A stretch of DNA of 64,000 nt, from sequence record OK254198.1; one strand, given 5' to 3'. How positions within the stretch are numbered: the first letter of the stretch is position 1; every line of letters starts with the position of its first letter. The DNA is from Escherichia phage PSD2001. The notes under the pieces were generated by a model. It saw only the letters and a list, made by a program, of their open reading frames with translations, made no database searches and was not told the origin of the DNA. Of this stretch, positions 1 through 64,000 are shown piece after piece. The position numbers were made by a program, and so were the translations under genes.

Positions 1-1
1 C

Positions 2-1159
2 CATTGGTATCAATCTGACGCCGTATATGATGGTCTGGTCAACAGAAGAAAGATTCTGAACTTACCTACGTCTGCAGGTAAAAGCCTCATCCAGGCGCTT
101 CTGGCGCGATATTATCTCGAGAACTATGAAGGCAAGGTGCTTATCCTTGTTCCCACAACTGCCCTTGTTGACCAGATGATTAATGACTTTGTTGATTATC
201 GACTTTTCCCTCGTGCAGCTTGTCTGGGTATTCGTTCCGGGACTAAACGCGATTCGGATGCGATGATTTATGTATCGACTTATCAGACGGCTGTAAAACA
301 ACCTAAAGAATGGTTTGGCCAGTTTGGCCAGTTTATGAATGACGAATGCCACATGGCTACAGGTAAATCGATTTCGACGGTTATCGAAGGCCTTACGAAT
401 TGCATGTTTAAATTTGGTCTGTCAGGTTCACTCCGTGATGGCAAAGCCAATCTTATGCAATATATGGGTCTGTTTGGTGATATCTTTAAACCAGTATCAA
501 CATCTAAATTAATGGAAGATGGCCAGGTTACTGACCTTAAAATAAATAGTATTTTCCTTCGTTACCCTGATGAATTCACCGTTAAAATGAAAGGTAAAAC
601 TTATCAGGATGAAATCAAGGTAATTACAAAAGCTACACGCAGAAATAAATGGGTAACAAACCTTGCTATCAAACTTGCCAAAAAAGAAGAAAACGTATTC
701 TTGATGTTTAAGAATATCGAACATGGTAAATCAATGTTTGAAATGATTAAGGAAGCCGGCCATGAGAAAGTGTATTATGTTTCTGGAGAAGTTAATACAG
801 AAACCCGTAATGCATTAAAGGTTATGGCCGAACAAGGGAAGGGAATTATTGTTGTAGCATCATATGGTGTATTCTCAACGGGGATTTCCGTTAAAAATCT
901 TCATCATGTTATTTTTGCACATCCCGTAAAATCAAAAACTATAATCCTTCAAACAATTGGGCGTGTGCTTCGAAAACATGATTCAAAAGCACAAGCTAAC
1001 GTTTTTGACATTGTGGATGATATGGGGGTCAAACCCAAATCAGCAAACGCTAAAAAGAAATATGTTCACCTCAATTATGCGCTTAAACATGCACTAGAAC
1101 GTATTCAGCGGTATGCAGACGAAAAATTCAATTATGTAATTAAACAGGTGGAAATATAA
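2..1159 (+). CDS. uvsW: UvsW helicase, 5' partial (gene begins upstream of window)
   Basis: Frame open from position 2; Walker A LPTSAGKS and helicase motifs; very close to remembered T4 UvsW; track ORF 137..1159 begins at an internal GTG. Confidence 0.9.
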   Translation, partial: HWYQSDAVYDGLVNRRKILNLPTSAGKSLIQALLARYYLENYEGKVLILVPTTALVDQMINDFVDYRLFPRAACLGIRSGTKRDSDAMIYVSTYQTAVKQPKEWFGQFGQFMNDECHMATGKSISTVIEGLTNCMFKFGLSGSLRDGKANLMQYMGLFGDIFKPVSTSKLMEDGQVTDLKINSIFLRYPDEFTVKMKGKTYQDEIKVITKATRRNKWVTNLAIKLAKKEENVFLMFKNIEHGKSMFEMIKEAGHEKVYYVSGEVNTETRNALKVMAEQGKGIIVVASYGVFSTGISVKNLHHVIFAHPVKSKTIILQTIGRVLRKHDSKAQANVFDIVDDMGVKPKSANAKKKYVHLNYALKHALERIQRYADEKFNYVIKQVEI

Positions 1160-1386
1160 TGAAATCCTTCGAAGAAATTATGTACGAAGCATCAATTGAA
1201 GGCTTTATGGCTAAGATTGGTTCCTGTCAGACCATGGACGGTCTGAAGGAGTTGGAAGGCTATTATAAGAAACGCAGCAAAGAAGCTGAACTGAAAGATT
1301 CCGATGATATCAGTGTTCGCGATGCTCTTGCCGGTAAACGCGCCGAGCTTGAGGATATGGACGACGAAGAAGACGAAGATTTCTAA
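1159..1386 (+). CDS. uvsW.1: UvsW.1-like small acidic protein
   Basis: 75 aa ORF overlapping uvsW stop (ATGA-type), acidic C-terminus; position as in T4. Confidence 0.65.
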   Translation: MKSFEEIMYEASIEGFMAKIGSCQTMDGLKELEGYYKKRSKEAELKDSDDISVRDALAGKRAELEDMDDEEDEDF

Positions 1387-1444
1387 ATAAAAAGGCCCCA
1401 ACCAAAAGGAAGGGGCAAAACCAAAAAATGGTTAACAACACTAG

Positions 1445-1612
1445 CTAAATTAAAAGTTGGGTCTCGTTCAGTTGCTCTTCTGTATTTTCCGTAACTGGCA
1501 AACTCTGAACATAATTATAACAGGCGCCCGGATGCACCGGACCTTGGTCTGTATCCACAACCAATGCAGAATCGATTGGAGTTTTACAGACAACACAAAT
1601 CTTATCTGACAT
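1445..1612 (-). CDS. small protein with CVVC...HPGAC pair (uvsY.-2 position)
   Basis: Hand-translated ~55 aa minus-strand ORF, below track size cut-off; GGAGA 5 nt upstream of ATG; coordinates approximate. Confidence 0.35.
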   Translation of the reverse strand: MSDKICVVCKTPIDSALVVDTDQGPVHPGACYNYVQSLPVTENTEEQLNETQLLI

Positions 1613-1640
1613 GATTGTCTCCTCAGTTAAACTTACATAT

Positions 1641-1757
1641 CTATTTAGTGCTCTTCATAATAGCAGCGCGAGCTTTCATCTCATTAACAATTTCGGTTAT
1701 TCGGTTTGCAGAGATAACCATCTCGTCGAGAATCTTACTGATATTCTGTTTCATCAT
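1641..1757 (-). CDS. 38 aa ORF (uvsY.-1 position)
   Basis: Hand-translated; ATG overlaps uvsY stop out of frame; weak RBS. Confidence 0.2.
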   Translation of the reverse strand: MMKQNISKILDEMVISANRITEIVNEMKARAAIMKSTK

Positions 1758-2188
1758 TTACCTGCCTCGAATTGTCTTATTTCTAACATATGTTTAAGTG
1801 CAAAACTTCGTGACTTAACACCATCTAATGCAGCGCTACAGAAGTCCTGGAGCAGTGCCCAATACTGAATTGAAGTATCAATCTTCAACACGCTTGAATC
1901 TGCGGCCATGACTGTTTTCAATTCTGACTTCTCGTATACATCCATGCATACTTCTTCCCCTGGGTCACCCCTTCCCGTATAATGGTCTAGTCGTTTTTTC
2001 AGTGCAGTTTTCTTCTGAATCTCAAGACGCATTATTTCTTTCTTGCAGTTGGTATACAATCTCAACCATTTGCTATGCAACAAAACGTTGTTTTGTGTTT
2101 CATATTGAAGTTGTGTACCATCAATTTTTAAATCTGCATCTAGCTCGTCCTGAAATACTTCCAACTTATATTCAATCTCTTTTTTCAT
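1754..2188 (-). CDS. uvsY: UvsY recombination mediator
   Basis: Track ORF 1754..2218 trimmed to MKKEIEYK start; strong similarity to remembered T4 UvsY (LQYE..NNV.L.SKWL, YEKSE.KTV, KSR.FA.KH). Confidence 0.85.
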   Translation of the reverse strand: MKKEIEYKLEVFQDELDADLKIDGTQLQYETQNNVLLHSKWLRLYTNCKKEIMRLEIQKKTALKKRLDHYTGRGDPGEEVCMDVYEKSELKTVMAADSSVLKIDTSIQYWALLQDFCSAALDGVKSRSFALKHMLEIRQFEAGK

Positions 2189-2216
2189 AATGTATCCAAT
2201 GTAAGGGTCTAGAACC

Positions 2217-2241
2217 ATTATACAGCCATAAAATTAAAGCA
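2217..2241 (-). promoter_or_regulatory. MotA-dependent middle promoter candidate for uvsY
   Basis: Minus strand reads aaTGCTTTA, 12 nt, TATAAT; matches the T4 middle promoter architecture (MotA box plus -10). Confidence 0.45.
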
Positions 2242-2631
2242 TTAACCGTTTTGACTTAGCTGAATCCTGATTTGTTCGAGGGTATCAGGGTCATCAACAA
2301 TGCTGAACTGAACCGTTACGATAATGGAGTTATCATCATACATAGGGACAACTGCAACCTGTAGATTGCTTATCCTTGGTTCGAAGTTCCGCACCGCGGA
2401 GACGATGTTGCGTTTAATGGTATCTGTGATTAATGGAGTGATATTCTCAAAAAGCTGATTACTTATATCACATCCAAATTCAGGCATAAAAGGCCTTGAC
2501 CCTTTTCTTGTGGTGATTATTCCCAGAAGACTGTTCTTAACGGACCTTGCACCAGTTACTTTAGCAACGTCTTTATCCCAACTCATTGACAAGTCGGGAG
2601 ACACATCGCTATACATTTTGTTTATATTCAT
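2242..2631 (-). CDS. 25: baseplate wedge protein gp25
   Basis: 129 aa; KNSLLGIITTRKGSRPF.PEFGC motif as in T4 gp25; ATG confirmed. Confidence 0.9.
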   Translation of the reverse strand: MNINKMYSDVSPDLSMSWDKDVAKVTGARSVKNSLLGIITTRKGSRPFMPEFGCDISNQLFENITPLITDTIKRNIVSAVRNFEPRISNLQVAVVPMYDDNSIIVTVQFSIVDDPDTLEQIRIQLSQNG

Positions 2632-3255
2632 TTACATAAACTTAAAGAATTCTTTAAGCCCCTTAATTACATGGACAGAATGCGCTCCACACTCGCAAGA
2701 GATAGGAATAGCCATTTGGACCTGTGGCTTGAGAAGTTCTTCCGTTAGTGCATTTATATCATCGAGGGTAATTGCATTGTACAGGTCTTCGATTTCGGCT
2801 TCATTTAAGTCATCAACAACGATGCGCTCACCGCCTTCCGTGATAATATATTCGATACAACAAGCAATCATTTTTCCTTTATCGCCATCTTCAAACAGAC
2901 CAGGATAACGGAATTTAATTTTAAACGCCCCGAAATCACGAATAACTTCAGACTCATCCACGATGCTTGCGCGACTTATAGTCACAGGAATATCTTGTTC
3001 CTTTCCGCACTCACATACCCATGTATGCTCGACGTTAACAGCTCCGAGACTATTTGCCCAGAGATTAATAAGAAGCAGCTCGGCTTCCTGTTTGTTTAAC
3101 CCTTTAGCATCAGTGCATTTATTAAGCAGTTCAATTATTGCAGGTTCCATACGCTTTTCTAATTTTGCCTGAAGCAAATCTTTGTATTCGCGCAATGTAA
3201 AAGCCCTACAATTTATAGTTTTATTTTTAATTTGGACAATAAATTCATAAGTCAT
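2632..3255 (-). CDS. 26: baseplate hub protein gp26
   Basis: Position between 25 and 51; track ORF trimmed to MTYEF start with GGAG RBS, giving ~207 aa (T4 gp26 ~208 aa). Confidence 0.7.
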   Translation of the reverse strand: MTYEFIVQIKNKTINCRAFTLREYKDLLQAKLEKRMEPAIIELLNKCTDAKGLNKQEAELLLINLWANSLGAVNVEHTWVCECGKEQDIPVTISRASIVDESEVIRDFGAFKIKFRYPGLFEDGDKGKMIACCIEYIITEGGERIVVDDLNEAEIEDLYNAITLDDINALTEELLKPQVQMAIPISCECGAHSVHVIKGLKEFFKFM

Positions 3256-3272
3256 AATTTGCTCCTTTACTG

Positions 3273-3284
3273 TATTTATAAATA
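3273..3284. promoter_or_regulatory. palindromic bidirectional late promoter TATTTATAAATA
   Basis: The 12-mer is its own reverse complement and gives TATAAATA on both strands, ~24 nt before the gp51 ATG and ~18 nt before the trimmed gp26 ATG. Confidence 0.55.
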
Positions 3285-3308
3285 TCAATAAAGATAAAAG
3301 GGGATTCT

Positions 3309-4061
3309 ATGGCCAATATCGTAAGATGTGAAATGCCAGACGGAGTTCATCGTTTCAAACCGTTTACAGTCGCTGATTACCGTGATTTACTGCTTGTGCG
3401 AAACGACATGAACAACAAACCCGTCGAAGAACAAAAACAATTATTAGACGAACTGTTGGAAGATTATTTTGGAGAATATCCAAAAGCATGGAGGCCTTAC
3501 ATATTCCTGAAGGTATTCACTTCCTCTATCGGTAAGACAAAAGTCCCGGTAGCGTTTGAATGTCAAAAATGTAAAAAGACAAAGCAGACTTTGTTTAACA
3601 TGAATCAGGGTCCATTAGTAAATCCAACGATGGAAACCGCCGGGATAAAAATACAATTTAAGTTCCCTGAAGTGGAATATAAAGATAAGTCAGAGCTTGT
3701 CTTGAATACCATCCAGACTGTCGAAGACTCGGAACAAAAATACAATTGGGAAGACCTTCCTGAAGAAACAAAGATGCAGGTTATCGATGCAATTGATATA
3801 GAGAGCCTCGAAGCACTCCTTAAGAAAATGCATTCGGTTTATATTCCATTTACATATGGCTGTTGTGAAAAGCACAAAACCGAATACACTGACCTGCTTG
3901 ACGTCTTTAAGCTTATCCTTAACCCGGATGAAGTCTTTGTATTTTATCAAATTAACCACTTGCTGGTAAAGAATCAATATTCGCTGGATAGCATCATGCA
4001 TATGATTCCTATTGAACGAGGTATTGCTTTATCACTAGTTGAGAAGGACTTGAAAAAATGA
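3309..4061 (+). CDS. 51: baseplate hub assembly protein gp51
   Basis: 250 aa, synteny, ATG confirmed. Confidence 0.8.
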
Positions 4062-5227
4062 CAGTTAAATCTATGCAGCGTGAAGGCTTTCCTAATATCA
4101 GCATCCGCCTTTACGAAGATTATGATGCATGGCTTGAACACCGTTTTGTGGAACTAGCTGCCACCTTTACAACGTTAACCATGCGCGATTCCCTTTATGG
4201 AAGAAACGAGGGACTCTTGCAATTCTATGATACGAAAAACCTGCATACAAAAATGAATGGTGAACAGGTTATTCAGATTTCCGTTAAGAATGCCAACTCT
4301 GACCGAACCCAATCCAGAATATATGGAAGTAAACACTTTGCCGTTTCCGTGGATTCAAAGGGTGATAACATAATTACAATTCAGCTGGCTCCTATTCACG
4401 AAATTGAAGACTTGAAATTTAGTCGTATGTTTTACCCGAGCGTACAGGAAACATTAGTCGAAATGACTGGGGTAATTTATCAAGATAGACCATTACTTTC
4501 CCCACCAATAAACGGCATAAACGTTTATGCTCCTAACGTTCCATGGTGTGATTCGATGAACCAATATATGGAATTCATAAGGGAAGTTGGCCTGTCGGTA
4601 GAAACTGATAAATTTGTTTTTGTATGGGAAGATATTGATGGGATAAGTATCCAGGATTATGAATGGTTAACATCACAAGAGCCAATTAATTTTGTGGTGG
4701 GTGAACCTCGATTGGTTGGTCAATTTGTACAAAACCTCGAGACCCCATTGGCCTTCGATTTCGAATGGTTAACAAAGGCAAACCAACACACAAGAAAACC
4801 ATACGAAAACGCAACTGTGTATGCGCATTCATTCCTTGATAAGAACGCAACCAGAATAACTTTTGGGGAAGGTCAAAACAGTATTCTGGTATCTCGTTCC
4901 GGGGGCTATGCAGATTACACATACCGAAATGGTTTCGAGGAAGCTCAGCGATTAATAACCATGTCACAATATGATGGTTACGCACATTGCAAAACATACG
5001 GGAACTTTGAATTAACTCCGGGCGATAAGATAAATTTCTATGACCCGAAGAACCAATTCAAATATGATTTTTACGTAGACGAAGTTATTCATGAAGTGAG
5101 TAACAATACATCAATTACAAACCTCTATATGTTTACCAATGGTAAGCCTATCGAAGTTGAAGAACCACCGAAGGTTAAAAATGAACTTAAAACTGATTCT
5201 GCCGACGAAGAAAATACAGCTGGGTGA
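4058..5227 (+). CDS. 27: baseplate hub protein gp27
   Basis: 389 aa (T4 391), ATGA overlap with gene 51. Confidence 0.8.
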
Positions 5228-5699
5228 TAAAGAGATTCACGTTCCCAAGCTTGGACTCAAGCATCACAATCTGATTAAAAACGAACCTAACCCATACGCT
5301 GCATTAAGAAAGATTATGCAATCGATATTCCCTAATCTTACAGCAGCCGAATCCGACTTTGTATCTTTACATCTTCTGGAATTTAATGGTAAGCTAAAAG
5401 ACAAACGCGAGATTAACGGATTTACATATAAGCTGGATGATGTTTATATCTGTCAGCGCCTTGAATTCTCTTATCAAGGAAAGACATTTAAATTCCGCTC
5501 GAATAAGCCGTATGAAGAATTCGGACCAGTTGACAATCTCCTGGAGACCCTTTATCTCGGTGAAGATGTTCCAGACTTTCTGGATATGCCTGCTTTTGTT
5601 GCTAAGTGGGCAGACGATATCACAAGCACATTAGCAATCCCGGGTCCGAATGGTCCTGTTAAGGGGTTACTGAAAATAATGGAACTCCTAAATGAATAA
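5181..5699 (+). CDS. 28: baseplate distal hub protein gp28
   Basis: Track ORF 5139..5699 trimmed to ATG at 5181 preceded by AAGGT; ~172 aa (T4 177). Confidence 0.7.
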
Positions 5700-7437
5700 G
5701 AACTCCGAACAAACGAGCTTCAGACGCGGTGGACCTAATAAAAAGCTTATCGAAGAATTAGCACCACAAAGGAGGGCGGAAGCCCTCTCTGCTGAACAGA
5801 ATGATGAATTATCGAATCTGAATACAACTCTTACAAATACTCAGGCTGCAACCGAACTTGTATCGGAAGCTATTGAGGATAAGGGTAATCAGATTATAGA
5901 GAATATCCAAACCAATAATGGAGTCCTCCAGGATATCAGTGCTGGGGTCGAACTGACGGCCGAAGCCACCGAGAAGACTCAACAAGGGATTAAAAACCTC
6001 ACGGATATTCTCTCGGATAAGCTCGACAAACTCAGCGCAATGATAAGTGGTAAACTAGGCGTCACGTCTCCTGTGGCTGGTTCTGAAAGCCTTAAACCTG
6101 TGGAGGATGCACTACCAGAGCCTGAAGAGAATAAGCCCACGGCGAGCGTTCCAACGCTCATACCGCCTGAAGAACAAAAGCCCGACGCTGACTTCATTCC
6201 GGAACCAGAACAGCCAAAAACCGATGCAGAAGGCAAAGAGACTAATACCTGGTCACTTGGTGATAAGCTTGATACCCTTTCGAAGATAACCGAAAAAGGA
6301 TTTAAGGCATCGATTTCTGTAGCCGACCGAATCTCCGGAATGTTGTTCAAATATACAATTACAGCTGCAGCCGAAGCAGCCAAGCTTATTGGTGGATTAT
6401 TGTTGTTGGTATTCGGTATCGATGCAATACGAGTTTACTTCCAATATTTCATGAAGCAATTCGAAAAAGGATGGGCCGAATTTAATGATAAGTTCAAAGA
6501 ATGGGGCCCACTGCTTGAAGGACTAATGACTTGGGCTAAGAACGCGCAAGCGATGTTTAGTGAAAAGAATTGGTTGGGATTAGCTGAAGCTATTATCCGT
6601 GGGATGGTCAACTTAACGAAGAACATGGCTCAACTTCTTATGCTTGGTATTTCGAAACTGATTTCAGCTATCTTAAGCAAAATCCCTGGGATGGGCGATT
6701 TAGCAGATAATGTGGAAGCCTCAGCTTTGATGTCTTATCAGCAAAATACAGGGGCAACTCTGGATGATGAAGACCAAACCAAGATAGCAAAATATCATGA
6801 CAAACGTTCGGCTGAAGCAATGGAAGCTGCAGAGAAGATGAATAAGAAGTATAAGGATAAACCTGAACTAATTAATCAAGCCGAAAAATATGGTAACCTT
6901 ACCAAGGAACAAGCTGACCAGCTTCGCGCGGGTGGGATTGACACAAGCTTCAGAGACCTTCCGGAAGAAGAACGTCTGGACTATTTCAAGAAGCGTGACA
7001 AAGCACAGGCTGATATTATTCGTTTGACCCAAACTGCTGACAACCTAATGAAGCCAGACGCAACCGATAAAAAGAATGCGATGGAAATGAGAGCTAACAT
7101 TGAAAAACAATTAGCTGACCCAGCTATGGCAAAAGGTGGAGCTCCGAAAGACCTGAATATGCGCGCCCTGTTGGAAAAACTTGATAAGTCTCTCGAGAAG
7201 TTCAAAGACGAACCGAAAGTTAAACCGCCGGATGTTAAGACTTCTCCGGATGCACAACAAGCTGCAAAGGTTGACGAAGGCATGAAGGCCAAAGAAAATA
7301 AATACAAGGATGCACCAGCTCAGGCACAAATTAACACGGTCAATAATATTCAGAAGACTTCCAGGACGCAATACAATATGCCTCCTCAAAGTTCAACCCC
7401 TGCCCCTGGCATGAGACAGGCCACGAGAATTAACTAA
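5692..7437 (+). CDS. 29: baseplate hub / tail length determining protein gp29
   Basis: 581 aa, synteny, Pro/Glu-rich central linker. Confidence 0.8.
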   Translation: MNKNSEQTSFRRGGPNKKLIEELAPQRRAEALSAEQNDELSNLNTTLTNTQAATELVSEAIEDKGNQIIENIQTNNGVLQDISAGVELTAEATEKTQQGIKNLTDILSDKLDKLSAMISGKLGVTSPVAGSESLKPVEDALPEPEENKPTASVPTLIPPEEQKPDADFIPEPEQPKTDAEGKETNTWSLGDKLDTLSKITEKGFKASISVADRISGMLFKYTITAAAEAAKLIGGLLLLVFGIDAIRVYFQYFMKQFEKGWAEFNDKFKEWGPLLEGLMTWAKNAQAMFSEKNWLGLAEAIIRGMVNLTKNMAQLLMLGISKLISAILSKIPGMGDLADNVEASALMSYQQNTGATLDDEDQTKIAKYHDKRSAEAMEAAEKMNKKYKDKPELINQAEKYGNLTKEQADQLRAGGIDTSFRDLPEEERLDYFKKRDKAQADIIRLTQTADNLMKPDATDKKNAMEMRANIEKQLADPAMAKGGAPKDLNMRALLEKLDKSLEKFKDEPKVKPPDVKTSPDAQQAAKVDEGMKAKENKYKDAPAQAQINTVNNIQKTSRTQYNMPPQSSTPAPGMRQATRIN

Positions 7438-7445
7438 GGAATAAC

Positions 7446-8540
7446 ATGAAAGTAAAAGAACTCGATATTGATATTGCGGGTTTATTTAACGGAGGTTCTA
7501 AGACCTCCGCTGGGCAGTCAAAAGCTGCCCAGACTCAAGCTACTATTGTGGCGCAATATCCAGCAGAACGAGCTTCCGGTAATGATTCTTCAGATGATAT
7601 GCGAGTTAATGACCTTTATAAAAATGGTCTGTTATTCACGGCATACAATTTCAGTTCAAGAACATCTCCGGAATTACGCTCAGACAGGTCAAGCCAATTG
7701 ACTTCATTAAAGAAAGTTTCCAATGGTGCTTCATTTAACCCGGTTAAAAGTTTAACATCTTTTGCTAAATCGAAATTAACCGGCGCTGGCTCAACAGGTA
7801 AAAGTTTTGATTCAAACGCTGTTGCAAATATCCTGTTGCCTCGTTCGAAGTCTGATGTAGAATCCGTATCGCATCGATTCAACGATGTTGGTGAGTCTCT
7901 TATTACGAAAGGTGGTGGCTCAGCTACAGGTATTCTTAGTAACATCGCATCGACTGCAGTTTTCGGCGCACTCGAATCAGTTACAAACGGTGTAATGGCC
8001 GACCATGGCGAACAGATTTACACAACGGCAAGAAGCATGTATGCTGGTCCAGACAACAGGACAAAAGTTTACACATGGGAAATGACTCCACGTTCGGCCC
8101 AGGACTTAATCCAGATAGTGAAGATATATGAGATTTTTAACTATTATTCCTATGGGGAAACCGGTAAAAGTTCGTTTGCTTCCGAGCTGAAAGATAAAAT
8201 CGATACATGGTATAAATCCACCTTCAAAAAAGAAGCAATCGATAACTTTGACGGCAAGTTGCTCGGTGAAGAGATAACAAGCTTCCTAACGAACGTTCTG
8301 GTGGTCTCTAACCCTACTATCTGGTATATCCGCAACTTCGGCGATACAAGCTCGTACGATGGCCGTGGGGAGCTATTTGGGCCGTGTCAGATTCAGAGCA
8401 TAAGATTCGATAAATCTCCGGATGGTCATTTCGGTGGATTAGCTATTGCTCCTAACCTGCCATCGACTTTTGTACTTGAAATCACTTTCCGTGAAATCAT
8501 TACGCTTAACCGTGGCTCACTATATGCGGAAGGTTTCTAA
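7446..8540 (+). CDS. 48: baseplate tail-tube junction protein gp48
   Basis: 364 aa (T4 364), synteny. Confidence 0.8.
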   Translation: MKVKELDIDIAGLFNGGSKTSAGQSKAAQTQATIVAQYPAERASGNDSSDDMRVNDLYKNGLLFTAYNFSSRTSPELRSDRSSQLTSLKKVSNGASFNPVKSLTSFAKSKLTGAGSTGKSFDSNAVANILLPRSKSDVESVSHRFNDVGESLITKGGGSATGILSNIASTAVFGALESVTNGVMADHGEQIYTTARSMYAGPDNRTKVYTWEMTPRSAQDLIQIVKIYEIFNYYSYGETGKSSFASELKDKIDTWYKSTFKKEAIDNFDGKLLGEEITSFLTNVLVVSNPTIWYIRNFGDTSSYDGRGELFGPCQIQSIRFDKSPDGHFGGLAIAPNLPSTFVLEITFREIITLNRGSLYAEGF

Positions 8541-9499
8541 TGTTTACTTTACAAGAATTTCAAACACAAGCGATTAATATCGACTTACAAAGGAATAACC
8601 TTTTTAGTGTGGTCTTCGCGACCGCACCTTCCTCTAAATCTCAGAATCTTCTGGACCAGTTTGGTGGCGCATTATTCAGCAACCTTCCTGTTAACTCAGA
8701 TTGGTTCGGATTAACACAAGGTGACTTAACTCAAGGGATAACAACTCTTGTTACTGCCGGAACACAAAAGCTTATTCGTAAATCAGGGATAAGCAAATAT
8801 CTTATCGGGGCAATGAGTAACCGTGTTGTGCAATCATTATTAGGTGAATTTGAGGTTGGTACTTACCTGCTAGATTTCTTTAATATGGCTTATCCAACGG
8901 CTGGTCTATTAGTTCACTCTGTTAAGCTTCCGGATAACACATTGAACTACGAAATGGACCTTAACCATAATGCACCAAATATCAAGATAACAGGGAGAGA
9001 ATATTCTCCGTTGGTATTGAGCTTTAGAATGGATTCAGAGGCAGGGAACTTCAGAGCATTTAACGATTGGGTTAACTCTGTACAGGACCCAGTTACCCAG
9101 CTAAGGGCTTTGCCTGAAGACGTTGAAGCTGATATTCAGGTTAACCTGCACTCACGTAACGGATTACCGCATACGGTTGTTATGTTAACTGGTTGTGTTC
9201 CTGTAAGTGTATCAGCGCCTGAATTGAGTTATGAAGGGGATAATCAGATAGCTACATTTGATGTAACTTTTGCTTATCGCGTTATGTCAACGGGAGCAGT
9301 GGGAAGAGCTGCTGCACTGGAATGGTTGGAAGATAAGGTTATTAAGGGTGTATCTGGTATTAGTTCAGATAACAACTTGAACGCAGAAGTTGCCAAATTG
9401 AGCCGCTTGTCTGGTGCTCAATCTGGATTAACAAGTCTGTACAATACGTTCACTGGTTCTGGGAGAACAGTCTCTGGTGGAAGTCAACGTATATTATAA
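8540..9499 (+). CDS. 54: baseplate tail-tube initiator gp54
   Basis: 319 aa (T4 320), ATGA overlap with gene 48. Confidence 0.8.
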   Translation: MFTLQEFQTQAINIDLQRNNLFSVVFATAPSSKSQNLLDQFGGALFSNLPVNSDWFGLTQGDLTQGITTLVTAGTQKLIRKSGISKYLIGAMSNRVVQSLLGEFEVGTYLLDFFNMAYPTAGLLVHSVKLPDNTLNYEMDLNHNAPNIKITGREYSPLVLSFRMDSEAGNFRAFNDWVNSVQDPVTQLRALPEDVEADIQVNLHSRNGLPHTVVMLTGCVPVSVSAPELSYEGDNQIATFDVTFAYRVMSTGAVGRAAALEWLEDKVIKGVSGISSDNNLNAEVAKLSRLSGAQSGLTSLYNTFTGSGRTVSGGSQRIL

Positions 9500-9531
9500 A
9501 AAGAAAGGGACCCGAAGGTCCCTTTTTTATT
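9497..9531. terminator. bidirectional intrinsic terminator
   Basis: Hairpin GGGACC-CGAA-GGTCCC flanked by an A-run and a T-run, between convergent gene 54 and the minus-strand ORF. Confidence 0.7.
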
Positions 9532-9850
9532 TGCGGAATGAAATGAAACCTGCTGCAGTCATTACAACTTCTTTTTTAGCAAAGACTGTAATTGCAATTG
9601 GTGCTTCAGATTCAAGTTGCCCAGTTACTACACCATTAAAAATATTTTCTGTTTGTTCAGAATTTACAAAGTTTTCAACAGGGCGAAGGTCAAACTTCTT
9701 ATCTTCGCCAAACACGCGCCGTAGTTCATTACCCACCGCGCTGTCAAACTCTTCTGAAGCCGGGATAACATTCTCAACTACCAGTTCCTGACCATTAAAG
9801 CGAAAAGATGATTTCATTTTATTTTCCTCATGTGCAATTGATATGAACAT
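9527..9850 (-). CDS. hypothetical protein (alt.-1 position)
   Basis: 107 aa track ORF downstream of alt; likely start at internal MKSSFRF. Confidence 0.5.
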   Translation of the reverse strand: MFISIAHEENKMKSSFRFNGQELVVENVIPASEEFDSAVGNELRRVFGEDKKFDLRPVENFVNSEQTENIFNGVVTGQLESEAPIAITVFAKKEVVMTAAGFISFRK

Positions 9851-9880
9851 TATATCGCACTTCCTTGTGCTTGTAAACCC

Positions 9881-11941
9881 CTACGAAAGGAATTTAGGAG
9901 GAATAGCTTCCAAATTAATACAACTAGCAAGAATACCAAGACCTTGATTGACTTTCTTCGTTACCCCAGAGGATGCAAACGATGCAAAGTCAACAGATTC
10001 TGCTGGCTCTTCTGGTTCCTTGCCCTGATAAACGACAAGCTCACCAGTTTCCATCAACACATCACCATCATAGATAACTGCATTTTCATCCAGTTGGTCC
10101 GTAGTCTGGATATCAGCTTCCAGCATTTTGACGTTCGCGTTTCCTTGATACGAAGCATCAGTAATTTTGGTAATCTTAACTACAGTCCCACGAGGAAGAA
10201 TAACTTCCTGCTCGGATGGGTTGCTTGACAATTCCCCAGGAACAATTACGTTAATTAAGTCCGCCCCAGAAATTTTCCAACCAACATGCATCATTACGTG
10301 GTCGCGGCGTGCAGCCGGCATATCTGGTAAAACAATTTCGTCATCAGCCTGGAAAGATGTCCCATCACGATAGTCCTGATGAACTGCAGCCATAGCAACG
10401 TTCGCCACCCAGCCACCAAAGATAATCGGTTTAAACGACGTTGATACATAGTTCCTGAAATAAAATAATTTAGATTTCTTAATTTTATCAAATGTAGGAA
10501 CGTTTAAATATTGACCACGCCAAAGAGTTGTATTAGGCGGCAACTTATGTCCAATTTCAAAGGCCGAATCCAATTCCTTAATTGTTTCGACAACTCTGTC
10601 TAGATTTAGGAATTCAGCTTCTTCTTCATAATATTTACCCATCAAATAATTATTAATATCGGCATAGTTTGCTCCACAATAATCTGCAATTGCTTCTCGC
10701 TGGCCATAATGGAAACGGTTGTCAGTATACCCTGCTGTGAAATTAAGAGTATTTTCTGATGCTTCTTCGGCAAAGTCTTTAACTGCAACACGAATGGCGC
10801 TCGTGTATTCTTTTTCCCAGAGCGAGGCTGCATAAGTAGCTGCATCCAGGTTAGGAGGAGCATCATTCATTTTTCTTTCGATAAATGCAGCTTTGCGAAG
10901 GTTAAGAATCTCGGCACATGATTCGGCAAAAATCTGCATCTGCTTCATACTACCAACCGGAGCACGTTTAAGTTCACGATGCATACGGTTAAAAATTGGG
11001 TCAGAGTCTTCAACACGAATTTCTTCTTTCCAAACACCATTTGCTCGCATAGCCGTATCTGCTGCACGCATACGAGCCATAGTATTCGTTTCGGAAGGTC
11101 GAACAAAAATTTCCAGTTCTTCATAATCATCGATAAGTTCTGCCGTAGCCGGTCGACTAAACTTAGCAGCTTCTGCATCAATTTCGTCCCAGCCATCGGG
11201 CACGGAATCACTTGGAGCGTACTGGGCTTGTGCAATAGCTCGGCGACTGATTTTAGTTTTCTGGGCAACAGCAGCATCGGTCTTTTTGTTTGCTGCATCA
11301 ATCAGAACTTCGGCTGCGATTTCTTGTTTGGAGACTTGTGCGCCTGTATCTTTATTAGTGAATACATCGCCGACTTTAGTTTCAACTTTTTGATATTTCT
11401 CAGGGACCGGTGGCATACCATCAACCGAAAGCAGGTCAACACCCTTTTTGTACATAATTACATAAGCGTTCTTTTTACCGAGGCCAGAAGCATTCGGAAG
11501 AACATGATAACGCCCGCTGGTTTTCATTTGAATCAGTCGATTCATAATACGAATAACAGCTTGGTCTTGTCCTTTCATCTTTTTGGATGGGAAACGGAAC
11601 AAGACTACATCAGGTTTACCTAGTTTAATGCTTTCCCAGACTGTAACAAAAATCAGGTTAATTGCATCAAGAGGTTTTTCACCTAGACCACCCTTCAGAG
11701 GAACAGCATGGCCATGTGAAGTCCCGGAGAGCAGGAATACCTCGGCAATTGCATCACCACGTTTATATTGTTTAACTGTTTCTTTGCCCGTAAATTGCAT
11801 CAAACGAGCCATAAGAGAATTGGTCCCAGGAACACCGAATTGCCAAACCTGTGGGACCTTGTATTTTGGATTCATATTAATGACAGGATAACCGAAGGCT
11901 TCGATATATTTGTCAAAGAGTTCATTTAATTGTTCAGACAT
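9881..11941 (-). CDS. alt: Alt-type ADP-ribosyltransferase
   Basis: 686 aa (T4 Alt 682); C-terminal R-S-E core: LWRGQ, YVSTSF, SEQEVILPRGT; ATG confirmed. Confidence 0.85.
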   Translation of the reverse strand: MSEQLNELFDKYIEAFGYPVINMNPKYKVPQVWQFGVPGTNSLMARLMQFTGKETVKQYKRGDAIAEVFLLSGTSHGHAVPLKGGLGEKPLDAINLIFVTVWESIKLGKPDVVLFRFPSKKMKGQDQAVIRIMNRLIQMKTSGRYHVLPNASGLGKKNAYVIMYKKGVDLLSVDGMPPVPEKYQKVETKVGDVFTNKDTGAQVSKQEIAAEVLIDAANKKTDAAVAQKTKISRRAIAQAQYAPSDSVPDGWDEIDAEAAKFSRPATAELIDDYEELEIFVRPSETNTMARMRAADTAMRANGVWKEEIRVEDSDPIFNRMHRELKRAPVGSMKQMQIFAESCAEILNLRKAAFIERKMNDAPPNLDAATYAASLWEKEYTSAIRVAVKDFAEEASENTLNFTAGYTDNRFHYGQREAIADYCGANYADINNYLMGKYYEEEAEFLNLDRVVETIKELDSAFEIGHKLPPNTTLWRGQYLNVPTFDKIKKSKLFYFRNYVSTSFKPIIFGGWVANVAMAAVHQDYRDGTSFQADDEIVLPDMPAARRDHVMMHVGWKISGADLINVIVPGELSSNPSEQEVILPRGTVVKITKITDASYQGNANVKMLEADIQTTDQLDENAVIYDGDVLMETGELVVYQGKEPEEPAESVDFASFASSGVTKKVNQGLGILASCINLEAIPPKFLS

Positions 11942-11950
11942 TTTTAACCC

Positions 11951-13825
11951 TTAATTGAGAAGGTGTACAAGTTTTTCCATAGACAAATCATAAGAGATTC
12001 TGTCATATTTTTTCAAAAGCGAATTTGATTCGTCTATCTGGTCATTTTCTAAGATAGAGCATTCAACGAGAATGTATTTACCCATCGAACCCATCATGCC
12101 AGCTGTAGCACCATAGACTTTATCAATCTTAAGCATTGTTCCACGTGGAAGAATAACTTCGGTTTCAACGGACCAGTTTGCCAGGTCACCAGGAATAACT
12201 ACCTTGATATTTTCTGCACCTTTGATAATCATACCAATCTTGATTGTAGGTTTCGCCGAACCAGTTGCACTTTTAATAGTTGCATCGATTGCCCCATCAT
12301 CGATATCACTCGATAATGCATTTGGGTCAAGGTTCGCAGCGGTGTGGCCCATACGACCGAAAATATTTGGCGCCAGAGATGTACTCGCAAACATAGGAAG
12401 ATACATCGTTTTATTTTTGATGGAATTAATTGCCATATCGGTTGGCATGACTTGAGCACGGTAGATGATAGTTCCTTTTGGAAGCTTAACACCGTTTTCA
12501 AATACTTTATCCATATCGGAAATCATTTTGATTTCGCTTTCTTTTGCGTCAGCTTTCCCTAGCAGGAAATTATTGATTGCAGTATATTTTCCGCGAGTAT
12601 ACGCCTTAATTGCTTCGGCCTGGTCTTCAGTTATTTCAGGGTTGTCGGAGATATGAAATAATGGTTGGATGGCCTTGGTGTAAATTTCATCTGCAATAAT
12701 ACGAATAGCTTCTTTAGTCTTATCTTCGCGCGCCCAGGTTCCCACAATGGAGTCGTCAAGCAACATATCAGCAACTCTACGCAATGTATCAACAGGATTC
12801 TTTGAGGCTCGCAGGACGTTCGAAAACTCACTTATTTTGTGTTCCATGCCGACTTCTTTAAGAGCATTAAGCACATCCATAGCTACACGAGTTTTTGTCT
12901 TATCTTCACCGACATCGCCTTGCGCGACTAAATCAAAATAATCTGCATATTCATCACCTGCTCGGTCGATTACTTTTATCGAAGCTTTAGCTATCTGACT
13001 TTCTCTGGCATCATCTGTTGAATGCACTGCGCTGGTAGTCGAGAGCTTCGTATAAATCTCTTTATGTTCTGGCGAGAATTTAGCAAGCCCAGTTGGTTCG
13101 TTCCCCGAATACAACGCATTAATAGCCGCGCGTTTAGAAAACTTGGTTTTAACAACAACTGCCTGGTCTGTACGTTTTTCTTCAACCTTTGCAATGGATG
13201 CTGCAATAGCTTCATTTTTGGTAACAGTTTCACCGCTGGCTTTATCCACATAAACATCACCAACTTTCGATTCCACTTTTGTGTATAGCTCAGTGTTGAT
13301 GCCTGGAATTCCGGCGATAGATTCAATCGGTTTGGATTTACGATAAATCAATACGTAAGTATGTTTACCTGTGTATTGATACATATCATCCAGGACTTTG
13401 AATTGGCCACCCGCGCGAGCCATAATAAGTCGAGCAAGAACACGCTGAATGGTTCGTTCTTGCCCCTTCATTTTACGGGTCGGGAAGCGGAACATAATTG
13501 CATCCATTTTCATCAGTTTTACTTGTTCGTAAACTACATCAAAAATGGATTTAATTGCTCCAATCGGGTTATCACCAAGACCACCTTTAAGAATAGCTGG
13601 AGTACCGTTTGAATTTAATGACATCAAAATAACGTGTGCATACTTATCGCCAGTTTTGACCTGTTTAATAGCATCGCCTTCGGATGCGTAAGACACCATA
13701 CGAGCAATAAGATTATCATTCCCCGGGACCTGGATATTCCAAATCTGTGGAACTTTTGACTTTGAAAGGTTAATGGCCGGGATATTAGATTCCCCTTCAA
13801 AAACCTCTGACAATAATTCGGTCAT
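11951..13825 (-). CDS. second Alt-type ADP-ribosyltransferase (paralog)
   Basis: 624 aa; same N-terminal KVPQIW...VPG...LIARM pattern and R-S-E core (YRAQ, FASTSL, VETEVILPRGT); ATG confirmed. Confidence 0.8.
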   Translation of the reverse strand: MTELLSEVFEGESNIPAINLSKSKVPQIWNIQVPGNDNLIARMVSYASEGDAIKQVKTGDKYAHVILMSLNSNGTPAILKGGLGDNPIGAIKSIFDVVYEQVKLMKMDAIMFRFPTRKMKGQERTIQRVLARLIMARAGGQFKVLDDMYQYTGKHTYVLIYRKSKPIESIAGIPGINTELYTKVESKVGDVYVDKASGETVTKNEAIAASIAKVEEKRTDQAVVVKTKFSKRAAINALYSGNEPTGLAKFSPEHKEIYTKLSTTSAVHSTDDARESQIAKASIKVIDRAGDEYADYFDLVAQGDVGEDKTKTRVAMDVLNALKEVGMEHKISEFSNVLRASKNPVDTLRRVADMLLDDSIVGTWAREDKTKEAIRIIADEIYTKAIQPLFHISDNPEITEDQAEAIKAYTRGKYTAINNFLLGKADAKESEIKMISDMDKVFENGVKLPKGTIIYRAQVMPTDMAINSIKNKTMYLPMFASTSLAPNIFGRMGHTAANLDPNALSSDIDDGAIDATIKSATGSAKPTIKIGMIIKGAENIKVVIPGDLANWSVETEVILPRGTMLKIDKVYGATAGMMGSMGKYILVECSILENDQIDESNSLLKKYDRISYDLSMEKLVHLLN

Positions 13826-13850
13826 ATTGTTTTCCTTATAAAATATGATG

Positions 13851-13858
13851 TATTTATA
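13851..13858 (-). promoter_or_regulatory. late promoter TATAAATA for the alt pair
   Basis: Minus-strand TATAAATA ~25 nt upstream of the ATG at 13825. Confidence 0.5.
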
Positions 13859-13860
13859 CG

Positions 13861-13890
13861 AAAAAAGGGCCGAAGCCCTTTTGTTATTTT
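13861..13890 (-). terminator. intrinsic terminator after ligase
   Basis: Hairpin GGGC-cgaa-GCCC followed by a T-run on the minus strand. Confidence 0.6.
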
Positions 13891-15425
13891 AATCCAGTCT
13901 TTGACCAGTCGCCAAATACATCTTCGAATGTGTCTGCATGGTCTTTATCGAAACGGAACCCTTTGATAATCGGCAGGAACAATGCAACCGTATTATCTTT
14001 ACGAGTCTCGGAAGTCAACCAACCATTACATTCACAGTCAGCAATCATTCCAACCAATTCACCTTTACGAGCTTTAACCATTAAGGCTTCACGGTCCATT
14101 TCATGACGCTCATCAATCGGAATAGAAACCCATTTTTTGGTTTTCTTATCTTTAACTTGAGTTGTGTCTTTAAAACCAGAACCACAGTTATTTCTAATCT
14201 TACCACAAGAAGAACGAAGCACAACACCGCCAATCTTATTCGGGTCTTTATCGTGCTCGTAATATTCAATGATTTCCATTGCAATGTCAATTACTTCTTT
14301 GAACTTATACAGGTTCTTTGAGCGCTTGTTTTCCCAAATCGATGCCATGTTCTTAAGGATAATACCTTCAAGACCTTCATCCACATATTTCTTATAGATA
14401 ACCTTCGCTTCATCGAGATTGTTAACAACATGGTTTTCAATCAGAATCATGCGGTCGAAACCATGTAGCACCACGTTATCTGCAATCATCTTTTCCAGAA
14501 CAGCAAAACGCACATCATATTTCAACGGATTGAGAATCTTAACATCAGAATAGACTTCAATCAGTGGAACATAATCCCAAACCTGGAATTTCATGCAAGA
14601 AGCTTCTGTTGCAGAAATAGTTCCTTTTAATGATTTGTTTGCCAGACCATTTGAAAAGGTTCTTGATTCTGCGAATTCCGCGAATTCTTTTGCCTTACTA
14701 AGCTCAGGCATATCGTCAAAAAGGAAGCCCAAACCGTCATTCTGGGGAGCTACTTTCTGTTCATGGTATACTAACTCGCCGTCAATCAAAACGCCCTCAG
14801 GATGTCTCTCACGCGCTTCACGGGTAGCTTCAATCAATTCCTTTTTAAGGAGGTCAAGCTTGAGGTATTCGTTGCCAGCTCGGGATAACAATCGAACATC
14901 ATCCAACTCATCGCCACGAACTTCTGCAAAACACCGAGCGCCGTCGGCTTTCAATTGCGCAAAGGCCGGGAACTTAATGTTCTTGGCAATACCGGCTTCA
15001 TCATAGGAAGAAGCGAGCATCTGTGGTTGTTCAGGAATTAAACCTTTCCAAACCTTATTCGCAATTGATACGGATGCCCCGCATTCCAGGTCACGCATCA
15101 TCACACGGCGAAGAACTTCAACATCAGCCTTTTTACCATCTGCAATATAGCCAGATAATTCCTCGATTGCAGCATTACCTGTCAATTTGCGAGAGGCCAA
15201 TGTGAATTCGATAAAGTCAAGCATATCATCGATATTCAGCATACCAAAGCTTTGTGTCGTTGCCCCAGGTTTAGGCCATTTCTTAATATAGAACTGGATG
15301 CCTTTGGAATATGTCAAACGATACACGCGTTTAAGGGTTTCATTGTCAGAATACGATTCCAGGATAGCTTGTTTCTCTTTAGTGGAATCGGTTGCAGCAA
15401 TTTCATTTAAAATATCTAAAATCAT
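13884..15425 (-). CDS. 30: ATP-dependent DNA ligase gp30
   Basis: KADGARC adenylation motif; strong similarity to remembered T4 ligase; track start is GTG, trimmed to ATG MILDILNEIA. Confidence 0.9.
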   Translation of the reverse strand: MILDILNEIAATDSTKEKQAILESYSDNETLKRVYRLTYSKGIQFYIKKWPKPGATTQSFGMLNIDDMLDFIEFTLASRKLTGNAAIEELSGYIADGKKADVEVLRRVMMRDLECGASVSIANKVWKGLIPEQPQMLASSYDEAGIAKNIKFPAFAQLKADGARCFAEVRGDELDDVRLLSRAGNEYLKLDLLKKELIEATREARERHPEGVLIDGELVYHEQKVAPQNDGLGFLFDDMPELSKAKEFAEFAESRTFSNGLANKSLKGTISATEASCMKFQVWDYVPLIEVYSDVKILNPLKYDVRFAVLEKMIADNVVLHGFDRMILIENHVVNNLDEAKVIYKKYVDEGLEGIILKNMASIWENKRSKNLYKFKEVIDIAMEIIEYYEHDKDPNKIGGVVLRSSCGKIRNNCGSGFKDTTQVKDKKTKKWVSIPIDERHEMDREALMVKARKGELVGMIADCECNGWLTSETRKDNTVALFLPIIKGFRFDKDHADTFEDVFGDWSKTGLK

Positions 15426-15434
15426 AATCACCTC

Positions 15435-15716
15435 TTAGTCGTTGGCTCTATTATATGCCACATCTTCCAAAAGCAAATCCAGGCGTTTGTGATAAGTGAA
15501 CACAAATTTAGTCGCTCCATCTGGTTTCATTTTAGTCATGAAGTGAACATAGATAAATCCTTGCTCAACACATTCACGCCAAACCGGATGGTCTTTGGCC
15601 GGATTAATATCAAACGAGTAATCATGATTCACATGACGAATAAACTGATTAACATGGCCATAATCCATGGTAGTAGTAGGACCGTAATCAGAAATAGTAT
15701 GAACGACAAACATCAA
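15435..15716 (-). CDS. hypothetical protein (30.1 position)
   Basis: 93 aa track ORF, synteny only. Confidence 0.5.
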   Translation of the reverse strand: MMFVVHTISDYGPTTTMDYGHVNQFIRHVNHDYSFDINPAKDHPVWRECVEQGFIYVHFMTKMKPDGATKFVFTYHKRLDLLLEDVAYNRAND

Positions 15717-16528
15717 TTACCCCCTTGGCCGCCAGTCGGTTGATTGTACCAATATTCAATGCCAGTACCTACGCGTGGACCATATTGATATGGATACGCT
15801 GGATTATATCCAGGAGTCCATGGTTGTCCAGGGCGCCAGCCTTGTTGCAGAAGACGACGAGTTTCACGAAACAGCTCGCCCAGTTTACGGAGTTCATCAG
15901 GGGTGTATTCTGGCTTGACCGGTTCATCTTTGTGTTTCAGTTTAAGCTGTCCAGCAACATCGTCCCAGTTAAAAACTTTGGAAGCTGTTTTAGGAATAGC
16001 ATCACGTTCACCACGAGCCATCCAATAAACCGGGACTTCAAGGATTTCACTCGCATGGTCGCAATGGTGTGCAAGGTCATCAATATAACAAACGACATTA
16101 TATTTGTCTTTTGCCTTCTGAAATAACTCTTCTTTAGAGGCTGTATGACCACACATCATCACTTCTTTAAACGCCCCAGGGAACAAAGCATTCAGGTTGA
16201 ATTGACGATTCAGGCGAGCATCAATAGAATCACCCAGGGCTGTAACAGCCACAAAATCATATTGCTCTTTGAGGTTATTAATAACCCTTAACGCATCTGT
16301 GTAAGGAGACAAATAGCGAATAAAATCTGAACAGTTATATTTTTCAATTAACTGTGCACCCAACTCTTCATCGCAATTGAACAGTTTACCAGGGGTCACA
16401 AATTTTTCATCCTGAATCATTTTAAGGATATGTTCCAGGGGTAAATTATATTTTTGGGCGAAATAAGGCAAGCCAGACTGCCATGACAAACATACGCCAT
16501 CAATATCTGTTAAAATAACGGGTTTCAT
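15713..16528 (-). CDS. HAD-superfamily phosphatase-like protein with Pro/Gly/Tyr-rich tail
   Basis: N-terminal DIDGV (HAD motif I), later YIDD; C-terminal ~45 aa low-complexity PGQPWTPGYNPAYPYQYGP...GGQGGN. Confidence 0.6.
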   Translation of the reverse strand: MKPVILTDIDGVCLSWQSGLPYFAQKYNLPLEHILKMIQDEKFVTPGKLFNCDEELGAQLIEKYNCSDFIRYLSPYTDALRVINNLKEQYDFVAVTALGDSIDARLNRQFNLNALFPGAFKEVMMCGHTASKEELFQKAKDKYNVVCYIDDLAHHCDHASEILEVPVYWMARGERDAIPKTASKVFNWDDVAGQLKLKHKDEPVKPEYTPDELRKLGELFRETRRLLQQGWRPGQPWTPGYNPAYPYQYGPRVGTGIEYWYNQPTGGQGGN

Positions 16529-16983
16529 AATGCATCTCTCAATTGGTTAAGTATGTCAATAAATTCTTGTTCAGTCAATATTGTATCATGAACAGTAAGG
16601 TGACTTGCCATCGAATGCTTTAAAACTTTGCCCTTTGTGGCTTGTAATGCGTCGCGGAATCCTTTGTTTTGGAGCGCTGCTTCAAAATATGCATTTGTAT
16701 ACAACTCTTTCCATGATGTAGAGTATCTTGAAAAGGGAATTCCAAGCCAGAAAAGCGTCCCACGGTCCGCAGCTCTTGCATAAGCTCTTCCACTTTGCTG
16801 GGCGGCCAATCCGGACATCCCAAATATACGTTTTTGTTGTTCATTATTTCTCACCTTGCACCCTTGGAGGAAGCCTTCAAGACCTCCAAACTGGATACCC
16901 TCCATAACAAAAGGCCATTTAGCAAAGTTACTTAATGCACATGACGGCCATGGGAAATTGCTTCTGATTTCTAACTCAGACAT
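16525..16983 (-). CDS. NADAR (YbiA/DUF1768)-like protein
   Basis: Track ORF 16525..17130 trimmed to MSELEIRS; ALSNFAKWPF...GLEGFLQGCK resembles the NADAR signature as I recall E. coli YbiA. Confidence 0.55.
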   Translation of the reverse strand: MSELEIRSNFPWPSCALSNFAKWPFVMEGIQFGGLEGFLQGCKVRNNEQQKRIFGMSGLAAQQSGRAYARAADRGTLFWLGIPFSRYSTSWKELYTNAYFEAALQNKGFRDALQATKGKVLKHSMASHLTVHDTILTEQEFIDILNQLRDAL

Positions 16984-17188
16984 CTTTGACACTGATAATC
17001 TTGGTTGCATACCACATGCCATGGTCTGGCAATCTTTCTTTAATTGACCGTCCGCGATATGTTTTTCGCATAACAACAGTTTTAATAGCATCTTCATCGC
17101 AAGCATATGGCGGTGATAAATCAATAACACGATAAGTCACTTCAACCATTTCCAAGCCAAACAGCTTTTTAAATAATTTCTTAATCAT
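16976..17188 (-). CDS. 70 aa protein, tandem paralog A
   Basis: MIKKLFKKLFGLEMVEVTYRVIDLSP...IISVKDV; clearly homologous to the next ORF. Confidence 0.55.
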   Translation of the reverse strand: MIKKLFKKLFGLEMVEVTYRVIDLSPPYACDEDAIKTVVMRKTYRGRSIKERLPDHGMWYATKIISVKDV

Positions 17189-17197
17189 GAAGATTCC

Positions 17198-17410
17198 TTA
17201 AATATCTTTGACGCTGATAATCTCTACATCAGCCCAATGACCATAACCAGGTAGACGGTCTTTAATAGATAATCCACCGTCAGATTTCAGCATTTTAATT
17301 GTTTTAGTATATGGTTCAATATTTCGGGCCCATGGACTCACGTCTGTTATGCGATAAGTCACTTCAACCATTTCTGTTCCCAAAATTTTCTGAATCAGTT
17401 TCTTAAACAT
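17198..17410 (-). CDS. 70 aa protein, tandem paralog B
   Basis: MFKKLIQKILGTEMVEVTYRITDVSP...IISVKDI. Confidence 0.55.
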   Translation of the reverse strand: MFKKLIQKILGTEMVEVTYRITDVSPWARNIEPYTKTIKMLKSDGGLSIKDRLPGYGHWADVEIISVKDI

Positions 17411-17411
17411 A

Positions 17412-17606
17412 TTATCCTCGCCTTAAACATTTGATTACAGACAGTTCACCGTCCATGCGAACGTCTTCAGTTCCATCAACCCACAGGACTACATAGGCTT
17501 CTTTAATTTGGTTATTACCCAATTTAAAAGCAGGTAAGACCTTAGAAATCATTCCAGGAATACCCACACCTTTTAACTGGACAGTTTGCGATAAGAATAG
17601 TTGCAT
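17412..17606 (-). CDS. hypothetical protein
   Basis: 64 aa track ORF, tightly packed in operon. Confidence 0.45.
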   Translation of the reverse strand: MQLFLSQTVQLKGVGIPGMISKVLPAFKLGNNQIKEAYVVLWVDGTEDVRMDGELSVIKCLRRG

Positions 17607-17893
17607 TAGAACCTCATCTGGAAACCGTGTGATTTAACATTACCGCCATTAATATCAGACGAATTAATTTCACGTGCTGCAATTGGTTCAATATCAATGT
17701 CGCGTCTAAGCTTGGTGATTGCCAGAGTATCACGTCCATTAACAGTCCTGAATTCAACTGGACAAACTATATCAACATAGTTCTTAATGGATTCTTTAGT
17801 TGGTTCACGCCCAGCAGGAACATTAGGGCCTTTTTTAGAGAAAACAACTTCACAGAAATTTTTGCGTGTATCAAAGTAGGTAGTCATAAACAT
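17606..17893 (-). CDS. hypothetical protein
   Basis: Track ORF trimmed to MFMTTYF with GAGGA RBS; small hairpin GGGGC-gaaa-GCCCC just upstream. Confidence 0.5.
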   Translation of the reverse strand: MFMTTYFDTRKNFCEVVFSKKGPNVPAGREPTKESIKNYVDIVCPVEFRTVNGRDTLAITKLRRDIDIEPIAAREINSSDINGGNVKSHGFQMRF

Positions 17894-17929
17894 AGTATTT
17901 TCCTCAAGGGGCTTTCGCCCCATTTAAGA

Positions 17930-18295
17930 TTAGATATCAAATTCATTAAGAACTACATCAAAGATTGCTTCCAGGTGTTCAGGTTTTGCTTTGTTGCTCA
18001 GGATGTGACGAATCCAAGTTTTAACCAGAAGCTTGCGATTAACACCATTCCAGCAAGGATGAGTCCCTAAATCACGTTCACGGAAATCATCATCTAAAGC
18101 AATTTTAAAAGTTGAACCAGTCATAGTGATTGAAAGAGTGATACCATTTTCAAATCGCATATAAACGTAGTTAGGAGTCATATATTGTTCAATTTCACAT
18201 ACTGAACCGTTTTGATGTTTCCACAAGCAAATAACTTCAGAAGAACCTGGGATGCAGTTAGAAACATATTTGCGTTCAAAGTTGATGTAGTTCAT
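17930..18295 (-). CDS. hypothetical protein
   Basis: 121 aa; preceded by the conserved CTGGAGAATAAAATG initiation region. Confidence 0.55.
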   Translation of the reverse strand: MNYINFERKYVSNCIPGSSEVICLWKHQNGSVCEIEQYMTPNYVYMRFENGITLSITMTGSTFKIALDDDFRERDLGTHPCWNGVNRKLLVKTWIRHILSNKAKPEHLEAIFDVVLNEFDI

Positions 18296-18362
18296 TTTAT
18301 TCTCCAGTGTTTGGTTTGTTGGTACAGGTCTATAATATCATAACCTGTACCAAAGTAAACTG
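18296..18362 (-). promoter_or_regulatory. early promoter / stem-loop cassette
   Basis: Conserved leader, inverted repeat GGTACAGG...CCTGTACC with an AT-rich loop, GTAAAC -35-like element. Confidence 0.4.
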
Positions 18363-18364
18363 TT

Positions 18365-18733
18365 TTATGCGACTTTAATCCAATTATCTAAATTTAATTC
18401 ACCCTTAGCTTTCATTTTTTCAATCAAATCATCAGCAGTAGTGCGACCATTTTGATACCATGTAACATCTTCAGAATAACCAGTTTCTTCATCTTCATAG
18501 GTCTTACAACGAATCTTACCAGTTATGATAGTTTTCAGTTCGTAGGTATCACCAGTAAAAAAGTTTGTTACCATAATTTTCCAGGAGAAGTCATCAGAAG
18601 GACCTTCTGGAGTCATGCAAGAAACGAATTCAAATTGTTCTTTATACAAGTGCCATTGCATTTCTTTAGTTTCAATGGCTTTGTAACCGTCGTGGTCTTT
18701 ACCTTTGATGTATGAGTTAAGATTGATTTTCAT
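18365..18733 (-). CDS. hypothetical protein
   Basis: 122 aa; same conserved initiation region CTGGAGAATAAAATG. Confidence 0.55.
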   Translation of the reverse strand: MKINLNSYIKGKDHDGYKAIETKEMQWHLYKEQFEFVSCMTPEGPSDDFSWKIMVTNFFTGDTYELKTIITGKIRCKTYEDEETGYSEDVTWYQNGRTTADDLIEKMKAKGELNLDNWIKVA

Positions 18734-18806
18734 TTTATTCTCCAGTGTTTTATTGTGTAACTCAGTATGGAATCATTATGCACTGGACCAACCCTGTTGT
18801 AAACCC
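18734..18806 (-). promoter_or_regulatory. early promoter cassette with conserved leader
   Basis: Minus strand reads TTTACAA, 16 nt, CATAATG, then ATTCCATACTGAGTTAC leader and GGAG. Confidence 0.45.
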
Positions 18807-18814
18807 CTTTATGG

Positions 18815-18842
18815 AAAATAAAAAGGGACTCCGAAGAGTCCC
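18815..18842 (-). terminator. intrinsic terminator
   Basis: Hairpin GGGACTC-cgaa-GAGTCCC followed by a T-run on the minus strand. Confidence 0.65.
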
Positions 18843-18847
18843 TGAAC

Positions 18848-19009
18848 TTATGCTTTCGGCTTACCAAAGCAAGCTGCATCGGCACGCAATACCGCACGAG
18901 CACGAGCCTGAAGTTTATCAGTTACCTGATTGATTCGCTTGTTGGACGCACGCTTGTAACCAGCGCGTTTGGAGGAGCCATCAACAACTTTAACTTCTTT
19001 CTTAGCCAT
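18848..19009 (-). CDS. small basic protein (~53 aa)
   Basis: Hand-translated MAKKEVKVVDGSSKRAGYKRASNKRINQ...; followed by a terminator; below track size cut-off. Confidence 0.35.
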   Translation of the reverse strand: MAKKEVKVVDGSSKRAGYKRASNKRINQVTDKLQARARAVLRADAACFGKPKA

Positions 19010-19040
19010 ATTAAATTCTCTTTAAAATAGAATGCAGGAC

Positions 19041-19235
19041 TTATTGGCATTGCCTGCGCAAGCCCTCGAAGGGAACATTAGGTTTCGGATATTTAACGAC
19101 AGGATAACCATAAACCTCGTCATCATACCAACCACGGCTTAGACAGATAACCTTTTTCTGACGCGTGATAGTACAAAATACATTCAAGAGGTACACCACA
19201 AAATTATCGGGGTCTAAAACTATAATGATTCGCAA
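19041..19235 (-). CDS. questionable ORF (TTG start)
   Basis: Track ORF starts at TTG with no ATG or convincing RBS. Confidence 0.2.
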   Translation of the reverse strand: MRIIIVLDPDNFVVYLLNVFCTITRQKKVICLSRGWYDDEVYGYPVVKYPKPNVPFEGLRRQCQ

Positions 19236-19303
19236 ATCATTAATCAGATAATTCGGTGGCTCCTCGATTTTAGCTCACACTAAGGTAGCGAATCACCTAC
19301 AGC

Positions 19304-19558
19304 TTACTTCAGGGTTACGACAAAATGACGAACAGCTTTACGGGCAGCAGATGCCAGCGGCTTAGCAAATTTCAGTTCATCTTTTGCTTCGAGCACAGCG
19401 CGAAGGTCGGTTTGAATCGGGTTAAGATGTTTGAAATACTGCAGAATTTCCAGTGCTTCGGCTTCAACATCAATAGATGCGCCATAGTTTTCGTGACCGT
19501 TATTCCATGCAGTGCGTTGCAGTTCAAGAGCGTGTTGTAATTGTTTGTTTAAAGACAT
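19304..19558 (-). CDS. rIII: rIII-like lysis inhibition accessory protein (positional)
   Basis: Track ORF begins at TTG; trimmed to ATG MSLNKQ with GAGG RBS, giving ~84 aa (T4 rIII 82 aa); lies immediately downstream of gene 31 as in T4. Confidence 0.45.
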   Translation of the reverse strand: MSLNKQLQHALELQRTAWNNGHENYGASIDVEAEALEILQYFKHLNPIQTDLRAVLEAKDELKFAKPLASAARKAVRHFVVTLK

Positions 19559-19712
19559 TTTAGAAGCCTCAATATGAGGTGAATATTTGGTGGACACGTT
19601 CTTCTGAATTTCACTTCCTTTCGGCAAGTCTCTCAGTTGTAGTCCACCGTTTAGGATTAGCTAACCCCATACACCAGCAAAGCTCTGTATGACATCAACC
19701 AATCCATATTAT

Positions 19713-19720
19713 TATTTATA
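19713..19720 (-). promoter_or_regulatory. possible late promoter TATAAATA
   Basis: Minus-strand TATAAATA just after the gene 31 stop, ~155 nt upstream of the rIII-like ATG. Confidence 0.3.
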
Positions 19721-19729
19721 ACGCTAATT

Positions 19730-20053
19730 TTACTTATAAAGACAAGGAACAGCTTTATAATGACAGGTCACAAATTTCTGCTTAACTTCTTTAGCCTGCT
19801 TAAGTCCTAGAGCAACCAGAGGATGTGGAACGTTTGCAATCTTGCCAACCGGAAGAGGAGTCAAATCACCCACTTCACAGAAACCTTCAGGAACATCTGG
19901 ACCAACCGAAAATACTTCACACATCTCTGGGATTTCACCCTGATGGAGTTTTCCGATAACGATACCTGATGCCGTAGTTTCTTCATCACCAGCTTGCTTT
20001 GGCTCAGAAACCAAAATAATATATTCACCTACTGCTTTAATTGGTAATTCCAT
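19730..20053 (-). CDS. 31: co-chaperonin gp31 (GroES-like)
   Basis: [18 protein letters not shown]...[27 protein letters not shown] matches remembered T4 gp31; track start 20077, T4-equivalent ATG at 20053. Confidence 0.85.
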
Positions 20054-20108
20054 ATTTAATCCATGTTGTTTGGTCATGTATTAATAATAACACGCACCGT
20101 TTGAAGCA

Positions 20109-20408
20109 TTAAAGGACAAGCAGAGTCTCGGTCTGTAGCCCATTCACGGAAATCAATTTATTGAAACAGAATGAACGCCATTCATTAAGCTTGGTATCAA
20201 ATACCCGGATATAGCTAACTGGTTCTTTATTGACTTCTGGTCCAGGGGCCTGGATTTCTTTATACGGTAGCAGGTCCAGGTCGCGAGTACAAGTCATACG
20301 ACGGATGCTACCATCTGCTTTTTCAAACAGAACTTCGTGAAAACCAACAGACAAAATAGTCTTGACTTTTTCGCGAAGGCGAATTGTTTCTTGTTCAGTT
20401 AAAATCAT
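20109..20408 (-). CDS. hypothetical protein (31.1 position)
   Basis: 99 aa track ORF. Confidence 0.5.
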   Translation of the reverse strand: MILTEQETIRLREKVKTILSVGFHEVLFEKADGSIRRMTCTRDLDLLPYKEIQAPGPEVNKEPVSYIRVFDTKLNEWRSFCFNKLISVNGLQTETLLVL

Positions 20409-20410
20409 AA

Positions 20411-20644
20411 TTATTCCAGAATAGTTTTGATAGTGGTTGCATTACGCTCTTTTAGAGCTCTTAATAGGCTATGACAATTATCAAGAATAGGCACCGTTTT
20501 ATATTTCATTTCGGCGCGAACCCACTCGGATTTATAGTACGATTTCCAACGAGAGAAAAAGTACTTTTTATATTCTACTGAAAAGGCTACCAGGTTTTCA
20601 CCTTTTGAGTTCAGACCTGAAAACTTAACTAGACGAAATTTCAT
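20411..20644 (-). CDS. hypothetical protein (31.2 position)
   Basis: 77 aa track ORF. Confidence 0.5.
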   Translation of the reverse strand: MKFRLVKFSGLNSKGENLVAFSVEYKKYFFSRWKSYYKSEWVRAEMKYKTVPILDNCHSLLRALKERNATTIKTILE

Positions 20645-21225
20645 TATTCACCACAAAATTCGTTAATGTTTTCCCAGTTCAATTTGTCTAGACTACGCTT
20701 AGGCACATTGAACACCTCAATTCCCGCGTTCTTCAGGATATCATCCCAACCAGGAATATTCTTATCATACGTTTCACAGTAAACCAATTTCTTGATTCCT
20801 GATTGAGAAATTGCCTTTGCACAATCAGGGCAAGGAGAAAGCGTCACATACATAGTAGCGCCTTCAATTGACGAACCCATTCTGGCAGCGAACAGAATCG
20901 CATTAAGCTCGGCATGAATTTCGTTGTTCTTTGACCAGGCCGAATGAGCTTCGCGATGAGCTTTCGCCAATACAAAACGGTCAACCTGACTGAATCTCAC
21001 GCATTCTGGCTTATGACCAGGGATGAGAACAGGTTTAGGTTTATTCAGTAACCAACCTTGCTCTTCCGCATGCTCGCAACAGTTAACCCCACCTGCAGGG
21101 GAACCATTATACCCTGTAGAAATAATGCGGCCATTCTTTTCAATAACAGCTCCCACTTTCCAGGAGCAACATTTGGATTCTTGAGATACAAGGTATGCGA
21201 TTTGCAGAACAGTAGTTGGTTTCAT
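20644..21225 (-). CDS. cd: dCMP deaminase
   Basis: 193 aa (T4 Cd 193); zinc-binding CEHAE ... PCPDCAK motifs. Confidence 0.9.
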   Translation of the reverse strand: MKPTTVLQIAYLVSQESKCCSWKVGAVIEKNGRIISTGYNGSPAGGVNCCEHAEEQGWLLNKPKPVLIPGHKPECVRFSQVDRFVLAKAHREAHSAWSKNNEIHAELNAILFAARMGSSIEGATMYVTLSPCPDCAKAISQSGIKKLVYCETYDKNIPGWDDILKNAGIEVFNVPKRSLDKLNWENINEFCGE

Positions 21226-21561
21226 TTACATCACCACAAGATAATTGGTTTTAATAGTTTCAACACGATATAATTCATGTCGCAATTTAGTAATGCTCTT
21301 AACATGTGTTGTAATTATACTATCACCATCACTGAAGCGTTTTTTCTTATCGCCAAAAATCACCCCAAACATTCGCTCACCAATTTCTACAGGAGCTTCT
21401 GTGATAACAACCGCATCATAATTACTTGGGTGAATACTTTTAAACAGAGCATCATTCGCAAGTGTTACTTTGATAAATGCAGCTGTCTCCGGGTCCAACT
21501 TACGATGGTCGCCCAAATCATTTTTAAGGGCTTCTTTGAAAATATCCATTAAATTCATCAT
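21226..21561 (-). CDS. hypothetical protein (cd.x)
   Basis: 111 aa track ORF in operon. Confidence 0.5.
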   Translation of the reverse strand: MMNLMDIFKEALKNDLGDHRKLDPETAAFIKVTLANDALFKSIHPSNYDAVVITEAPVEIGERMFGVIFGDKKKRFSDGDSIITTHVKSITKLRHELYRVETIKTNYLVVM

Positions 21562-21803
21562 TGAATATACACTCGCTGCGCTTCAACCAGACCATCAGAA
21601 CCCAATTTCAGTTGGGTCAACTGGTCACCACCCTTTAGAGTAATTTTCGGATTAATGACAATCATAAAACTGCGTGCAGATTCCTGAATAACTTGCAAAG
21701 TCGCAGCAGGGAATCGCTGTGATACACGGTTAATCATCTCTTGAGCAAATGCCTTCACTTTTTCGTGAAACTCTTCAACAGTAATTGGGGTTTCGCTAAG
21801 CAT
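21558..21803 (-). CDS. hypothetical protein (cd.x)
   Basis: 81 aa track ORF, overlapping stop/start. Confidence 0.5.
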   Translation of the reverse strand: MLSETPITVEEFHEKVKAFAQEMINRVSQRFPAATLQVIQESARSFMIVINPKITLKGGDQLTQLKLGSDGLVEAQRVYIQ

Positions 21804-22345
21804 CAGATTGTCTCCTGTTTAACTTGTTTAACGATAGAAGCTTTTGTGATATCGCCTTTGATAATATAGCAATCTTCTGCAGTACCACGGTTTAACAAAC
21901 GCTCGGCTTCGCCTTCTGCGTGTTCTTTTGACACATGACGAGAGTTAATCTCAATCTTGCCATTTTTAACCACAAGCAATTTCCAAACTGATGCAAGTTT
22001 TACTGGCACAGGTTCAACTTCTGGCTTAACACCAACTTCTACCTGGATGAAATATTCAAATTCATCTGACAATGGACCAACAGAAACAAACATTGCCCCA
22101 TGATGCCTGTTTTCTGCACCAGATATTTTTGCCAAATCCACAAAATTCTTTTCATCAATCAAACGAATCTCACAAACTTTTCTTCCACCGCTAGCAGTAT
22201 CAGGGACAATCTTAACTTCAAACGGAGTCATACCGATGTATTTGGCAATTTGGTAATTAGCTGCCCAGCCTCCGGCAATAAACTGTTTTTTGGCATTTTC
22301 AGACGTGAACTTGTAAAACTTACCTTCTTCAAAGAAATTGCTCAT
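21803..22345 (-). CDS. hypothetical protein (cd.x)
   Basis: 180 aa track ORF. Confidence 0.5.
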   Translation of the reverse strand: MSNFFEEGKFYKFTSENAKKQFIAGGWAANYQIAKYIGMTPFEVKIVPDTASGGRKVCEIRLIDEKNFVDLAKISGAENRHHGAMFVSVGPLSDEFEYFIQVEVGVKPEVEPVPVKLASVWKLLVVKNGKIEINSRHVSKEHAEGEAERLLNRGTAEDCYIIKGDITKASIVKQVKQETI

Positions 22346-22405
22346 TTTGTTTTCCTCATGTGTTGATAAAATTCATTATACACCATCCGTGGTGAAAGTA
22401 AACAC

Positions 22406-22684
22406 TTAAATTGCTTCGACAACTACCGTTTGTTTCTGGAAGTCCATTTTGCATGAAATAGCTAAAATGTGGTTATCAATTTTAAACGGAACAATTGCAA
22501 ATGCTGCACCAGGTGTGAGTTGAACAGTGATTGCATCAACTGCATCCGGGAACATGATTTCCAGAATAGCAGACAAACGACCATGCACCTTTAGTTCAGT
22601 CGACGTGTCGACGCTTTCGTATAGATAATCAGATGCAATCTGACTAAAAACTACTTTAACAATTTCAGAATATGTAGGAAACAT
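22406..22684 (-). CDS. hypothetical protein (cd.x)
   Basis: 92 aa track ORF; upstream TATAAT plus GGGGT...ACCCC stem-loop. Confidence 0.5.
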   Translation of the reverse strand: MFPTYSEIVKVVFSQIASDYLYESVDTSTELKVHGRLSAILEIMFPDAVDAITVQLTPGAAFAIVPFKIDNHILAISCKMDFQKQTVVVEAI

Positions 22685-22755
22685 TTCTTTTCTCGCTTAG
22701 TTATTGGGGTATCCAAAGGACCTAGACCCCATTATACCATAAAATTTTTAAAGCG

Positions 22756-22971
22756 TTAATGAACGGTATGCACCTTGACATTAACGATAAATCGGTCAAT
22801 GACTTCAGTCAGCGGAACGAATTCAACATAATATTCGCCCTTGTATCGTTCGTTGATATCATTGCGCAGTGCAGCCAGGTTGTTGATAAGAGCAGGAGAC
22901 ATATTCTGCCCTACCAGTTTCTGAAGCTCTTTATAAGCTTCTTCTTCAACTTCATGGTGTTTGTTATACAT
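22756..22971 (-). CDS. hypothetical protein
   Basis: 71 aa track ORF. Confidence 0.45.
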   Translation of the reverse strand: MYNKHHEVEEEAYKELQKLVGQNMSPALINNLAALRNDINERYKGEYYVEFVPLTEVIDRFIVNVKVHTVH

Positions 22972-23161
22972 AATGTTCTTCCAAGAAGGCTAAGAGTTCT
23001 GGAGCGGATTTAAAGATACCGCCATCGACCTTGTCTTCATCTTTATAGTCCATTACATCCAGGCCAATACGTCCATCGGTTAAAGGCCATACGCCGAAGA
23101 AAAAGCATTTACGTTTTTCAATCTCTTCGATTGTACGAAAAATCTTTTCGATATTATTCAT
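22964..23161 (-). CDS. hypothetical protein
   Basis: Track ORF 22964..23218 trimmed to MNNIEKIF, with GGAG ~12 nt upstream. Confidence 0.4.
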   Translation of the reverse strand: MNNIEKIFRTIEEIEKRKCFFFGVWPLTDGRIGLDVMDYKDEDKVDGGIFKSAPELLAFLEEHYV

Positions 23162-23187
23162 AGGGTTCCACATCTCCACTACTTGAG

Positions 23188-23195
23188 TATAAATA
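23188..23195 (+). promoter_or_regulatory. late promoter TATAAATA for the HNH gene
   Basis: Plus-strand TATAAATA ~26 nt upstream of the ATG at 23222. Confidence 0.5.
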
Positions 23196-23221
23196 TAGTA
23201 TATCACCAAAGAGGACATACA

Positions 23222-25079
<1,858 letters not shown>

Positions 25080-25083
<4 letters not shown>

Positions 25084-25562
25084 ACGCCAAGCTCCTTATA
25101 AAGTTCTTCGCGACAGGTTTTAAGGATTTTACCAGTTTCATAAGCATCACTTTCAGAAACATCACCAAGTGCAGCGGCAGATTGCATTTGACCATGGCGT
25201 TTAGCTGCATATTCAAAACTTTTTACTAGCTCACGAATACGTTCTTTTTCATTGTATTCTTCAATAAATTCTGGGTATTCCCAAACAGGTCGCATCATAC
25301 GATACCAATGCTGAATAGTAATATAATTACTTCCATCCAGATTAATAATTTGCGAAGGCTTAATAGCGCCCGGAGCATAAAAAGTTACCTGTCTTACTAC
25401 ATCAATACCGTCCACCATAGCCCAAGCAAAATCAAAAGTTGCCTTCTTTTCAATTGGTGTACTTGCGCAGGACCCTAATTTTAAGAGCTTTTGTAATGCA
25501 GGGGATTTAACACCTGAAATGTATTCAGGATTAGATACAAAAGAATTGTCACGTAAAGTCAT
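25080..25562 (-). CDS. hypothetical protein
   Basis: Track ORF trimmed to MTLRDNSF with GAGGA RBS. Confidence 0.5.
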
Positions 25563-25589
25563 AATAATTTCCTCAAATTTTATAATCCG

Positions 25590-25630
25590 TGGGAACATTA
25601 TACTCTGCTCCCATGAGTTTGTACACTACT
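25590..25630 (-). promoter_or_regulatory. early promoter cassette
   Basis: Minus strand GTGTACAA, 16 nt, TATAATG, with flanking inverted repeat. Confidence 0.4.
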
Positions 25631-25631
25631 T

Positions 25632-25733
25632 TCCAAAAAGACCTTGGACACATAAAGTGGCCGCAATTCCAAAACAAAAACAGAATGCACCAAATCTAAC
25701 AATATCCCAACCAAGGCTACAGGTCTCTATCAT
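25632..25733 (-). CDS. 33 aa hydrophobic peptide
   Basis: Hand-translated MIETCSLGWDIVRFGAFCFCFGIAATLCVQGLFGK; ATG overlaps the o-spanin stop in an ATGA arrangement. Confidence 0.3.
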
Positions 25734-26020
25734 TTGCAACGTTCCTCTTTTAGTTCAGAACGATAATAGCATAACATACCTTTTTGGTCATGTACATATC
25801 TTTTTACATCATTCATCCAAATCCTGAATTCTTGCGATGCTTCAAAAGGCATACCAACCCAGGCTTGACCCTCAATTACCTTCACTTCCCATTGCTGCTT
25901 ATAATCAGCCAATGCAACAGGCCAATTAGGATGAACTTGAATTGTGGGCTCCACAACGGGCTTCTGGGCGCATGAAACGAGTCCAATAGCCAAACATACT
26001 GCCATGATAGATTTCATCAT
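25730..26020 (-). CDS. o-spanin (outer-membrane lipoprotein; PseT.2-like)
   Basis: 96 aa; signal peptide with lipobox LVSC; immediately downstream of the i-spanin. Confidence 0.65.
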   Translation of the reverse strand: MMKSIMAVCLAIGLVSCAQKPVVEPTIQVHPNWPVALADYKQQWEVKVIEGQAWVGMPFEASQEFRIWMNDVKRYVHDQKGMLCYYRSELKEERCK

Positions 26021-26370
26021 TTGGTGAGCTCCTGGAAGTCCTGTGCGAACTTATCAAAAGACTGATTAATCTGTTTTTCAACTAATTTAGGCTTCGCGGC
26101 CACAACCTTAGTGCGTTTTGCATCTGCACGGAGTTTATCATTTTCCTTCTGCAGGTGTTCAACATATTCCTGACGTTCCTGGTCAAGGAGATTAATTTGA
26201 TTAATCTGGTCTTTTACTGATTGCAGATTTTTCGCGTTATCTTCTGCAACTTTGGTGACTTCCGCCACCGCTGTCTTGAGATTATCCACTTTTGCTTTTA
26301 GATAGAAACCACTACCAGCAGTTACTACCAGGGCGAGCATAAGCCCTGCAGTGAGATTACTTATTTGCAT
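26017..26370 (-). CDS. i-spanin (PseT.3-like)
   Basis: 117 aa; N-terminal transmembrane helix then charged coiled-coil region; ATGA overlap with the o-spanin. Confidence 0.65.
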   Translation of the reverse strand: MQISNLTAGLMLALVVTAGSGFYLKAKVDNLKTAVAEVTKVAEDNAKNLQSVKDQINQINLLDQERQEYVEHLQKENDKLRADAKRTKVVAAKPKLVEKQINQSFDKFAQDFQELTK

Positions 26371-26864
26371 AACTTGATGATTACCTCAACAATATCATCC
26401 TGGGATAAACCATTCAGGAGGATGTGATTTGTACTGTCAGATGCTGAAATGCGGAACTGATTACCAACTTCATCCGCCATATCATCCTGGGTCAACACTG
26501 GGTGTTTAATTCCCAGACGGTGTTGAAGTGTCAGGGGTTCAACCACAACATAACAAACACATCCATTGATATGCACATTAGGTTGGGTCTGATTGATGAA
26601 CACTTCTGCATCATATTTAACCAAATGGTTCTTTAAGAAGTCAACCATTTCAGGAACAGATTCATGCAGTGCTTCTTTCCGCTCTTCTGATTTTTTATCA
26701 CGATATTCTTTTTGTTTCGCCTTCAACTTTTTATCGGAGGCGAGTTTTTTCCGCAAGTCAGTCATGAGACCAATTTTCTTGGTCCCTTTATAGACATAAA
26801 TTCCGTCATGACGGTCACCATATTCATTGACAATCATTTCATTTGAAATCAGTTGCATATCCAT
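26361..26864 (-). CDS. alc: Alc (blocks host transcription on cytosine DNA)
   Basis: Track ORF trimmed to MDMQ start with GAGGA RBS, giving 167 aa (T4 Alc 167 aa); position between rnlA and the spanins. Confidence 0.6.
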   Translation of the reverse strand: MDMQLISNEMIVNEYGDRHDGIYVYKGTKKIGLMTDLRKKLASDKKLKAKQKEYRDKKSEERKEALHESVPEMVDFLKNHLVKYDAEVFINQTQPNVHINGCVCYVVVEPLTLQHRLGIKHPVLTQDDMADEVGNQFRISASDSTNHILLNGLSQDDIVEVIIKLCK

Positions 26865-26877
26865 AATATTTTCCTCA

Positions 26878-27111
26878 TTAGTAGCGGTTGTAACCCCGGG
26901 GACCAAAAGAGTTGGCACCCAGGCGTTCATCTTTCTTTTTGGCTCTTGCTCTAAACCCAGAATCACCTGTTTGAGCTTTCAGTTCTTTTAACAATTTGGC
27001 CTTCAGGTCAGTAATGAAACCAATCCGGCGGTCTCCCTTGTAGACATAGATTCCGTCATTACTGTCACCATATGCCTGTGTAACTCTTTCATTTGTAATT
27101 AAGTTTAACAT
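26878..27111 (-). CDS. 77 aa paralog of the Alc N-terminal region
   Basis: ITNERVTQAYGDSNDGIYVYKGDRRIGFITDLKAKL aligns with Alc ISNEMIVNEYGDRHDGIYVYKGTKKIGLMTDLRKKL; own GAGGA RBS and ATG. Confidence 0.55.
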   Translation of the reverse strand: MLNLITNERVTQAYGDSNDGIYVYKGDRRIGFITDLKAKLLKELKAQTGDSGFRARAKKKDERLGANSFGPRGYNRY

Positions 27112-27134
27112 GTTTTAGTCCTCATCAGTAGTTG

Positions 27135-27180
27135 ATGGAACCATTATGTATAGAAAGGAGGGGCTTGTACACCCCTTTTT
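27135..27180 (-). promoter_or_regulatory. early promoter cassette
   Basis: Minus strand GTGTACAA inside hairpin GGGG...CCCC, 16 nt, CATAATG. Confidence 0.4.
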
Positions 27181-27182
27181 TA

Positions 27183-28319
27183 TTATTCAGGAAGGATTAC
27201 TTCCGCTTGGTAGTCCGACGGAATGTAAAGTTTATGATTTTTAAGGAAAACTTTATTGATTTGAGCAATCGTTTGTTCAGTTTCCTGTGGGCGTTGATAG
27301 GTGTTCATTAATACGGAGAACAATCCCGGGTATGGTTTGCACAACTCTTGACCTTTAATCGCAAACTCGCGCCGGTCTTTTCCTGCCAGTTGTTTCTGAG
27401 CATCAAGCAACAATCCCAATGTATTGGACAGATAATCCAGATGCGTTACAGTAAAGGCATTAACTTTTTCGCGAGCATAAGTATCGCCAGTAAACATGGC
27501 AATAACATCATCTGCCCCGCCAGCAACAACAACTTCAAACAGTCGCTCATTATTATTAATGGAGTCTTTAGTATGATGCAGAGCACAATACCATTCTGTT
27601 TTCATCTTGAACTTCTGACCACTTGCCAGCTCATAGACGAAGCCTTCAATCTCTTTCATACCACGAACATTCTCAATGCTCGCCGGGTCATATGCTTCAA
27701 CCAGGAAAGGACGGAGCGCAGCATCTTTGAACAGTTCCTGATAAGGAATATATTCACCAGTTTCATTATGGCGAACGTTCAGTAAAATCAGGTCACGTTC
27801 CAGGTAAGGCAAAACAATGCGGTTGGTTGGTGCAACATATTCCATATTGCATGTATAACCAGCTTCAGTGATTTCAGTTACGCGAGCCCTGAATGCACTG
27901 CGATGCTCTTGTTTAAACACCTGCAAGGATTCAGCAGCTTGGGAGCTTTTGATTGACCCTTTGGATTTAAAGGCGATATTAGTCTGGTCCATATAAGTAG
28001 AAACCAAGCTACCATCAGCTTTTGCAGTAACCAGGACAACCTCATCAAGGTTAAGGTCCATGGTCATTGGATTCTCACCCAGATTAAAGAATTTTTCCAT
28101 AGGACGGGCGGCAATGCGAACTGGACCATTGTCATCCATTTCAAACATAATGCCACGACACTCCAGCGCATCATCAAGAAGCCAATCACTATAGGAAGCA
28201 TAGTTATAGCTAAAGATGCGGAACTTAGTTTCAAATGGAGAAACAAAATCCGTATAGAAAAACTTACCTTTATCGGATTCGGCGCAAAGCTTCATTAAGT
28301 TATCATATAATTCAATCAT
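27183..28319 (-). CDS. rnlA: RNA ligase 1
   Basis: 378 aa; strong similarity to remembered T4 Rnl1 (YRIFSYNYASYSDWLL, ALECRGIMFEMD, KADGSLVS adenylation lysine). Confidence 0.9.
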   Translation of the reverse strand: MIELYDNLMKLCAESDKGKFFYTDFVSPFETKFRIFSYNYASYSDWLLDDALECRGIMFEMDDNGPVRIAARPMEKFFNLGENPMTMDLNLDEVVLVTAKADGSLVSTYMDQTNIAFKSKGSIKSSQAAESLQVFKQEHRSAFRARVTEITEAGYTCNMEYVAPTNRIVLPYLERDLILLNVRHNETGEYIPYQELFKDAALRPFLVEAYDPASIENVRGMKEIEGFVYELASGQKFKMKTEWYCALHHTKDSINNNERLFEVVVAGGADDVIAMFTGDTYAREKVNAFTVTHLDYLSNTLGLLLDAQKQLAGKDRREFAIKGQELCKPYPGLFSVLMNTYQRPQETEQTIAQINKVFLKNHKLYIPSDYQAEVILPE

Positions 28320-28726
28320 TTCTTCACCTTATGTTGGTAATTCCACGGGGGATTAAAAAGCTTGATGAACATCGGCTCTTCCAGAGACATCGTTTCGACT
28401 GACATTGTGCCAAGTTCATTGGTCATTGACAGATTGAAACATTGTCGTGCATAGAATACCACCTTTTTACCTTCTTGTAAAGCTTCATGTATCATCCGGG
28501 ATTTGTTTGAATCGCTCGTCTGGTCGATTCGGTTAATCGCAGTCCGGTAATAGTTGATACGCTTCTTAAGGTTGTTCGTCTTACCAATATACACTAGTTC
28601 ATCATCAACTGAAATAGCATAGATAACATTTTTCTTGTTCGCGAGAGTAAGAATAGGGATTTTACCATCGACTAACTCTAACTCCGCGTATTTTATAAAA
28701 CTGTATTCATCAGCGATTTGTTTCAT
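28316..28726 (-). CDS. denA: endonuclease II (GIY-YIG)
   Basis: Track start is TTG; trimmed to ATG giving 136 aa (T4 EndoII 136 aa); VYIGKTNNLKKRINYY GIY-YIG-like motif. Confidence 0.7.
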   Translation of the reverse strand: MKQIADEYSFIKYAELELVDGKIPILTLANKKNVIYAISVDDELVYIGKTNNLKKRINYYRTAINRIDQTSDSNKSRMIHEALQEGKKVVFYARQCFNLSMTNELGTMSVETMSLEEPMFIKLFNPPWNYQHKVKK

Positions 28727-28730
28727 GGGC

Positions 28731-28752
28731 AAAAAGGGCCGAAGCCCTTTCC
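28731..28752 (-). terminator. intrinsic terminator after nrdB
   Basis: Hairpin GGGC-ttcg-GCCC plus T-run on the minus strand, ending ~5 nt before the denA ATG. Confidence 0.55.
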
Positions 28753-29931
28753 TTATAGATATTTACGGAAACCAGCAAGAACATTCTCATCGACGTCATT
28801 GTCAATCTGGGCTACCAGGTAAGCAGACAACTCAACTTCTTGTGGTGCAGATTGCACATTATCAGAGTTAAGATATTCGCGAATCCATGGAATCGGGTGC
28901 TTAGTAGATTCTAACACGATTTCACAAGGGAGACCGCATTGCTTCATACGAGAAACCGTCAGGTAATCGATGAACCGGTTAAGAATCTCGACGCTCAACC
29001 CAGGGAGTCCACCGTCTTTAAACAGATGCACGGCCCATTCTTTTTCCTGGCGATTAACTTCCATGAAAATGGCTGCGGCTTCTGCTTCACATTCGTGTGC
29101 AATTTTAACCCATTCGTCGCCGTCGGTGCCAGTCTGCAACTGACGAAGAATATATTGGGTCCCCTTAAGGTGGAGCTGTTCATCACGGGCGATGAACTTC
29201 ATTATCTTCGCATTGCCTTCCATGATTTCCATGTTCTTATGGAAGTTGAAAGTACAGGCAAAAGATACATAAAAACGAATGGCTTCCAGGGCATTAATGA
29301 CATGCAGACAGAGATAAAGAGACTTCATCAATGCTCGTTTGGCGATAGCTTCTTGTTTGATAGCTCGTTCCAAACGTTCGTCCGCTTCGGGAGTTTCTTT
29401 GGCCAGTTCAACAAAAGCAATCTGGTTTTGCCATTGACGAGTTTTATTCAGAACATCATCATAGTAATGGCCAATGGATTCTGCTCGCTTCATGATTGCA
29501 TCATCTAACAGGATTTCGTCGAATACCTTCGCCGGGTCCGTATAGAGATTTCGCATGATGTGCGTATAAGAACGAGAGTGAATTGTCTCGCTGAATGTCC
29601 AGGTCTGAATCCATGTATCAAGACTCGGGTCGGAAACTAATGCGGCTAATGCTGCAGCTGGAGCACGACCCTGTATACTATCCAGAAGTGATTGGTATTT
29701 CAGGTTATTTGTAAAAATATTTTGCTGATGGACAGGAAGCTTATTAAATTGGGCTCCATCCATCATCAGGTTTACTTCCTCAGGTCGCCAGAAGAATGAT
29801 AATTGCCTTTCTGTTAATTCTTCGAAAACTTTATGACGCTGGATATCATAACGGGCGATGCCCAATCCAGAACCGAAGAACATCGGCTCGGCTAAAACAT
29901 CCACCGGAGTGGTATTAAAAACTGTACTCAT
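28753..29931 (-). CDS. nrdB: ribonucleotide reductase small subunit
   Basis: 392 aa continuous ORF, di-iron RNR beta features. Confidence 0.9.
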   Translation of the reverse strand: MSTVFNTTPVDVLAEPMFFGSGLGIARYDIQRHKVFEELTERQLSFFWRPEEVNLMMDGAQFNKLPVHQQNIFTNNLKYQSLLDSIQGRAPAAALAALVSDPSLDTWIQTWTFSETIHSRSYTHIMRNLYTDPAKVFDEILLDDAIMKRAESIGHYYDDVLNKTRQWQNQIAFVELAKETPEADERLERAIKQEAIAKRALMKSLYLCLHVINALEAIRFYVSFACTFNFHKNMEIMEGNAKIMKFIARDEQLHLKGTQYILRQLQTGTDGDEWVKIAHECEAEAAAIFMEVNRQEKEWAVHLFKDGGLPGLSVEILNRFIDYLTVSRMKQCGLPCEIVLESTKHPIPWIREYLNSDNVQSAPQEVELSAYLVAQIDNDVDENVLAGFRKYL

Positions 29932-29969
29932 TTTATTTCCTCAATAGCTCATCCATGAGCATAATTATA

Positions 29970-32225
29970 TCAAAGTTTACAGGCGGAGCAGTCTTCTGCT
30001 TTAGGAGCTTCGATTTCGTAATCGTCTGTTCCGGAACCATCTCTAGTGTTATGATAATAAAGGTTTTTTCCACCAAAATACCAGAAGTACATCAGGTCGT
30101 CAAGCATAACTGACATCGGAACTTTTCCTTTCGGATAATTCTGCGGGTCATAATACGTATTTGCCGATGCTGACTGACAAATCCATTTCAACATAATCGC
30201 GACTTGGGTCAGATAAGGTTTGTTACCTTGCTTAGCTAGCACCCATGCGTAATCGTACAATCCTTTATTGTGCTCAATATTGGGCACGACTTGATTAAAG
30301 GAACCCTCTTTTGACTCTTTAATAGAGACTGGTCCACGCGGAGGTTCGATACCGTTTGTACTGTTAGAAACTTGGGAAGATGACTCACAAGGCATAAGTG
30401 CTGATAATGTGCTATTACGGATGCCATATTCAACCAGGTCTTCCCGCAACTGCGCCCAGTCACAAACGTAGTTTGGAGCTGCGATTTGGTCAATCTTTTT
30501 ATTGTACCAGTCGATAGGTAATTCGCCTCGAGCCCAACGAGTGTCTGAATAATATTCGCAAGGTCCTTTTTCTTTGGCGAGCTTGATTGATGCTCGGATA
30601 AGGCCATATTGTAATCTCTCGAACAGTTCATGCGTTAAATCGTTTGCATCAGCGTAGGAAGCGAAATTGCTTGCCAGCCATGCAGCATAGTTAGTAACCC
30701 CAACACCCAGGTTACGGCGTTTTTTGGCTTTCAGAGCTTCTTTAACCGGATAACCCTGATAGTCCAACAGGTTATCAAGAGCACGAACTTGAACTTCGGC
30801 CAGTTCATTAATCTTATCTTGGTCTTGCCAGTCAAAACTATCCAGAACAAATGCAGACAATGTGCACAATCCGATTTCAGCGTCTTCGTTGTTCACATCA
30901 GTAGTCGGGATTGCAATTTCGCAGCAAAGGTTTGATTGACGAATCGGAGCCTTGTCACGGATAAACGGAGTGTAGTCATTCACGTTATCGACGAACTGCG
31001 GATAAACCCTGGCTGTACCGGAACGTTCGGTCATGAATAATTCAAATACATCTTTTGCTTTGATGCGCTTCTTACGAACCGTCGGGTCTTTTTCTAAGGC
31101 TTCATATAACTCGCGGAATTTATCCGGGTTATCAAAATATGAATAATACAATTCACCGCCAGCTTCGTGTGGACTAAACAGAGTGATGTAATCATTCTTA
31201 GCCAGTCGTTCCATCATCAGGTTATTCAGCTGGACACCATAGTCCATATGTCTGATGCGGTTTTCTTCAACGCCCTTGTTGTTCTTCAGAACGAGTAAAT
31301 TTTCAACTTCCAAATGCCAAATAGGATAATAAGCAGTAGCAGCGCCGCCACGGATTCCACCTTGTGAACATGATTTAACAGCCGTTTGGAAATGTTTCCA
31401 GAACGGAATAACACCAGTATGCTTGACTTCGCCCATACCGATTTTCGAACCTTCGGCACGAATCATGCCAACGTTGATACCGATACCTGCACGCTTACTG
31501 ATATATTCGATGATTGAATTAGCAGTCTTATTAATTGACTTCAGGGAGTCAGCCGCTTCGATAACCACACAGGAACTGAACTGTCGGGTAGGTGTTCTGG
31601 CGCCCGCCATGATAGGTGTGGGCAACGAAACCTGTCGGGTGGATACTGCATCATAAAAACGGCAAACGTGCTTCAGGCGGTCCGTTGGTTCATCCTGGTG
31701 CAGTGCCATGCCGATAGCCATGATAGCGAATTGCGGAGTCTCGTAGATTTTACCAGTGGTTTTATCTTTAACCAGGTATTTCTCTTTAAGTTGCATCGCG
31801 CCTGCATAAGTCAGGTCAAAATCACGTTCATGCTTGATACGAGATTCCAGATAAGTAATCTCTTCGGCCGAGTAGCTTGACAACAGCTCCGGGTCGTATT
31901 TGCCTTCATTAACACAATAAGAAATCTGGTCAATAAAAGAACGCGGCTCAAATTGTCCATAAACATCTTTACGCAGAGCAAACATCGTAGCTTTGGCTGC
32001 AACATATTGGTAATCTGGTTCTTCAACCGAGATAAGTCCAGCAGACACTTTGATGATAACCGTCTGAATATCGCGAGTAGTCATACCATCGCGCAGATGC
32101 GGTTTGATTGTTTCGTATAATTCATATGGGTCGATATTAGTTCCTTCACATGACCAGGAAAGAACTTTAATAATTTTCTGGCCATCAAAATCTTGGGATA
32201 CACCACTACTTTTTTGTACTTGCAT
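29970..32225 (-). CDS. nrdA: ribonucleotide reductase large subunit
   Basis: 751 aa continuous ORF (T4 754). Confidence 0.9.
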   Translation of the reverse strand: MQVQKSSGVSQDFDGQKIIKVLSWSCEGTNIDPYELYETIKPHLRDGMTTRDIQTVIIKVSAGLISVEEPDYQYVAAKATMFALRKDVYGQFEPRSFIDQISYCVNEGKYDPELLSSYSAEEITYLESRIKHERDFDLTYAGAMQLKEKYLVKDKTTGKIYETPQFAIMAIGMALHQDEPTDRLKHVCRFYDAVSTRQVSLPTPIMAGARTPTRQFSSCVVIEAADSLKSINKTANSIIEYISKRAGIGINVGMIRAEGSKIGMGEVKHTGVIPFWKHFQTAVKSCSQGGIRGGAATAYYPIWHLEVENLLVLKNNKGVEENRIRHMDYGVQLNNLMMERLAKNDYITLFSPHEAGGELYYSYFDNPDKFRELYEALEKDPTVRKKRIKAKDVFELFMTERSGTARVYPQFVDNVNDYTPFIRDKAPIRQSNLCCEIAIPTTDVNNEDAEIGLCTLSAFVLDSFDWQDQDKINELAEVQVRALDNLLDYQGYPVKEALKAKKRRNLGVGVTNYAAWLASNFASYADANDLTHELFERLQYGLIRASIKLAKEKGPCEYYSDTRWARGELPIDWYNKKIDQIAAPNYVCDWAQLREDLVEYGIRNSTLSALMPCESSSQVSNSTNGIEPPRGPVSIKESKEGSFNQVVPNIEHNKGLYDYAWVLAKQGNKPYLTQVAIMLKWICQSASANTYYDPQNYPKGKVPMSVMLDDLMYFWYFGGKNLYYHNTRDGSGTDDYEIEAPKAEDCSACKL

Positions 32226-32258
32226 GTTTTCCTCTATAGTTCAAAAGGGTTGGGAACC

Positions 32259-32504
32259 TTAAATTGTTTCTGGTAGTTCCGAAGTCATTTCATCATTATA
32301 TTCTTCTTCTGACTGGACAGTGATGTCAAAATATGACTGGACGTCACCGGCTGAATCATGACAGTAGACACGTTCATGTCTTTTGGCCAGAAATTTGATT
32401 CCGTCAATAGTGATATAAGAATTTGGGGCAGGTAAATCCTGTTCGGTAAATTGTGGCATTTCAAAAATGACTTCGCCTGACTGGCGTTTAAATCGTAAAT
32501 TCAT
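32259..32504 (-). CDS. hypothetical protein (nrdA.1 position)
   Basis: 81 aa track ORF. Confidence 0.5.
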   Translation of the reverse strand: MNLRFKRQSGEVIFEMPQFTEQDLPAPNSYITIDGIKFLAKRHERVYCHDSAGDVQSYFDITVQSEEEYNDEMTSELPETI

Positions 32505-32563
32505 AATTTCCTCTCATTAAATTTTAAATAATTATATCACAGTGCCCTGAAGCGGAATCGTAT

Positions 32564-32863
32564 TTATGTACCCAAATCCTCGAGCGAAAAGGTGTCTTTG
32601 AAAAGTTTGTTAACGACTAGAGCGATAATATCACCATGACATGACTTCGGTTTGCATGTGCAGGCTAATCGCATTCCGCGGAGAGTTTCAAGGTGTTCTC
32701 TTTTGATTTCACCCGATTTAATCTTTGCTATGAAATATTCTTTAAAGTTCTTTATGTTTTCTTCTCGGGTACCATCTTTATATGGATTTCCCCACATGGT
32801 ACCCCGTTGAATATTCACATCAAAGTCGGATTGATATTTGTTAACAACCCGACAGGCTTTCAT
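32564..32863 (-). CDS. hypothetical Cys/His-containing protein (nrdA.2 position)
   Basis: 99 aa track ORF with GNPY...RLACTCKPKSCHGD. Confidence 0.5.
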   Translation of the reverse strand: MKACRVVNKYQSDFDVNIQRGTMWGNPYKDGTREENIKNFKEYFIAKIKSGEIKREHLETLRGMRLACTCKPKSCHGDIIALVVNKLFKDTFSLEDLGT

Positions 32864-32924
32864 AGTAGGAAGTTAAGCCCGACCATTACGGCCAGAAATA
32901 AAATACCGACAATTTGAATTTTCA

Positions 32925-34701
<1,777 letters not shown>

Positions 34702-34711
34702 TATATTTTCC

Positions 34712-34951
34712 TCACGCTTTCTTAGCGATTTTCCAGTCAGCTTTAAATTGGTCAACATCAGAGTGGTGAATCCAGAAACCAGATGAGCTACCATCTTCAT
34801 AAAGAGGACAACCATCACACTCATCTTTCCAACCCATTGCACACAAAGTTTCTTCAGCTTTTTCCAGAGCTTCTGGATTGTTACCCTGGATTGTAAAGTA
34901 CCATTTGCCTTTAACTTCTGAATCTTTGATGCTCTCACGTTGTAATTTCAT
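34712..34951 (-). CDS. hypothetical protein (frd.x)
   Basis: 79 aa; conserved CTGGAGAATAAAATG initiation region. Confidence 0.55.
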   Translation of the reverse strand: MKLQRESIKDSEVKGKWYFTIQGNNPEALEKAEETLCAMGWKDECDGCPLYEDGSSSGFWIHHSDVDQFKADWKIAKKA

Positions 34952-35025
34952 TTTATTCTCCAGGGTTTTAGTTGTTAACTCAGTATGGGACCATTATGTC
35001 ATAGCCCCATTTGGTTGTACACTAC
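34952..35025 (-). promoter_or_regulatory. early promoter cassette with conserved leader
   Basis: GTGTACAA, 16 nt, CATAATGG, ACTGAGTTAAC leader, GGAG. Confidence 0.45.
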
Positions 35026-35028
35026 TTT

Positions 35029-35295
35029 TTAAATTTTATCAAGCCATTTTCCAAGTTTAGTCATTTCCTTGGTGGCTTTTTCCATACTTCTGAACTTAAC
35101 TAATAAAGGATAGGTATCTACACCCATCACCAGATTGGTTGCAAGACTATGTTCACCCACAAGCCATAATGAGTATGTTTGAACATCCAGACCATAATTT
35201 CTGTCTTTATGTAAACGTACACCCATTACTTCAAACTGTTCACTCGCCCTTTCTACTGCGTCCAGGAAATCATCTTTAGTCATATTAGACCCCAA
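35029..35295 (-). CDS. hypothetical protein (frd.x)
   Basis: 88 aa track ORF. Confidence 0.5.
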   Translation of the reverse strand: MGSNMTKDDFLDAVERASEQFEVMGVRLHKDRNYGLDVQTYSLWLVGEHSLATNLVMGVDTYPLLVKFRSMEKATKEMTKLGKWLDKI

Positions 35296-35647
35296 AAGTT
35301 GCTTTAATCAATGCAATGACTTCCGCAGCATTTTTGTGATTGACTTGCACATGAATGGTTTGGGTATCAACATCAGGAGCATCGCCATCAACTTCCAGGA
35401 AGTGGCGGAATTCACTTTCAGAGAGTTCAAAATAATCATCAGCTCCATCGCTATTCAGGATGGTACCATCTTTCATTTCAACTTTTTCAACAAAATAATC
35501 ACCTTCAATATAACACATATCCAGGACTTTGAAGGAATTACCATGTTGTTCCATCAACTTGACCATACACGAATTAGATTTAGGATTTTCTTTAATGAAA
35601 CGTTTTTTGGCAGCAGGGTCTAATACGTAAAATTTACCAGTTTCCAT
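35285..35647 (-). CDS. hypothetical protein, DDYFELSE-motif paralog 1
   Basis: Trimmed to METGKF with GAGGA RBS; shares DGADDYFELSESEF with the ORF at 35994. Confidence 0.5.
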   Translation of the reverse strand: METGKFYVLDPAAKKRFIKENPKSNSCMVKLMEQHGNSFKVLDMCYIEGDYFVEKVEMKDGTILNSDGADDYFELSESEFRHFLEVDGDAPDVDTQTIHVQVNHKNAAEVIALIKATFGV

Positions 35648-35649
35648 TT

Positions 35650-35705
35650 TAATTTCCTCATATTCAATTGGGAACATATTATCATGTTCCCGTTGGTTTG
35701 TATAC
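35650..35705 (-). promoter_or_regulatory. early promoter / stem-loop cassette
   Basis: Inverted repeat GGGAACAT...ATGTTCCC around an AT-rich core, GTATACAA -35-like element. Confidence 0.35.
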
Positions 35706-35932
35706 TAAGCTTCAATCAAATTCATATAAAATTCAGCGTCTTCCGGGTGCATCCCTTCGCAATACTCATCAGCCATAAAGCGGGTAAGGTCTTCAAGAGG
35801 ACCTTGGACTTCAATTTGCATACTACAGAATTGCTTATCTTTAATGTAAGTCATGCACAAAGAAGGATAACGATTGCGAATAACTTCGTAAGTGTATTCA
35901 AAATCAACGATATCAATATTAACCTTAGCCAT
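35705..35932 (-). CDS. hypothetical protein
   Basis: 75 aa track ORF. Confidence 0.5.
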
Positions 35933-35934
35933 TT

Positions 35935-35993
35935 TATTTTCCTCATGTAGTTGATAGGTCTATAGTATCTCAACCATAGACCCTTGTAAACTG
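35935..35993 (-). promoter_or_regulatory. early promoter / stem-loop cassette
   Basis: Inverted repeat GGTCTAT...ATAGACC, GTTTACAA -35-like element. Confidence 0.35.
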
Positions 35994-36356
35994 CTATTTG
36001 AAAGCTTTTTGTAGAAGTTCAATGATTTGGTCAACGTTATTAGCATCCACAACACAATTAATAGAAACCGCACCTGAAGGTGTTTTTGCATAACTAGAGT
36101 ATTCACGGAAGCAATAAAACTCTTCTTCACTAAGTTCAAAATAATCATCGCCCATACCATCATCATTATAGATTGCACCATTAGCACAAATGATTTCGGT
36201 TACATAATCATAGCCGTCTGCACTTGATATTGATTTAACTTCAAACCAACCGCCATTTTCTTGGATGATGTCGACCATACCAGCATTCGATGAACTAATA
36301 TCAATGAAAGATTTAATACGATGTGGATTGAACTCATATTTTTTGCCGATTTCCAT
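35994..36356 (-). CDS. hypothetical protein, DDYFELSE-motif paralog 2
   Basis: 120 aa; DGMGDDYFELSEEEF. Confidence 0.5.
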   Translation of the reverse strand: MEIGKKYEFNPHRIKSFIDISSSNAGMVDIIQENGGWFEVKSISSADGYDYVTEIICANGAIYNDDGMGDDYFELSEEEFYCFREYSSYAKTPSGAVSINCVVDANNVDQIIELLQKAFK

Positions 36357-36359
36357 TTT

Positions 36360-36425
36360 AATTTCCTCAGTTGTTATCAGTAGTTGATGGAATCATTATG
36401 CCTTAGCTCAAAGGACTTGTACACT
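36360..36425 (-). promoter_or_regulatory. early promoter cassette
   Basis: GTGTACAA, 16 nt, CATAATG, leader ATTCCATCAACTACTG. Confidence 0.4.
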
Positions 36426-36433
36426 ACTTTTTG

Positions 36434-36465
36434 AAAATAAAAAAGGGACCCGAAGGTCCCCTTAT
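36434..36465 (-). terminator. intrinsic terminator after gene 32
   Basis: Hairpin GGGACC-ttcg-GGTCCC plus TTTTTTATTTT on the minus strand. Confidence 0.7.
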
Positions 36466-36466
36466 A

Positions 36467-37378
36467 TTAAAGGCCAGCCAGAAGGTCGTCAAGACCATCA
36501 TCAGAAGGCTCTGGAGTGCTTGGAGCAGTCGCAGTGCGTTCAGACTTAGCAGGTTTGCTGGAAGTGAAGTCTTCCATATCTTTATCAAAATCGTCCAGGT
36601 CAGCACCCAGTTTATCGGCTTGCGCAGCAGCTTTAGAAGCAGCACCACCGAGAGCAGCTGTACCCATTACTTTAGAGAATTTCTTCTGATTCTCTTCAAG
36701 AGATTTAAATACCAGCAATTCATTCAGGTCAGACATTTCGTCCCAAAGTTTTTTCTGGAATGCTTCATCATTGATGCCAGCGATTTCAGACTGGTTCATG
36801 AATTTGGAATCATCGTAGTTTTTATAATTGGAAACCATTTTAGATTTCAGTACGAAGTTCGCACCTTCAAAAGGACAGGTTACATCAACAGCTGTTTCGC
36901 CCATGTCAACATCGACTTCAACCATCTGGTTGATTTTGTCCATGATTTTCTTACCAAAGCGATATTTGAATACTTGACCTTCGTTAGACGGAACTGCAGG
37001 GTCTTTAATGACCAGGATGTTAGCCCAGTAAGAAGTATTACGCTTCAGTTTACGATATTCGGATTCGTTTGTATTGTACAGGTCATTCTTATTCATGTAC
37101 GCACACACAGGGCAGTTTTCATAATCGCCGTGAGTAGAAGTACAGTTTTCAATATACCATTGACCAGCATTTTTAAAGCCGTGGTTAACGAGCTTGATGA
37201 ATGGAGATGGATTTTCTTCATTCTTAGAAGGCAGGAAACGAATAACCGCAGAGCCGACGCCATCAGTATCTTTCAGTTTCCATTCTTTTTTATCGTCAGA
37301 AGAGAAACCAGAACCACCTTTAAGAGCGTTAAGGGAAGCAGCCAGGTCAGCAGGGTTTTTACGTTTAAACATAGACAT
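36467..37378 (-). CDS. 32: single-stranded DNA-binding protein gp32
   Basis: 303 aa; strong similarity to remembered T4 gp32 ([35 protein letters not shown], acidic C-terminus). Confidence 0.95.
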
Positions 37379-37438
37379 ATGATTTTCCTTAGATTATTTG
37401 ATTTTTAGCAGTTGTTTTGATTACGTATTAATTATACT

Positions 37439-38107
37439 TCAAAGTGCTTGAAGCGTTATTTGACAGTTTTTAACGGTCTCGATGAACAATTTACGAGCTT
37501 CAAGAGAATCTATATTTAAGATTTTCTTATAGGCATTTAGTTTGGTTGAATACTTTTCCCAAACCAAGTCGTTAGTCTGTTCATCATGTTTATTTATAAT
37601 ACCTAAAAATGAATCAAGCAAACAAAACGTTTCAAATGAGATAACATTCGATTGGAGAAGTTTGAAAATATAACTTGTGTTTACTTTAGTATTATACTCG
37701 AAAATCTCTTGGAGCGATTTGACTTCGACTTTCTTACTGAAGTAATATATGTTCTTTATATCATCTTCGTATACTTGTCTAATTCTTTTAAGTCGGCCAA
37801 TGTATTCCCTATAAAATATTAGAGCATCGGCATCACTTATATCGCCTATCCATGCATCCTGGTTTGCAACCAGGTTTGACATGAATATTAACGTTAATTC
37901 TTTAAGAGTGTACTTATCGCTAAGCTTTTCGAAAAAATACTTATCGCGACGTTTTTGATAAGCACTATCGGAGATTCGCATGGTCCAGTTATATTTGATA
38001 ATATCATAACGACCCGAAAAATGCTGTTTGATGGATAAGTACAGTTGGTATACTGATTTACCATTTATATATCGGTTGTTATTTGGAGGCATGCGAATCG
38101 TAATCAT
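37439..38107 (-). CDS. 59: helicase loader gp59
   Basis: 222 aa; near-identical to remembered T4 gp59. Confidence 0.9.
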   Translation of the reverse strand: MITIRMPPNNNRYINGKSVYQLYLSIKQHFSGRYDIIKYNWTMRISDSAYQKRRDKYFFEKLSDKYTLKELTLIFMSNLVANQDAWIGDISDADALIFYREYIGRLKRIRQVYEDDIKNIYYFSKKVEVKSLQEIFEYNTKVNTSYIFKLLQSNVISFETFCLLDSFLGIINKHDEQTNDLVWEKYSTKLNAYKKILNIDSLEARKLFIETVKNCQITLQAL

Positions 38108-38397
38108 AACAAAAAGTCCAGCGTATTAGTTTTCTGTGTACGAGACATACTCGGACGAAGCAAGTTATCATCATATGCTTCATTCATAATCTTATCGACG
38201 ATTCCCGCAGGGATATATCGCGCAAAATTGCCTTCAGGAATTCCACGTTCTTCCAACCAGGCAGTCGCAGCTTCCAGATAAGACATTTCAGTTGACTCGA
38301 CCATAGCTTCAATATCAAGCCCGTTTTGCTGCTTACTAATCGCCCCGGAAGGCGATTCAGTTTTCTGTGTATCAAAATTAACTAAAGAGGACATCAT
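38104..38397 (-). CDS. 33: late transcription co-activator gp33
   Basis: C-terminus LLRPSMSRTQKTNTLDFLL resembles T4 gp33; track ORF start would overlap dsbA by >100 nt, so trimmed to MMSSLV; start uncertain. Confidence 0.55.
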   Translation of the reverse strand: MMSSLVNFDTQKTESPSGAISKQQNGLDIEAMVESTEMSYLEAATAWLEERGIPEGNFARYIPAGIVDKIMNEAYDDNLLRPSMSRTQKTNTLDFLL

Positions 38398-38647
38398 AGA
38401 GCTCCACAGCTTCGGTTTTTTCATCTTCAAAACGCTCACGAGTGCCTTTATGATACAGGCCGAGCTGTGTATTGAACATCTTACCGTCAACACCTAATTC
38501 AGTTTTTGCCTTGTCTTTAAGGTCTTTAATTTCGTCTGCATATGCTTCCATTTTTAATTTGGTATCGGAAGCAGCTTTAATCAGCTTGGCCAGTTCAGCA
38601 CCATGAGTATCAGGACAAAATTCAACTTTCACTTTTTTCTCTTTCAT
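38378..38647 (-). CDS. dsbA: dsDNA-binding protein DsbA
   Basis: 89 aa (T4 DsbA 89 aa), position between rnh and 33. Confidence 0.7.
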   Translation of the reverse strand: MKEKKVKVEFCPDTHGAELAKLIKAASDTKLKMEAYADEIKDLKDKAKTELGVDGKMFNTQLGLYHKGTRERFEDEKTEAVELYDVLFS

Positions 38648-38655
38648 AATATACC

Positions 38656-39600
38656 TTAATAAAATTCGGCAATGTTTGCAGTTAGTTTAGACAGACCAGA
38701 CTTAACAAAGTAAGGATAAACTTTACTTTTAGCCGGGATAACGTAGTTATTATATCGTTCTAAGATTGAAGCGGATATTTCCGTTGGGATAAAGTCCATA
38801 TCAATCAACAATTGATTTTCACAGAATCTATTATATTGTTCTTCTGTTAAAAGCGTTTTCAAAACATCGTGGTCGTAATAGTTGAGTGCAATTTGTTCAA
38901 GCTCAGCGGCGCGGGTCGGTGGAGTGCGTTCGCCTTCTTCGTGGGTGTAATAAAAATCACCACGAACCTTGATGCTTGACACGTTATCTTTTTTGTCACC
39001 TTTAACAACCTTTGTCACGCAATCCATAAGGGCATCGCCTGATTTAGTTTTGACATATTTTTTCTGCATCGGGGACCATTGTTTCACCCCAGGGAATTTA
39101 TGTAGCTGTGTAAAGTCACCATCCGAAGAAACAATCATAACCGGATGTCCTAGACCAGTGAGCAACTTCGTTAATACTGCAATATGGTCATCAGCCTCGA
39201 CTTTATCCATATTCATCACGATGTAAGGCATATGTTTTTCCATTTCATCGATGATGATATGCATGGCAGCATGTAGACCTTCCCAATCGAATTGAGACTC
39301 TTCACGAGCTTTCGCACGGTTTTTCTTATAGTAATAAGATTTAGTCCGGCGCCAATAACCGTTCTTCGAGTTATCAACACAAATAATCGGAATCGTATAA
39401 CCGAGCTTCTTGAACTGCACAATATTTTTTCGGATAGAGTTTAGAACCAGGTGTCTGGTCATTGCAGTTGTTACCTTCGGAAAGCCTGCGTCTTTGCCGA
39501 ATTCCTGGAAGGCTGCAGCCATGATGAGCTGACTAAAATCGAGTAACTGAAAACCATCTTTTTGACGGTCTTCTTCAGGGAGTAAAAAATCTAAATTCAT
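38656..39600 (-). CDS. rnh: RNase H (5'-3' exonuclease, FEN-1 family)
   Basis: 314 aa; strong similarity to remembered T4 RNase H (YEADDHIAVL, SSDGDFTQLHK, KGDKKDNV). Confidence 0.9.
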   Translation of the reverse strand: MNLDFLLPEEDRQKDGFQLLDFSQLIMAAAFQEFGKDAGFPKVTTAMTRHLVLNSIRKNIVQFKKLGYTIPIICVDNSKNGYWRRTKSYYYKKNRAKAREESQFDWEGLHAAMHIIIDEMEKHMPYIVMNMDKVEADDHIAVLTKLLTGLGHPVMIVSSDGDFTQLHKFPGVKQWSPMQKKYVKTKSGDALMDCVTKVVKGDKKDNVSSIKVRGDFYYTHEEGERTPPTRAAELEQIALNYYDHDVLKTLLTEEQYNRFCENQLLIDMDFIPTEISASILERYNNYVIPAKSKVYPYFVKSGLSKLTANIAEFY

Positions 39601-39657
39601 ATGAACCTCTGTTCAATTAGTTGACTCGATTATATTAGCATAAAATTTTTAAAGCAA

Positions 39658-39665
39658 TATAAATA
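39658..39665 (+). promoter_or_regulatory. late promoter TATAAATA for gene 34
   Basis: TATAAATA ~31 nt upstream of the gene 34 ATG. Confidence 0.55.
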
Positions 39666-39696
39666 CACATATACCAAATCAATAAGGATAAAGCAC

Positions 39697-42600
39697 ATGG
39701 CCGATATTTTAAAACCAGCATTCAGAGCAACATCCGGTCTCGATGCTGCTGGTGAGAAAGTCATTAATGTCGCAAAAGCTGATTACTCAGTTTTATCAGA
39801 CGGCGTTAACGTAGATTTCTTTATAGAAGAAAACACAGTTCAACAATATGATGCAACACGCGGATACAAAAAGAACTTTGCAGTTATTAATGATAACCGT
39901 ATTTGGGTTGCTCAACGTGATATCGCGGCTCCTGCGGGAGCATTTACCCCTCAGTATTGGTTAGCAACTCGTACTGACCCGAAATGGGAAACTGTTGCAT
40001 CTCCAACTCGTCAGCTTAACTCGGGTGAATTTATCGCCGTCGACTCGGCTGCAAGCTTTACCACATTTACATTGCCTCCAAACCCGGTTGACGGTGATAC
40101 CATCGTTATTAAAGATATCGGTGGGAACGTTGGTTACAATGAAATTAAAATCCAGTCAAGCAACGTACCAGGGGCAGGTAACCAAAAGATTGTTCGCTTT
40201 GGTAATCAGTATCCGGAAATTTTAATTACCAAACCATTCTCTTATAACATGCTTATCTTTTCAAACCGCTTATGGCAATTTTGGGAAGCTGGCAACGAAG
40301 AACGTGGCATCAGAGTAGAACCATCAACGGGTCGTTTCCATGCACAAGCTGGCGACTTTATTATGCGTCGTTATACAACTGGTGCACCGATTACTTTCAT
40401 TCTTCCTAAGTATGCAAACCAGGGTGATATTGTCAAATCTGTTGATATCGATGGCATGGGACCAACGTTCCACCTGATGGTTGAAACTTTTGACACCAGT
40501 TCCAGTCTTGGAAAAGCTGGCCAGCATCAAATGGAATTCCGTACCACAGGTGATGGTTTCTTCGTTTATAATGCTGCCGAAAAACTCTGGTATGTTTGGG
40601 ACGGTGATAATAAAACTCGTCTGCGCGTTATTCGTGACAGTGTTAAACTTTTACCAAACGAAAGCATCATTGTATTTGGCGAAGATAACTCAACTCCGGC
40701 AACGATTAATATCGATTTACCAACTAATGTTTTACAAGGTGACATTGTTAAAATTGCGCTGAACTATCTCCGCAAATCACAGACCGTTAATATAAGAGCT
40801 GCTGTTGGTGATAAGATTGCATCTGACATTAAATTGCTACAATTCCCTAAACGTTCCGAGTATCCACCGGATACAACTTGGGTGCTGGTTGATTCATTAA
40901 CCTTTAATGGCAACATCAGTTATACTCCGGTTATTGAATTGTCATATGCAGAAGATACAGTGGCTGGAACAAGTTATTGGGTTGTCGCTCAGAACGTCCC
41001 GACTGTCGAACGAGTTGACTCATTAAATGATTCCACGCGCGCACGTCTTGGTGTTATTGCTCTGGCAAACCAGACTCAGGCAAACGTTGACCATGAAAAT
41101 AATCCAGAGAAAGAACTTGCAATTACCCCTCAGACTTTAGCCAACCGTGTTGCTAAAGAGAACCAACGAGGCATTGCCAGAATCGCAACGACTGCTCAAG
41201 TAAATCAGAACAGTGATTTTGCATTTGTTGATGATGTAATTATTTCTCCGAAAAAACTCAATGAACGTACGGCAACAGAAACGAGACGTGGGCTCGCAGA
41301 ACTCGCCACACAGCAAGAAACCGATGCAGGTGTAGATGATACCACAATTATCACTCCAAAGAAACTGCAAGCGCGTCAGGGCTCAGAATCGCTATCTGGT
41401 ATTGTAACTTACGTTTCAACGACTGGTACAACTCCTGCTGCTTCACGTGAATTAAATGGTACAAACGTTTATAATAAAAATACGGTTAATCTGGTTGTTT
41501 CCCCGAAAGCTCTTGACCAGTACAAAGCTACTTACACTCAGCAAGGCGCGGTTATTCTTGCGGTTGAAAGTGAAGTAATTGCTGGTACTTCTCAATCTGG
41601 ATGGGCAAACGCAGTCGTTACTCCAGAAATGTTACATCGCAAAACTGCTCTTGATTCCCGTATCGGTTTAATCGAGATTGCTACCCAGGTTGAAACAGAT
41701 GCAGGAACCGATTATACCAGAGCTGTGACTCCCAAAACGTTAAATGACCGTAAAGCATCAGAAACGTTAACCGGCATAGCCGAGATTGCTACGCAATCAG
41801 AATTTGATACTGGAACTGATGATACTCGTATCTCAACCCCATTAAAAATTAAAAATAGATTTAATAATACTGCTCGTACTTCTGTTAATGCATTAAGTGG
41901 TTTAGTAGAAACAGGGACGCTCTGGGACCATTATAGCCTGAATATTCTTGAAGCAAATGAGACTCAGCGTGGCACAGCAAGATTAGCAACTCAGGGCGAA
42001 GTCAATACTGGCACTGACGATAAAACAATCGTTACTCCGCTTAAATTGATGTCGAAAAAAGCTACTGAAAATGCCGAAGGTATTGTTCGCATCGCGACAA
42101 ACGCAGAAGCAACAGCAGGCACATCAAAAGTCTTGGCCATTAGTCCGTCTGCGCTGAAATATATTGCACAAACGGAAACAACCTGGGAAGCATCTGAAAC
42201 ACTGCGTGGATTTGTTCGTTTATCTTCTGGTGCAGCTACTTCGGCCGCAACTACAACGACTGGTGCAGGATTTACATATGCAAATGGTGTGTATACTCCG
42301 GACCCAAGTAAACTGGTTAGCTATGCAAAATCTGGATATGCAGTTTCGCCTTACGAATTAAACCGCGTATTGCAAAACTTCTTACCGATAAATGCAATGG
42401 CTGTTAATGCCGAAAAACTGGATAACCTCGATTCGACCCAGTTTATTCGTCGTGATATTGCTCAGACTGTTGAAGGTGCGTTAACTCTTACTAAACAGAC
42501 AAATATCTCTGCTCCGGTTGTATCGACGAGCACTGCAGTGTTTACTGATGTAACGGCTGGCACTTCGACGTTCGGAACTGTGAATGTTGTTAACGGAACT

Positions 42601-43653
42601 AACAAGTGGAAAATCACTGCTCCTTCCGCCGGAACGACAATGACTATTGGCGATACGACTAACGTATTGACATTAAACACCGCCTCGGGTAATGTTGCTG
42701 TATTGAACAACCTCAGCGCCGGTAACGATGTTCAAGCCAAAAATAATTACGTTCTAAATGGTCGTACTATTGCAACCACGACGGGTGAAGCTTCTGGCGC
42801 AACTCTGGCTCTGGGTGATAACTCGCAGAATTTAGTGCTTAAAACTCTTGATGCTGGTAATATCATAGCAAACGGTGGCGGTGCATTTAAAGTCCTGACC
42901 GAGAAAAACGCTGTTGAGATTGTAGATAGAAACTTTGTTAACCAAGCCGGTGATACAATGTCTGGTGTGCTCCGTGTGAATGCTCCAGTCCGCGTATTCG
43001 GTACGAAACCAAGTCTTATCGCACAAGCCCCGACCGCAGATACTGTTGGCTTCTGGTCTGTCGATATCAATGATGAACCGACTTACAGCCAGTTCCCTGG
43101 CTACTGGACAATGAAGTTAAAACGTCAGGTAAACATTGATACAGTTCAAACTAAACCTGCTGGGGTAACTGATGAAGTTTGGAATGCTTCTGGTTGGTTA
43201 ACTGAAAACGGAACTTTCGCCTCGCCTGCTATTCGTTATCGTAATGATGACGGCTCGCTCGGTGACGAAGTATTGAGTAGTTCTGGTCAGAAACTGCGCG
43301 GAACCTGGTTTGACTATTCAGTTCGTGATAAACAAATTAAATATCCTGGTACATTGACTCAGTTCGGTAATACGCTGGATTCGTGCTATCAAGATTGGGT
43401 TTGCTATCCAACTGGATTGAACGGTGGTACTATTCGTTATACCCGTACCTGGCAGAAAAATAAATCTGCATGGACGACTTTCGCAATGGTTTACACCGCG
43501 GATAACCCTCCATCTGCAGAGGATGTTGGTGCATTACCGGCTGACAACACAACGATGGGGAACTTAACCATTCTCGATTGGTTGCGTATCGGTAACGTGC
43601 GTATCATCCCAGACCCGACCACTAAATCCGTTAAGTTTGAATGGATTGAATAA
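39697..43653 (+). CDS. 34: long tail fibre proximal subunit gp34
   Basis: 1318 aa (T4 1289); position after rnh. Confidence 0.85.
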   Translation: MADILKPAFRATSGLDAAGEKVINVAKADYSVLSDGVNVDFFIEENTVQQYDATRGYKKNFAVINDNRIWVAQRDIAAPAGAFTPQYWLATRTDPKWETVASPTRQLNSGEFIAVDSAASFTTFTLPPNPVDGDTIVIKDIGGNVGYNEIKIQSSNVPGAGNQKIVRFGNQYPEILITKPFSYNMLIFSNRLWQFWEAGNEERGIRVEPSTGRFHAQAGDFIMRRYTTGAPITFILPKYANQGDIVKSVDIDGMGPTFHLMVETFDTSSSLGKAGQHQMEFRTTGDGFFVYNAAEKLWYVWDGDNKTRLRVIRDSVKLLPNESIIVFGEDNSTPATINIDLPTNVLQGDIVKIALNYLRKSQTVNIRAAVGDKIASDIKLLQFPKRSEYPPDTTWVLVDSLTFNGNISYTPVIELSYAEDTVAGTSYWVVAQNVPTVERVDSLNDSTRARLGVIALANQTQANVDHENNPEKELAITPQTLANRVAKENQRGIARIATTAQVNQNSDFAFVDDVIISPKKLNERTATETRRGLAELATQQETDAGVDDTTIITPKKLQARQGSESLSGIVTYVSTTGTTPAASRELNGTNVYNKNTVNLVVSPKALDQYKATYTQQGAVILAVESEVIAGTSQSGWANAVVTPEMLHRKTALDSRIGLIEIATQVETDAGTDYTRAVTPKTLNDRKASETLTGIAEIATQSEFDTGTDDTRISTPLKIKNRFNNTARTSVNALSGLVETGTLWDHYSLNILEANETQRGTARLATQGEVNTGTDDKTIVTPLKLMSKKATENAEGIVRIATNAEATAGTSKVLAISPSALKYIAQTETTWEASETLRGFVRLSSGAATSAATTTTGAGFTYANGVYTPDPSKLVSYAKSGYAVSPYELNRVLQNFLPINAMAVNAEKLDNLDSTQFIRRDIAQTVEGALTLTKQTNISAPVVSTSTAVFTDVTAGTSTFGTVNVVNGTNKWKITAPSAGTTMTIGDTTNVLTLNTASGNVAVLNNLSAGNDVQAKNNYVLNGRTIATTTGEASGATLALGDNSQNLVLKTLDAGNIIANGGGAFKVLTEKNAVEIVDRNFVNQAGDTMSGVLRVNAPVRVFGTKPSLIAQAPTADTVGFWSVDINDEPTYSQFPGYWTMKLKRQVNIDTVQTKPAGVTDEVWNASGWLTENGTFASPAIRYRNDDGSLGDEVLSSSGQKLRGTWFDYSVRDKQIKYPGTLTQFGNTLDSCYQDWVCYPTGLNGGTIRYTRTWQKNKSAWTTFAMVYTADNPPSAEDVGALPADNTTMGNLTILDWLRIGNVRIIPDPTTKSVKFEWIE

Positions 43654-43661
43654 GAGGTAAT

Positions 43662-44792
43662 ATGGAAAAATTTATGGCAGAGTTTGGACAAGGATACGTC
43701 CAAACGCCAGTTATATCAGAAAATAATGCCGTTAAATTTAAAATGAGTATAGCAGGGAGCTGTACTCTTTCCACGGTGAAATCGTATATCAAATTTCAGG
43801 ATGAACGAATTGGACCAACTACTTTTGGTAATGGTCTGACTCTATTGGAAATTGATACAACTACGAATAAAATTGTTAACACGAAAAACTATTCATTAAC
43901 TAGCACACATGATGCAATCAGTCAGGCATTAATCACCTTTGTGGAATCTGTTCCAGCCGGAAGATTGATTGCTTTTATTTCTTCAGGGAAACTAAACGCA
44001 TCACAGCCATTAATTGATTGGTTCCGTAAATGCGGTTCAAGGGCATTCCCAGATAAATGGCTGATTGATAAAGTTGATACATCATACTCGGCTTTTTACA
44101 TAACCGGCCGGAACGTAATTGTTTCGGAGCATGTTAAGTATAATGACGGGAAGTTAGTTGAGGATGTTTCGACTCCGCTTGAAGTCATTTATGATACCTT
44201 TAGTGATATAGGAGCAACAGGCTATCCTGTGCGCATAACGGAAGACGAGAGCACGTATTCATCAACAGGTGATGGAACATCAACCGCAATTAGAAGGTTC
44301 CCCACAGAGGACCTGGTGACTCCTATGAGCACCTATAACCTTTTACCTTTGGATGTGCTTTACCTGAAGTTTCAGATGTCATTTGACGCCGCACTGAAAG
44401 CTGCCGGGACTGTAAGGACTTCGGTTCGATTCTTTAAAAGTCCTAGCACTTCTCCGATATCAAATACAAACATCGATATTGCGGCAAACGTTCCAGCTGG
44501 TGCATGGGCAAGTTTCGAAAGATATGTCGAGATTCCAGCGGGAGCCGATGGCTTTACAGTAGTAACATCAAGGACTGTAGCTGTGGGAACTGGGTCAATA
44601 CGTAATATTGTTATTGGCGAGATAACCAGAGGCGATTCGGCATTCAAACCAGCTGAATTTGGTGTCAACGGCATAAGGATGTCATATGCAAACGATGCAA
44701 CAAATACAGGCAATACAATTGTAACATTACCAGATGCACAAGCTCCGAGAGCCGGCAAGATATATGCAGCCGAACTACGGGAAAAACAATAG
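43662..44792 (+). CDS. 35: long tail fibre hinge protein gp35
   Basis: 376 aa (T4 372), synteny. Confidence 0.8.
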   Translation: MEKFMAEFGQGYVQTPVISENNAVKFKMSIAGSCTLSTVKSYIKFQDERIGPTTFGNGLTLLEIDTTTNKIVNTKNYSLTSTHDAISQALITFVESVPAGRLIAFISSGKLNASQPLIDWFRKCGSRAFPDKWLIDKVDTSYSAFYITGRNVIVSEHVKYNDGKLVEDVSTPLEVIYDTFSDIGATGYPVRITEDESTYSSTGDGTSTAIRRFPTEDLVTPMSTYNLLPLDVLYLKFQMSFDAALKAAGTVRTSVRFFKSPSTSPISNTNIDIAANVPAGAWASFERYVEIPAGADGFTVVTSRTVAVGTGSIRNIVIGEITRGDSAFKPAEFGVNGIRMSYANDATNTGNTIVTLPDAQAPRAGKIYAAELREKQ

Positions 44793-44813
44793 GACTCTTC
44801 GGAGTCCTTTTTT
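44790..44813 (+). terminator. intrinsic terminator after gene 35
   Basis: Hairpin GGACTC-ttcg-GAGTCC followed by TTTTTT. Confidence 0.7.
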
Positions 44814-44816
44814 CGT

Positions 44817-44824
44817 TATAAATA
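44817..44824 (+). promoter_or_regulatory. late promoter TATAAATA for genes 36-37-38
   Basis: TATAAATA ~35 nt upstream of the gene 36 ATG. Confidence 0.55.
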
Positions 44825-44859
44825 CAAAATATCATATGCCGGTTGAAGAGGACTTATAA

Positions 44860-45507
44860 ATGGCAGATTTAAAACTAGGCTCAACAGCCGGAGGTTCGGT
44901 CCTCTGGCACCAGGGTAATTTCCCATTAACACCAGTCAGTAATGACTTATATTTCAAAACTTATAAAATTTATTCCGAATATAACAAGCCACAAGCCGTC
45001 GATAACGATTTCGTTTCTAAAGCTCTTGGCGGTAATTATAAAGCAAATGTATATTTCGAACAAGGCCTGACATTTAACGATTCAAATGGTTACGGGATTA
45101 AGTTGGGAGCGAGAACGGGCGGTGTACCATTTACCGCATCTTTCCGTATTAAGGGGCCGTTTGGATTTGAGACTGAAACGGGAACACCATTCGTTATTTT
45201 TGACCCTGACACTACAACAAGAGCAAAACGTCTTACTGTTATGGGTGATACGTTAGCTCGACAAATTTATGATGAAACAGGTCGTGTATTTTCTCCAGGG
45301 AATACTCCGTCAAAAGCTCAAGTTGGTCTTGGTAATGTAACTAACCAGCAACAGGTGGAACTAAATAATAGTACATTGCAAACAATGACAGGTAACTTGT
45401 CAGCACCTAATTTCTTCTCTAGGAACCCTGCATCAGACCCGGCCCATGTGCCTCGTTTTGACCAAATCGTTCTTAAAGACTCCGTACAAGATTTTGGATA
45501 TTATTAA
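44860..45507 (+). CDS. 36: long tail fibre distal connector gp36
   Basis: 215 aa (T4 221), synteny. Confidence 0.8.
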   Translation: MADLKLGSTAGGSVLWHQGNFPLTPVSNDLYFKTYKIYSEYNKPQAVDNDFVSKALGGNYKANVYFEQGLTFNDSNGYGIKLGARTGGVPFTASFRIKGPFGFETETGTPFVIFDPDTTTRAKRLTVMGDTLARQIYDETGRVFSPGNTPSKAQVGLGNVTNQQQVELNNSTLQTMTGNLSAPNFFSRNPASDPAHVPRFDQIVLKDSVQDFGYY

Positions 45508-45515
45508 GAGGCATT

Positions 45516-48500
45516 ATGGCTACTTTAAAACAAATACAATTTAAAAGAAGTAAGGTTGCCGGCGTTCGCCCGGCGCCAACAGTTCTTGCTGAAGGTGAAC
45601 TGGCTATCAACCTGAAAGACCGCTTACTTTTTACTAAAGATGACACCGGCGCCATCATCGACCTTGGCTTTGCCAAAGGTGGTAATATCGACGGAAACGT
45701 TATTCATAACGGTAACTACAATCAAACCGGTGATTATACCCTAAATGGTACCTTTACCCAAACAGGTGATTTTAATTTAACCGGTATTGCTCGTGTAACT
45801 CGTGATATTATTGCTGCAGGTCAGATAATGACTGAAGGCGGAGAACTTATTTCTAAGAGTGCTTCAACTTCTCATTTGAGATTCTTTGATGGTGCATCAC
45901 GTGAACGTGGTATTATCTTTTCTCCTAATAATGCAGGTTTGACAACTCAGGTAGTTAATATCCGCGTTCAAGATTATGCCGCTGATAGCGAAAGCATTTA
46001 TGCGTTTTCAGGCAACGGTGTATTTTCTTCACCTGAAGTATCGGCACGGAAATCTATTTCATCCCCACAAATTCTGACCGATAAAGTTATTACAGATGGG
46101 AAGAAGACGGGCGATTATGATATATCTTCATTAGCAAATAATAATTCTGACACGGATAAAAACTATTTGCGCATTGTACGTACCGACCCAGCGTCTGCAA
46201 TACTTCATGAAATTTGCGAAAATAACGGCATAAGTTGGTATTCAGGTTCGACTCCAACTGAGTATATGTTGTCATTTTCTTATTCCGGTGGGGTGCAGGC
46301 AGGACATTCTATTGCAGTAGGTATGGAATCAGGCCCGATGGTTGGTTCTGCCTTAGGTAAAGGTTCAATTGCCCTCGGTGATAATGATACCGGATTTAAA
46401 TGGCATCAAGATGGGTATTTTTTTAGCGTTAATAACGGCACAAAAACTTTCCTTTCTGGCCCGGCGGAAACCACCAGTCTTAGAAAAATGGTTATGGGTT
46501 ATTCTGTAAACGGTACCGATTTAACCACTCCTCCGGTGGAAAATTATGCTTTGGCTACTGTTGTCACTTATCATGATAATAACGCGTTTGGAGATGGTCA
46601 GACTCTTTTGGGTTATTATCAAGGTGGTAATTATCACCACTATTTCCGCGGTAAGGGTACTACAAACGTTAACACTGCTGGCGGTTTGTTAGTTACTCCT
46701 GGCAATATTGATGTTGTTGGTGGTTCTGTTAATATTGATGGCCGAAATAACAACTCAGTTTTGCTTTTTAAAGGTTATACCACTGGTCAGAGCTCTGTTG
46801 ATAATATGTCTATTGCCGTATGGGGTAACACCTTTAATACAGTAGATGGCATCCGTAAAAACGTGATGGAAATTTCTGATGCAACTAGTTGGATGCATTA
46901 TATTCAACGAACAACTGCAGGTAAAGTCGAATCTGTTATAAATGGCACCCAGATTGTTAATGAAAACTTGACAGTAGTAAAAAATGCTACATTTGACGGT
47001 ACAATCAGCGCAGCCGGTGAAATCGCGACAAATGCTGTAAATGGTCTTCGTATTTGGAACAATGATTACGGTGCCATTTTTAGACGTTCAGAAGGAAGTC
47101 TTCATATTATTCCTACAGCATTTGGCGAAGGACAGAATGGTGATATCGGCCCACTTCGTCCATTTAGTATATCTTTAGATACAGGTAAGGTTGTTATTCC
47201 TGACTTGGATTTGAGTTATGCTTCTTTTGCAGCAAACGGCTATATTAAATTCGGTGGGCATGGCGCTGGTGCAGGCGGTTACGATATTCAATATGCACAA
47301 GCAGCTCCTGTTTTCCAAGAAATTGATGATGACGCGGTAAGTAAATATTATCCTATTGTTAAGCAGAAATTCTTACAAGGAAAAGCTGTTTGGTCTTTAG
47401 GTACTGAAATTAATTCCGGGACTTTTGTTTTGCATCATTACAAAGAAGACGGGACCCAAGGTCATACATCAAGATTTAATGCCGATGGTACAGTTAACTT
47501 CCCGGATAACGTCCAAGTTGGTGGTGGTGAAGCTACTATTGCTAAAAATGGCAATATTTTCTCTGATATTTGGAAAACATTTACTTCAGCTGGCGATGTA
47601 ACTAATATTCGAGACGCTATTGCCACCCGTGTTGCTAAAGAAGGCGATACAATGACCGGCAAATTAATCGTTAAAAGAGACTCCGACGCTATTAATATTG
47701 CTGCTGGTGATGAAACTGATTCTGGCTATTTACTTGGAACAGCAGGTGGAGTAAATTCTTGGTACGTTGGTAAAGGTGGAGCAGATGACAGTGTTTCATT
47801 TTATAATTTCAAAACTACCGCAGGAATTACTCTTAATAGTGTAGGTGATATTGATTTTAATGTTAAAAATCAAGCTACTGCAGCTTCATTAAATTTTTAT
47901 CGCTTATATTTAAATGGAAGACAGTGGGTTGCTACACAAGGTCACGGTTATGGAAACCAATGGCAAACAGAAGCTCCTTATTTCGTCGACTTCGGTGAAT
48001 CTGTTCCTAAAGATAGTTATATGCCAATTATCAAAGGAAAAAGCACTCTAATTACCGATGGATATTCTACTAAAGCAGACTTCGGTATTATTCGATTGGG
48101 TGGAGCTGCTACTTGGGGTTCTGCTGTTATTCGTGTGGGTTCTGCTGAAAGTGGCGATGCAAGTCACCCTAATGCTATATTCGTTTTTGGGGCCGACGGC
48201 ACCTTAACCGCTCCCAATGCTTTGAATGCCTCAGGTCGAATGGGCATTGGTACAGCATGTACATTACCAAATGCTTCTCTTGCCATAGGTGATAACGATA
48301 CAGGCTTTGCCACTAGAGGCGACGGAAGCCTAGGAGCCTATGCCAACGGTCAGAGTGTGTTCTTCTGGGAATTTAACGGTATTACGACCGAGCAAAATAA
48401 GTTTTTAAACGTTAATGCCGGTATGTATGTTCGTGATAATATTGACGTTAATGACGTTTATATTCGTTCTGATATCCGTTGTAAGTCAGAAATTAAGCTT

Positions 48501-48785
48501 ATTGATAACGCCCAAGAGAAATCCAAACTCTTAGGTGGTTACACTTATTTGCTTAAAAACTCCGTTACTGATGAAGTTAAACCCTCTGCTGGTTTGATTG
48601 CACAGGAAGTTCAAGAAGTATTGCCTGAACTTGTGACTGAAGATAAAGAGACTGGCTTACTTCGTTTGAATTATAACGGTATTATCGGTTTAAATACTGC
48701 TACTATCAACGAGCATACTGACGAAATCAAGGAATTGAAATCTGAAATTGCTGAATTGAAAGCATTAATTAAATCATTATTATAA
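45516..48785 (+). CDS. 37: long tail fibre distal subunit gp37 with C-terminal chaperone-like domain
   Basis: 1089 aa; last ~105 aa (from SDIRCK at ~48468) resemble a tail-fibre intramolecular chaperone domain. Confidence 0.85.
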
Positions 48786-48812
48786 GAAAGGGCCTTCGGG
48801 CCCTGGAGGTTT
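48786..48812 (+). terminator. stem-loop / weak terminator between 37 and 38
   Basis: Hairpin GGGCC-ttcg-GGCCC, then GGAGG RBS and T-run before the gene 38 ATG. Confidence 0.4.
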
Positions 48813-48814
48813 TT

Positions 48815-49600
48815 ATGGCAGTAGTAGGAATACCTGGTTGGATTGGAACATCAGCAGTGGCCGAAACAGGTCAACGTTGGATGTCTGCAGCTTCTAGAGA
48901 ATTGCGTCTAGGGAACCCATCTTGGATGTCGCAATTTGCTGGTCGGTCAAGAGAAATTATTCACACAGTAAGTGAAAACCATAACTTTAACGGTCAATGG
49001 TTCCGCGACCGTTGCTTTGAAGCTGGCGCTGCCCCTATTGTGTTTAATATCGTCGGGAATATTGTATCTTATACTCGTGATGTTCCGTTGTTCTTTATGT
49101 ATGGCGATACACCTAATGAATACGTTACTTTGAATATCCACGGCGGTGTTCATATGTGGGGACGTGGTGGGAATGGCTGGGCAGCAGGGGCGATAAATGC
49201 CTCAAACGGCGGGGATGTTATACAAAATGATATTGGGGGTCGATTACGTATATGGAACTATGGTGTCATTGCTTCAGGTGGCGGCGGTGGCGGTGGATAT
49301 TCAATGGCCAACAACTGGGCTGGTAAGTATGTGGCCGGTGGTGGTGGTGGTCGTCCATATGGTTTAGGCGGTACTAATGGTGCCGCTTGGCCCGGTGGTA
49401 ATGCTTCTTATGAAAGTCCAGGAGCTGGTGGTAATACAGGGCAATATTGGGCCGGTGCAGGTGGCGATGCTGGTGCCCCTGGTCAGGCTGCAAATCCTGG
49501 TCATGGTTATTCTACCCCTCCTATGGCCGCCGGACGCGCGGTGTTCGGAAGTTCTCCTGCTTGGGGGGCAACGGGCACTATCTATGGCTCATGGTTATAG
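48815..49600 (+). CDS. 38: gp38 tail fibre adhesin, T2-type (glycine-rich)
   Basis: 261 aa; C-terminal half with repeated poly-Gly blocks ([32 protein letters not shown]) separated by short variable segments. Confidence 0.8.
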
Positions 49601-49611
49601 TACATAAGCGC

Positions 49612-49619
49612 TATAAATA
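49612..49619 (+). promoter_or_regulatory. late promoter TATAAATA for holin gene t
   Basis: TATAAATA ~18 nt upstream of the t ATG, with AAGGAG RBS. Confidence 0.55.
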
Positions 49620-49637
49620 TCTTTAAAGGAGAAAAGT

Positions 49638-50291
49638 ATGGAACCAAAAGTAGGAATATCAATACCCGACCTACTTTTTGGACTTCTTGATAGAATTTTT
49701 AAAGATAATGCGACCGGGAAAGTTGTTTTTTCCAGGGTACTAGTTATTGTTCTATTATTTTTAATGGCGGTAATCTGGTATAAAGGTGATGCACTTTTAG
49801 ATGCGTACAGGGATGCTTCATATGCCTCATACACTGAAATGATAAGGCAAGACCAGGATAACAGATTTAAAATTGCAGCTATCGAGCAAATCCAGATAGT
49901 CCACTCGTCAAGTGGGGCAGACTTTACAGCAATATATTCTTTTAGACCAACTAACCTTAACTACTTTGTGGATATGGTGGGATACGAGGGGATATTGCCT
50001 GATACAGTCGACGAAAAAAATTTAGGTGGGTTTCCAATAGATAAAACTTCGGCGGAATATTTGGCGGGGGTTAATGGTAATTATTTTGAATCCAGTACGG
50101 AATCTGTATTCTTACCAACAAAGAAAAAAAGCAGCTTCACATATATGTTCAGCTGCCCATTCTTTAATTTGGAAAACGTTTATGCAGGTACAGTCTCACT
50201 GTACTGGTATAAGCAAAAACCTAACCTTGGTTTTGATAGGCTTTCTGCTATGTGTGGACAAGCAGGTCGTACGCTCGGGCGTACACGTTAG
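49638..50291 (+). CDS. t: holin T
   Basis: 217 aa; strong similarity to remembered T4 T (LFG.LDR.FKDNATGKV, one TM helix, YSFRP.NLNYFVD). Confidence 0.9.
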   Translation: MEPKVGISIPDLLFGLLDRIFKDNATGKVVFSRVLVIVLLFLMAVIWYKGDALLDAYRDASYASYTEMIRQDQDNRFKIAAIEQIQIVHSSSGADFTAIYSFRPTNLNYFVDMVGYEGILPDTVDEKNLGGFPIDKTSAEYLAGVNGNYFESSTESVFLPTKKKSSFTYMFSCPFFNLENVYAGTVSLYWYKQKPNLGFDRLSAMCGQAGRTLGRTR

Positions 50292-50563
50292 AATCCGGAG
50301 GTATACATCATAAGATAACGGTGTATATCTTCGAATCCTTCGTTAAATTGTTCAATGATTTGTTCAATTTCATCTTCAGATAAACTTTTAAACAATTTGT
50401 TAAACGATACATTGTTTAACTCATTCCCATTCTCATTTCTCAATCCCAACTCATTCAAAAACGCGATAAACACATCACGCTTCATCGTAATATCTTCCCG
50501 GTCGGTTTTAATCAAAATTGAAGTTACAGTAACAATTTCAGAAACGATTTCAAATTTAGTCAT
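50288..50563 (-). CDS. asiA: anti-sigma70 factor AsiA
   Basis: 91 aa; similar to remembered T4 AsiA (SILIK..REDI, FIAFLNE.G, FNEGFE...RYL.MYT). Confidence 0.85.
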   Translation of the reverse strand: MTKFEIVSEIVTVTSILIKTDREDITMKRDVFIAFLNELGLRNENGNELNNVSFNKLFKSLSEDEIEQIIEQFNEGFEDIHRYLMMYTSGF

Positions 50564-50621
50564 TTTAATTTACTCAAGTATTCAATAAGACATTCAATTA
50601 TTCAGTAAGGATATTGTACTA

Positions 50622-50786
50622 TTATTCCTCTGGGTTGTACACATGATTTTCCATCTGTACAACATATTCCTGATACATCTGTTCAACCGGTTCCTGGAAC
50701 TTAAAATCAGTCCCAAGGAATTCATCAAAGCAAGTCTGTTCGCGTGTGCGTTGCCCAGTGATGGTGTTCTCTAAGTTATGACTCAT
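50622..50786 (-). CDS. ~54 aa hypothetical protein
   Basis: Hand-translated MSHNLENTITGQRTREQTCFDEF...; GAGGAG RBS; below track cut-off; coordinates approximate. Confidence 0.3.
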   Translation of the reverse strand: MSHNLENTITGQRTREQTCFDEFLGTDFKFQEPVEQMYQEYVVQMENHVYNPEE

Positions 50787-50796
50787 AGTTTACTCC

Positions 50797-51078
50797 TCAA
50801 TCAATATAATCTTCTAAACCAAAATCATCAATTTCTTCTTGAATTTCTCTTAATACTTGTTCTTCATCTAGACCAGGACCAAAAATCACTTTAGCGTAGC
50901 CAGGTCGTTCACTAGAGAATCGAATTGTATATTCCGGTTGAATATAGCCAAAGCTGCTATCCAAATCACAAAGAATTTCTGCATAGATTTCGGCTGGAAC
51001 TGAAGCATGGATTTTAAAAAGCTCATCAATAAGAATAACCAATTCAGTTGCTTGATATGTATGGAGTTTAGTAATCAT
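50797..51078 (-). CDS. arn: Arn-like acidic protein (positional)
   Basis: 93 aa acidic ORF between asiA and motA (T4 Arn 92 aa); no sequence-level confirmation. Confidence 0.4.
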   Translation of the reverse strand: MITKLHTYQATELVILIDELFKIHASVPAEIYAEILCDLDSSFGYIQPEYTIRFSSERPGYAKVIFGPGLDEEQVLREIQEEIDDFGLEDYID

Positions 51079-51187
51079 AGCCTTTACCCTTGTGCTTCTG
51101 CTTGCGTTTGGACTGCATTTCAGTTTTCTTCTTATCCTTATGGACAGACGCCTTATTGAAATCGTGTTTAGCTACCAGGTTGTTCAT
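51068..51187 (-). CDS. 39 aa lysine-rich peptide
   Basis: Hand-translated MNNLVAKHDFNKASVHKDKKKTEMQSKRKQKHKGKGYDY; AAGGA RBS; overlaps the arn-like start. Confidence 0.3.
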   Translation of the reverse strand: MNNLVAKHDFNKASVHKDKKKTEMQSKRKQKHKGKGYDY

Positions 51188-51446
51188 GTAATTTCCTTAA
51201 TTGGTATTCAAGAGAGCTAATAATTTCTTTATTAGTCGCAATATACATATCACGCAGGAAGGGCTTCAGGCCTTCCCTAACTCTATATGTGTTATCACTA
51301 ATATCCTTTATATATTCATGGTCTAAAGCATCCCAACCTGGCTGGTTAACATAAGTTCCCCAGTTGTCTTCCATCATAGTATTCAGATGTTTGATATGAT
51401 TAATATGGTTTTCAATCGCATCAATTTGGAGTTGTTTAAGGTTCAT
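51168..51446 (-). CDS. hypothetical protein (arn.x)
   Basis: 92 aa track ORF. Confidence 0.5.
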   Translation of the reverse strand: MNLKQLQIDAIENHINHIKHLNTMMEDNWGTYVNQPGWDALDHEYIKDISDNTYRVREGLKPFLRDMYIATNKEIISSLEYQLRKLHEQPGS

Positions 51447-51907
51447 TAGTAAAGGTCCTCTGAATAAAGTTCTTTCTCACTACCGCCACGTTCAATACGC
51501 ACCTGATTTGCATAAGTCGCAATAATCATTGCTTCTTCGCGGGTCCAGTAATTGCTGTATTGGTCAATAAACCCTTGGTTATCACCGCAAACATGGTCTG
51601 ACACAAGTTTATCACTTACCTGGTCAAGCACTTCTGCCATATCTTTTGAATAATGTCTGGCACCAGGAATAACCAGAGTCCCACCATCTTTTAACTTAAA
51701 GCGGTTGGCTGCGCACACAATCCTGCGCTGATATTTTTCATTGTTGTTCCAATGAGCAATCTGCCAACAGATTTCAGGAACTTCCTTTAGAATATCTTCT
51801 TCTGTGCATTTATAACCATGTGCTTTAAATTTTTCAGCAAGACTTTCTGGAGTCTCACGAGATAAAGGAACATTCAGCATTTTTAAACGATTAATAAATG
51901 GGTTCAT
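51446..51907 (-). CDS. hypothetical protein (arn.x)
   Basis: 153 aa track ORF. Confidence 0.5.
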
Positions 51908-52236
51908 TTAAACCATCCTTTAACACGTTGCCACAGACTTTTCTGTTGAGCTTTATTAACACCAATTGAGCGAATAACTGGTTGTGATTCCAGGTATTCT
52001 TTATAGTCAGCTTTATAGACTTCATATGCTGCTGGAACAAAGGCACCAATCGCCGCCATGAAGTTCTTGCGAGCACCAAATGGAGCTACTGCATCATCCT
52101 GGCGATGGATAAGATACTGACCAGCTTTGACCTTGACAATAGTCCCAAGGTAAGCGCCATGATACCAAACATCCCAACCCTCTTGAGTAGGTTCTACGCA
52201 AGCACGCAATTCATTAACAATATTCAGCTTATTCAT
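51904..52236 (-). CDS. hypothetical protein (arn.x)
   Basis: 110 aa track ORF. Confidence 0.5.
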
Positions 52237-52243
52237 AATTTCC

Positions 52244-52852
52244 TCACTTTAAGATGTTAATAACATGTTGAATGTTTTCAGTTGACATATGATTGTCAAT
52301 GTAGGTATTCAATCCACCTACTTTAACGCTAAATCCCACGTCTGTAAACTGTTTTACTATCTTTTGTTCAGTATTATACGCATGCACGCGAATCTGACCA
52401 TCACGACGTACATCAATCTGTTTTAATGTCTTGACACGCTTGAACTTCACAATCAGATTGCTGCGGTCTTCTGAAATGCTCTTAAAGTCAATACCAATAG
52501 ACAACAATTGCTCTTTGATATATTCTGCAGTCGCTTCCATTTCATCAGTCACACCGCGTTTTGTTCTTGTCTTCTTCACTTCCAGAAGGTCAGGATTATT
52601 TTCATTCGCCCAAAGTTCAGCTGCATCCAGAATAAGGTCAACGCCTTTTTCTGTAACCATCAAACCATCACCAGAAGCTTCAACATAGTTGTTATTCAAC
52701 AATGTCTGCACACTATCAATTGATGTGTTCTGCTGGTCTAAAACAACCTCTGGACTCACGAAGTTGTTTTTGTATACAAACACCAGAGCATTGACATCAG
52801 TCTCATGCAGCGCGTTCTGGGAGCATTTAACGATATAATTTAACTTGTTCAC
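52244..52852 (-). CDS. motA: middle transcription activator MotA
   Basis: 202 aa; similar to remembered T4 MotA (SGDGL, QKFTD.G.S.K, ENI..VI); start appears to be GTG. Confidence 0.8.
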   Translation of the reverse strand: MNKLNYIVKCSQNALHETDVNALVFVYKNNFVSPEVVLDQQNTSIDSVQTLLNNNYVEASGDGLMVTEKGVDLILDAAELWANENNPDLLEVKKTRTKRGVTDEMEATAEYIKEQLLSIGIDFKSISEDRSNLIVKFKRVKTLKQIDVRRDGQIRVHAYNTEQKIVKQFTDVGFSVKVGGLNTYIDNHMSTENIQHVINILK

Positions 52853-52854
52853 AA

Positions 52855-53070
52855 TTATCCCTTAATAGATTTCATGTAATTTGATGCATATGATTGTACC
52901 ACAGTACGTTTCATATGGGAAGTAGAAACAATCACATCAATTGCTTGTTTACGTTCTTCTTTAGAGTTTGCCAGTTTGAACATGTCAAAGTAGTAGTAGC
53001 AAGCTTCTTTGTTAGATTTGAATTTGATGTTGATGTATTCTTGACCTTCATTCTGTTGTGCAGTAAACAT
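52855..53070 (-). CDS. hypothetical protein (motA.1 position)
   Basis: Trimmed to MFTAQQ, preceded by conserved CTGGAGAATAAAATG. Confidence 0.5.
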   Translation of the reverse strand: MFTAQQNEGQEYINIKFKSNKEACYYYFDMFKLANSKEERKQAIDVIVSTSHMKRTVVQSYASNYMKSIKG

Positions 53071-53152
53071 TTTATTCTCCAAAGTTTTTGTGATTCAGTG
53101 TGTAACTCAGTATGGAATCATTATGTCCTAAGACAAGGGGGTTGTACACTAC
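53071..53152 (-). promoter_or_regulatory. early promoter cassette with conserved leader
   Basis: GTGTACAA, 16 nt, CATAATG, ATTCCATACTGAGTTAC leader. Confidence 0.45.
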
Positions 53153-53160
53153 TTTTTTTA

Positions 53161-53195
53161 AAATAAAAAAGGACCCCGAAGGGTCCTAGTCTTTA
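53161..53195 (-). terminator. intrinsic terminator
   Basis: Hairpin GGACCC-ttcg-GGGTCC plus TTTTTTATTTT on the minus strand. Confidence 0.7.
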
Positions 53196-53284
53196 TCTAT
53201 CTTATTACCAATAAACATACCAACAATCACACCTGCGATTGCCGCAAAAATACAAAGCAATGCAAACTCAACTCCAAAACTCAT
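53186..53284 (-). CDS. 32 aa hydrophobic peptide
   Basis: Hand-translated MSFGVEFALLCIFAAIAGVIVGMFIGNKIDKD; ATG overlaps the gene 52 stop (ATGA). Confidence 0.3.
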   Translation of the reverse strand: MSFGVEFALLCIFAAIAGVIVGMFIGNKIDKD

Positions 53285-54660
53285 AGAGCCTCCAAGTCAT
53301 TAAGGTATTCAGTTTTAACATCAGTTGTCTTCCAGTATTCATGCTCAGCTTTCTTAGCCTTTGCTTCGTCTGCAAGCTTCTTGGCTTCATCAGAGGTCAT
53401 ATGGTAGATGTTCATCGCCACTAACTTCTCTGCATAATCGCCATATATTTCACTTGCCTGGAGTTCCTCAATCAACTTCTTACGAGGTTTCCCCTGGATA
53501 ACAACCTTACCGTCAATCACTTCTTTAATAAAGAAGACTTTTGCCCGGGCCAGTTTAAATGCTGCTTCAGTTTCTTTAATCTTACTGTCAATTCGCACTT
53601 GAACATAAGTCTTACGGACATCAACGAAATCGCGAATCAGGTCAAGCGTGTTGGTGTATTCGGCCAGCTTACCTTTGTGATTAAGCACCGTTAAGTTCTG
53701 GGAGAGCTTCTCAATCAGACCGAAGTCTTTCATGATTTTCTCATGATTCTCTTCTTCAGTACCATCCAACTTGTATTCTTTGCGGAATTTAATCTTAAAC
53801 CCAAAACCATGCTCGCCGCAGTTATCTTTCCAGGTGATAAAACCTTTCTCTTCCAGCGGGTCCAGGATTTTACTTGTATACTTTTCCAGGTTCCATTGGA
53901 CCGGGATTTCAGTAATTTCCATTTGGGTCCTGGAGGTCATTTTGTATGTGCCATGAAGTTCATACTTACCAGGCTCTTCCAGCTCAACAACTTCACCGCG
54001 GAATTCTGGATATTTTACTTTCGGAGCAACCGGCTCACGACCTTCCACGATAGCTTTAACAGCTTCCTTGACGTCCTGGAACGAATGAGGAAGTATATCA
54101 GTAGCGAAGCCAACAGCAATCCCAGAAGTGGCGTTAAGTAATACAGTAGGAATAACAGGAAGATAAAAAGCAGGAGGCTTATGTTCTTCATCAGGATGGA
54201 CCGGAGCATATTCTGTATCCTTAAACAAGTTATAAAAGTTCTTTGAAACCCTTGCGAATACATAACGAGCTGATGATGCTTCTGGCACCATTCTGGAACC
54301 AAAGTTGCCTTGCCCATCAAACATGGGGTATTCATTTTTATATGTTGCGACCAGACCAGAAGTTGCTTCTTCCGCCGATGCTTCGCCATGGTGATAACCA
54401 TAATCAGCTACGCCGCCGGCGATAGATGCAACTTTATGGAATTTATTCTTATCACCACGAGCCAGGTCTAATGCTCTCGCCATAACAAATCTGTGAACTG
54501 GTTTAAAACCATCAATCATGTTTGGGATGGCACGACCTTCCACAGTGTAGATAGCATATGATAATGCTTCCACATCAATAATGTCTTTTAGACTGCGTGG
54601 GTTAAGGGTCCCCATGGAATCACTGAACTGTTTGGACATCATACTTAAAACGTCAGACAT
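53281..54660 (-). CDS. 52: DNA topoisomerase II medium subunit gp52
   Basis: 459 aa (T4 442); GyrA/ParC-like, position after motA. Confidence 0.85.
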   Translation of the reverse strand: MSDVLSMMSKQFSDSMGTLNPRSLKDIIDVEALSYAIYTVEGRAIPNMIDGFKPVHRFVMARALDLARGDKNKFHKVASIAGGVADYGYHHGEASAEEATSGLVATYKNEYPMFDGQGNFGSRMVPEASSARYVFARVSKNFYNLFKDTEYAPVHPDEEHKPPAFYLPVIPTVLLNATSGIAVGFATDILPHSFQDVKEAVKAIVEGREPVAPKVKYPEFRGEVVELEEPGKYELHGTYKMTSRTQMEITEIPVQWNLEKYTSKILDPLEEKGFITWKDNCGEHGFGFKIKFRKEYKLDGTEEENHEKIMKDFGLIEKLSQNLTVLNHKGKLAEYTNTLDLIRDFVDVRKTYVQVRIDSKIKETEAAFKLARAKVFFIKEVIDGKVVIQGKPRKKLIEELQASEIYGDYAEKLVAMNIYHMTSDEAKKLADEAKAKKAEHEYWKTTDVKTEYLNDLEAL

Positions 54661-54668
54661 ATATCACC

Positions 54669-54809
54669 TTACCAGATTAACGAATGTACTGCCATTATAG
54701 CATCAGAAATAAAAAGCACAACCTGCACTAATGCAAACATAACTCCATAATACAACGCCACCAATAAGGTAGCAAGGGCTAACGAGTAGCCCAGGATTTT
54801 CTTAATCAT
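54669..54809 (-). CDS. 46 aa hydrophobic peptide
   Basis: Hand-translated [46 protein letters not shown]; ATGA overlap with the upstream ORF. Confidence 0.3.
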   Translation of the reverse strand: MIKKILGYSLALATLLVALYYGVMFALVQVVLFISDAIMAVHSLIW

Positions 54810-54991
54810 TTGTTAACCGCTGATTCCAGAAATTTGACTAAGGCATCCAGTACAAACCATGTGCAAATAAATCCTGCAAAAAGAGTACTTGGGACCCATA
54901 CACCTGTAGCAAAAAGAGTCACAGCAACGATAACAGCTACGAGCCAGATAAAAGTAAAAACTGTTTGCATATTTTCCTCAAGGGCGTCCAA
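54806..54991 (-). CDS. small membrane protein
   Basis: 61 aa track ORF with two hydrophobic segments. Confidence 0.45.
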
Positions 54992-55059
54992 AGACGCCAG
55001 TTAATTTCAGATTATGACGATGCCATTGCATCACGTGCTCATTATGGAAATTACTCATA

Positions 55060-55509
55060 TTAATAGCTCTGCAGAATGAATTTAAAGTTATCAGCAAGCA
55101 TGCGATTCATTTCTGAAAGGGTCTGACAATCAGAACTATGTGAGCGTGTGAACGCCATCGCAATTTGACCTTTACCATAACCAGTTGTCAAAGGTTTCAT
55201 TTTAGAAACTGGAACAAACAGGACTTCATAGATAACACCATTGTTCGCCATTGTGCGCGACAGTTGTGAACGCTGTTTGCGGATGTGACTTAATACAGTG
55301 TCAAACCCTTGTTGTGAACGTTGGTTACCAACGTAAAAACGTGCAGCAACAATACGTGATTCGCCTTCACCTTTAACCACGAAATAAAAACCTGGTTGGG
55401 TGATAGCTTCTTTAGTTGGACGCCCTACAACATAATTGCCATTATGGATGTGAGCAACAGTGGTAGCGCCAGCATTCAGTACGTCACGACGGGTCATGTA
55501 AGTAGTCAT
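55060..55509 (-). CDS. ndd: nucleoid disruption protein Ndd
   Basis: 149 aa; strong similarity to remembered T4 Ndd ([55 protein letters not shown]). Confidence 0.9.
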
Positions 55510-55544
55510 ATTAATTTCCTCAGTAAGTTAAAGTTTTGTGCTCC

Positions 55545-55585
55545 AGTGGGGTCATTATACTCTGACCCCAAGAGTTTGTACACTA
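55545..55585 (-). promoter_or_regulatory. early promoter / stem-loop cassette
   Basis: GTGTACAA, 16 nt, TATAATG; the -10 sits in the loop of GGGGTCA...TGACCCC. Confidence 0.4.
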
Positions 55586-55951
55586 TTTTTGAAGTTGTTC
55601 TAAAATAAATCCGCTGGTGTAAAAGGGAGCATTATAAACCTTGTTCAGTGGGTTCAAAGCCTGTCCGTAAGTATCACATAGTTCTTTGATAACATTTTCA
55701 TAGCTTACATAATAACCACTATGATAATACGGGTCCATACTCATACGAAATTTAATGAACCGATAAAAGCCTGTTTCTGGGTCTTGAACGAAAACGAAAT
55801 CAGCACTCGTCATAATTTTTGAATCTACGCCGGGAATCATACTTTGATTGAATGCCGCCGATGCATCCTGAAGGCTGAGTTGTTTAAAGAACATCACCTT
55901 AGCATTACCAAAAAAGATTTTAGACATGATAATTTCCTTATTCAGCGTCAA
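55583..55951 (-). CDS. hypothetical protein (ndd.x)
   Basis: 122 aa track ORF. Confidence 0.5.
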   Translation of the reverse strand: MTLNKEIIMSKIFFGNAKVMFFKQLSLQDASAAFNQSMIPGVDSKIMTSADFVFVQDPETGFYRFIKFRMSMDPYYHSGYYVSYENVIKELCDTYGQALNPLNKVYNAPFYTSGFILEQLQK

Positions 55952-56150
55952 CAGAAATAGCCATCAGTTCATCAACAGTAAGACACTGTACACTAGGACC
56001 TACGCAAAAACGCTTAGTTGAATCATTGAGGTCTGTAGCATTAACAGGTTGTAATTCGGTCCCAACTTGCAAAGGAGAAATACGAATAAGTTGTTGGCCA
56101 TTATGCAATACAAAGCTCTCACCGACTACCACATCTTTAAAAAGTTTCAT
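55938..56150 (-). CDS. hypothetical protein (ndd.x)
   Basis: 70 aa track ORF with GAGGA RBS. Confidence 0.5.
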   Translation of the reverse strand: MKLFKDVVVGESFVLHNGQQLIRISPLQVGTELQPVNATDLNDSTKRFCVGPSVQCLTVDELMAISVDAE

Positions 56151-56167
56151 AATATTTTCCTCAGTAA

Positions 56168-56314
56168 TTAAAGAATTTCTTCAATTTGAATGTATTTGCT
56201 ATAACCTTCCTCAATGAGGATATCACGAGCACAATCAGCACTGATATAAGCATTAAAGCTAAGGGTTTTAATCACTTTACCATGCAGCTTTACTTTATAA
56301 ATTCGATTACCCAT
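56168..56314 (-). CDS. hypothetical protein (ndd.x)
   Basis: Track ORF 56168..56356 starts at TTG; trimmed to MGNRIYKV with GAGGA RBS. Confidence 0.4.
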   Translation of the reverse strand: MGNRIYKVKLHGKVIKTLSFNAYISADCARDILIEEGYSKYIQIEEIL

Positions 56315-56325
56315 AATATTTTCCT

Positions 56326-56436
56326 CAGAAGTTAAAGAATACGCGTACATGGTCAATCATAAAAACAATTGGGAAAATGCTCAGGACAACAAACAGTACA
56401 AACATGTTCCAAATGGCTTTAAGTAACTTTTTCATA
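56326..56436 (-). CDS. 36 aa hydrophobic peptide
   Basis: Hand-translated MKKLLKAIWNMFVLFVVLSIFPIVFMIDHVRVFFNF; GGAGA RBS; coordinates approximate. Confidence 0.3.
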
Positions 56437-56445
56437 ATCATCTCC

Positions 56446-56495
56446 AGTAGTTGATAGGTTCATTATACTACAACCACTGGAGATGTACACTCTTT
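56446..56495 (-). promoter_or_regulatory. early promoter / stem-loop cassette
   Basis: GTGTACAT, ~15 nt, TATAATG inside inverted repeat CTCCAGT...ACTGGAG. Confidence 0.4.
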
Positions 56496-56580
56496 TATGC
56501 AAGTTTCAATAATAATAAACTAAAACAAACGCAAATTACTGGGATGCACAACATCCAGATAAAACACCAGGTTCTGCTGC

Positions 56581-56844
56581 TCACAATTCCACCTCAATGA
56601 TTTCAAGTTGATTTTCAACAATTGCATGCTGAATACATTTATACACATCAATGGACCAGGAATTATTATATTGCCCATCAATCAAACGTTGAAGGTCTTC
56701 GCGAGTTGACAGATATGGTTGGTCTGATTCCCATTTTGATAAAAACATTGTGGTGTATGTATCGCCTTCGCCGGTGACAAAGGTCGCGGATGCAACAAAT
56801 TCCCCAGTAACTTTATGCTTGACATAGTAAAATTTAAATTTCAT
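56581..56844 (-). CDS. hypothetical protein
   Basis: Track ORF 56581..56964 trimmed to MKFKFYYV with GGAG RBS. Confidence 0.45.
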   Translation of the reverse strand: MKFKFYYVKHKVTGEFVASATFVTGEGDTYTTMFLSKWESDQPYLSTREDLQRLIDGQYNNSWSIDVYKCIQHAIVENQLEIIEVEL

Positions 56845-56915
56845 TTTGTTTCTCCAGTCTGTTTGGTAACTCAGTATGAAGCCATTATGCACTGACTCCA
56901 TACTGATGTACACTA
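56845..56915 (-). promoter_or_regulatory. early promoter cassette with conserved leader
   Basis: GTGTACAT, 16 nt, CATAATGG, TTCATACTGAGTTAC leader. Confidence 0.45.
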
Positions 56916-56917
56916 TT

Positions 56918-57193
56918 TTAATTGTGCATTTGTTCTTTAACTTCTTTATATGCGCCAACTGCATTCACGACCCCAGTAAAATCTGCAGTACCGCGATAGA
57001 GATATAAAGCAATTTCAGTCAGGTGGTAGACTTCAAATTCTGAAAGATAAACGATAACGTCATAATATGCAACTTGACCCTGGACTTCGTTGAATACCAC
57101 ATCAAAAATTTCATGAGTTGGAAAATTGATGTTGTTGTTTTTGAGTGCTTGGATAAGAATTTGTTTGATGTTGTGAGTAGTAACGTGTTCCAT
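56918..57193 (-). CDS. hypothetical protein
   Basis: Track ORF 56918..57283 trimmed to MEHVTTHN with GAGGA RBS. Confidence 0.45.
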   Translation of the reverse strand: MEHVTTHNIKQILIQALKNNNINFPTHEIFDVVFNEVQGQVAYYDVIVYLSEFEVYHLTEIALYLYRGTADFTGVVNAVGAYKEVKEQMHN

Positions 57194-57240
57194 GATAATG
57201 TCCTCATTTGTTGGTATGAGGACATTATTACACAGTTGGT

Positions 57241-57834
57241 TCAGCTTGTAAACCGGTGATAGGGAAATTTTTCTTCTGAACAAGAACGGAGGTACCAGCC
57301 ATCCCCTTGTGACTTTTGCACAAGACCAGACTCAGGAACGAAAGCACCAGGTCCAGCAAGGAATTTTGGCTTAAAACGATAACCTTTGATAGTCTCTTTT
57401 ACATTAAACATAATCATAAGGTCAGCAAGCTTGTGTTGCATAAAAGGACCAAGATTGACCCCGTAACCATGCGGATAATCGCCCTGGTGACCAGTATGCA
57501 CGGATATCCATTTGGAACCGGACTGATGAGTCTTGACTTCAATTCTTACGCCTTCTTTCGAAACTACATCAAATGCAAAGGAATAAGGATTATCGTAATC
57601 TTCATCACCGCCGCATAAAAAGCCGGAGGTCCATTTGGCAATAGCTTGTTCTGCCATTGTAGCCACCATACATCTTTGCATGACTTGCTCACGGTCCTGG
57701 CCAGGGTCTTTACGTAATGAATACCTGGCAGTGTCTACAATCTTTTGCAGTGATTCTGGGGTTAAGTCTTCTTTTGTATAAAGAAAGGAAGGCATCTTTT
57801 TCAGATGCTCCCATGTTTTACTCTTCTGAATCAT
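57241..57834 (-). CDS. denB: endonuclease IV-like (positional)
   Basis: 197 aa between ndd cluster and rIIB (T4 denB 185 aa); no motif-level confirmation. Confidence 0.45.
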   Translation of the reverse strand: MIQKSKTWEHLKKMPSFLYTKEDLTPESLQKIVDTARYSLRKDPGQDREQVMQRCMVATMAEQAIAKWTSGFLCGGDEDYDNPYSFAFDVVSKEGVRIEVKTHQSGSKWISVHTGHQGDYPHGYGVNLGPFMQHKLADLMIMFNVKETIKGYRFKPKFLAGPGAFVPESGLVQKSQGDGWYLRSCSEEKFPYHRFTS

Positions 57835-58087
57835 CTTTTACCTCATCGATACCGACGATTCCCCGGATATGAAGCTCGCCATAGTACAAACGGTCATTAG
57901 CATCAAATGTATCAGAATCCGGGTCAGGAAATTCCCCAACAACTACTTCATCACATTCCAACCAGCCATAGTGAACATCACCTTCATGCTTGATAAGCTT
58001 ACCACAGTAAACTATTCCTGCATAATGATGACCCCGGAGATTTGAAACTTTGATGTCACGGTCTGACACATTGAAATGCTTAATCAT
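57818..58087 (-). CDS. hypothetical protein (denB.1 position)
   Basis: 89 aa track ORF. Confidence 0.45.
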   Translation of the reverse strand: MIKHFNVSDRDIKVSNLRGHHYAGIVYCGKLIKHEGDVHYGWLECDEVVVGEFPDPDSDTFDANDRLYYGELHIRGIVGIDEVKDDSEE

Positions 58088-58090
58088 AAT

Positions 58091-58288
58091 TTATTCACCA
58101 AAATAAGAGATACGAGTTGCCAGTACATGAGCATATGCGCCCATCGCATCTAACTGGGCAATCAAAAGACCTTGTTGACGAGCATCGAGAGTTTCAAAAA
58201 CTCCACCCTTAATAAACTCTTCAAGAGCATTAATTTTCAAAACCAGCTGGTCATATTCTTCAACTACACGTGCTTGGAAACCTAACAT
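58091..58288 (-). CDS. hypothetical protein
   Basis: 65 aa track ORF. Confidence 0.45.
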   Translation of the reverse strand: MLGFQARVVEEYDQLVLKINALEEFIKGGVFETLDARQQGLLIAQLDAMGAYAHVLATRISYFGE

Positions 58289-58321
58289 AAAGCCTCATTA
58301 GGGGCCGAAGCCCCGATTAAT

Positions 58322-59296
58322 TTAGAATTGTTCAGTTACATCATCAAGGACCAGATAACCACATACCCTCATTTTGGAATCATTATAATCCACCGGGATG
58401 CTTACAACATCGCGCGGGTGAACTTTACAGGATACGATGCGCCCATCACCATGACCAAAGCCACTTCCGATATAACCTTTAGAACAAACGTGCAGCCCAG
58501 TTGAACAGGTCTGTTCGTCATTGTCATTCACACGAGAGCGCGGCATTTTAACATATTGGCCAGGGCTGTTGTCGAATGTGTTTGAGTGGCAATCTTTGTA
58601 GGTTGAACGAACCATTTTCCATGCGATGAAATGGCCGTCTTCGGTGATTTCGATATCGTTCGCAACCAGGAAGTCAAACAAACGCTGTACGGCTTTCTCA
58701 CTCGGGTTCTCAAGGAGATTCTCAAGGAACGGCAGATAAAATTCAAAGTCTTCGCCATTTTGCATTGAATCAATGATACGAGTAACCAGGCCAGAGCGCA
58801 GTTCAATTCCCTGATAGAACAGACTACCACCTTCAATACGCACATCGCCTTTTACATATTTTTGTACTGCAGCTTTGATTGAAATAAACTCGATAGCATC
58901 ATCAAAACGAGATTCAATCAATGCCTGAATAATATCATTAAAGTGTTTATGGTCTTTTGTTGCGTTCCAGACTGTACGACCTTCAGTGATGGAAACGAAT
59001 TTGCTTGATGCGTTCCATACGATTTCTGGACGGCTACCGCCGATTGTATCTTCAACAACCGGAACTTCAACCGTTACTGTCACTGGAGCATTAATCGCCA
59101 CACCAACAGCTGCTTTCAGTGATGCAGAAATGGTTTTAGATAATTTTGATTCTTTATCATTTTTCAAAACACGGCGAATGGTGTCAACCGATACACCGAA
59201 ATTATCTGCTAGTTCCTGTTGGGTATAATTACCAGTTTTATAAAGAGAAACTACCTGGTTTTGGTCAAATTTGGATAAAGCTTTAATATTAAACAT
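58322..59296 (-). CDS. rIIB: rIIB protein
   Basis: 324 aa; near-identical to remembered T4 rIIB. Confidence 0.95.
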   Translation of the reverse strand: MFNIKALSKFDQNQVVSLYKTGNYTQQELADNFGVSVDTIRRVLKNDKESKLSKTISASLKAAVGVAINAPVTVTVEVPVVEDTIGGSRPEIVWNASSKFVSITEGRTVWNATKDHKHFNDIIQALIESRFDDAIEFISIKAAVQKYVKGDVRIEGGSLFYQGIELRSGLVTRIIDSMQNGEDFEFYLPFLENLLENPSEKAVQRLFDFLVANDIEITEDGHFIAWKMVRSTYKDCHSNTFDNSPGQYVKMPRSRVNDNDEQTCSTGLHVCSKGYIGSGFGHGDGRIVSCKVHPRDVVSIPVDYNDSKMRVCGYLVLDDVTEQF

Positions 59297-59297
59297 A

Positions 59298-61532
59298 TTA
59301 TTCCTTATTGGCCGCTTCCACGGCTTTCATGATTTGAGCAACGTTCTGTACTTGTTCAGTTGACATGGCGTTACGGTTATATAAAAAGTGTGAAACAATC
59401 GGGTGATTCTTTTCAAATTCAAAAACCATTTTATCGCTTGTTACCGAAGCGTTTTTGGTCAGGTCGTCATAAATCTTATTACAAAGGACCAGTGTTTCCT
59501 GCATGGTCTTATCAACCGTTCCACTGTTATATGCGTTATAAGCAAAGAACTTATTGAACTGCATTAGTTCGGCATAGTCAGTATTCACATCTTTCTGAAC
59601 ATCTTTTGCATAAAAATACTTGAACATAAAATTCAGTTCTGCATATTCAGACAGGATAGGAATATAATAACGCGAACGGCTTGAAGCGGCAATGTACTGG
59701 TCAGCATCAACCGCATCAATCAATTCCACATAACGATTGACTGCAGCTTCAATCAGACAATCACACTGCGCCAGCTTGGTAACCTTTTTCTGAAGCTGTG
59801 GACGAATAACACAGAATTCATTGATTTCCAACAGGTTTGCCAGTTTACACAATGTCTGGGTCCCGAAGGTCGTGGTGCCATATTCTTGATTCAACGGGGA
59901 AATGCTACTGCGGTTAATGAATACAGCATAACCATCGATTTCCTCTGCATCAGCTGCACATGTAAATTCTTCAACAGACTGCCATTTGCCATTAGTTTTA
60001 GTCCAACGAATCAATGATGGAGTCTTTGACTTAACGCGCGCTTTCGGGTCAGCAACCGGAATCCAGTCTTTTACAAGGGCGGTCAGTTCAGACGTACGAT
60101 AGATATTAACTGTATCGCCTTTAAATCGTTCTTGAAGTTGAACCATCAGACGTGTTTGAATTTCGCTGGTTGGGTCAACGAACAATAGACTACTACCTTG
60201 TACAGTCGGGACTTTACCAGATGCTTTGAGCTTTTTGGCTTTCGCGCTGGTGTCATATAGCATTGAACTGATACCACGAATCATCGCAATTCGCCCTTTA
60301 GCATCGTCAATAACAATGTTCAAGGTATTATTCTGAATACCAAACATGCTCGTCAGACTTGCAGTATTCGTGTTCGAGCTTGAGTTACGCAGACGTTTCA
60401 GACGGGTAGTGCTATAGATATCATAGACAACCCCGGCATTAATAAGGTCTTTGTCCAGCTCGAACATTTCATACATCTGGTTAAAGGTCAATTGCGATTT
60501 CGTAAATTTCGTTTCAGCATTACGAGCTTTCAGAAAATTACGAGCTTCATAACTCAGACTCTGTAATTCGCGATACGTGTGGCGGATACATTCTGATTCC
60601 TGCCATTTCTTACAATCATCTTCCATGACTTTCTTATCAAGGGATTCAATACGTTCAACGATATTTGCGACCGTACGTTTATCCAGTGATAATGCTTCGC
60701 GAGAAGGTGCAATATCCAACGAACCCATCGGGAACTTAATAAAGACAACATCATTTTTGGCAGTCATCCAGGTTTTCTTTGTATAACCGTCGGCAATTGG
60801 ATAAACAATTCCACCGTAAATTGCATAAAGACCATAACGTTCTGGGCTGCTATAATTAATACGCTCTGGAGCATAATAATCATCAAATTCCGGGAAATAA
60901 TTAATTTCGCCTACGCCTTGTACTTCAGCCAGTCCAGCAAATGGGCGCATGATATATGCAATCTCGTGGCGGAACTTACCAAAATCATTACTATCAACCG
61001 GGACAACAACTTCAATCCCTGTGCGGTCGCCAGGTTTCATTGGTTCGCTAAAGGTTGGCTTAATCTGTGGACCATCACCATCCATATAAGCGACATAACC
61101 ATTAACTTGACCATCATGATACGAAATCAGGCTAAACGTCTCTGTATAACTGAACGGAGATTTAGAACCCAGACCAAAGCCACCAATAAAATCATTGGAT
61201 TCAGCCTTGGATGATGCAAAGAAACTGTTATACAGACCTGGGGTATTTTCATCACCACGAATCTGGAAATCACTCATACCCGGACCAAAGTCACGACACA
61301 CAAAACGTGGGTCCAGTTCACCAGGAGCCTGGACAATGAATTTATCCTGACAACCATTGAGCATATGAGCATCAATCATATTGGTAATCAGCTCACGAAC
61401 AACCGCACGCACCTTGTTTGTATAAAGGTCGCTGGTCAGAATCTTAAACACCTTTGGAGATGCCTGGATTGTGAATGCTGATGCCTTGGCACCATTACCA
61501 AGGATTGTTTCCTTTTCAGTTTCTAAAATCAT
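59298..61532 (-). CDS. rIIA: rIIA protein
   Basis: 744 aa (T4 725), immediately upstream of rIIB. Confidence 0.9.
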   Translation of the reverse strand: MILETEKETILGNGAKASAFTIQASPKVFKILTSDLYTNKVRAVVRELITNMIDAHMLNGCQDKFIVQAPGELDPRFVCRDFGPGMSDFQIRGDENTPGLYNSFFASSKAESNDFIGGFGLGSKSPFSYTETFSLISYHDGQVNGYVAYMDGDGPQIKPTFSEPMKPGDRTGIEVVVPVDSNDFGKFRHEIAYIMRPFAGLAEVQGVGEINYFPEFDDYYAPERINYSSPERYGLYAIYGGIVYPIADGYTKKTWMTAKNDVVFIKFPMGSLDIAPSREALSLDKRTVANIVERIESLDKKVMEDDCKKWQESECIRHTYRELQSLSYEARNFLKARNAETKFTKSQLTFNQMYEMFELDKDLINAGVVYDIYSTTRLKRLRNSSSNTNTASLTSMFGIQNNTLNIVIDDAKGRIAMIRGISSMLYDTSAKAKKLKASGKVPTVQGSSLLFVDPTSEIQTRLMVQLQERFKGDTVNIYRTSELTALVKDWIPVADPKARVKSKTPSLIRWTKTNGKWQSVEEFTCAADAEEIDGYAVFINRSSISPLNQEYGTTTFGTQTLCKLANLLEINEFCVIRPQLQKKVTKLAQCDCLIEAAVNRYVELIDAVDADQYIAASSRSRYYIPILSEYAELNFMFKYFYAKDVQKDVNTDYAELMQFNKFFAYNAYNSGTVDKTMQETLVLCNKIYDDLTKNASVTSDKMVFEFEKNHPIVSHFLYNRNAMSTEQVQNVAQIMKAVEAANKE

Positions 61533-61539
61533 GTTTTTC

Positions 61540-61749
61540 TCACTTTATGTTACGTTTGATTAATTCTGCAACTTCAAGAAGTTCATCCTTTGTTGCGGTG
61601 TCTGAAGCTATTTTAATACGGATTTCTTTGAAGCGTTCTTTAAACTCTTCAGCTTCTCTTATATCAAAAAATCGTTGGATAACGCGGTATTCTTTATGGA
61701 CAGCCTTATCAAACAGTTCCATATTAACTTTGAAGTTCGTCATTTCCAA
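61540..61749 (-). CDS. hypothetical protein (rIIA.1 position)
   Basis: 69 aa track ORF. Confidence 0.5.
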   Translation of the reverse strand: MEMTNFKVNMELFDKAVHKEYRVIQRFFDIREAEEFKERFKEIRIKIASDTATKDELLEVAELIKRNIK

Positions 61750-62008
61750 TCTCCTGTAATATTTTTCTCATACTACGCATGGTAGCTTTATGTTCTTGGT
61801 CATGGTATATCAATGCAAGGAGTGCTTCAATTCGCTCCTCAGGAACCTTCTGACCAGCTTTAATGCTCATGGCTGTTGTTCTTACAGCCAACAAGTAACT
61901 TCGCTTCCTGTCGCTATCTGGGAGCTCCTGCACCTTCCTCAGGCCTGCTTCCATAATACAACGAGCAACATTCTGTAGATTAACTAAACTTCCGTCAGAC
62001 ATAATCAT
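61724..62008 (-). CDS. hypothetical protein
   Basis: 94 aa track ORF. Confidence 0.45.
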   Translation of the reverse strand: MIMSDGSLVNLQNVARCIMEAGLRKVQELPDSDRKRSYLLAVRTTAMSIKAGQKVPEERIEALLALIYHDQEHKATMRSMRKILQEIGNDELQS

Positions 62009-62057
62009 ATTTTCACCTCAAGGACATCTTAACGCAATTTTTATGGCTTGTACATAA

Positions 62058-62085
62058 TAAAAAAGGACCCGAAGGTCCTTTTGGC
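62058..62085 (-). terminator. intrinsic terminator
   Basis: Hairpin GGACC-ttcg-GGTCC plus TTTTTTATT on the minus strand. Confidence 0.65.
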
Positions 62086-62237
62086 TACTCAACTTTATAG
62101 ACTTGCCCATATGCGGTATAGTATTCACCATCCCAGGTCTCGCACATAATGGTGACAAAGGATGCAAACAGGGGTTTAGTATCGGCCCACAGATAACCGT
62201 ATTCGCCATTTGACAACGTAACCCACCACTTTTTCAT
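62085..62237 (-). CDS. 50 aa Trp/Tyr-rich protein
   Basis: Hand-translated MKKWWVTLSNGEYGYLWADTKPLFASFVTIMCETWDGEYYTAYGQVYKVE; GGAG RBS; ends just before the terminator. Confidence 0.4.
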   Translation of the reverse strand: MKKWWVTLSNGEYGYLWADTKPLFASFVTIMCETWDGEYYTAYGQVYKVE

Positions 62238-62253
62238 GGACTTCTCCTATAAG

Positions 62254-62269
62254 ACGGGAGAATATTCTC
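62254..62269. repeat. perfect 16-bp palindrome GGGAGAATATTCTCCC
   Basis: Self-complementary 16-mer between the gene 39 stop and the small ORF start. Confidence 0.6.
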
Positions 62270-62279
62270 CCACATCTAT

Positions 62280-64000
62280 TTATAGCGTCGCATTCATCCA
62301 GTCTTTACGCTGCTGGGAATCTTTACCGAATAGCATTTCGAACAGTTCTTTCCAGTTGTCGGGCAATTGAACAACTTCGAATACCGGTTCGAGCAATACA
62401 CGTTTATACTCGGAATCTTCCAGAGAACCAAGTCCCTTGATATATCGGATGGTGTGCTTCGGAAGTTTATCCTTAGCTTCTTCATAGTCAGGAAGAGAAT
62501 AGAACCATTCTTGTTTATCTTTGAGCTGTGCAATAATAACAGGAGTTTTCACAAAGCGAATTCGTCCTTCATGGAACAGCTCCGGCCAGTTACTGAAAAA
62601 CGCCAATAATGATGGATAGATACTACCGACACCATCCACATCCGCATCTGTCATGATAGCAATGTTTCGGTAATTCATATTCTCGGCCGGCTGACCAATC
62701 GTTAACCCAGTAATTGCACACACATCAAAGGCTTCGGCGTTCTTCATAACGTCAACGGCTTTCAGACCCCATGTGTTTTTAAACTTACCACGTAATGGAT
62801 AAGCACCTTGCAATTCACGGTCGCGAACCTTGATAAATGGACCAGTTGCAGAATCACCCTCGGTCAGGAACAGAGTCGTTTCCAGCTTATCATTGCCCCA
62901 TTCGTTGGCCTTGATATGCTTCTGTACCTTGGCCTTTGAAGCTTTCTTATTTGCCTTAGTCTCTGCTGCTTTCTCTGCAGCCAATTTACGGGCTAACGCA
63001 GCTTCAACAATCGGCATAATCAGCGGTTCATTTTTCAGAATAGCTTGCGCGATTTTCTTAGCATCAATCTTAATGTGATTTCGGATTTCACCAGCCGGAG
63101 AAGTCAATCGCTCCTTGGTCTGGGAATCAAATCGCATGTTGCTCATATCGCGGATGAACATAAGCATGGTGAGACATTCTTTAACTCGTGCCTTGGTCAC
63201 CTCGATGCCTTTATATTTGCGCTTAATCGCCGGCTGAAGGTGTTCACAGATATCATCCATAACACATTCAACGTGGTGTCCGCCATTCTTTGTATGAATG
63301 TTGTTGACATAAGTCAGCTGACGGAAACCGTCCGGGCTGGTCGTAAAGGCCATCGATACTGTATCAGTTTCCTGGATAACAACTTCAGTCCCGAATTGCT
63401 TGGAGAACTTCTTGAAATTACCATCAACCTTTTTACCATTAAAGGTGAACTGAATATCCGGATAAACAACCGCGAGAGTTTGCAGACGGTCCAATGTAAT
63501 ATCCAGATAAATCTGGGACAGACTATTTTCTTCAAAGTGACTAAAATCTGGAACAAATATAACAGTTGTACCTTTGCCCTTAGATTTCTTGGTGGACCAA
63601 CCTTTGTTTTCCATACCGTTGGAGCAGTTAACGGTGATTTCATTTGCACCATCAGCGGTAATCCCGGTGAACAATACAGAGAAAATATTGGTCAGAGAAG
63701 ACCCGACACCATTCATCCCGCCAGTTTTACGTTCAGCATCATCACCGAAGTTGCCACCGGCTTTTGGAATAGTCCATGCTGCAACAGGGCCAGGGATTTG
63801 TTCACCGTTTTGGTCTGTAACCATTGCTTGTGGAATACCACGGCCATTATCAGAAACCGAAATCTGATTATCTTTAATTTGGACATCAATTTTATTGGCA
63901 AATTTAAAACTGGTGCGAATTGCTTCATCAACAGAGTTATCGATAATTTCATCAATCAGTTTTACAATACCAGGAACATAGCTTACGGACTTATATTCAC
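62280..64000 (-). CDS. 39: DNA topoisomerase II large subunit gp39, GyrB-like, 5' partial (runs off window end)
   Basis: Reading frame stays open from the window end (LIDEIIDNSVDEAI ATPase motif) through the Toprim LTEGDSATG to the stop at 62280; the track begins at an internal ATG. Confidence 0.85.
   Translation of the reverse strand, partial: EYKSVSYVPGIVKLIDEIIDNSVDEAIRTSFKFANKIDVQIKDNQISVSDNGRGIPQAMVTDQNGEQIPGPVAAWTIPKAGGNFGDDAERKTGGMNGVGSSLTNIFSVLFTGITADGANEITVNCSNGMENKGWSTKKSKGKGTTVIFVPDFSHFEENSLSQIYLDITLDRLQTLAVVYPDIQFTFNGKKVDGNFKKFSKQFGTEVVIQETDTVSMAFTTSPDGFRQLTYVNNIHTKNGGHHVECVMDDICEHLQPAIKRKYKGIEVTKARVKECLTMLMFIRDMSNMRFDSQTKERLTSPAGEIRNHIKIDAKKIAQAILKNEPLIMPIVEAALARKLAAEKAAETKANKKASKAKVQKHIKANEWGNDKLETTLFLTEGDSATGPFIKVRDRELQGAYPLRGKFKNTWGLKAVDVMKNAEAFDVCAITGLTIGQPAENMNYRNIAIMTDADVDGVGSIYPSLLAFFSNWPELFHEGRIRFVKTPVIIAQLKDKQEWFYSLPDYEEAKDKLPKHTIRYIKGLGSLEDSEYKRVLLEPVFEVVQLPDNWKELFEMLFGKDSQQRKDWMNATL

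Follow-up and report, generated by a model that had tools for sequence, protein, structure and literature searches.

The 64,000-nucleotide stretch of Escherichia phage PSD2001 DNA analyzed here (record OK254198.1; referred to in full as the window) was predicted to carry two tandem, diverged Alt-type ADP-ribosyltransferase (ART) genes. This raises the questions of whether both genes encode complete enzymes, whether such a pair sets this phage apart from other T-even phages, and what two Alt proteins in one phage might do.

Two complete Alt-type genes at the alt locus

Both predicted genes, encoding products of 624 aa (altA) and 686 aa (altB), were found as ORFs (Table 1), and both products passed Pfam PF03496 (ADPrib_exo_Tox), scoring 70 and 56.8 bits where the cut-off is 23.4 bits. 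Both also matched PHROG 802 (Alt-like RNA polymerase ADP-ribosyltransferase) nearly end to end (E values of 8e-225 and 3e-198), the alignment starting at residue 1 in each, whereas NCBIfam had no model for AltA or AltB. Since the ORFs are long and the family matches strong, altA and altB are not chance ORFs. The genes lie on the gene 30 strand between gene 30 (DNA ligase) and alt.-3/gene 54, which is the canonical alt position, and tblastn detected no third Alt-like locus within the window. Judged from their sequences, both proteins have the full Alt architecture of an Alt N-domain, a helical middle, and a C3/VIP2-type R-S-ExE ART domain. AltB is built as AltA is, with the addition of an approximately 65-aa C-tail resembling that of T4 Alt, and altB is the alt gene present in all Gaprivervirus records. 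We consider it likely that the region holds two old paralogues of T4 alt in a Gaprivervirus (SP18-like) genome, the proposed head-packaged and injected role included.

The predicted 9-nt gap between the genes was recovered as such; joined to the altA stop codon it reads TAAGGG, which is Shine-Dalgarno-like, and it fits neither a promoter nor a terminator. The minus-strand box expected about 25 nt before the first ATG is TATAAATA, a T4-type late promoter box. It occurs once in positions 9400 to 14000. VR20, SP18, T4, and T2 have the same box ahead of their first alt gene, while the Dhakavirus phages and RB49 have CATAAATA as the promoter box at that place. Because the window contains 10 copies of TATAAATA, with 4.7 expected, the box alone is weak evidence, and it is the conserved position that counts. 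T4 alt is a late gene (PMC9697503). With regard to the single late operon of the original prediction, the part that stood is the one shared late-promoter-like site with no second TATAAATA between the genes, which may be transcribed as one unit. The hairpin between gene 30 and altA, which the scan called on the plus strand, likely terminates the early transcription unit that lies upstream. GC-rich hairpins of a similar kind stand before the first alt gene of VR20, SP18, T4, T2, WG01, QL01, IME08, and RB49, and a conserved terminator upstream of alt was noted by Nolan 2006 (PMC1524935). On the other side of the pair, alt.-3 is the final gene ahead of a convergent terminator, and its product is 86% identical to that of WG01 and 59% identical to T4 Alt.-3.

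Table 1. Positions of genes, regulatory signals, and protein motifs at the alt locus of the window
Feature	Position	Strand	Description
Terminator hairpin AAAGGGACC-TTCG-GGTCCCTTT, then T-run	9504..9525	-	alt.-3/convergent gene 54 gap
alt.-3 homologue (DUF5498)	9527..9817	-	96 aa counted from second ATG
T4-early-like promoter (G)TTTACA-17 nt-TATAAT	9849..9877	-	altB/alt.-3 spacer; 11/12 matches
altB	9881..11941	-	686 aa, Alt lineage III
AltB second C-terminal candidate gp21 site L-M-E|T	10046..10057	-	
AltB candidate C-terminal gp21 site L-D-E|N	10082..10093	-	E619
AltB putative ARTT loop and catalytic E577-x-E579, GELSSNPSEQEVILPRG	10187..10237	-	
AltB STS motif YVSTSF	10433..10450	-	aa 498-503 (S500-T501-S502)
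AltB catalytic Arg motif LWRGQ	10511..10525	-	aa 473-477 (R475)
AltB N-terminal candidate gp21 site L-N-E|L	11918..11929	-	after E7
altA-altB spacer GGGTTAAAA	11942..11950	-	9 nt, altA stop to altB ATG
altA	11951..13825	-	624 aa, Alt lineage IV
altA domain layout			N-domain ~aa 8-235; helical middle 236-400; ART domain ~400-599; C-tail short
AltA candidate C-terminal gp21 site I-D-E|S	12026..12037	-	E599; immediately following ART domain
AltA putative ARTT loop and catalytic E554-x-E556, GDLANWSVETEVILPRG	12140..12190	-	
AltA STS motif FASTSL	12374..12391	-	aa 479-484 (S481-T482-S483)
AltA catalytic Arg motif IYRAQ	12452..12466	-	aa 454-458 (R456)
AltA N-terminal candidate gp21 prohead-protease site L-S-E|V	13802..13813	-	after E7
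T4-type late promoter box TATAAATA	13851..13858	-	exactly 25 nt to altA ATG at 13825
GC-rich hairpin AAAAGGGC-TTCG-GCCCTTTT	13863..13882	-	gene 30/altA gap

Catalytic core and divergence of AltA and AltB

All of the R-S-E motifs quoted in the original prediction were present, and the Arg, Ser-Thr-Ser, and Glu-x-Glu core is intact in both proteins. Loss of the catalytic Glu pair from one copy was looked for by alignment, and both copies retain it, within VETEVILPRG (aa 553-562) of AltA and SEQEVILPRG (aa 576-585) of AltB; E554 and E556 of AltA are invariant among 65 homologues. The motifs align with R478, S503-T-S505, and E574/E576 of T4 Alt, and the ARTT loops were placed by position and by analogy with C3-like ARTs. 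The best structural match was the arginine-specific ART Vis. A sequence search of solved structures found no Alt structure in the PDB, its sole match being a weak one to VIP2. The bacterial R-S-E ADP-ribosylating toxins C3, VIP2, iota, and Vis are 15 to 24% identical to Alt, which differs from them in its phage-specific N-terminal and middle regions and in a variable stretch of approximately 45 to 85 aa, depending on the paralogue, that separates the STS motif from the strand carrying ExE.

The two proteins are 33% identical over 646 aa, in agreement with the predicted divergence over most of their length. Identity is 43% in the N-domain, 12% in the middle region, and 34% in the ART domain, and it is 17% in the C-tail, where there is no meaningful alignment. 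The loop preceding ExE reads ANWSVETE in AltA and SSNPSEQE in AltB. Alignment with T4 Alt and with other alt loci gave 33 to 36% identity to T4 Alt and placed AltA in lineage IV and AltB in lineage III, neither of which is the T4 type; lineage I, to which T4 Alt belongs, is absent from the 64-kb window. The window proteins share with T4 Alt the locus, the late promoter after a hairpin, the domain order, and the L/I-x-E motifs, but AltA is without the T4-type C-tail. With dN/dS estimates of 0.03 and 0.07 to 0.14 for the two genes, altA and altB are both under strong purifying selection. Since the proteins belong to different lineages, have middle regions essentially without similarity, and differ in the loop before ExE, their target sets are probably not identical.

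N-terminal domain and candidate cleavage sites

Conserved L/I-x-E motifs at both ends of AltA and AltB (Table 1) fit trimming by the prohead protease. Across 65 homologues, the N-terminal motif of AltA has E in every case (100%) and L/I at P3 in 95%, and the corresponding values for the C-terminal motif are 98% and 94%. T4 Alt loses a short N-terminal propeptide, its C-terminus is likewise processed, and its cleavage by gp21 and packaging into the head have been demonstrated (PMC9026906).

The Alt-specific N-domain comprises approximately 230 aa, and precomputed annotations place PF26846 on a 99%-identical cluster (P0001). When the AltA N-domain was used in phmmer, almost all matches lay at the N-terminus of Alt-like proteins of 600 to 710 aa; its fusion to other effectors was not found, the few matching proteins of odd length having no recognizable second domain. 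The weak matches to P0181 and P0182, each made up of several weak segments, were rejected as spurious, the only domains of these proteins being unrelated repeat and Ig-like ones. An invariant L-K-(G)-G-L-G-x-x-P loop before a long helix resembles, as a resemblance only, GNAT motif A (Q/R-x-x-G-x-G/A, the CoA pyrophosphate loop). A Pfam search and a comparison of a 14-sequence profile with PDB sequences each returned no match at E values up to 10, and a literature search did not find a link between Alt and GNAT. Neither motif A nor membership at the sequence level was found, and the domain was not classed as a GNAT acyl-CoA N-acyltransferase.

Tandem alt genes in other phages

The original prediction implied that a tandem pair is rare, and this was not borne out. 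The pair is already known, and it is real but ordinary: the same genes are annotated in Shigella phage SP18 (Gaprivervirus sp18), whose record of 2010 names alta (YP_003934835) and altb (YP_003934834). Gene order, 9-nt spacing, and flanks are the same in SP18 and the window, the DNA is 96.8% identical over 6 kb, and the proteins are 99% (AltA) and 97% (AltB) identical, so that the differences are at the strain level only. Among the matches listed, P896 was the closest (97.6%), and none of those matches is identical to the window. At least two copies occur in about half of the Alt-bearing phage records. Dhakavirus phages have two or three tandem alt genes, annotated as alta/altb in IME08 and present in three copies each in WG01 and QL01, and T2 carries a pair. 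Tandem alt genes are thus essentially a standard feature of characterized T-even genomes. Duplication of alt has been described in comparative papers of 2006 (PMC1524935) and 2014 (PMC4177764), the latter for JS98 and Bp7. The literature searched on what Alt paralogues do, "alt.-1" included, yielded comparative notes and nothing functional.

The closest relatives of the window proteins are in Dhakavirus, with WG01 copy 1 matching AltA and QL01 copy 2 matching AltB, both at 64% identity. The Dhakavirus arrays are ordered IV-I-II (WG01), I-III-II (QL01), and I-II (IME08), compared to IV and III in the window, and their N-domains are homogenized inside each array, unlike those of the window. T2 resembles the window in having full-length tandem Alt paralogues in one late unit (alt and a 685-aa alt.-1), but its pair is of lineages I and II. 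The statement that T4 carries a single alt holds for intact genes; it does not hold for remnants, because alt.-1 and alt.-2 of T4 correspond, with a frameshift, to codons 1 to 116 of the second T2 copy (96 to 97% identity), as also reported by Nolan et al. 2006 (PMC1524935). Together, the T2 pair and the T4 remnant show that a two-copy alt locus is ancestral in Tequatrovirus.

Alt lineages and the origin of altA

On the basis of the middle region and the ART domain, Alt copies fall into at least four old lineages, and the combination of IV and III found in the window is uncommon. The N-domain clusters by phage genus and not by lineage, which points to module shuffling of Alt domains. Only 5 of approximately 30 related records have altA, most relatives having AltB only, and AltA is an accessory cassette. 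The boundaries of the altA indel lie at most 6 nt from the two start codons, with TAAGG microhomology at both junctions. Simple deletion as the origin of the altA-less arrangement of VR20 was rejected, as VR20 differs from the window in the 6 nt before the ATG.

The tandem position, common orientation, and common architecture of the genes would suit a duplication that arose locally and recently in this phage and then diverged fast. However, each copy is approximately 64% identical to a relative in another genus and only 31 to 33% identical to its neighbor, which refutes such an origin, and the same lineages recur in other combinations in WG01, QL01, IME08, and T2; we give this explanation virtually no credence. 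It is also very improbable that one gene is in decay or inactive, a remnant of the kind represented by T4 alt.-1 and alt.-2. Decay of a second copy is known in T4, RB49 has a truncated copy, ZZ1 has a split gene (PMC4177764), and AltA has no C-tail, but both ORFs are full length with R, STS, and ExE intact, and the dN/dS values argue against decay. Moreover, WG01 copy 1 also ends short at the C-terminus, with 54% identity in those tail columns that align, so that the short end of AltA characterizes its lineage and does not represent a truncation.

Two histories are then to be weighed for altA. The common ancestor of Gaprivervirus and Dhakavirus may have had both III and IV, with altA lost later from most Gaprivervirus phages, or the SP18 clade may recently have acquired altA as a cassette. 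Vertical descent is consistent with the divergence from the Dhakavirus counterparts (64% identity for AltA; 82% for the middle and 76% for the ART domain of AltB), which is in line with the values for the neighboring orthologues (ligase, 68%; gp48, 80%; gp54 and Alt.-3, 86%). Import is favored by the AltA N-domain, which shares 64 to 71% identity with every Dhakavirus N-domain but 43% with that of AltB, whereas co-resident N-domains elsewhere are homogenized (63 to 70% in WG01 and 67% in T2). The clean cassette boundaries beside the start codons, the confinement of altA to so few records, and the movability of modules, as seen in QL01 copy 2, also favor import. We put vertical descent at a little short of an even chance.

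Proposed function of the pair

In the mechanism proposed here by analogy with T4 Alt, altA and altB would be transcribed together late in infection from the lone TATAAATA promoter after the gene 30 terminator, and both products would be incorporated in the prohead core. There gp21 would trim the conserved L/I-x-E sites to give mature AltA of approximately residues 8 to 599 and mature AltB of approximately residues 8 to 619. Some tens of copies would stay in each head and leave it together with the DNA when the next cell is infected. Ahead of all phage gene expression, the enzymes would then use NAD+ to mono-ADP-ribosylate host proteins at arginines. AltA need not be packaged efficiently in this capsid, because its N-domain and that of the resident AltB share only 43% identity. 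The targets of T4 Alt include RNA polymerase alpha (Arg265), MazF, and others. Since neither window copy is closest to T4 Alt (lineage I), RNA polymerase alpha as a target of AltA or AltB is an extrapolation.

Different host targets for the two enzymes are plausible. Were the copies instead redundant, they would have their host targets in common, RNA polymerase alpha foremost, and the second gene would simply raise the injected dose or buffer against host variation. The shared catalytic core and overall architecture agree with redundancy, as does the presence of AltB alone in most close relatives, which implies that AltA is dispensable. On the other hand, the middle regions are only 12% identical, the loops before ExE differ, and the four lineages stay distinct across genera under purifying selection, which would be unexpected for dosage copies. 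There is also a precedent for target divergence in ModA and ModB of T4, adjacent paralogous R-S-E ARTs with distinct substrates that, unlike Alt, come into play later in infection instead of being injected (PMC9503650, PMC5512222). Redundancy is thus rather unlikely in our estimation. A tentative proposal, to which we give roughly a third of a chance, is that the alt locus is a combinatorial array of injected effector cassettes, with AltA and AltB hitting different host proteins as soon as infection begins. As pictured in this proposal, at least four old middle-plus-ART lineages are carried in sets of one to three per phage, and the N-domain, possibly GNAT-like, stays fitted to the head of its own phage and is exchanged or homogenized independently, QL01 copy 2 being such a chimera. 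The targets would perhaps be components of host defense or of toxin-antitoxin systems, by comparison with MazF as a target of T4 Alt.

The discovery value of the pair is small, as the gene names have been in GenBank since 2010 and alt duplication is already in comparative papers. Nevertheless, Alt proteins would belong to the very small set of phage proteins that are already in the cell when phage transcription begins, and naturally occurring one-, two-, and three-copy phages would offer convenient material for comparing Alt targets. If the alt locus is a combinatorial array, the rare AltA cassette would be a host-range or counter-defense accessory. If the lineages do differ in their targets, the array of alt genes would serve the phage as a variable toolkit for a first strike, comparable in this to the internal-protein (IP) locus.

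AltA and AltB are encoded in tandem behind a single late-promoter-like box

The 624-aa product of the ligase-proximal gene (AltA) and the 686-aa product of its neighbor (AltB) both scored above the Pfam threshold for the ADP-ribosyltransferase (ART) domain, PF03496, and both matched PHROG 802 (Alt-like RNA polymerase ADP-ribosyltransferase) from residue 1, with the AltB match running to the end of the profile and the AltA match ending at profile position 618 of 674. The ORF list and the spacer sequence confirmed the original prediction of two Alt-type ORFs side by side, 9 nt apart, and the proposed TATAAATA box about 25 nt before the first ATG was likewise found. Every catalytic string quoted for the two proteins was present in their sequences; Arg, Ser-Thr-Ser, and Glu-x-Glu were all retained, and the Glu pair was absent from neither copy in an alignment of 65 homologues, across which the catalytic Ser and both Glu residues were invariant. 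The claimed divergence over most of the length was also borne out, the proteins being 33% identical overall and 12% identical in the middle region. AF2 models built from the 65-sequence alignment had mean pLDDT values of 79 (AltA) and 80 (AltB), and a sequence search of the PDB found no Alt structure.

Features of the alt locus and other elements in the window
Feature	Position	Strand	Remarks
altA ORF	11951..13825	-	624 aa; ORF list
altB ORF	9881..11941	-	686 aa; ORF list
altA/altB spacer			9 nt; GGGTTAAAA
DNA ligase gene 30	13884..15431		PF01068; upstream of altA
Hairpin		coding strand	AAAAGGGC-TTCG-GCCCTTTT; between ligase and altA
Late-promoter-like box	13851..13858	coding strand	TATAAATA; between ligase and altA
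TATAAATA-to-ATG stretch of altA			25 nt; carries AAGGAA ribosome-binding site
alt.-3 homologue (DUF5498) with its promoter	9527-9877	-	ORF of 107 aa; downstream of altB, followed by convergent baseplate genes 54 and 48
Second ATG of alt.-3 homologue	9817		GAGGAAAATAAA ribosome-binding site; 96 aa
T4-early-like promoter	9877..9849	-	GTTTACA-17-TATAAT; altB/alt.-3 spacer; 11/12 matches
Two overlapping TATAAATA boxes	3273-3284	both	TATAAATA/TATTTATA palindrome

A single late-promoter-like box after a hairpin was common to the window, T4, T2, VR20, and SP18; Dhakavirus phages and RB49 had a variant box, CATAAATA, in place of TATAAATA, and downstream alt copies had no box of their own. Interpretation of the two genes as diverged Alt-type transferases that share a putative late unit therefore holds.

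Family matches to the alt.-3 homologue began at residue 12 of its ORF, and the protein from the second ATG has the size of T4 Alt.-3; translation probably starts there. Since the spacer before it holds an early-like promoter, alt.-3 may be expressed early by itself, as well as late through read-through. In T4, C-terminal extensions of Alt.-3 allow escape from the CmdTAC defence system (PMC11618068). The palindrome in the baseplate region lies between divergent ORFs and possibly represents divergent late promoters.

Tandem alt copies in related phages

The implied rarity of the tandem pair did not hold: both genes are annotated in the SP18 record, the 624-aa copy next to the ligase gene as alta and the 686-aa copy as altb, and arrays of tandem alt genes are common, T2 being among the phages that carry one. 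Dhakavirus phage IME08 has annotated alta and altb, three Alt-like genes lie in tandem in WG01 and in QL01, a free-standing ART-domain ORF accompanies alt in RB49, and in T2 the 697-aa alt is followed after 3 nt by a 685-aa ORF labelled alt.-1. The statement that T4 carries a single alt stands for intact genes but overlooks a remnant: the two frames of T4 alt.-1/alt.-2 (locus L006, 6056-6441) correspond to residues 1-56 and 55-116 of T2 Alt.-1 at 96-97% identity, and therefore, by this comparison, T4 holds the wreck of a frameshifted, truncated second alt gene. T4 alt.-1/alt.-2, RB49 ORF183c, and 44RR ORF188c have been described as paralogous alt duplications and 44RR ORF187c as a full-length duplicate (Nolan et al. 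2006, PMC1524935), and Alt duplication has been reported in ZZ1, Ac42, JS98, and Bp7 (Jin et al. 2014, PMC4177764). When 60 of the 1221 Alt-matching phage records were sampled at even spacing, twice over, 28 records of one sample and 32 of the other had at least two separate matching places; total places numbered 1815 and 1839.

Within Gaprivervirus, the 6-kb alt region was 96.8% identical to that of Shigella phage SP18 (Gaprivervirus sp18) and 96.6-97.6% identical to those of Escherichia phages 212 and P896. Most other records of the genus (VR7, VR20, VR25, VR26, the TH series, and others) gave a two-piece match lacking exactly the 624-aa gene, and by tblastn AltA was found at 99% identity or more in 5 records and AltB at 95% or more in 30. 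Comparison of VR20 with the window showed identical flanks that end at the ribosome-binding site of the first gene and resume at the altB ATG; the indel is therefore a single cassette with clean boundaries, made up of the spacer, the altA ORF, and 9 nt. In the 141-kb record of Escherichia phage DCP80 (PQ671644, locus L003), altA is intact, altB is reduced to a 426-nt fragment, and rIIA and tail-fibre genes lie alongside in an order that departs from the canonical one; this record is probably misassembled or rearranged. Of the altA differences between the window and SP18, 54 were synonymous and 6 non-synonymous (dN/dS, 0.03), and altB had dN/dS values of 0.14 against SP18 and 0.07 against VR20, compared with 0.06 for the ligase gene. 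These ratios indicate that both genes are under purifying selection.

Alt lineages and exchange of the N-domain

Sorted by pairwise and per-region identities, the Alt copies of E. coli phages fall into at least four lineages, set by the middle region and the ART domain: I (T4 Alt, T2 Alt, WG01-2, QL01-1, and IME08 alta), II (T2 Alt.-1, WG01-3, QL01-3, and IME08 altb), III (AltB, VR20 Alt, and QL01-2), and IV (AltA and WG01-1), where numbers denote successive copies. Identity between lineages was 9-21% in the middle region and 34-42% in the ART domain, versus 34-82% and 60-94% within lineages across genera, the low end being T4 Alt against other lineage I members. The arrays read IV-I-II in WG01, I-III-II in QL01, I-II in IME08 and T2, I-(II remnant) in T4, III in VR20, and IV-III in the window, whose array thus lacks a lineage I copy; tblastn found no further Alt-like locus in the 64-kb window. 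In a collection of 5.8 billion proteins, only two 90% clusters, SP18-like and WG01-like, were closer than 43% to AltA, indicating that lineage IV is rare.

The N-domain groups by phage and not by lineage: those of the three WG01 copies were 63-70% identical to each other, and those of T2 Alt and Alt.-1 were 67-68% identical. The middle copy of QL01 (QL01-2; locus L007, 4998-7043) is a chimera of a Dhakavirus N-domain, 94% identical to that of WG01-3, and a lineage III remainder (82% to AltB in the middle region and 76% in the ART domain). Its N-domain is of the neighboring lineage II type, as compared via WG01-3, which is 98% identical to that neighbor, and the chimera constitutes sequence evidence for recombination where the N-domain ends.

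The AltA N-domain was 64-71% identical to Dhakavirus N-domains versus only 43% to AltB, which is consistent with exchange of modules, or with gene conversion, at the edge of the N-domain and somewhat favors acquisition of altA by a phage that had AltB only. However, flanking orthologues were 68% (ligase), 80% (gp48), and 86% (gp54 and Alt.-3) identical to those of Dhakavirus, and AltA and AltB diverge from their Dhakavirus counterparts to a similar degree; the two-copy state may therefore be ancestral, with altA lost later.

N-domains of this type form a small family, with 70 clusters at 50% identity in a set of 1.84 billion proteins, and are nearly always joined to an ART domain. Four metagenomic proteins, P0176 (1142 aa), P0178 (541 aa), P0174 (485 aa), and P0177 (347 aa), have an N-terminal Alt-type N-domain and no Pfam-recognizable ART or other domain past it; these may be fragments, or may carry a different cargo behind the same module.

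Predicted packaging, trimming, and targets

T4 alt is a late gene (PMC9697503). Its product is a prohead-core component (about 40 copies per head) from which the protease gp21, cutting after Glu within a short motif, removes a short N-terminal propeptide and which it also cuts at the C-terminus; Alt leaves the head along with the DNA and modifies host proteins, RNA polymerase alpha among them, by ADP-ribosylation (PMC9026906, PMC9503650, PMC5512222). Apart from the catalytic Glu pair, [LI]-x-E, the candidate gp21 motif, was kept in at least 94% of 65 homologues at two places only, one at residue 7 and one directly past the ART domain (E599 in AltA, E619 in AltB and T4), and both occur in AltA and AltB. 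With conserved motifs near both ends, AltA and AltB would both be expected to enter the head and to have their two ends trimmed. The C-terminal tail past the second motif is about 25 residues in AltA versus 67 in AltB, a difference that, given trimming there, would concern the propeptide and not the mature enzyme.

Differences between the processed enzymes would then lie mainly in the helical middle (12% identity) and in loops around the active site, where the loop before Glu-x-Glu reads ANWSVETE in AltA versus SSNPSEQE in AltB. The equivalent loop of C3-like ARTs, the ARTT loop, plays a part in substrate selection, and it is therefore plausible that AltA and AltB have different target sets.

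What the first reader, a model, noticed from the sequence alone, without database searches (positions are those of the whole stretch)
15435..19235. Accessory island between ligase and rIII with tandem paralogs and unknown small genes
This interval (the 30.x region in T4 terms) holds a HAD-like protein with a low-complexity tail, the NADAR-like protein, two tandem 70 aa paralogs, four unknown proteins of 64-122 aa, a ~53 aa basic protein and three promoter cassettes. Such regions in T-even phages are where host-takeover and anti-defence genes are typically found, and none of the small proteins here could be assigned a function from sequence.
Basis: inference. Interest (0 to 1): 0.45.

Follow-up and report, generated by a model that had tools for sequence, protein, structure and literature searches.

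The report
T4-type 30.1–30.9 early gene block
This stretch is the well-known, dispensable early-gene block that T4-like phages carry between DNA ligase and rIII; one gene is a proven anti-defence enzyme (AdfN), its upstream neighbour is duplicated here, and the other genes still have no known function.

Summary
The interval is real and mostly as described, but it is not a novel island. It is the gene-for-gene orthologue of T4 genes 30.1–30.9 in a Gaprivervirus-like phage (93–96% nt identity to CJ20, TH44 and VR7). The "NADAR-like" protein is gp30.3 = AdfN (85% identical to T4, catalytic E36/K43/H123 present, full length). AdfN is the published ADP-ribosylglycohydrolase that reverses DarT1 DNA modification. 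The "HAD-like" protein is gp30.2. It has all four HAD motifs, a capped fold closest to 5'(3')-deoxyribonucleotidases, and a disordered P/G/Y-rich tail. The two 70-aa paralogs are diverged alleles of gp30.4 (53% identity, hypervariable centre), found in tandem in only 13 of 310 phage records with a match. Copy B is translationally coupled to adfN. In published T4 transposon data, all 30.x genes are dispensable. Besides adfN, 30.4 is the only other 30.x gene depleted on DarTG1, probably through polarity, possibly as a cofactor. The boundary ORF at 19041–19235 is spurious. It overlies a conserved structured RNA downstream of rIII. Gp30.1 and gp30.5–30.9 remain orphans. Verdict: a known block with a few modest leads.

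The parts
15435..15713 (-). Gene 30.1, 92 aa, DUF3045. Its ATG overlaps the 30.2 stop (TGATG).
   Evidence: Pfam PF11243 E=6e-18; PHROG 2054; VR7 and T4 orthologues; 45% aa identity to T4.
15450..15475 (-). MotA-box-type middle-promoter-like site (TGCTTTTGG...TATAAT) inside the 3' end of 30.1, in front of ligase.
   Evidence: Pattern match. The window holds 27 such sites against 13.2 expected. Function is inferred only.
15713..16528 (-). Gene 30.2. A capped HAD phosphatase core (residues 1-200), a helix at 210-228, and a disordered P/G/Y/Q/W-rich tail ending in the VGTGIEYWYNQPT motif.
   Evidence: Motif residues D8, D10, K132, D150 and D151 are invariant and T96 is nearly invariant (>=90%) in 36 homologues. 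AF2 pLDDT 86, with the tail below 50. Foldseek best hit is cdN 2jao, E=8e-8. PHROG 420.
16525..16983 (-). Gene 30.3 = adfN, a NADAR ADP-ribosylglycohydrolase of 152 aa. Its ATG lies inside the 30.4B stop region (ATGTCTGA) and it has no own Shine-Dalgarno sequence.
   Evidence: PF08010 E=1e-63. 85% identical to T4 AdfN, with E36, K43 and H123 invariant. Literature. Best PDB profile hit is YbiA 2b3w.
16620..16844 (-). Embedded +1-frame ORF 30.3' (74 aa) inside adfN.
   Evidence: Annotated in VR7 and T4. The frame is open in most relatives, but the start is lost or truncated in L006 and L005.
16976..17188 (-). Gene 30.4 copy B (70 aa), the diverged allele. It has its own SD (AAGGA) and is translationally coupled to adfN.
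   Evidence: PHROG 2042 E=2e-26. 53% identical to copy A and 28% to T4. At >=90% identity it is found in only 14 phage records.
17198..17410 (-). Gene 30.4 copy A (70 aa), orthologue of VR7 gp30.4.
   Evidence: 94% identical to VR7 and 43% to T4. PHROG 2042 E=6e-34. AF2 model pLDDT 90, helix plus three strands.
17412..17606 (-). Gene 30.5, 64 aa, orphan.
   Evidence: PHROG 1690; 67% identical to T4.
17606..17893 (-). Gene 30.6, 95 aa, orphan (Pfam Phage_T4_Y12K in newer releases).
   Evidence: PHROG 2153 matches residues 11-105 of the long ORF. The VR7 gene is 288 nt. 80% identical to T4. PF26902 on homologues.
17908..17921 (-). GGGGCGAAAGCCCC hairpin (GAAA loop) between the 30.7 stop and the 30.6 SD.
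   Evidence: Read directly from the sequence.
17930..18295 (-). Gene 30.7, 121 aa, the most conserved orphan of the block.
   Evidence: PF06919 E=6e-52. 91% identical to T4. No meaningful PDB profile hit.
18291..18359 (-). Early-promoter cassette of 30.7: TTTACT-16-TATTAT (TG-extended) inside the inverted repeat GGTACAGG/CCTGTACC, followed by the 22-nt block AAACACTGGAGAATAAAATGAA.
   Evidence: conserved in T4.
18365..18733 (-). Gene 30.8, 122 aa, acidic orphan.
   Evidence: PF06019 E=8e-44. 40% identical to T4. The Imm63 label in another record was not reproduced.
18729..18803 (-). Early-promoter cassette of 30.8: TTTACA-17-CATAAT, then the identical 22-nt RBS block.
18824..18843 (-). Intrinsic-terminator-like hairpin AGGGACTCTTCGGAGTCCCT plus a T-run, directly after 30.9.
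   Evidence: conserved in T4.
18848..19009 (-). Gene 30.9, 53 aa, very basic, flanked by its own leader and terminator.
   Evidence: PHROG 1427 E=3e-26. 70% identical to T4, 100% to VR7.
19012..19127 (-). Nearly invariant non-coding block directly upstream of the 30.9 SD.
   Evidence: Alignment of 15 phages. Too invariant to show covariation. Function unknown.
19041..19235 (-).
   Evidence: Uncompensated 1-nt indels in L014, L008, L005 and L007. No family hit.
19188..19265 (-). Conserved structured RNA just downstream of the rIII stop: three stacked helices, an inner hairpin and an invariant internal loop.
   Evidence: 98% of cells paired. Four pairs with compensatory changes, reached by 0/500 shuffles. 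Slid controls gave 25-64% paired. Single copy. No Rfam match.

Best explanation
The interval is the orthologue of the bacteriophage T4 gene block 30.1-30.9. It is a tightly packed, minus-strand set of eleven real genes (plus the embedded ORF 30.3'). These genes are expressed early or at the middle stage and are dispensable on laboratory hosts.

Shown: gene content, order and overlaps match T4 and VR7. gp30.3 meets the sequence criteria of AdfN.

Established elsewhere for T4: AdfN removes the ADP-ribose that the host toxin DarT1 puts on guanines of phage DNA, and so lets replication proceed.

Inferred:
- adfN has no ribosome-binding site of its own and starts inside the stop region of 30.4, so it is probably translated by coupling to 30.4.
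- 30.4, adfN, 30.2 and 30.1 form one translationally coupled string.
- In this phage lineage, 30.4 is present as two old, diverged alleles in tandem.
- gp30.2 is an active HAD phosphatase acting on a small phosphorylated substrate, most likely a (deoxy)nucleotide. Its variable tail probably serves as a docking module.
- The six remaining small proteins are T-even-restricted orphans, probably host-interaction factors needed only against particular hosts.
For: Synteny and orthology.

Family assignments: PF08010, PF06919, PF06019, PF11243 and the PHROGs hits.

AdfN: 85% identity to T4 AdfN, E36/K43/H123 conserved, full length of 152 aa. Function from PMC11825919, PMC11125620 and HIDEN-SEQ. In T4, 30.3 has log2FC -7.25 on DarTG1.

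Dispensability of 30.1-30.9 in T4. They are neutral on CFE299.

Overlapping starts and stops and missing SD sequences were read from the sequence.

HAD: motif residues conserved (D8, D10, K132, D150, D151 invariant; T96 nearly invariant, >=90%), model pLDDT 86, structural neighbours are cdN/mdN. It is always adjacent to ligase in distant T4-like phages.

Early promoter cassettes conserved with T4.
Against: Nothing was tested in this phage itself.

Eight of the eleven proteins have no assigned activity. The 'host-interaction' label for them rests only on position, early-type promoters, dispensability and narrow distribution.

In T4 they gave no phenotype against CBASS, DarTG1 (except 30.3 and 30.4) or one clinical isolate.

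gp30.2 matches no Pfam HAD or NT5C model. Its substrate is a guess from fold neighbours with TM about 0.5-0.7.

The promoter scan as such is no richer than in shuffled sequence.
Confidence: 0.85

Rival explanations
1. gp30.4 is a functional partner (potentiator, stabiliser or localiser) of AdfN. The tandem, diverged 30.4 alleles would then be an arms-race diversification of that partner, and the module would be 30.4(A/B) plus adfN rather than adfN alone.
For: In the T4 transposon data, 30.4 is the only 30.x gene besides adfN that is significantly depleted on DarTG1 (log2FC -1.79, adj p 0.014). It is neutral on CFE299 (+0.36) and on K-12.

Johannesman et al. found that AdfN works fully only during T-even infection and postulated an additional phage factor.

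The gp30.4 family is confined to T-even phages: 3 clusters among 1.84 billion representatives.

It has a hypervariable centre between conserved ends and is the fastest-evolving gene of the block.

The 30.4-adfN overlap is conserved from T4 to this phage.
Against: adfN has no SD of its own and its ATG lies 5 nt before the 30.4 stop. The transposon carries stop codons in all frames, so an insertion in 30.4 would reduce AdfN translation by itself. The effect is 30-fold weaker than for adfN.

The authors do not report 30.4 as a hit.

No interaction was tested.
Confidence: 0.2
2. One reading: a hyperplastic accessory island of recently acquired, lineage-specific genes.
For: At long range the content does change. 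Acinetobacter phage Acj9 keeps only 30.3 and 30.2, and Shewanella phage Thanatos-1 and another distant phage keep only 30.2, between rIII/cd and ligase.

There is local plasticity: the 30.4 duplication, an indel hot spot of 0, about 60 or about 200 nt in the rIII-30.9 spacer, and a natural 30.7-adfN deletion fusion.
Against: Within Tevenvirinae the block is gene-for-gene syntenic and is present in about 900 phage records. 30.7, 30.3 and 30.6 are 80-91% identical to T4, more than ligase. GC content is not deviant.
Confidence: 0.1
3. gp30.2 is a nucleic-acid end-healing 3'-phosphatase working with the adjacent DNA ligase, like the HAD domain of polynucleotide kinase-phosphatase, rather than a nucleotide phosphatase.
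For: Its position immediately upstream of ligase is conserved in very distant T4-like phages. There is a weak PHROG 415 'polynucleotide kinase' match, E=4.5e-4.
Against: The model has a large helical cap between motifs I and II. By general knowledge of HAD enzymes, such caps go with small substrates. The best structural and sequence neighbours are 5'(3')-deoxyribonucleotidases, and these share the extended motif DxDGVxxxW/FxSGL. T4 insertions in 30.2 are neutral while ligase is essential.
Confidence: 0.2
4. The 64-aa ORF at 19041-19235 (or the 37-aa ORF at 19022-19135) is a real small gene.
For: The DNA here is extremely conserved. One public record annotates small ORFs in this spacer.
Against: One-nucleotide indels that are not compensated occur in L014, L008, L005 and L007. 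There is no codon-position pattern, no SD and no family hit. The 5' part folds into an RNA with compensatory changes and G-U pairs.
Confidence: 0.03

Closest known systems
Bacteriophage T4 genes 30.1-30.9 (NC_000866, 127205-130540)
   Same: Same genes in the same order and orientation between ligase (30) and rIII. Same overlapping starts and stops, same early promoter cassettes upstream of 30.7 and 30.8, and same terminator after 30.9.
   Different: This phage has two 30.4 genes instead of one, lacks alt.1, and has about 60 nt extra in the rIII-30.9 spacer. Protein identities range from 28% to 91%.
AdfN (T4 gp30.3), anti-DarT factor NADAR; Johannesman et al. 2025, PMC11825919
   Same: 152 aa, 85% identical, catalytic E36 and K43, the phage-type His (H123), and an intact C-terminal helix.
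   Different: 23 substitutions. Activity has not been measured for this allele.
DarG1-type NADAR antitoxins and E. coli YbiA (PDB 2b3w)
   Same: Same superfamily and the same catalytic Glu/Lys motif region (literature).
   Different: No N-terminal extension. His replaces Asp/Glu in the last strand. It is an orphan, with no adjacent toxin. Sequence similarity is only marginal (E=0.34).
5'(3')-deoxyribonucleotidases cdN/mdN (PDB 2jao, 2i7d, 1mh9)
   Same: Capped HAD fold, motif I DxDGV followed by an aromatic residue and SGL, Foldseek E about 1e-7, TM (target) 0.6-0.7.
   Different: 16-17% identity. No Pfam NT5C match. An extra helix and a 45-70 aa disordered tail. Substrate unknown.
Tandem 30.4 pair in published relatives (Escherichia phages CJ20, TH44, WG01)
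   Same: Same two-copy arrangement. Copy B is 97-100% identical.
   Different: None of substance. The arrangement is not new to sequence databases, only undescribed.
Promoter-early stem-loop (PeSL) regulatory cassettes of T4-type phages (recalled from Arbiol et al. 2010, not read here)
   Same: An early promoter embedded in or next to a stem-loop and followed by a repeated RBS block, upstream of 30.7 and 30.8.
   Different: Membership was not tested against the published consensus. Here they sit at conserved, not shuffled, positions.

Membership tests
AdfN / phage gp30.3 NADAR (PF08010) | Match to the family profile above the curated cut-off | tested here: met
   213 bits against a cut-off of 36, E=1.3e-63.
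AdfN / phage gp30.3 NADAR (PF08010) | Catalytic Glu36 and Lys43 (mutated in T4 AdfN by Johannesman et al.) | tested here: met
   Both are invariant in the window/T4/VR7 alignment. Residues named.
AdfN / phage gp30.3 NADAR (PF08010) | Histidine in the last strand, the mark of phage NADARs | tested here: met
   H123 is conserved and is the only His in T4 AdfN. Feature named.
AdfN / phage gp30.3 NADAR (PF08010) | Intact C-terminal helix (its loss inactivates RB69 AdfN) | tested here: met
   152 aa, aligned to the last residue of T4 AdfN.
AdfN / phage gp30.3 NADAR (PF08010) | Removal of ADP-ribose from guanine in DNA; protection against DarTG1 | not testable with these tools
   Shown only for the T4 allele.
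HAD superfamily phosphatase | Motifs I (DxD), II (T/S), III (K) and IV (DD) | tested here: met
   D8, D10, K132, D150 and D151 are invariant and T96 is nearly invariant (>=90%) in 36 diverse homologues.
HAD superfamily phosphatase | Rossmannoid core with a cap domain | tested here: met
   AF2 pLDDT above 90 over residues 1-190. 95 PDB matches with E<=1e-3; all 50 best listed matches are HAD-fold proteins.
HAD superfamily phosphatase | Match to a curated HAD sequence profile | tested here: not met
   No Pfam or NCBIfam hit even at E<=10. Only PHROG 420, of unknown function.
NT5C-type 5'(3')-deoxyribonucleotidase | Profile membership and nucleotide-binding cap residues | tested here: inconclusive
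   Best PDB hit by sequence (E=0.3-0.4) and by fold, and a shared DxDGVxxxW/FxSGL motif. But there is no PF06941 match and identity is 16-17%.
gp30.4 family (PHROG 2042; Pfam PF26911 Phage_T4_Y12I) | Both tandem copies match the family | tested here: met
   E=6e-34 for copy A and 2e-26 for copy B. Homologues carry PF26911.
Imm63 immunity protein (label on gp30.8 in record PQ341120) | Match to the Imm63 profile | tested here: not met
   Only PF06019 and a sub-threshold VbhA hit at E<=10.
Known RNA families (Rfam 15) for the rIII-30.9 spacer | Covariance-model match | tested here: not met
   No match at E<=1 over 15000-20200.

The most novel reading that the evidence does not exclude
gp30.4 is the T-even-specific factor that AdfN needs for full activity. 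This lineage would then keep two diverged gp30.4 alleles in tandem, directly coupled to adfN, as a diversified two-part counter-defence module against DNA ADP-ribosylating toxins. Separately, the conserved 78-nt structured RNA after rIII could be an undescribed T-even regulatory or processing element.
Probability: 0.2. Interest if true: 0.6.

Novelty: already known. Interest (0 to 1): 0.3.

Why it matters
As a region, it matters little. It is the standard T4 30.x block, and its one understood gene (adfN) was published in 2024-2025.

Three by-products could be useful to people working on phage counter-defence:
- A concrete and cheap candidate (gp30.4) for the unidentified factor that makes AdfN work only in T-even infections. 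It is backed by an unremarked signal in public transposon data and by natural allele diversification.
- gp30.2 is a catalytically intact, ligase-linked HAD phosphatase conserved across very distant T4-like phages. That makes it one of the most widespread T4-like genes still without a function.
- A conserved structured RNA with compensatory changes lies in a spacer that annotators sometimes fill with spurious ORFs.

Tried and rejected
- Coding potential of the rIII-30.9 spacer was rejected: uncompensated frameshifts occur in relatives.
- A tRNA or tRNA-like origin of the spacer inserts was rejected: ARAGORN found none.
- Rfam over the whole interval gave nothing. The whole-spacer MFE is not unusual, z=-0.65.
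- Block b upstream of 30.9 is too invariant for a covariation test.
- PADLOC and NCBIfam gave nothing meaningful.
- PDB sequence searches with single proteins, with a concatenate of all small proteins, and with profiles of 30.4 and 30.7 gave only chance-level hits.
- The labels in other GenBank records are not reproducible or are plainly transferred errors. These include Imm63, DUF4222, 1,4-alpha-glucan branching enzyme, baseplate hub and valyl-tRNA synthetase modifier.
- dN/dS between the two 30.4 copies cannot be computed because synonymous sites are saturated, pS=0.79.
- The covariance model of the RNA element found no second copy in the window or in distant T4-like loci.
- One literature search on bare gene numbers returned only unrelated papers.
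- The T4 genome review (PMC150520) is not held.
- Only two structure predictions were allowed, so 30.1, 30.5, 30.6, 30.7, 30.8 and 30.9 were not modelled.

Full report
IDENTITY OF THE REGION. All real genes in 13.8-21.6 kb of the window lie on the minus strand. The interval matches about 900 T4-like phage records. The best matches are Escherichia phages CJ20, TH44, P896 and the Gaprivervirus VR7/VR20/VR25/SP18 group, at 93-96% nucleotide identity. The annotated VR7 and T4 records show the same order: alt, 30 (ligase), 30.1, 30.2, 30.3 (with embedded 30.3'), 30.4, 30.5, 30.6, 30.7, 30.8, 30.9, rIII, 31. Every ORF in the interval falls in the corresponding Pfam or PHROG family. The interval is therefore the orthologue of the T4 30.1-30.9 block.

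CORRECTED GENE MAP. The coordinates are:
- 30.1: 15435-15713 (92 aa)
- 30.2: 15713-16528 (271 aa)
- 30.3: 16525-16983 (152 aa; the 201-aa maximal ORF is an over-extension)
- 30.3': 16620-16844
- 30.4B: 16976-17188
- 30.4A: 17198-17410
- 30.5: 17412-17606
- 30.6: 17606-17893 (95 aa, not 105)
- 30.7: 17930-18295
- 30.8: 18365-18733
- 30.9: 18848-19009
Starts follow the VR7 and T4 gene lengths, the profile match ranges and the Shine-Dalgarno sequences read.

CONSERVATION AND DISPENSABILITY. Amino-acid identity to T4 is 91% for 30.7, 85% for 30.3, 80% for 30.6, 70% for 30.9, 67% for 30.5, 66-74% for 30.2, 45% for 30.1, 43% for 30.4A, 40% for 30.8 and 28% for 30.4B. Ligase is 71% identical.

In the T4 transposon study HIDEN-SEQ (bioRxiv 10.1101/2025.11.20.689424), all of 30.1-30.9 are classed as non-essential, with 95-100% of sites hit. 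Genes 30 and 31 are essential. The 30.x genes are neutral on a CBASS host and on the uropathogenic isolate CFE299.

In distant T4-like phages only part of the block survives. Acj9 keeps 30.3 and 30.2. Shewanella phage Thanatos-1 and another phage keep only 30.2. In each case 30.2 lies directly upstream of ligase, with at most one small ORF (the 30.1 position) in between. So 'dispensable accessory genes' is right. 'Variable island' is wrong at the T-even scale.

THE NADAR PROTEIN IS ADFN. Johannesman et al. (Nat Commun 2025, PMC11825919) mapped DarTG1 resistance of T-even phages to gene 30.3 and renamed it adfN. They showed that it is necessary and sufficient, and that the purified protein removes ADP-ribose from DarT1-modified DNA. 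E36A and K43A weaken it. RB69 is sensitive because a frameshift removes the last helix. Phage NADARs carry a His in the last strand (PMC11125620). The window protein is 85% identical to T4 AdfN, has the same length, and keeps E36, K43 and H123. Its best, though weak, PDB profile hit is the NADAR prototype YbiA over the catalytic motif. Its function is therefore known by close orthology. It was not tested here.

THE TANDEM PARALOGS ARE TWO ALLELES OF 30.4. The repeat period is 222 nt. Copy A is 94% identical to the single VR7 gp30.4. Copy B is 53% identical to A and 28% to T4. Synonymous sites between A and B are saturated (pS 0.79). Nucleotide identity is 64-71% in the flanks and 43% in the centre. 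This is therefore an old pair, or two alleles brought side by side, and not a recent duplication.

Across 34 family members the ends are conserved (MFKKLIQKLLGTEMVEVTYRVTD... and ...SIEDRLPGYGHWADVEIISVKDV). Residues about 24-47 fall into several unrelated allele classes. B-type sequences at >=90% identity occur in 14 of 310 phage records, and 13 records hold two copies. Metagenomic contigs carry a single chimeric gene made of A residues 1-20 plus B residues 21-70. That is what recombination between the two copies would leave.

A LINK BETWEEN 30.4 AND ADFN. In the window and in T4 alike, the adfN ATG lies 5 nt before the 30.4 stop (ATGTCTGA), and no Shine-Dalgarno sequence precedes it. The overlap chain continues downstream: adfN to 30.2 by ATGA, and 30.2 to 30.1 by TGATG.

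In the HIDEN-SEQ DarTG1 sheet, 30.3 has log2FC -7.25. 30.4 is the only other gene of the block that is significantly depleted (-1.79, p 1e-4, adjusted 0.014). 30.5 is -3.0 but not significant, and 30.1, 30.2 and 30.6-30.9 are flat. The transposon has no terminator but carries stop codons in all frames. Loss of translational coupling into adfN is therefore the simplest reading, and I put it at about 65-70%.

The alternative is that gp30.4 is the extra T-even factor that Johannesman et al. postulated, because AdfN does not rescue uninfected cells and only partly rescues non-T-even phages. This alternative is not excluded. I put it at about 20%. In this phage, copy B has its own SD (AAGGA) and has taken the coupled position.

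GP30.2. A search of 5.8 billion proteins found 119 homologue clusters, all from T4-like phages of many hosts where a source is named. In 36 diverse members, D8, D10 (DIDGV), K132 and D150-D151 are invariant and T96 is nearly invariant (>=90%). W16, R108, N111 and R172 are also invariant. The AF2 model has pLDDT above 90 for residues 1-190. It shows a Rossmannoid core with a four-helix cap between motifs I and II, a helix at 210-228, and a disordered tail.

The best PDB neighbours by fold are cytosolic and mitochondrial 5'(3')-deoxyribonucleotidases and other capped HAD enzymes, with E about 1e-7. The only PDB sequence hit is mouse cdN, with a shared DxDGVxxx(W/F)xSGL motif. No curated HAD profile matches.

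About half of the homologue clusters (57 of 119) carry C-terminal extensions. These are heterogeneous and rich in P/W/Y. Several recurring end motifs occur, and this phage has the (V/I)GTGIEY(L/W)xxQPT type.

My reading is a small-molecule, most likely nucleotide, phosphatase with a docking tail. The rival is a ligase-associated end-healing 3'-phosphatase. Insertions in T4 30.2 are neutral in every condition I read.

OTHER SMALL PROTEINS. gp30.1 (DUF3045), gp30.5, gp30.6, gp30.7, gp30.8 and gp30.9 match only their own orphan families. They have no PDB relatives by sequence and no PADLOC or NCBIfam match. gp30.7 stands out because it is 91% identical to T4 yet dispensable. gp30.9 is very basic. 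It sits between a nearly invariant leader and its own terminator.

REGULATORY SIGNALS. Two early-type promoters, upstream of 30.8 and 30.7, are conserved with T4. Each is followed by an identical 22-nt block, AAACACTGGAGAATAAAATGAA, that holds the SD and the start codon. The 30.7 promoter lies inside the inverted repeat GGTACAGG/CCTGTACC. A terminator-like hairpin follows 30.9. A MotA-box-type site lies at 15450-15475 in front of ligase. A late-promoter TATAAATA lies at 19713-19720 in front of rIII. These are consensus matches supported by conservation. They are not mapped transcripts.

THE RIII-30.9 SPACER. An alignment of 15 phages shows two nearly invariant blocks separated by an indel hot spot: 0 nt in T4, about 60 nt here, about 200 nt in EAWsc9 and VR5. 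It also shows single-base indels that shift every frame in some phages. The spacer is therefore non-coding.

The first block (19265-19188) folds into three stacked helices with an inner hairpin (UAAUGAUU-UGCG-AAUCAUUA) and an invariant internal loop. On 15 distinct sequences, 98% of cells pair. Four pairs show compensatory double changes, a level that 0 of 500 shuffles reach. Slid registers give 25-64% pairing. Three G-U pairs place the structure on the sense strand. The evidence rests on few independent events. The element is single-copy and matches no Rfam family. Its role is unknown; it could be a 3' stabiliser, a processing site or a regulatory element.

VERDICT. The thing itself is already known. 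It is the T4 30.x block, and its NADAR gene is the published counter-defence factor AdfN. Three points are worth keeping:
- the heteroallelic tandem 30.4 pair coupled to adfN, together with the unremarked DarTG1 signal for 30.4 in public data;
- the widely conserved, ligase-linked HAD phosphatase that has no known function;
- the structured RNA after rIII.

Noticed in passing
window 19188-19265 (minus strand): A 78-nt conserved RNA structure directly after the rIII stop codon. Four base pairs show compensatory changes, three G-U pairs are sense-strand only, and a GGAG motif lies in the outer helix. It is single-copy and has no Rfam family.
   Followed up: partly
window 19012-19127 (minus strand): A 115-nt non-coding block just upstream of the 30.9 ribosome-binding site that is almost invariant from T4 to this phage. 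It is far more conserved than the flanking genes. No structure or promoter could be assigned.
   Followed up: partly
window about 19128-19187; L003 and L007: An indel hot spot between the two conserved spacer blocks: 0 nt in T4, about 60 nt here and in VR7, about 200 nt of GC-richer sequence in EAWsc9 and VR5. ARAGORN finds no tRNA in it.
   Followed up: partly
protein P0163 (ENA metagenome, 6 member sequences): A natural deletion that fuses gp30.7 residues 1-77 to AdfN residues 76-152 at an RDLGT/DRGT microhomology. It removes 30.4-30.6 and the AdfN catalytic half.
   Followed up: no
L019-L021 (metagenomic contigs), protein P0151: Phages with a single 30.4 gene that is a chimera of copy A (residues 1-20) and copy B (21-70). 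This is the expected collapse product of the tandem pair.
   Followed up: partly
window 16620-16844 (minus strand): The embedded +1-frame ORF 30.3' inside adfN stays open over 76 codons in most relatives. It loses its ATG (GTG in L006) or is truncated (L005) in some.
   Followed up: partly
window 11951-13825 (minus strand): The Alt ADP-ribosyltransferase next to ligase is only 33% identical to T4 Alt, whereas neighbouring genes are 70-90% identical.
   Followed up: no
L003 (PQ341120) and L004 (PP693301) annotations: Public records label these orphan genes with unrelated names: baseplate hub, head vertex protein, valyl-tRNA synthetase modifier, DNA ligase for adfN, and 1,4-alpha-glucan branching enzyme for gp30.9. 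In PQ341120 adfN is not annotated at all.
   Followed up: yes
T4 HIDEN-SEQ table, DarTG1 sheet: Gene 30.4 is significantly depleted on DarTG1 (log2FC -1.79, adjusted p 0.014). The preprint's text does not discuss this.
   Followed up: partly
window 20084-20108 and 19713-19720 (minus strand): A MotA-box-type site lies in front of gene 31 and a late-promoter TATAAATA lies in front of rIII. MotA-type patterns are twice as frequent in the window as in shuffles (27 against 13.2).
   Followed up: no

Follow-up and report, generated by a model that had tools for sequence, protein, structure and literature searches.

The adfN locus and its gene neighborhood

We analyzed a 64,000-nucleotide stretch of DNA from Escherichia phage PSD2001 (OK254198.1), referred to below as the window. 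On its minus strand, the ORF list and its translation identify a gene of 152 codons followed by a TGA stop, within a cluster whose gene order is that of T4: two gp30.4-like genes, 30.3, 30.2, 30.1, DNA ligase, an Alt paralog and Alt (Table 1). An earlier note on this DNA had described, with no strand given, an ORF of ~153 aa at this position. That ORF is real, and the two motifs quoted from its product, ALSNFAKWPF...GLEGFLQGCK and KELYTNAYFEAALQNKGFRDALQATK, are located at residues 16-43 and 92-117 of the translation, respectively. The same note placed the gene directly downstream of the ligase, which is incorrect: on the minus strand 30.3 precedes the ligase in transcription, with 30.2 and 30.1 in between. 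The pair of ADP-ribosyltransferases that it saw nearby is real, both proteins matching PF03496.

Table 1. Features of the adfN region, in order of position in the window
Feature	Position	Strand	Description
Alt-type ADP-ribosyltransferase	9881-11941	(-)	686 aa; PF03496, full length
Alt paralog	11951-13825	(-)	624 aa; PF03496, full length
GC-rich hairpin with T-run	13863-13882		between ligase and Alt paralog; palindromic AAAAGGGCCGAAGCCCTTTT
DNA ligase	13884-15431	(-)	
30.1	15435-15716	(-)	DUF3045
gp30.2 ortholog	15713-16528	(-)	271 aa; PHROG 420; HAD-like N-terminal domain
adfN / gene 30.3 ortholog	16525-16983	(-)	predicted 152-aa phage-type NADAR ADP-ribosylglycohydrolase; CDS including TGA stop
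C-terminal alpha-helix, residues 138-152	16528-16572	(-)	alignment with RB69, and helix 138-151 in the model
H123 codon CAT	16615-16617	(-)	phage-NADAR-specific His at the position of YbiA/PnNADAR E125 and DarG1 D171
Out-of-frame ORF inside adfN	16620-16844	(-)	74 aa; position of 30.3' as annotated in T4 and VR25
K43 codon AAG	16855-16857	(-)	predicted phosphate-coordinating lysine; T4 AdfN K43, PnNADAR K50, C7 DarG1 K95
E36 codon GAA	16876-16878	(-)	predicted catalytic glutamate; T4 AdfN E36, PnNADAR E43, C7 DarG1 E88
gp30.4-like gene	16976-17188	(-)	70 aa; PHROG 2042; stop overlaps adfN start by 8 nt
Second gp30.4-like paralog	17198-17410	(-)	70 aa; PHROG 2042; tandem
Second strong GC-rich hairpin with T-run	18824-18843	(-)	downstream of gp30.9-like region

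The longest mechanical ORF in the adfN frame begins with GTG at 17130 and would encode 201 aa. We instead assign the true start to the ATG at 16983, because with this start the gene shares 8 nt with the end of the preceding 70-aa gene, including its stop codon, an arrangement identical to that of T4 30.4/30.3, and because the resulting N-terminus, MSELEIRSNF, aligns as a common sequence in T4, T2 and RB69. At the other end of the gene, the ATGA at 16525-16528 joins the adfN stop to the gp30.2 start codon. The out-of-frame ORF inside adfN was considered as a real gene and rejected: although the frame is uninterrupted in T4 as well as in the window, its identity is 61% compared to 85% in the main frame, with no sign of independent constraint.

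DNA in this region is 95-96% identical to that of the T4-like coliphages TH44, TH54 and CJ20. A single gp30.4 copy is present in VR25 and in phage 212, which has an identical AdfN, compared to two here. This duplication explains why coverage of the region in the DNA search reaches only 89-92% for many close relatives. Likewise, the Alt genes are in tandem here, while T4 has one alt plus the partial-duplication remnants alt.-1 and alt.-2, and RB69 has one; the 624-aa copy is annotated as hypothetical in phage 212. A sigma-70 promoter scan of 13.5-20.5 kb returned 21 sites compared to 19.9 expected. The 2 GC-rich hairpins listed in Table 1 resemble terminators and may mark where transcription units of the cluster end; terminator-like hairpins in total numbered 8, compared to 5.4 expected from shuffled sequence, which is not clearly above expectation.

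The window gene is orthologous to T4 gene 30.3

The sole Pfam match of the window protein (hmmscan, E<=10) was PF08010, 'Bacteriophage protein GP30.3' (Phage_30_3), with E=5.7e-64 and a score of 214.5 bits against a cut-off of 36, covering profile positions 2-138 of 138. Its PHROGs match was phrog_652, labeled function unknown, and a search of NCBIfam gave no match. Homologs were present in 1510 phage records by tblastn. Given the PF08010 E value over the full length and the number of phage records with homologs, we judge the match of this protein to its family to be far above chance.

In direct comparison, T4 gp30.3 (NP_049816) and the window protein have the same length and share 129 of 152 residues (85%) without gaps; none of the 23 substitutions falls at a family-invariant position. 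By tblastn, the homolog of Gaprivervirus VR25 is 95% identical and those of the T4/T2/T6 group are ~85% identical, while Escherichia phage 212 encodes a 100% identical product that GenBank labels 'hypothetical protein'. This gap-free identity over equal length, together with the T4 gene order and the identical 8-nt and 4-nt overlaps, leads us to regard the window gene as the ortholog of T4 gene 30.3 (adfN). Thus, the possibility raised by the earlier note that T4 itself lacks the gene is wrong, as 30.3 is present there at the equivalent position.

In Yersinia phage phiR1-RT (HE956709.1), the tblastn match to AdfN spans locus positions 3001-3438 (query residues 4-152), while the annotated gp30.3 covers only 3136-3453 (105 aa). 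The annotated start of that gene probably lies too far downstream, cutting off the catalytic Glu/Lys region.

Profiles and predicted structure place the family among NADARs

A Pfam search of the window protein had been expected to return PF08719 (NADAR/DUF1768). No direct match to PF08719 was obtained (hmmscan, E<=10), PF08010 being matched instead, and a single-sequence phmmer search of the PDB found nothing. Since the single-sequence PDB and NCBIfam searches came up empty, family profiles and structure were required to reach NADAR. We therefore aligned a set of 58-59 diverse full-length homologs. PF08719 was matched by 15 of the 59 family members (best E=1.5e-7), and the family profile found E. 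coli YbiA (PDB 2b3w) with E=0.007 over the SNFA...E..FQ..K motif. Comparison of the family with YbiA using hhalign, for which the YbiA sequence was taken from the MG1655 record, gave a probability of 93.2% and E=2.9e-7 over 97 columns, corresponding to residues 16-122.

An AlphaFold2 model of the window protein, built from an alignment that excluded the T4 sequence, was confident throughout (mean pLDDT 93.1, pTM 0.88) and displayed the fold of YbiA, namely an alpha-helical core with 2 small flanking beta-hairpins. In a Foldseek search of the PDB, the three solved NADARs were the top three matches of the model: Phytophthora NADAR with ADP-ribose (8bau, 11.9), E. coli YbiA (2b3w, 11.4) and the Geobacter lovleyi DarG1-type NADAR (8bat, 9.3). 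Only noise lay below these, the best non-NADAR being 5dn7 (4.4). The comparison of a predicted structure with NADAR structures, proposed at the outset as a check, thus returned NADARs only. Taken together, the family-level links to PF08719 and YbiA, these structural matches and the retained catalytic residues described below bear out the NADAR-like identity suggested from the letters alone, and place the PF08010 family clearly within the NADAR superfamily, as its phage branch.

Catalytic residues and the C-terminal helix are intact

Structural and mutational work has set three active-site positions in NADARs: a Glu, a Lys 7 residues further on, and a third position in the last strand (PMC11543638). 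The Glu/Lys pair is E43/K50 in PnNADAR and E88/K95 in E. coli C7 DarG1 (PMC11543638), while the third position is occupied by Glu in YbiA-type and general NADARs, by Asp in DarG1 and by His in phage NADARs (PMC11125620, PMC11543638, PMC12945103). Loss of these residues upon alignment would have counted against the assignment, and all three are present in the window protein as E36, K43 and H123. E36 and H123 are invariant (58/58 family members), and position 43 is K in 55 and R in 2 of the 58. The Glu-to-Lys spacing is 7, as in solved NADARs, with E36 and K43 aligned by the family profile (hhalign) to the E and final K of YbiA SEHYFQAQK. H123 falls on YbiA E125 (...KLVEHTEND) by gap-free extension, one residue past the hhalign block.

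In T4 AdfN, variants E36A, K43A and a C-terminal truncation were all impaired (PMC11825919). The 2 substitutions caused only partial loss of activity in vivo, and the truncation abolished function (PMC11825919). The corresponding C-terminal helix is complete in the window protein (Table 1).

AdfN as an eraser of guanine ADP-ribosylation

Phage NADARs were catalogued bioinformatically by De Souza and Aravind and later by Iyer et al. (PMC9503650), and Schuller et al. found that NADARs reverse guanine ADP-ribosylation by DarT1 (PMC11543638). Cihlova et al. reported that, in vitro on DNA, T4 gp30.3 hydrolyzes guanine-ADPr and not thymine-ADPr, and that the protein fails to rescue uninfected cells from DarT1 toxicity (PMC11125620). 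Johannesman et al. (Nat Commun 2025) mapped the resistance that T2 and T4 show against DarTG1 to gene 30.3, which they renamed adfN: it suffices to rescue RB69, its deletion renders phage DarTG1-sensitive, and purified AdfN strips ADP-ribose from DarT1-modified DNA with no binding to DarT1 (PMC11825919). In a T4 transposon screen, adfN insertions were lost only on DarTG1 hosts, and the gene was dispensable in hosts without DarTG1 (bioRxiv 10.1101/2025.11.20.689424). A 2026 paper likewise counts the T4 phage NADAR among enzymes acting on G-ADPr (PMC12945103). Thus, the role of ADP-ribosylation eraser or anti-DarT factor that the earlier note had proposed is experimentally demonstrated for the 85%-identical T4 ortholog (PMC11825919; PMC11125620; bioRxiv 10.1101/2025.11.20.689424).

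Based on these findings, the window gene very probably encodes an AdfN ortholog, a minimal core-only NADAR that removes guanine-ADPr from phage DNA in defense against DarTG1. Our own analysis of this allele shows orthology, a NADAR fold in the model, and intact catalytic residues and C-terminal helix; that it retains the same activity with 23 substitutions relative to T4 is what we infer from the ortholog. In the proposed mechanism, the DarT1 of a host DarTG1 system modifies phage DNA with ADP-ribose at guanine N2, blocking replication. AdfN, which would be expressed from an early/middle minus-strand transcription unit shared with 30.4, 30.2, 30.1 and DNA ligase, would then hydrolyze the N-glycosidic bond, with E36 and H123 surrounding the distal ribose and K43 at the diphosphate. 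ADP-ribose would be released and unmodified guanine restored, allowing replication of phage DNA to proceed. AdfN would in this way act as an 'orphan antitoxin', an enzymatic mimic of DarG1 that does not bind DarT1 and is in effect a stolen, stripped-down DarG1.

A Pfam scan of 11 flanking proteins found no DarT family member, the immediate neighbors being gp30.4-like and gp30.2 proteins, and AdfA (T4 gp61.2), the other known anti-DarT1 factor, had no tblastn match better than E=2.5 in the 64-kb window.

The context dependence of T4 AdfN counts against this mechanism insofar as it is unexplained: in addition to its failure in uninfected cells, T4 AdfN is fully effective only in T-even infection, independent of cytosine modification, and does not fully rescue non-T-even phages (PMC11825919). 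The 15% of residues that differ from T4 AdfN, the absence of a direct PF08719 or single-sequence PDB match, and the partial loss of activity in vivo of T4 E36A and K43A also weigh against it. The published work on AdfN leaves room for another T-even protein being required (PMC11825919). In view of this unexplained dependence and of the translational coupling to adfN, we considered the product of the downstream gene 30.2 as the missing partner. The window gp30.2 ortholog begins MKPVILTDIDGVCLSW, containing an N-terminal HAD-type DxDGV motif (DIDGV), and is 66% identical to T4 gp30.2. No Pfam family was found for it, and it weakly resembles the PNK phosphatase family (PHROG 415, E=4.5e-4) as well as the 5'(3')-deoxyribonucleotidase 2jao (E=0.32). 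Conservation extends over residues 1-190, with 46% identity in an Acinetobacter phage, and the C-terminal tail is variable and rich in Pro, Gly, Gln and Tyr. Based on these features, gp30.2 is probably an uncharacterized HAD-like phosphatase. Tevenvirinae and an Acinetobacter T4-like phage retain adfN and 30.2 as a pair, and the 2 genes have similar distributions (30.2 in 1438 and 30.3 in 1510 phage records, with similar genus counts). We discarded this co-occurrence as evidence of partnership, as it is non-discriminating, both genes being simply widespread in Straboviridae; moreover, phiR1-RT and Aeromonas phage 25 have 30.3 and 30.2 apart from each other. The transposon-screen paper, which reports adfN on DarTG1 hosts, makes no mention of 30.2 in its text (bioRxiv 10.1101/2025.11.20.689424). 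We therefore view gp30.2 as a very improbable candidate for the T-even partner.

Alternative explanations

The presence of 2 PF03496 genes on the same strand, 2.7-6.6 kb from adfN, raises the question of whether AdfN erases ADP-ribosylation of protein or RNA by the phage's own Alt, Alt paralog, ModA or ModB. An Acinetobacter T4-like phage in which 30.3, 30.2, ligase and an ART gene lie close together is consistent with such a role, as is the co-expression with ARTs in T4-like phages discussed by Iyer et al. (PMC9503650). However, among that phage, phiR1-RT, Aeromonas phage 25 and Rhizobium phage N34, only the first retains 30.3-30.2-ligase and a nearby ART gene. In the distant T4-like phages Aeromonas phage 25 and Yersinia phage phiR1-RT, the gp30.3-type NADAR gene is embedded in a tRNA cluster rather than beside ligase or alt, which shows that it moves independently of its T4 neighbors; in N34, the NADAR gene sits beside a helicase. 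Since the Alt/ligase/30.2 surroundings are not conserved among phage NADARs, we set them aside as functional evidence, and the earlier note's argument from proximity to Alt fails on this point as well as on substrate, the tested one being guanine-ADPr in DNA and not protein ADP-ribosylation of the Alt type. Characterized NADARs likewise act on base-linked (N-glycosidic) ADPr of guanine or cytidine, not on arginine-ADPr (PMC11543638, PMC12945103), and the dispensability of adfN in the absence of DarTG1 (bioRxiv 10.1101/2025.11.20.689424) also argues against an action on the phage's own marks, which we consider the least probable of all the readings discussed here. Another proposal, by Iyer et al. 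(2022), holds that the main targets degraded by these proteins are soluble molecules derived from ADP-ribose, such as immune signaling nucleotides or RNA-repair by-products, and not DNA adducts. It draws on genomic context and co-occurrence with Macro, SLOG and Nudix domains (PMC9503650); the location amid tRNA genes in phiR1-RT and Aeromonas phage 25 is compatible with RNA repair, and NADARs remove guanine-ADPr from RNA in vitro (PMC12945103). Later work nevertheless established hydrolysis of guanine-ADPr on DNA by T4 gp30.3 along with a clean DarTG1-specific phenotype (PMC11825919, PMC11125620, bioRxiv 10.1101/2025.11.20.689424), while the phage family has no demonstrated soluble substrate. 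A main role of this kind is accordingly very unlikely, superseded by the DNA data, though soluble ADPr may be acted upon as a side activity.

A different concern is that the window allele is inactive or tuned to another DarT1 variant, such that it would give no protection against E. coli C7 DarTG1. The 23 substitutions relative to T4 leave room for such a change, alleles of AdfA are specific to DarT variants (PMC11825919), and RB69 provides a natural example of a defective 30.3 allele. In the window protein, however, family-invariant and catalytic residues as well as the C-terminal helix are all intact and the model is confident along its whole length. In addition, AdfN targets the DNA adduct and not the toxin, so that sequence variation in DarT should matter little, and across the T-even panel of Johannesman et al., full-length 30.3 alleles were in all cases associated with resistance (PMC11825919). 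We thus regard loss or retargeting of activity as unlikely, albeit slightly less so than the soluble-substrate and Alt-related readings, and retain removal of guanine-ADPr from phage DNA as the very probable function of this gene.

Significance

The gene family, fold, catalytic residues, substrate and biological role were already known from work published in 2022-2026, and with nothing new relative to T4 the locus carries little weight for discovery. Its value is in annotation, as this ORF and its many orthologs labeled 'hypothetical protein' should carry the name AdfN (anti-DarT factor, NADAR-family DNA ADP-ribosylglycohydrolase). As its adfN allele is intact, the phage from which the window derives is predicted to be DarTG1-resistant. 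The locus also touches on the question of why AdfN of the T4 type works only during T-even infection. The suggestion of a NADAR with an anti-DarT role, made without database searches, was a good inference that our results support.

Comparison with known systems

The closest characterized counterpart is T4 gp30.3 (AdfN), which shares with the window gene its flanking genes and the overlaps at its start and stop codons and is identical at E36, K43, H123 and throughout the C-terminal helix. The 2 loci differ in that T4 is a Tequatrovirus while the phage here is Gaprivervirus-like, and in that the gp30.4 gene is duplicated only in the latter. RB69 gp30.3 is encoded by the same gene at the same position and is 85% identical over the shared 137 residues. 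In contrast to the full-length window allele, however, it is frameshifted and ends at T137, lacking the last 15 residues that form the terminal helix. RB69 is DarTG1-sensitive (PMC11825919), which we attribute to this frameshift and the resulting absence of the helix.

Antitoxins of the DarG1 type (BC4488 family; G. lovleyi NADAR 8bat and E. coli C7 NADAR) are 219-234 aa long and possess an N-terminal extension forming an electropositive channel, whereas the 152-aa window protein consists of the core only, 129 of its residues aligning to the 219-aa 8bat chain. DarG1 has Asp at the third catalytic position where the window protein has H123, its genes adjoin darT1 while adfN of the window does not, and it neutralizes DarT1 in uninfected cells while T4 AdfN fails to do so. 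E. coli YbiA (2b3w; PF08719) is ~20% identical to the phage protein and has Glu125 in place of His123. It is encoded by a chromosomal gene of the LexA regulon and has been linked to riboflavin-intermediate N-glycosidase activity and swarming, not to counter-defense (PMC11125620).

Several further phage proteins resemble AdfN in being ADP-ribosylglycohydrolases of the orphan-antitoxin type that counter DarTG, namely AdfN-Bas32 (T5-like), AdfN-Bas60 (Vequintavirinae) and AdfM (T4 Tk.4). The Bas32 and Bas60 NADARs belong to other NADAR branches and are effective without T-even infection (PMC11825919), while AdfM is a macrodomain protein directed against thymine ADP-ribosylation by DarT2 (bioRxiv 10.1101/2025.11.20.689424).

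Follow-up and report, generated by a model that had tools for sequence, protein, structure and literature searches.

The window analysed here is a stretch of 64,000 nt from Escherichia phage PSD2001 (OK254198.1), a T4-like phage, and all coordinates count from its first letter. On the minus strand, the genes are arranged in the order nrdA, nrdB, denA, rnlA, mini-alc, alc, pseT.3 ... pseT, where mini-alc denotes a short paralog of alc that encodes a product of 8.7 kDa. The segment 26300–27250 is 100% identical to that of Escherichia phages TH41 and UPEC01, and 93–99% identical to those of SP18, VR7, VR20, VR25, and VR26, all of the genus Gaprivervirus. The original prediction, drawn from the letters of the window, described a stand-alone open reading frame of 77 aa with its own GAGGA ribosome-binding site and ATG. 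Both points hold: the 77 codons are intact, the translation is exactly as quoted, and the GAGGA is positioned 7 nt from the ATG. This GAGGA is kept in 14 of 15 genomes compared; EAWsc9 has GCGGA. The TAA of mini-alc abuts the GAGGA of alc, and the alc ATG follows 13 nt downstream of the stop. The features of the locus are collected in Table 1.

Table 1 Features of the mini-alc locus, in coordinates of the window.
Feature	Position	Strand	Basis or remark
mini-alc (short Alc paralog; alcb of SP18)	26878..27111	-	77 codons + TAA; ORF list, sequence
mini-alc start and stop	ATG 27111-27109, TAA 26880-26878	-	Read from sequence
alc, full-length paralog, 167 aa	26361..26864	-	Pfam ALC 166 bits, full length
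rnlA	27183-28319	-	Directly upstream of mini-alc
mini-alc Shine-Dalgarno GAGGA	27119..27123	-	7 nt before ATG; read from sequence
Alc-type head, codons 1-46 (predicted helix 7-14, beta-hairpin 22-32, start of long helix)	26974..27111	-	48% identity to Alc; model
Linker, basic, glycine-containing, codons 47-62	26926..26973	-	pLDDT low; variable among four lineages
C-terminal motif R-L-G-A-N-S-F-G-P-R-G-Y-N-R-Y, codons 63-77	26881..26925	-	Four-lineage alignment
Leader copy 1 (-31 to -8 before mini-alc ATG)	27119..27142	-	Matches copy 2 at 19 of 24 nt
Leader copy 2 (-31 to -8 before alc ATG)	26872..26895	-	Matches copy 1 at 19 of 24 nt
Promoter-like site TGTACA-17-CATAAT, T4-early-type	27143..27171	-	9/12 sigma-70 consensus match
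GC hairpin AGGGGTGTACAAGCCCCT, terminator-like	27159..27176	-	Just past rnlA stop, overlaps -35

Elsewhere in the window, an open reading frame of 254 aa at 23183–23947 on the plus strand overlaps, on the opposite strand, the 3' end of pseT (23861–24763, minus strand). By position only, it corresponds to the SP18/VR7 reading frame annotated as an intron-like or MobE-like mobile nuclease. It is missing in EAWsc9, MN01, DK-13, and others, which carry a cd.4-like gene there, and the site appears to be variably occupied.

The short Alc paralog is already known, as annotation, in the form of SP18 alcb, VR7 ORF243c, and PHROG 17715. The mini-alc product is 100% identical in amino-acid sequence to SP18 alcb (ADO19581.1), which occupies the same position, and it matches PHROG 17715 over positions 1–77 of 77 (E=2.9e-53), with agreement in genomic position and motif as well. 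The SP18 GenBank record of 2010 names genes alca and alcb and describes alcb as 'similar to N-terminal region of bacteriophage JS98 Alc', and VR7ORF243c (ADR32618.1) is annotated likewise. RefSeq records and PHROG 17715 label the short gene 'inhibitor of host transcription', which is a transferred annotation only. A literature search, with three classic T4 sources outside its reach, retrieved no paper on alcb, the VR7 ORF243c product, or an Alc structure, and no report on expression, binding, or phenotype of the short protein. NCBIfam holds a model for neither mini-alc nor Alc. The present analysis adds evidence for selection, a conserved C-terminal motif, three further lineages, a model of duplication and leader recruitment, the orthology of the promoter, and the rejection of gene calls that extend Alc. 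Among the records, PQ765507.1 (Escherichia phage 212) has its product names off by one gene; mini-alc appears there as 'RNA ligase and tail fiber protein attachment catalyst', rnlA as 'endonuclease'.

Over its first ~63 residues, the mini-alc product is homologous to the N-terminal part of the neighbouring Alc, with 31 of 64 positions identical (BLASTP, E=2e-16). The paralogy asserted in the original prediction also survives the alignment test against shuffled sequences that it had named: the Smith–Waterman score is 142, compared with 27.2 +/- 4.9 for shuffles, and 0 of 5000 shuffles reach 142 (z=23). In the profile search, proposed there for both proteins, Pfam PF17527 (ALC; curated cut-off 25 bits) matches Alc with 166 bits and the mini-alc product with 42.5 bits (E=7e-11), the latter at profile positions 3–62 of 177 only. 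Almost all of the signal resides in residues 1–47. Residues 48–63 resemble Alc only marginally, with ~6% of shuffles matching their score, and residues 64–77 have no similarity to Alc in the shuffle test. In an alignment of 21 homologs, the invariant residues of the Alc head (I6, G16, D20, G21, I22, and G32) and the near-invariant D36 and L37 are all present in mini-alc. The isoelectric point is 10.5 for residues 48–77 and 9.9 for the whole protein; that of Alc is 6.4.

The rest of Alc is indeed absent, as had been claimed. The protein ends at residue 77, residues 64–77 are unrelated to Alc, and the predicted structure has no C-terminal domain. The most conserved motif of Alc, FINxTQPNV, with N91 and P95 invariant, is located in that domain. 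We considered the tail as a remnant or mimic of the NxxxP of this motif, since MAFFT pairs N67 and P71 of mini-alc with N91 and P95 of Alc, but rejected it because the alignment score is below the shuffle mean.

In the AlphaFold2 model of the mini-alc product, pLDDT is ~92 at residues 11–40, 75 at residues 41–50, and <50 from residue 52. The model of Alc (23 sequences; pLDDT 91.7) comprises a helix (residues 8–15), a beta-hairpin (residues 23–33), a highly charged 47-residue helix (residues 34–80), and an alpha/beta domain (residues 87–166). The mini-alc head is predicted to fold autonomously, and the tail is predicted to be disordered. Other lineages have glycines and prolines in this low-confidence stretch, so the helix of mini-alc probably stops near residue 46. 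Outside the family, fold searches with the head retrieved neither a similar solved structure nor a similar viral model, and no functional analog, and a structure search retrieved no solved structure of Alc. We did not retain the label 'PRC domain' used in EAWsc9: Pfam at E<=1 does not reproduce it, and the model contains a two-strand hairpin only.

An Alc-like head is found in 795 of 50,697 phage records. The matches occupy 830 places, which implies that ~35 records hold two copies. In 34 records, from SP18/VR7-type (Gaprivervirus-like) phages, a match spans 80% or more of the mini-alc query. Searches of very large protein sets yielded three diverged lineages, all uncultured: P0026 (78 aa, 45% identity to mini-alc; Logan SRR24146912), P0036 (78 aa, 50% identity; Logan SRR17814994), and a 77-aa reading frame with 45% identity on the contigs L025 and L026 (ENA, Logan). 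P0026 and P0036 match PHROG 17715 over its full length (E ~1e-20), better than the PHROG of Alc. Each diverged short gene is located just downstream of rnlA, and alc is next where the contig extends that far (L018, L025, and L026; the contig L020 covers the start of alc only). Where alc is complete, its product is 76–77% identical to the Alc of the window, whereas the short proteins are 42–49% identical across lineages. The short proteins have similar length and keep all of the head invariants and the C-terminal motif.

Comparison of the rnlA–alc interval with other T-even genomes, suggested with the original prediction, separates phages with and without the gene. In RB51 (T4-type) and JS98 (sister genus Dhakavirus), only 64 nt separate rnlA from alc and the short gene is missing; in phages without the short gene in general, this spacer is 61–66 nt and the promoter lies inside it. 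The inspected sequence of the lineages P0007 (64% Alc identity) and P0008 (60%) contains no short gene either, and the leader of the P0008 lineage, considered as a deleted short gene, consists of an ordinary promoter and leader only. All members of the mini-alc family found lie immediately between rnlA and alc, and they come solely from Gaprivervirus-type phages or the three uncultured lineages. The long repeat proteins P0027–P0029, P0032, P0034, and P0035 were rejected as relatives. They are artefacts of summed weak repeat matches, match a dozen unrelated Pfam families, and almost never have one stretch above threshold. Two 63-aa products, P0031 and BFVD A0A3S7GSC5 (phage vB_EcoM-G28), come from frameshifted alc and consist of the head with a random tail; they fall outside the short-gene family and show that head-only Alc fragments arise repeatedly.

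Alignment of the four lineages reveals a family consensus at the C-terminus of the short proteins, R-x3-N-[ST]-F-G-P-x3-N-[KR]-[FY]-COOH. In particular, residues R63, N67, F69, G70, P71, and N75 of the tail are invariant at 42–49% overall identity, and the chain ends with a basic residue followed by an aromatic one in all four. In the head, residues M1, N3, L4, I5, Y14, G15, D19, G20, I21, and Y22 are invariant, as are G26, R29, G31, F32, D35, L36, and K42. The last 24 residues of mini-alc recur with 100% identity in 32 of 33 phage records (tblastn) and, by the same search, are absent from all other phage records, even at E<=10.

For analysis of selection, mini-alc, alc, rnlA, pseT.3, and denA were extracted from 15 genomes. 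The 77 codons of mini-alc are intact in all 15, as they are in 33 Gaprivervirus-type phage records. The mean pairwise dN/dS is 0.117 for mini-alc, 0.108 for alc, 0.101 for pseT.3, and 0.075 for rnlA. Within codons 48–77, ten variable codons differ by synonymous changes only and one by a non-synonymous change (dN/dS 0.01); with ~24% synonymous sites, the binomial probability of at least ten synonymous changes among 11 is near 5e-6. Purifying selection on mini-alc acts at the protein level and is strongest in the tail. The original prediction had the Alc-like part followed by a basic tail. The tail is basic, as stated, but is no mere appendage, since constraint on the protein is at its strongest there. 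Neither a broken frame nor a dN/dS near 1, as expected of a pseudogene, is observed, apart from one frameshifted metagenomic contig. Judged by conservation and substitution pattern, mini-alc is almost certainly a real gene under selection.

The frameshifted contig (L017; ENA ERZ27275844, contig k141_9694, positions 1612–1740) has a 35-nt deletion within the tail-coding part, resulting in a 75-aa frameshifted product whose reading frame crosses the start of alc. Either this is a naturally tail-less variant, in which case the tail may not be needed in some setting, or the contig was misassembled. Across the 15 genomes, the alleles of mini-alc and of the alc head assort independently, so that the two proteins show no trace of co-evolution. 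The segment 26715–26899, from the 3' end of mini-alc to about codon 50 of alc, occurs as two diverged alleles among the 15 Gaprivervirus genomes, with Alc starting either MDMQ..NEYGD..GTKKIGLM or MNMQ..DVYGD..GSKNVGFL. Synonymous divergence is 0.315 in this block and 0.085 elsewhere in alc. The block looks like a mosaic exchange and is unlinked to the alleles of the mini-alc head.

The arrangement of the two genes points to a tandem duplication. The distance from ATG to ATG is 247 nt in the window and in the lineages of L018 and L020, and 244 nt in that of L025. Ahead of each ATG, the 24-nt stretches from -31 to -8, GGTTCCATCAACTACTGATGAGGA and GGTTACAACCGCTACTAATGAGGA, agree at 19 positions in the same register from the ATG, a score matched by 6 of 2000 shuffles with any offset allowed. 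The two leaders resemble each other within the genome in L018, L020, and L025, too. This spacing, together with the leader identity, indicates that the repeat unit comprised the alc leader and ~72 codons. The second leader copy also encodes the G-Y-N-R-Y of mini-alc, its stop, and the Shine–Dalgarno sequence of alc, an arrangement shared by L018, L020, and L025. In JS98 and RB51, the homolog of the sequence coding for G-Y-N-R-Y and the stop is the alc leader, which is untranslated there. In a neighbour-joining tree of the head region (~50 columns), the four short proteins group together, apart from the resident Alcs, with weak support; taken with the common tail motif, this argues for one old duplication. 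As read from these comparisons, mini-alc very probably arose once, by a tandem duplication of ~247 nt that covered the alc leader and ~72 codons. It would thus exemplify gene birth by partial tandem duplication, in which the parental promoter was captured and the 5' leader was recruited into a conserved C-terminus.

The original prediction also credited mini-alc with its own promoter-like cassette. A candidate site is present, but it is weak by consensus (GTGTAC and CATAAT, 9/12), and it is not private to the gene: by alignment, it is the ortholog of the ancestral early promoter of alc. T4 early promoters are of the type GTTTAC(A/T)-17-TAnnnT and are recognised by host sigma-70. The site in the window aligns with the promoter directly before alc in RB51 and JS98 (GTTTACA-17-TATAGT), and clearer orthologous sites exist in RB51, JS98, L018, L020, L023, and L025. 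Those before the short gene in L018, L020, and L025 we take to be textbook T4 early promoters. A scan for sigma-70 sites is not significant alone (11 sites found, 6.1 +/- 2.7 expected). The 71-nt spacer between rnlA and mini-alc has three substitutions and one length change among the 15 genomes, in which 22–44% of the third-codon positions of the flanking genes are variable. The GC hairpin within this spacer is kept in 15 genomes and, in the scan for terminator-like structures, is not above shuffle expectation.

Comparison of leaders and alignments revealed no copy of the promoter before alc in the window. With the putative ancestral alc promoter before mini-alc and none before alc, both genes are most likely read as one operon. 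That mini-alc and alc form a single early transcript is, on this reading of the sequence, a probable arrangement. In every lineage, the stop of the mini-alc-type gene lies inside or next to the alc Shine–Dalgarno sequence (TAATGAGGA or TGAGGA), 10–13 nt before the alc ATG. Translation of alc would start from its own GAGGA and is possibly coupled to termination on mini-alc.

A GC-rich hairpin, GAACGCCUGGGUGCCAA...UUGGUCCCCGGGGUUAC, can be drawn at 26889–26929 (gene nt 183–223), with ~-23 kcal/mol for an 84-nt segment. Five variable positions of the stem still pair by wobble, three pairs are broken in 2–4 of 8 haplotypes, and compensatory changes number 0. Since pairs are kept and broken about equally, the hairpin is probably a by-product of the codons of the motif (AAY/UUY, GCC/GGU). 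As a candidate RNA element, mini-alc has no Rfam match, a folding z-score of -0.32, and no covariation, and it was rejected as such. In several records (loci L010 and L013; clusters P0003 and P0004), Alc is called as a protein of 189 aa (the mechanical reading frame is 201 aa) from an in-frame start further upstream, inside the tail of mini-alc (26865–26966); two GenBank records carry such a longer call. An Alc of 189–201 aa, or a frameshift fusion, was rejected, as the extension in the alc frame is not conserved and has a stop codon in TH44; the 189-aa gene calls are therefore wrong.

Alc terminates E. coli RNA polymerase on DNA with unmodified cytosine and genetically requires dispensable region I of the beta subunit (PMC2988021, a review of Kashlev 1993 and Severinov 1994). 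We propose that mini-alc is a functional early gene. Its product combines the Alc head with a basic linker, predicted to be flexible, and a C-terminal peptide motif specific to the family, and it lacks the long spacer helix and the C-terminal alpha/beta domain of Alc. The gene would have taken over the place behind the ancestral alc early promoter and would thereby be made together with alc, and its last residues and stop would be encoded by an alc 5' leader that is still in use. If the Alc head is a docking module, the mini-alc protein should go where Alc goes and bind the same partner as the Alc head. The most plausible partner would be host RNA polymerase, because the genetic requirement for beta dispensable region I in Alc action makes it a likely one; the head could instead contact DNA, the C-terminal domain of Alc, or something else. 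The C-terminal motif would provide a second contact in place of the C-terminal domain of Alc, and the protein would accompany or modulate Alc in shutting off the host. This docking mechanism is a tentative suggestion from sequence comparison, to which we give somewhat less than an even chance. For the explanation as a whole, comprising the functional early gene, the duplication, the operon, and the docking companion, we consider the chances evenly balanced. Weighing against it are the independent assortment of the mini-alc and alc-head alleles, the deletion in L017, the poor consensus match of the promoter in this genome, and the fold searches that yielded no functional analog of the head.

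Among the options named in the original prediction (a decoy, a regulator of Alc, or a module with its own target), sequence comparison favours none decisively. Two other readings accept a functional protein and assign it a different job. By analogy with truncated paralogs in other systems, the head-only protein might compete for, or cap, the docking site of Alc, damping or delaying its action in the manner of a dominant-negative 'microprotein', for example to shield phage DNA while it is incompletely modified. All head invariants are kept while the domain bearing FINxTQPNV is missing, co-expression with alc is probable, and the clade reportedly lacks a known hydroxymethylcytosine pathway, so that discrimination by Alc may need tuning. 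However, an inhibitor encoded on the same transcript, upstream of its target, would be an odd design, and pure competition leaves the most constrained part, the non-Alc C-terminal motif, without explanation. An antagonist seems unlikely to us. Similarly doubtful is an effector independent of Alc, in which the head would have become a mere scaffold after the duplication while the basic tail gained its own target, unrelated to the job of Alc. That target could be nucleic acid, the nucleoid, or a protein of the host or of a defence system, at the same low likelihood. The tail is basic, disordered, motif-bearing, and family-specific, and the short proteins diverge faster than their Alc partners, as expected in host–phage conflict; the strict linkage to alc and the retention of the head invariants in four lineages speak against independence, and the motif has no detectable relative anywhere searched.

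The remaining readings deny the protein a role of its own. Translation of mini-alc might merely deliver ribosomes to the alc start, with the peptide irrelevant, as the position of the stop at the alc Shine–Dalgarno sequence in every lineage and the absence of a separate alc promoter would allow. But the peptide is constrained, although the overlap of stop and Shine–Dalgarno sequence is present: third positions vary while amino acids do not, the motif is conserved at 45% overall identity, and alc has its own strong GAGGA. We therefore regard a mere leader reading frame as highly improbable; translational coupling to alc may exist as an extra feature, not as the whole story. Still more remote is the group made up of a non-functional duplication relic, an N-terminal extension of Alc, and a conserved RNA element. 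A relic would fit the clear derivation from a partial duplication but is at odds with a reading frame that is intact in 33 records and four lineages and bears the signature of purifying selection; the longer Alc calls in P0003, P0004, and two GenBank records are set against the unconserved extension and the stop in TH44; and the hairpin at gene nt 183–223 comes with an unremarkable z-score, no compensatory changes, and no Rfam match. This group is already largely refuted. A docking companion overlaps with the antagonist and the independent effector, and the leader reading frame, the relic, the RNA element, and the extended Alc are very improbable even when taken together.

Gaprivervirus phages have been reported to lack known hydroxymethylcytosine enzymes and to keep alc, denA, denB, and dCTPase (PMC12115623; PMC8056088). 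In accordance, the uvsX–imm interval of SP18 (L022, 19000–31000) contains no gene 42 (dCMP hydroxymethylase) and only two hypothetical genes of 176 aa and 47 aa; gene 42 is found at the syntenic position in RB51 (L021, 22000–32000). The confinement of the short gene to a clade reportedly without a hydroxymethylcytosine pathway is a correlation worth testing. A more specific form of our proposal, which we offer as a long shot, is that a separate polymerase-docking head of Alc, joined to a de novo C-terminal peptide derived in part from the alc leader, retunes or redirects cytosine-sensing termination in a clade that lacks dCMP hydroxymethylase and presumably has another DNA modification. If true, mini-alc would amount to a 'domain dissection' of Alc made by nature, and host shut-off would be tied to the kind of DNA modification. 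A selected head-only paralog is also a ready-made reagent for asking what the Alc head binds, and the conserved residues of its C-terminal motif are well-defined targets for mutation.

Set beside known systems, mini-alc is the same gene as SP18 alcb, VR7ORF243c, and the members of PHROG 17715, with no difference. It resembles T4 Alc (PF17527, PHROG 1253) in that its first ~63 residues are homologous, the head invariants are kept, the genes are adjacent in the same phage group, and both probably lie behind the same ancestral early promoter. Unlike Alc (165–171 aa), it has 77 aa, is without the whole C-terminal alpha/beta domain and most of the 47-residue helix, and ends in a basic tail, predicted to be disordered, that bears a conserved motif of its own. 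Its overall isoelectric point is 9.9, compared with 6.4. The frameshifted alc alleles (P0031 and vB_EcoM-G28) likewise yield short proteins with the Alc head, but each is a broken single alc with a random out-of-frame tail, whereas mini-alc has an intact alc next to it and a conserved tail. Truncated paralogs can act as microproteins or dominant-negatives, as the Id proteins do towards bHLH factors and LITTLE ZIPPER proteins towards HD-ZIPIII factors. By analogy, mini-alc is small, keeps one interaction module, lacks the effector part, and derives from a partial duplication; unlike them, it adds a conserved motif not found in its parent and is probably co-transcribed with the parental gene.
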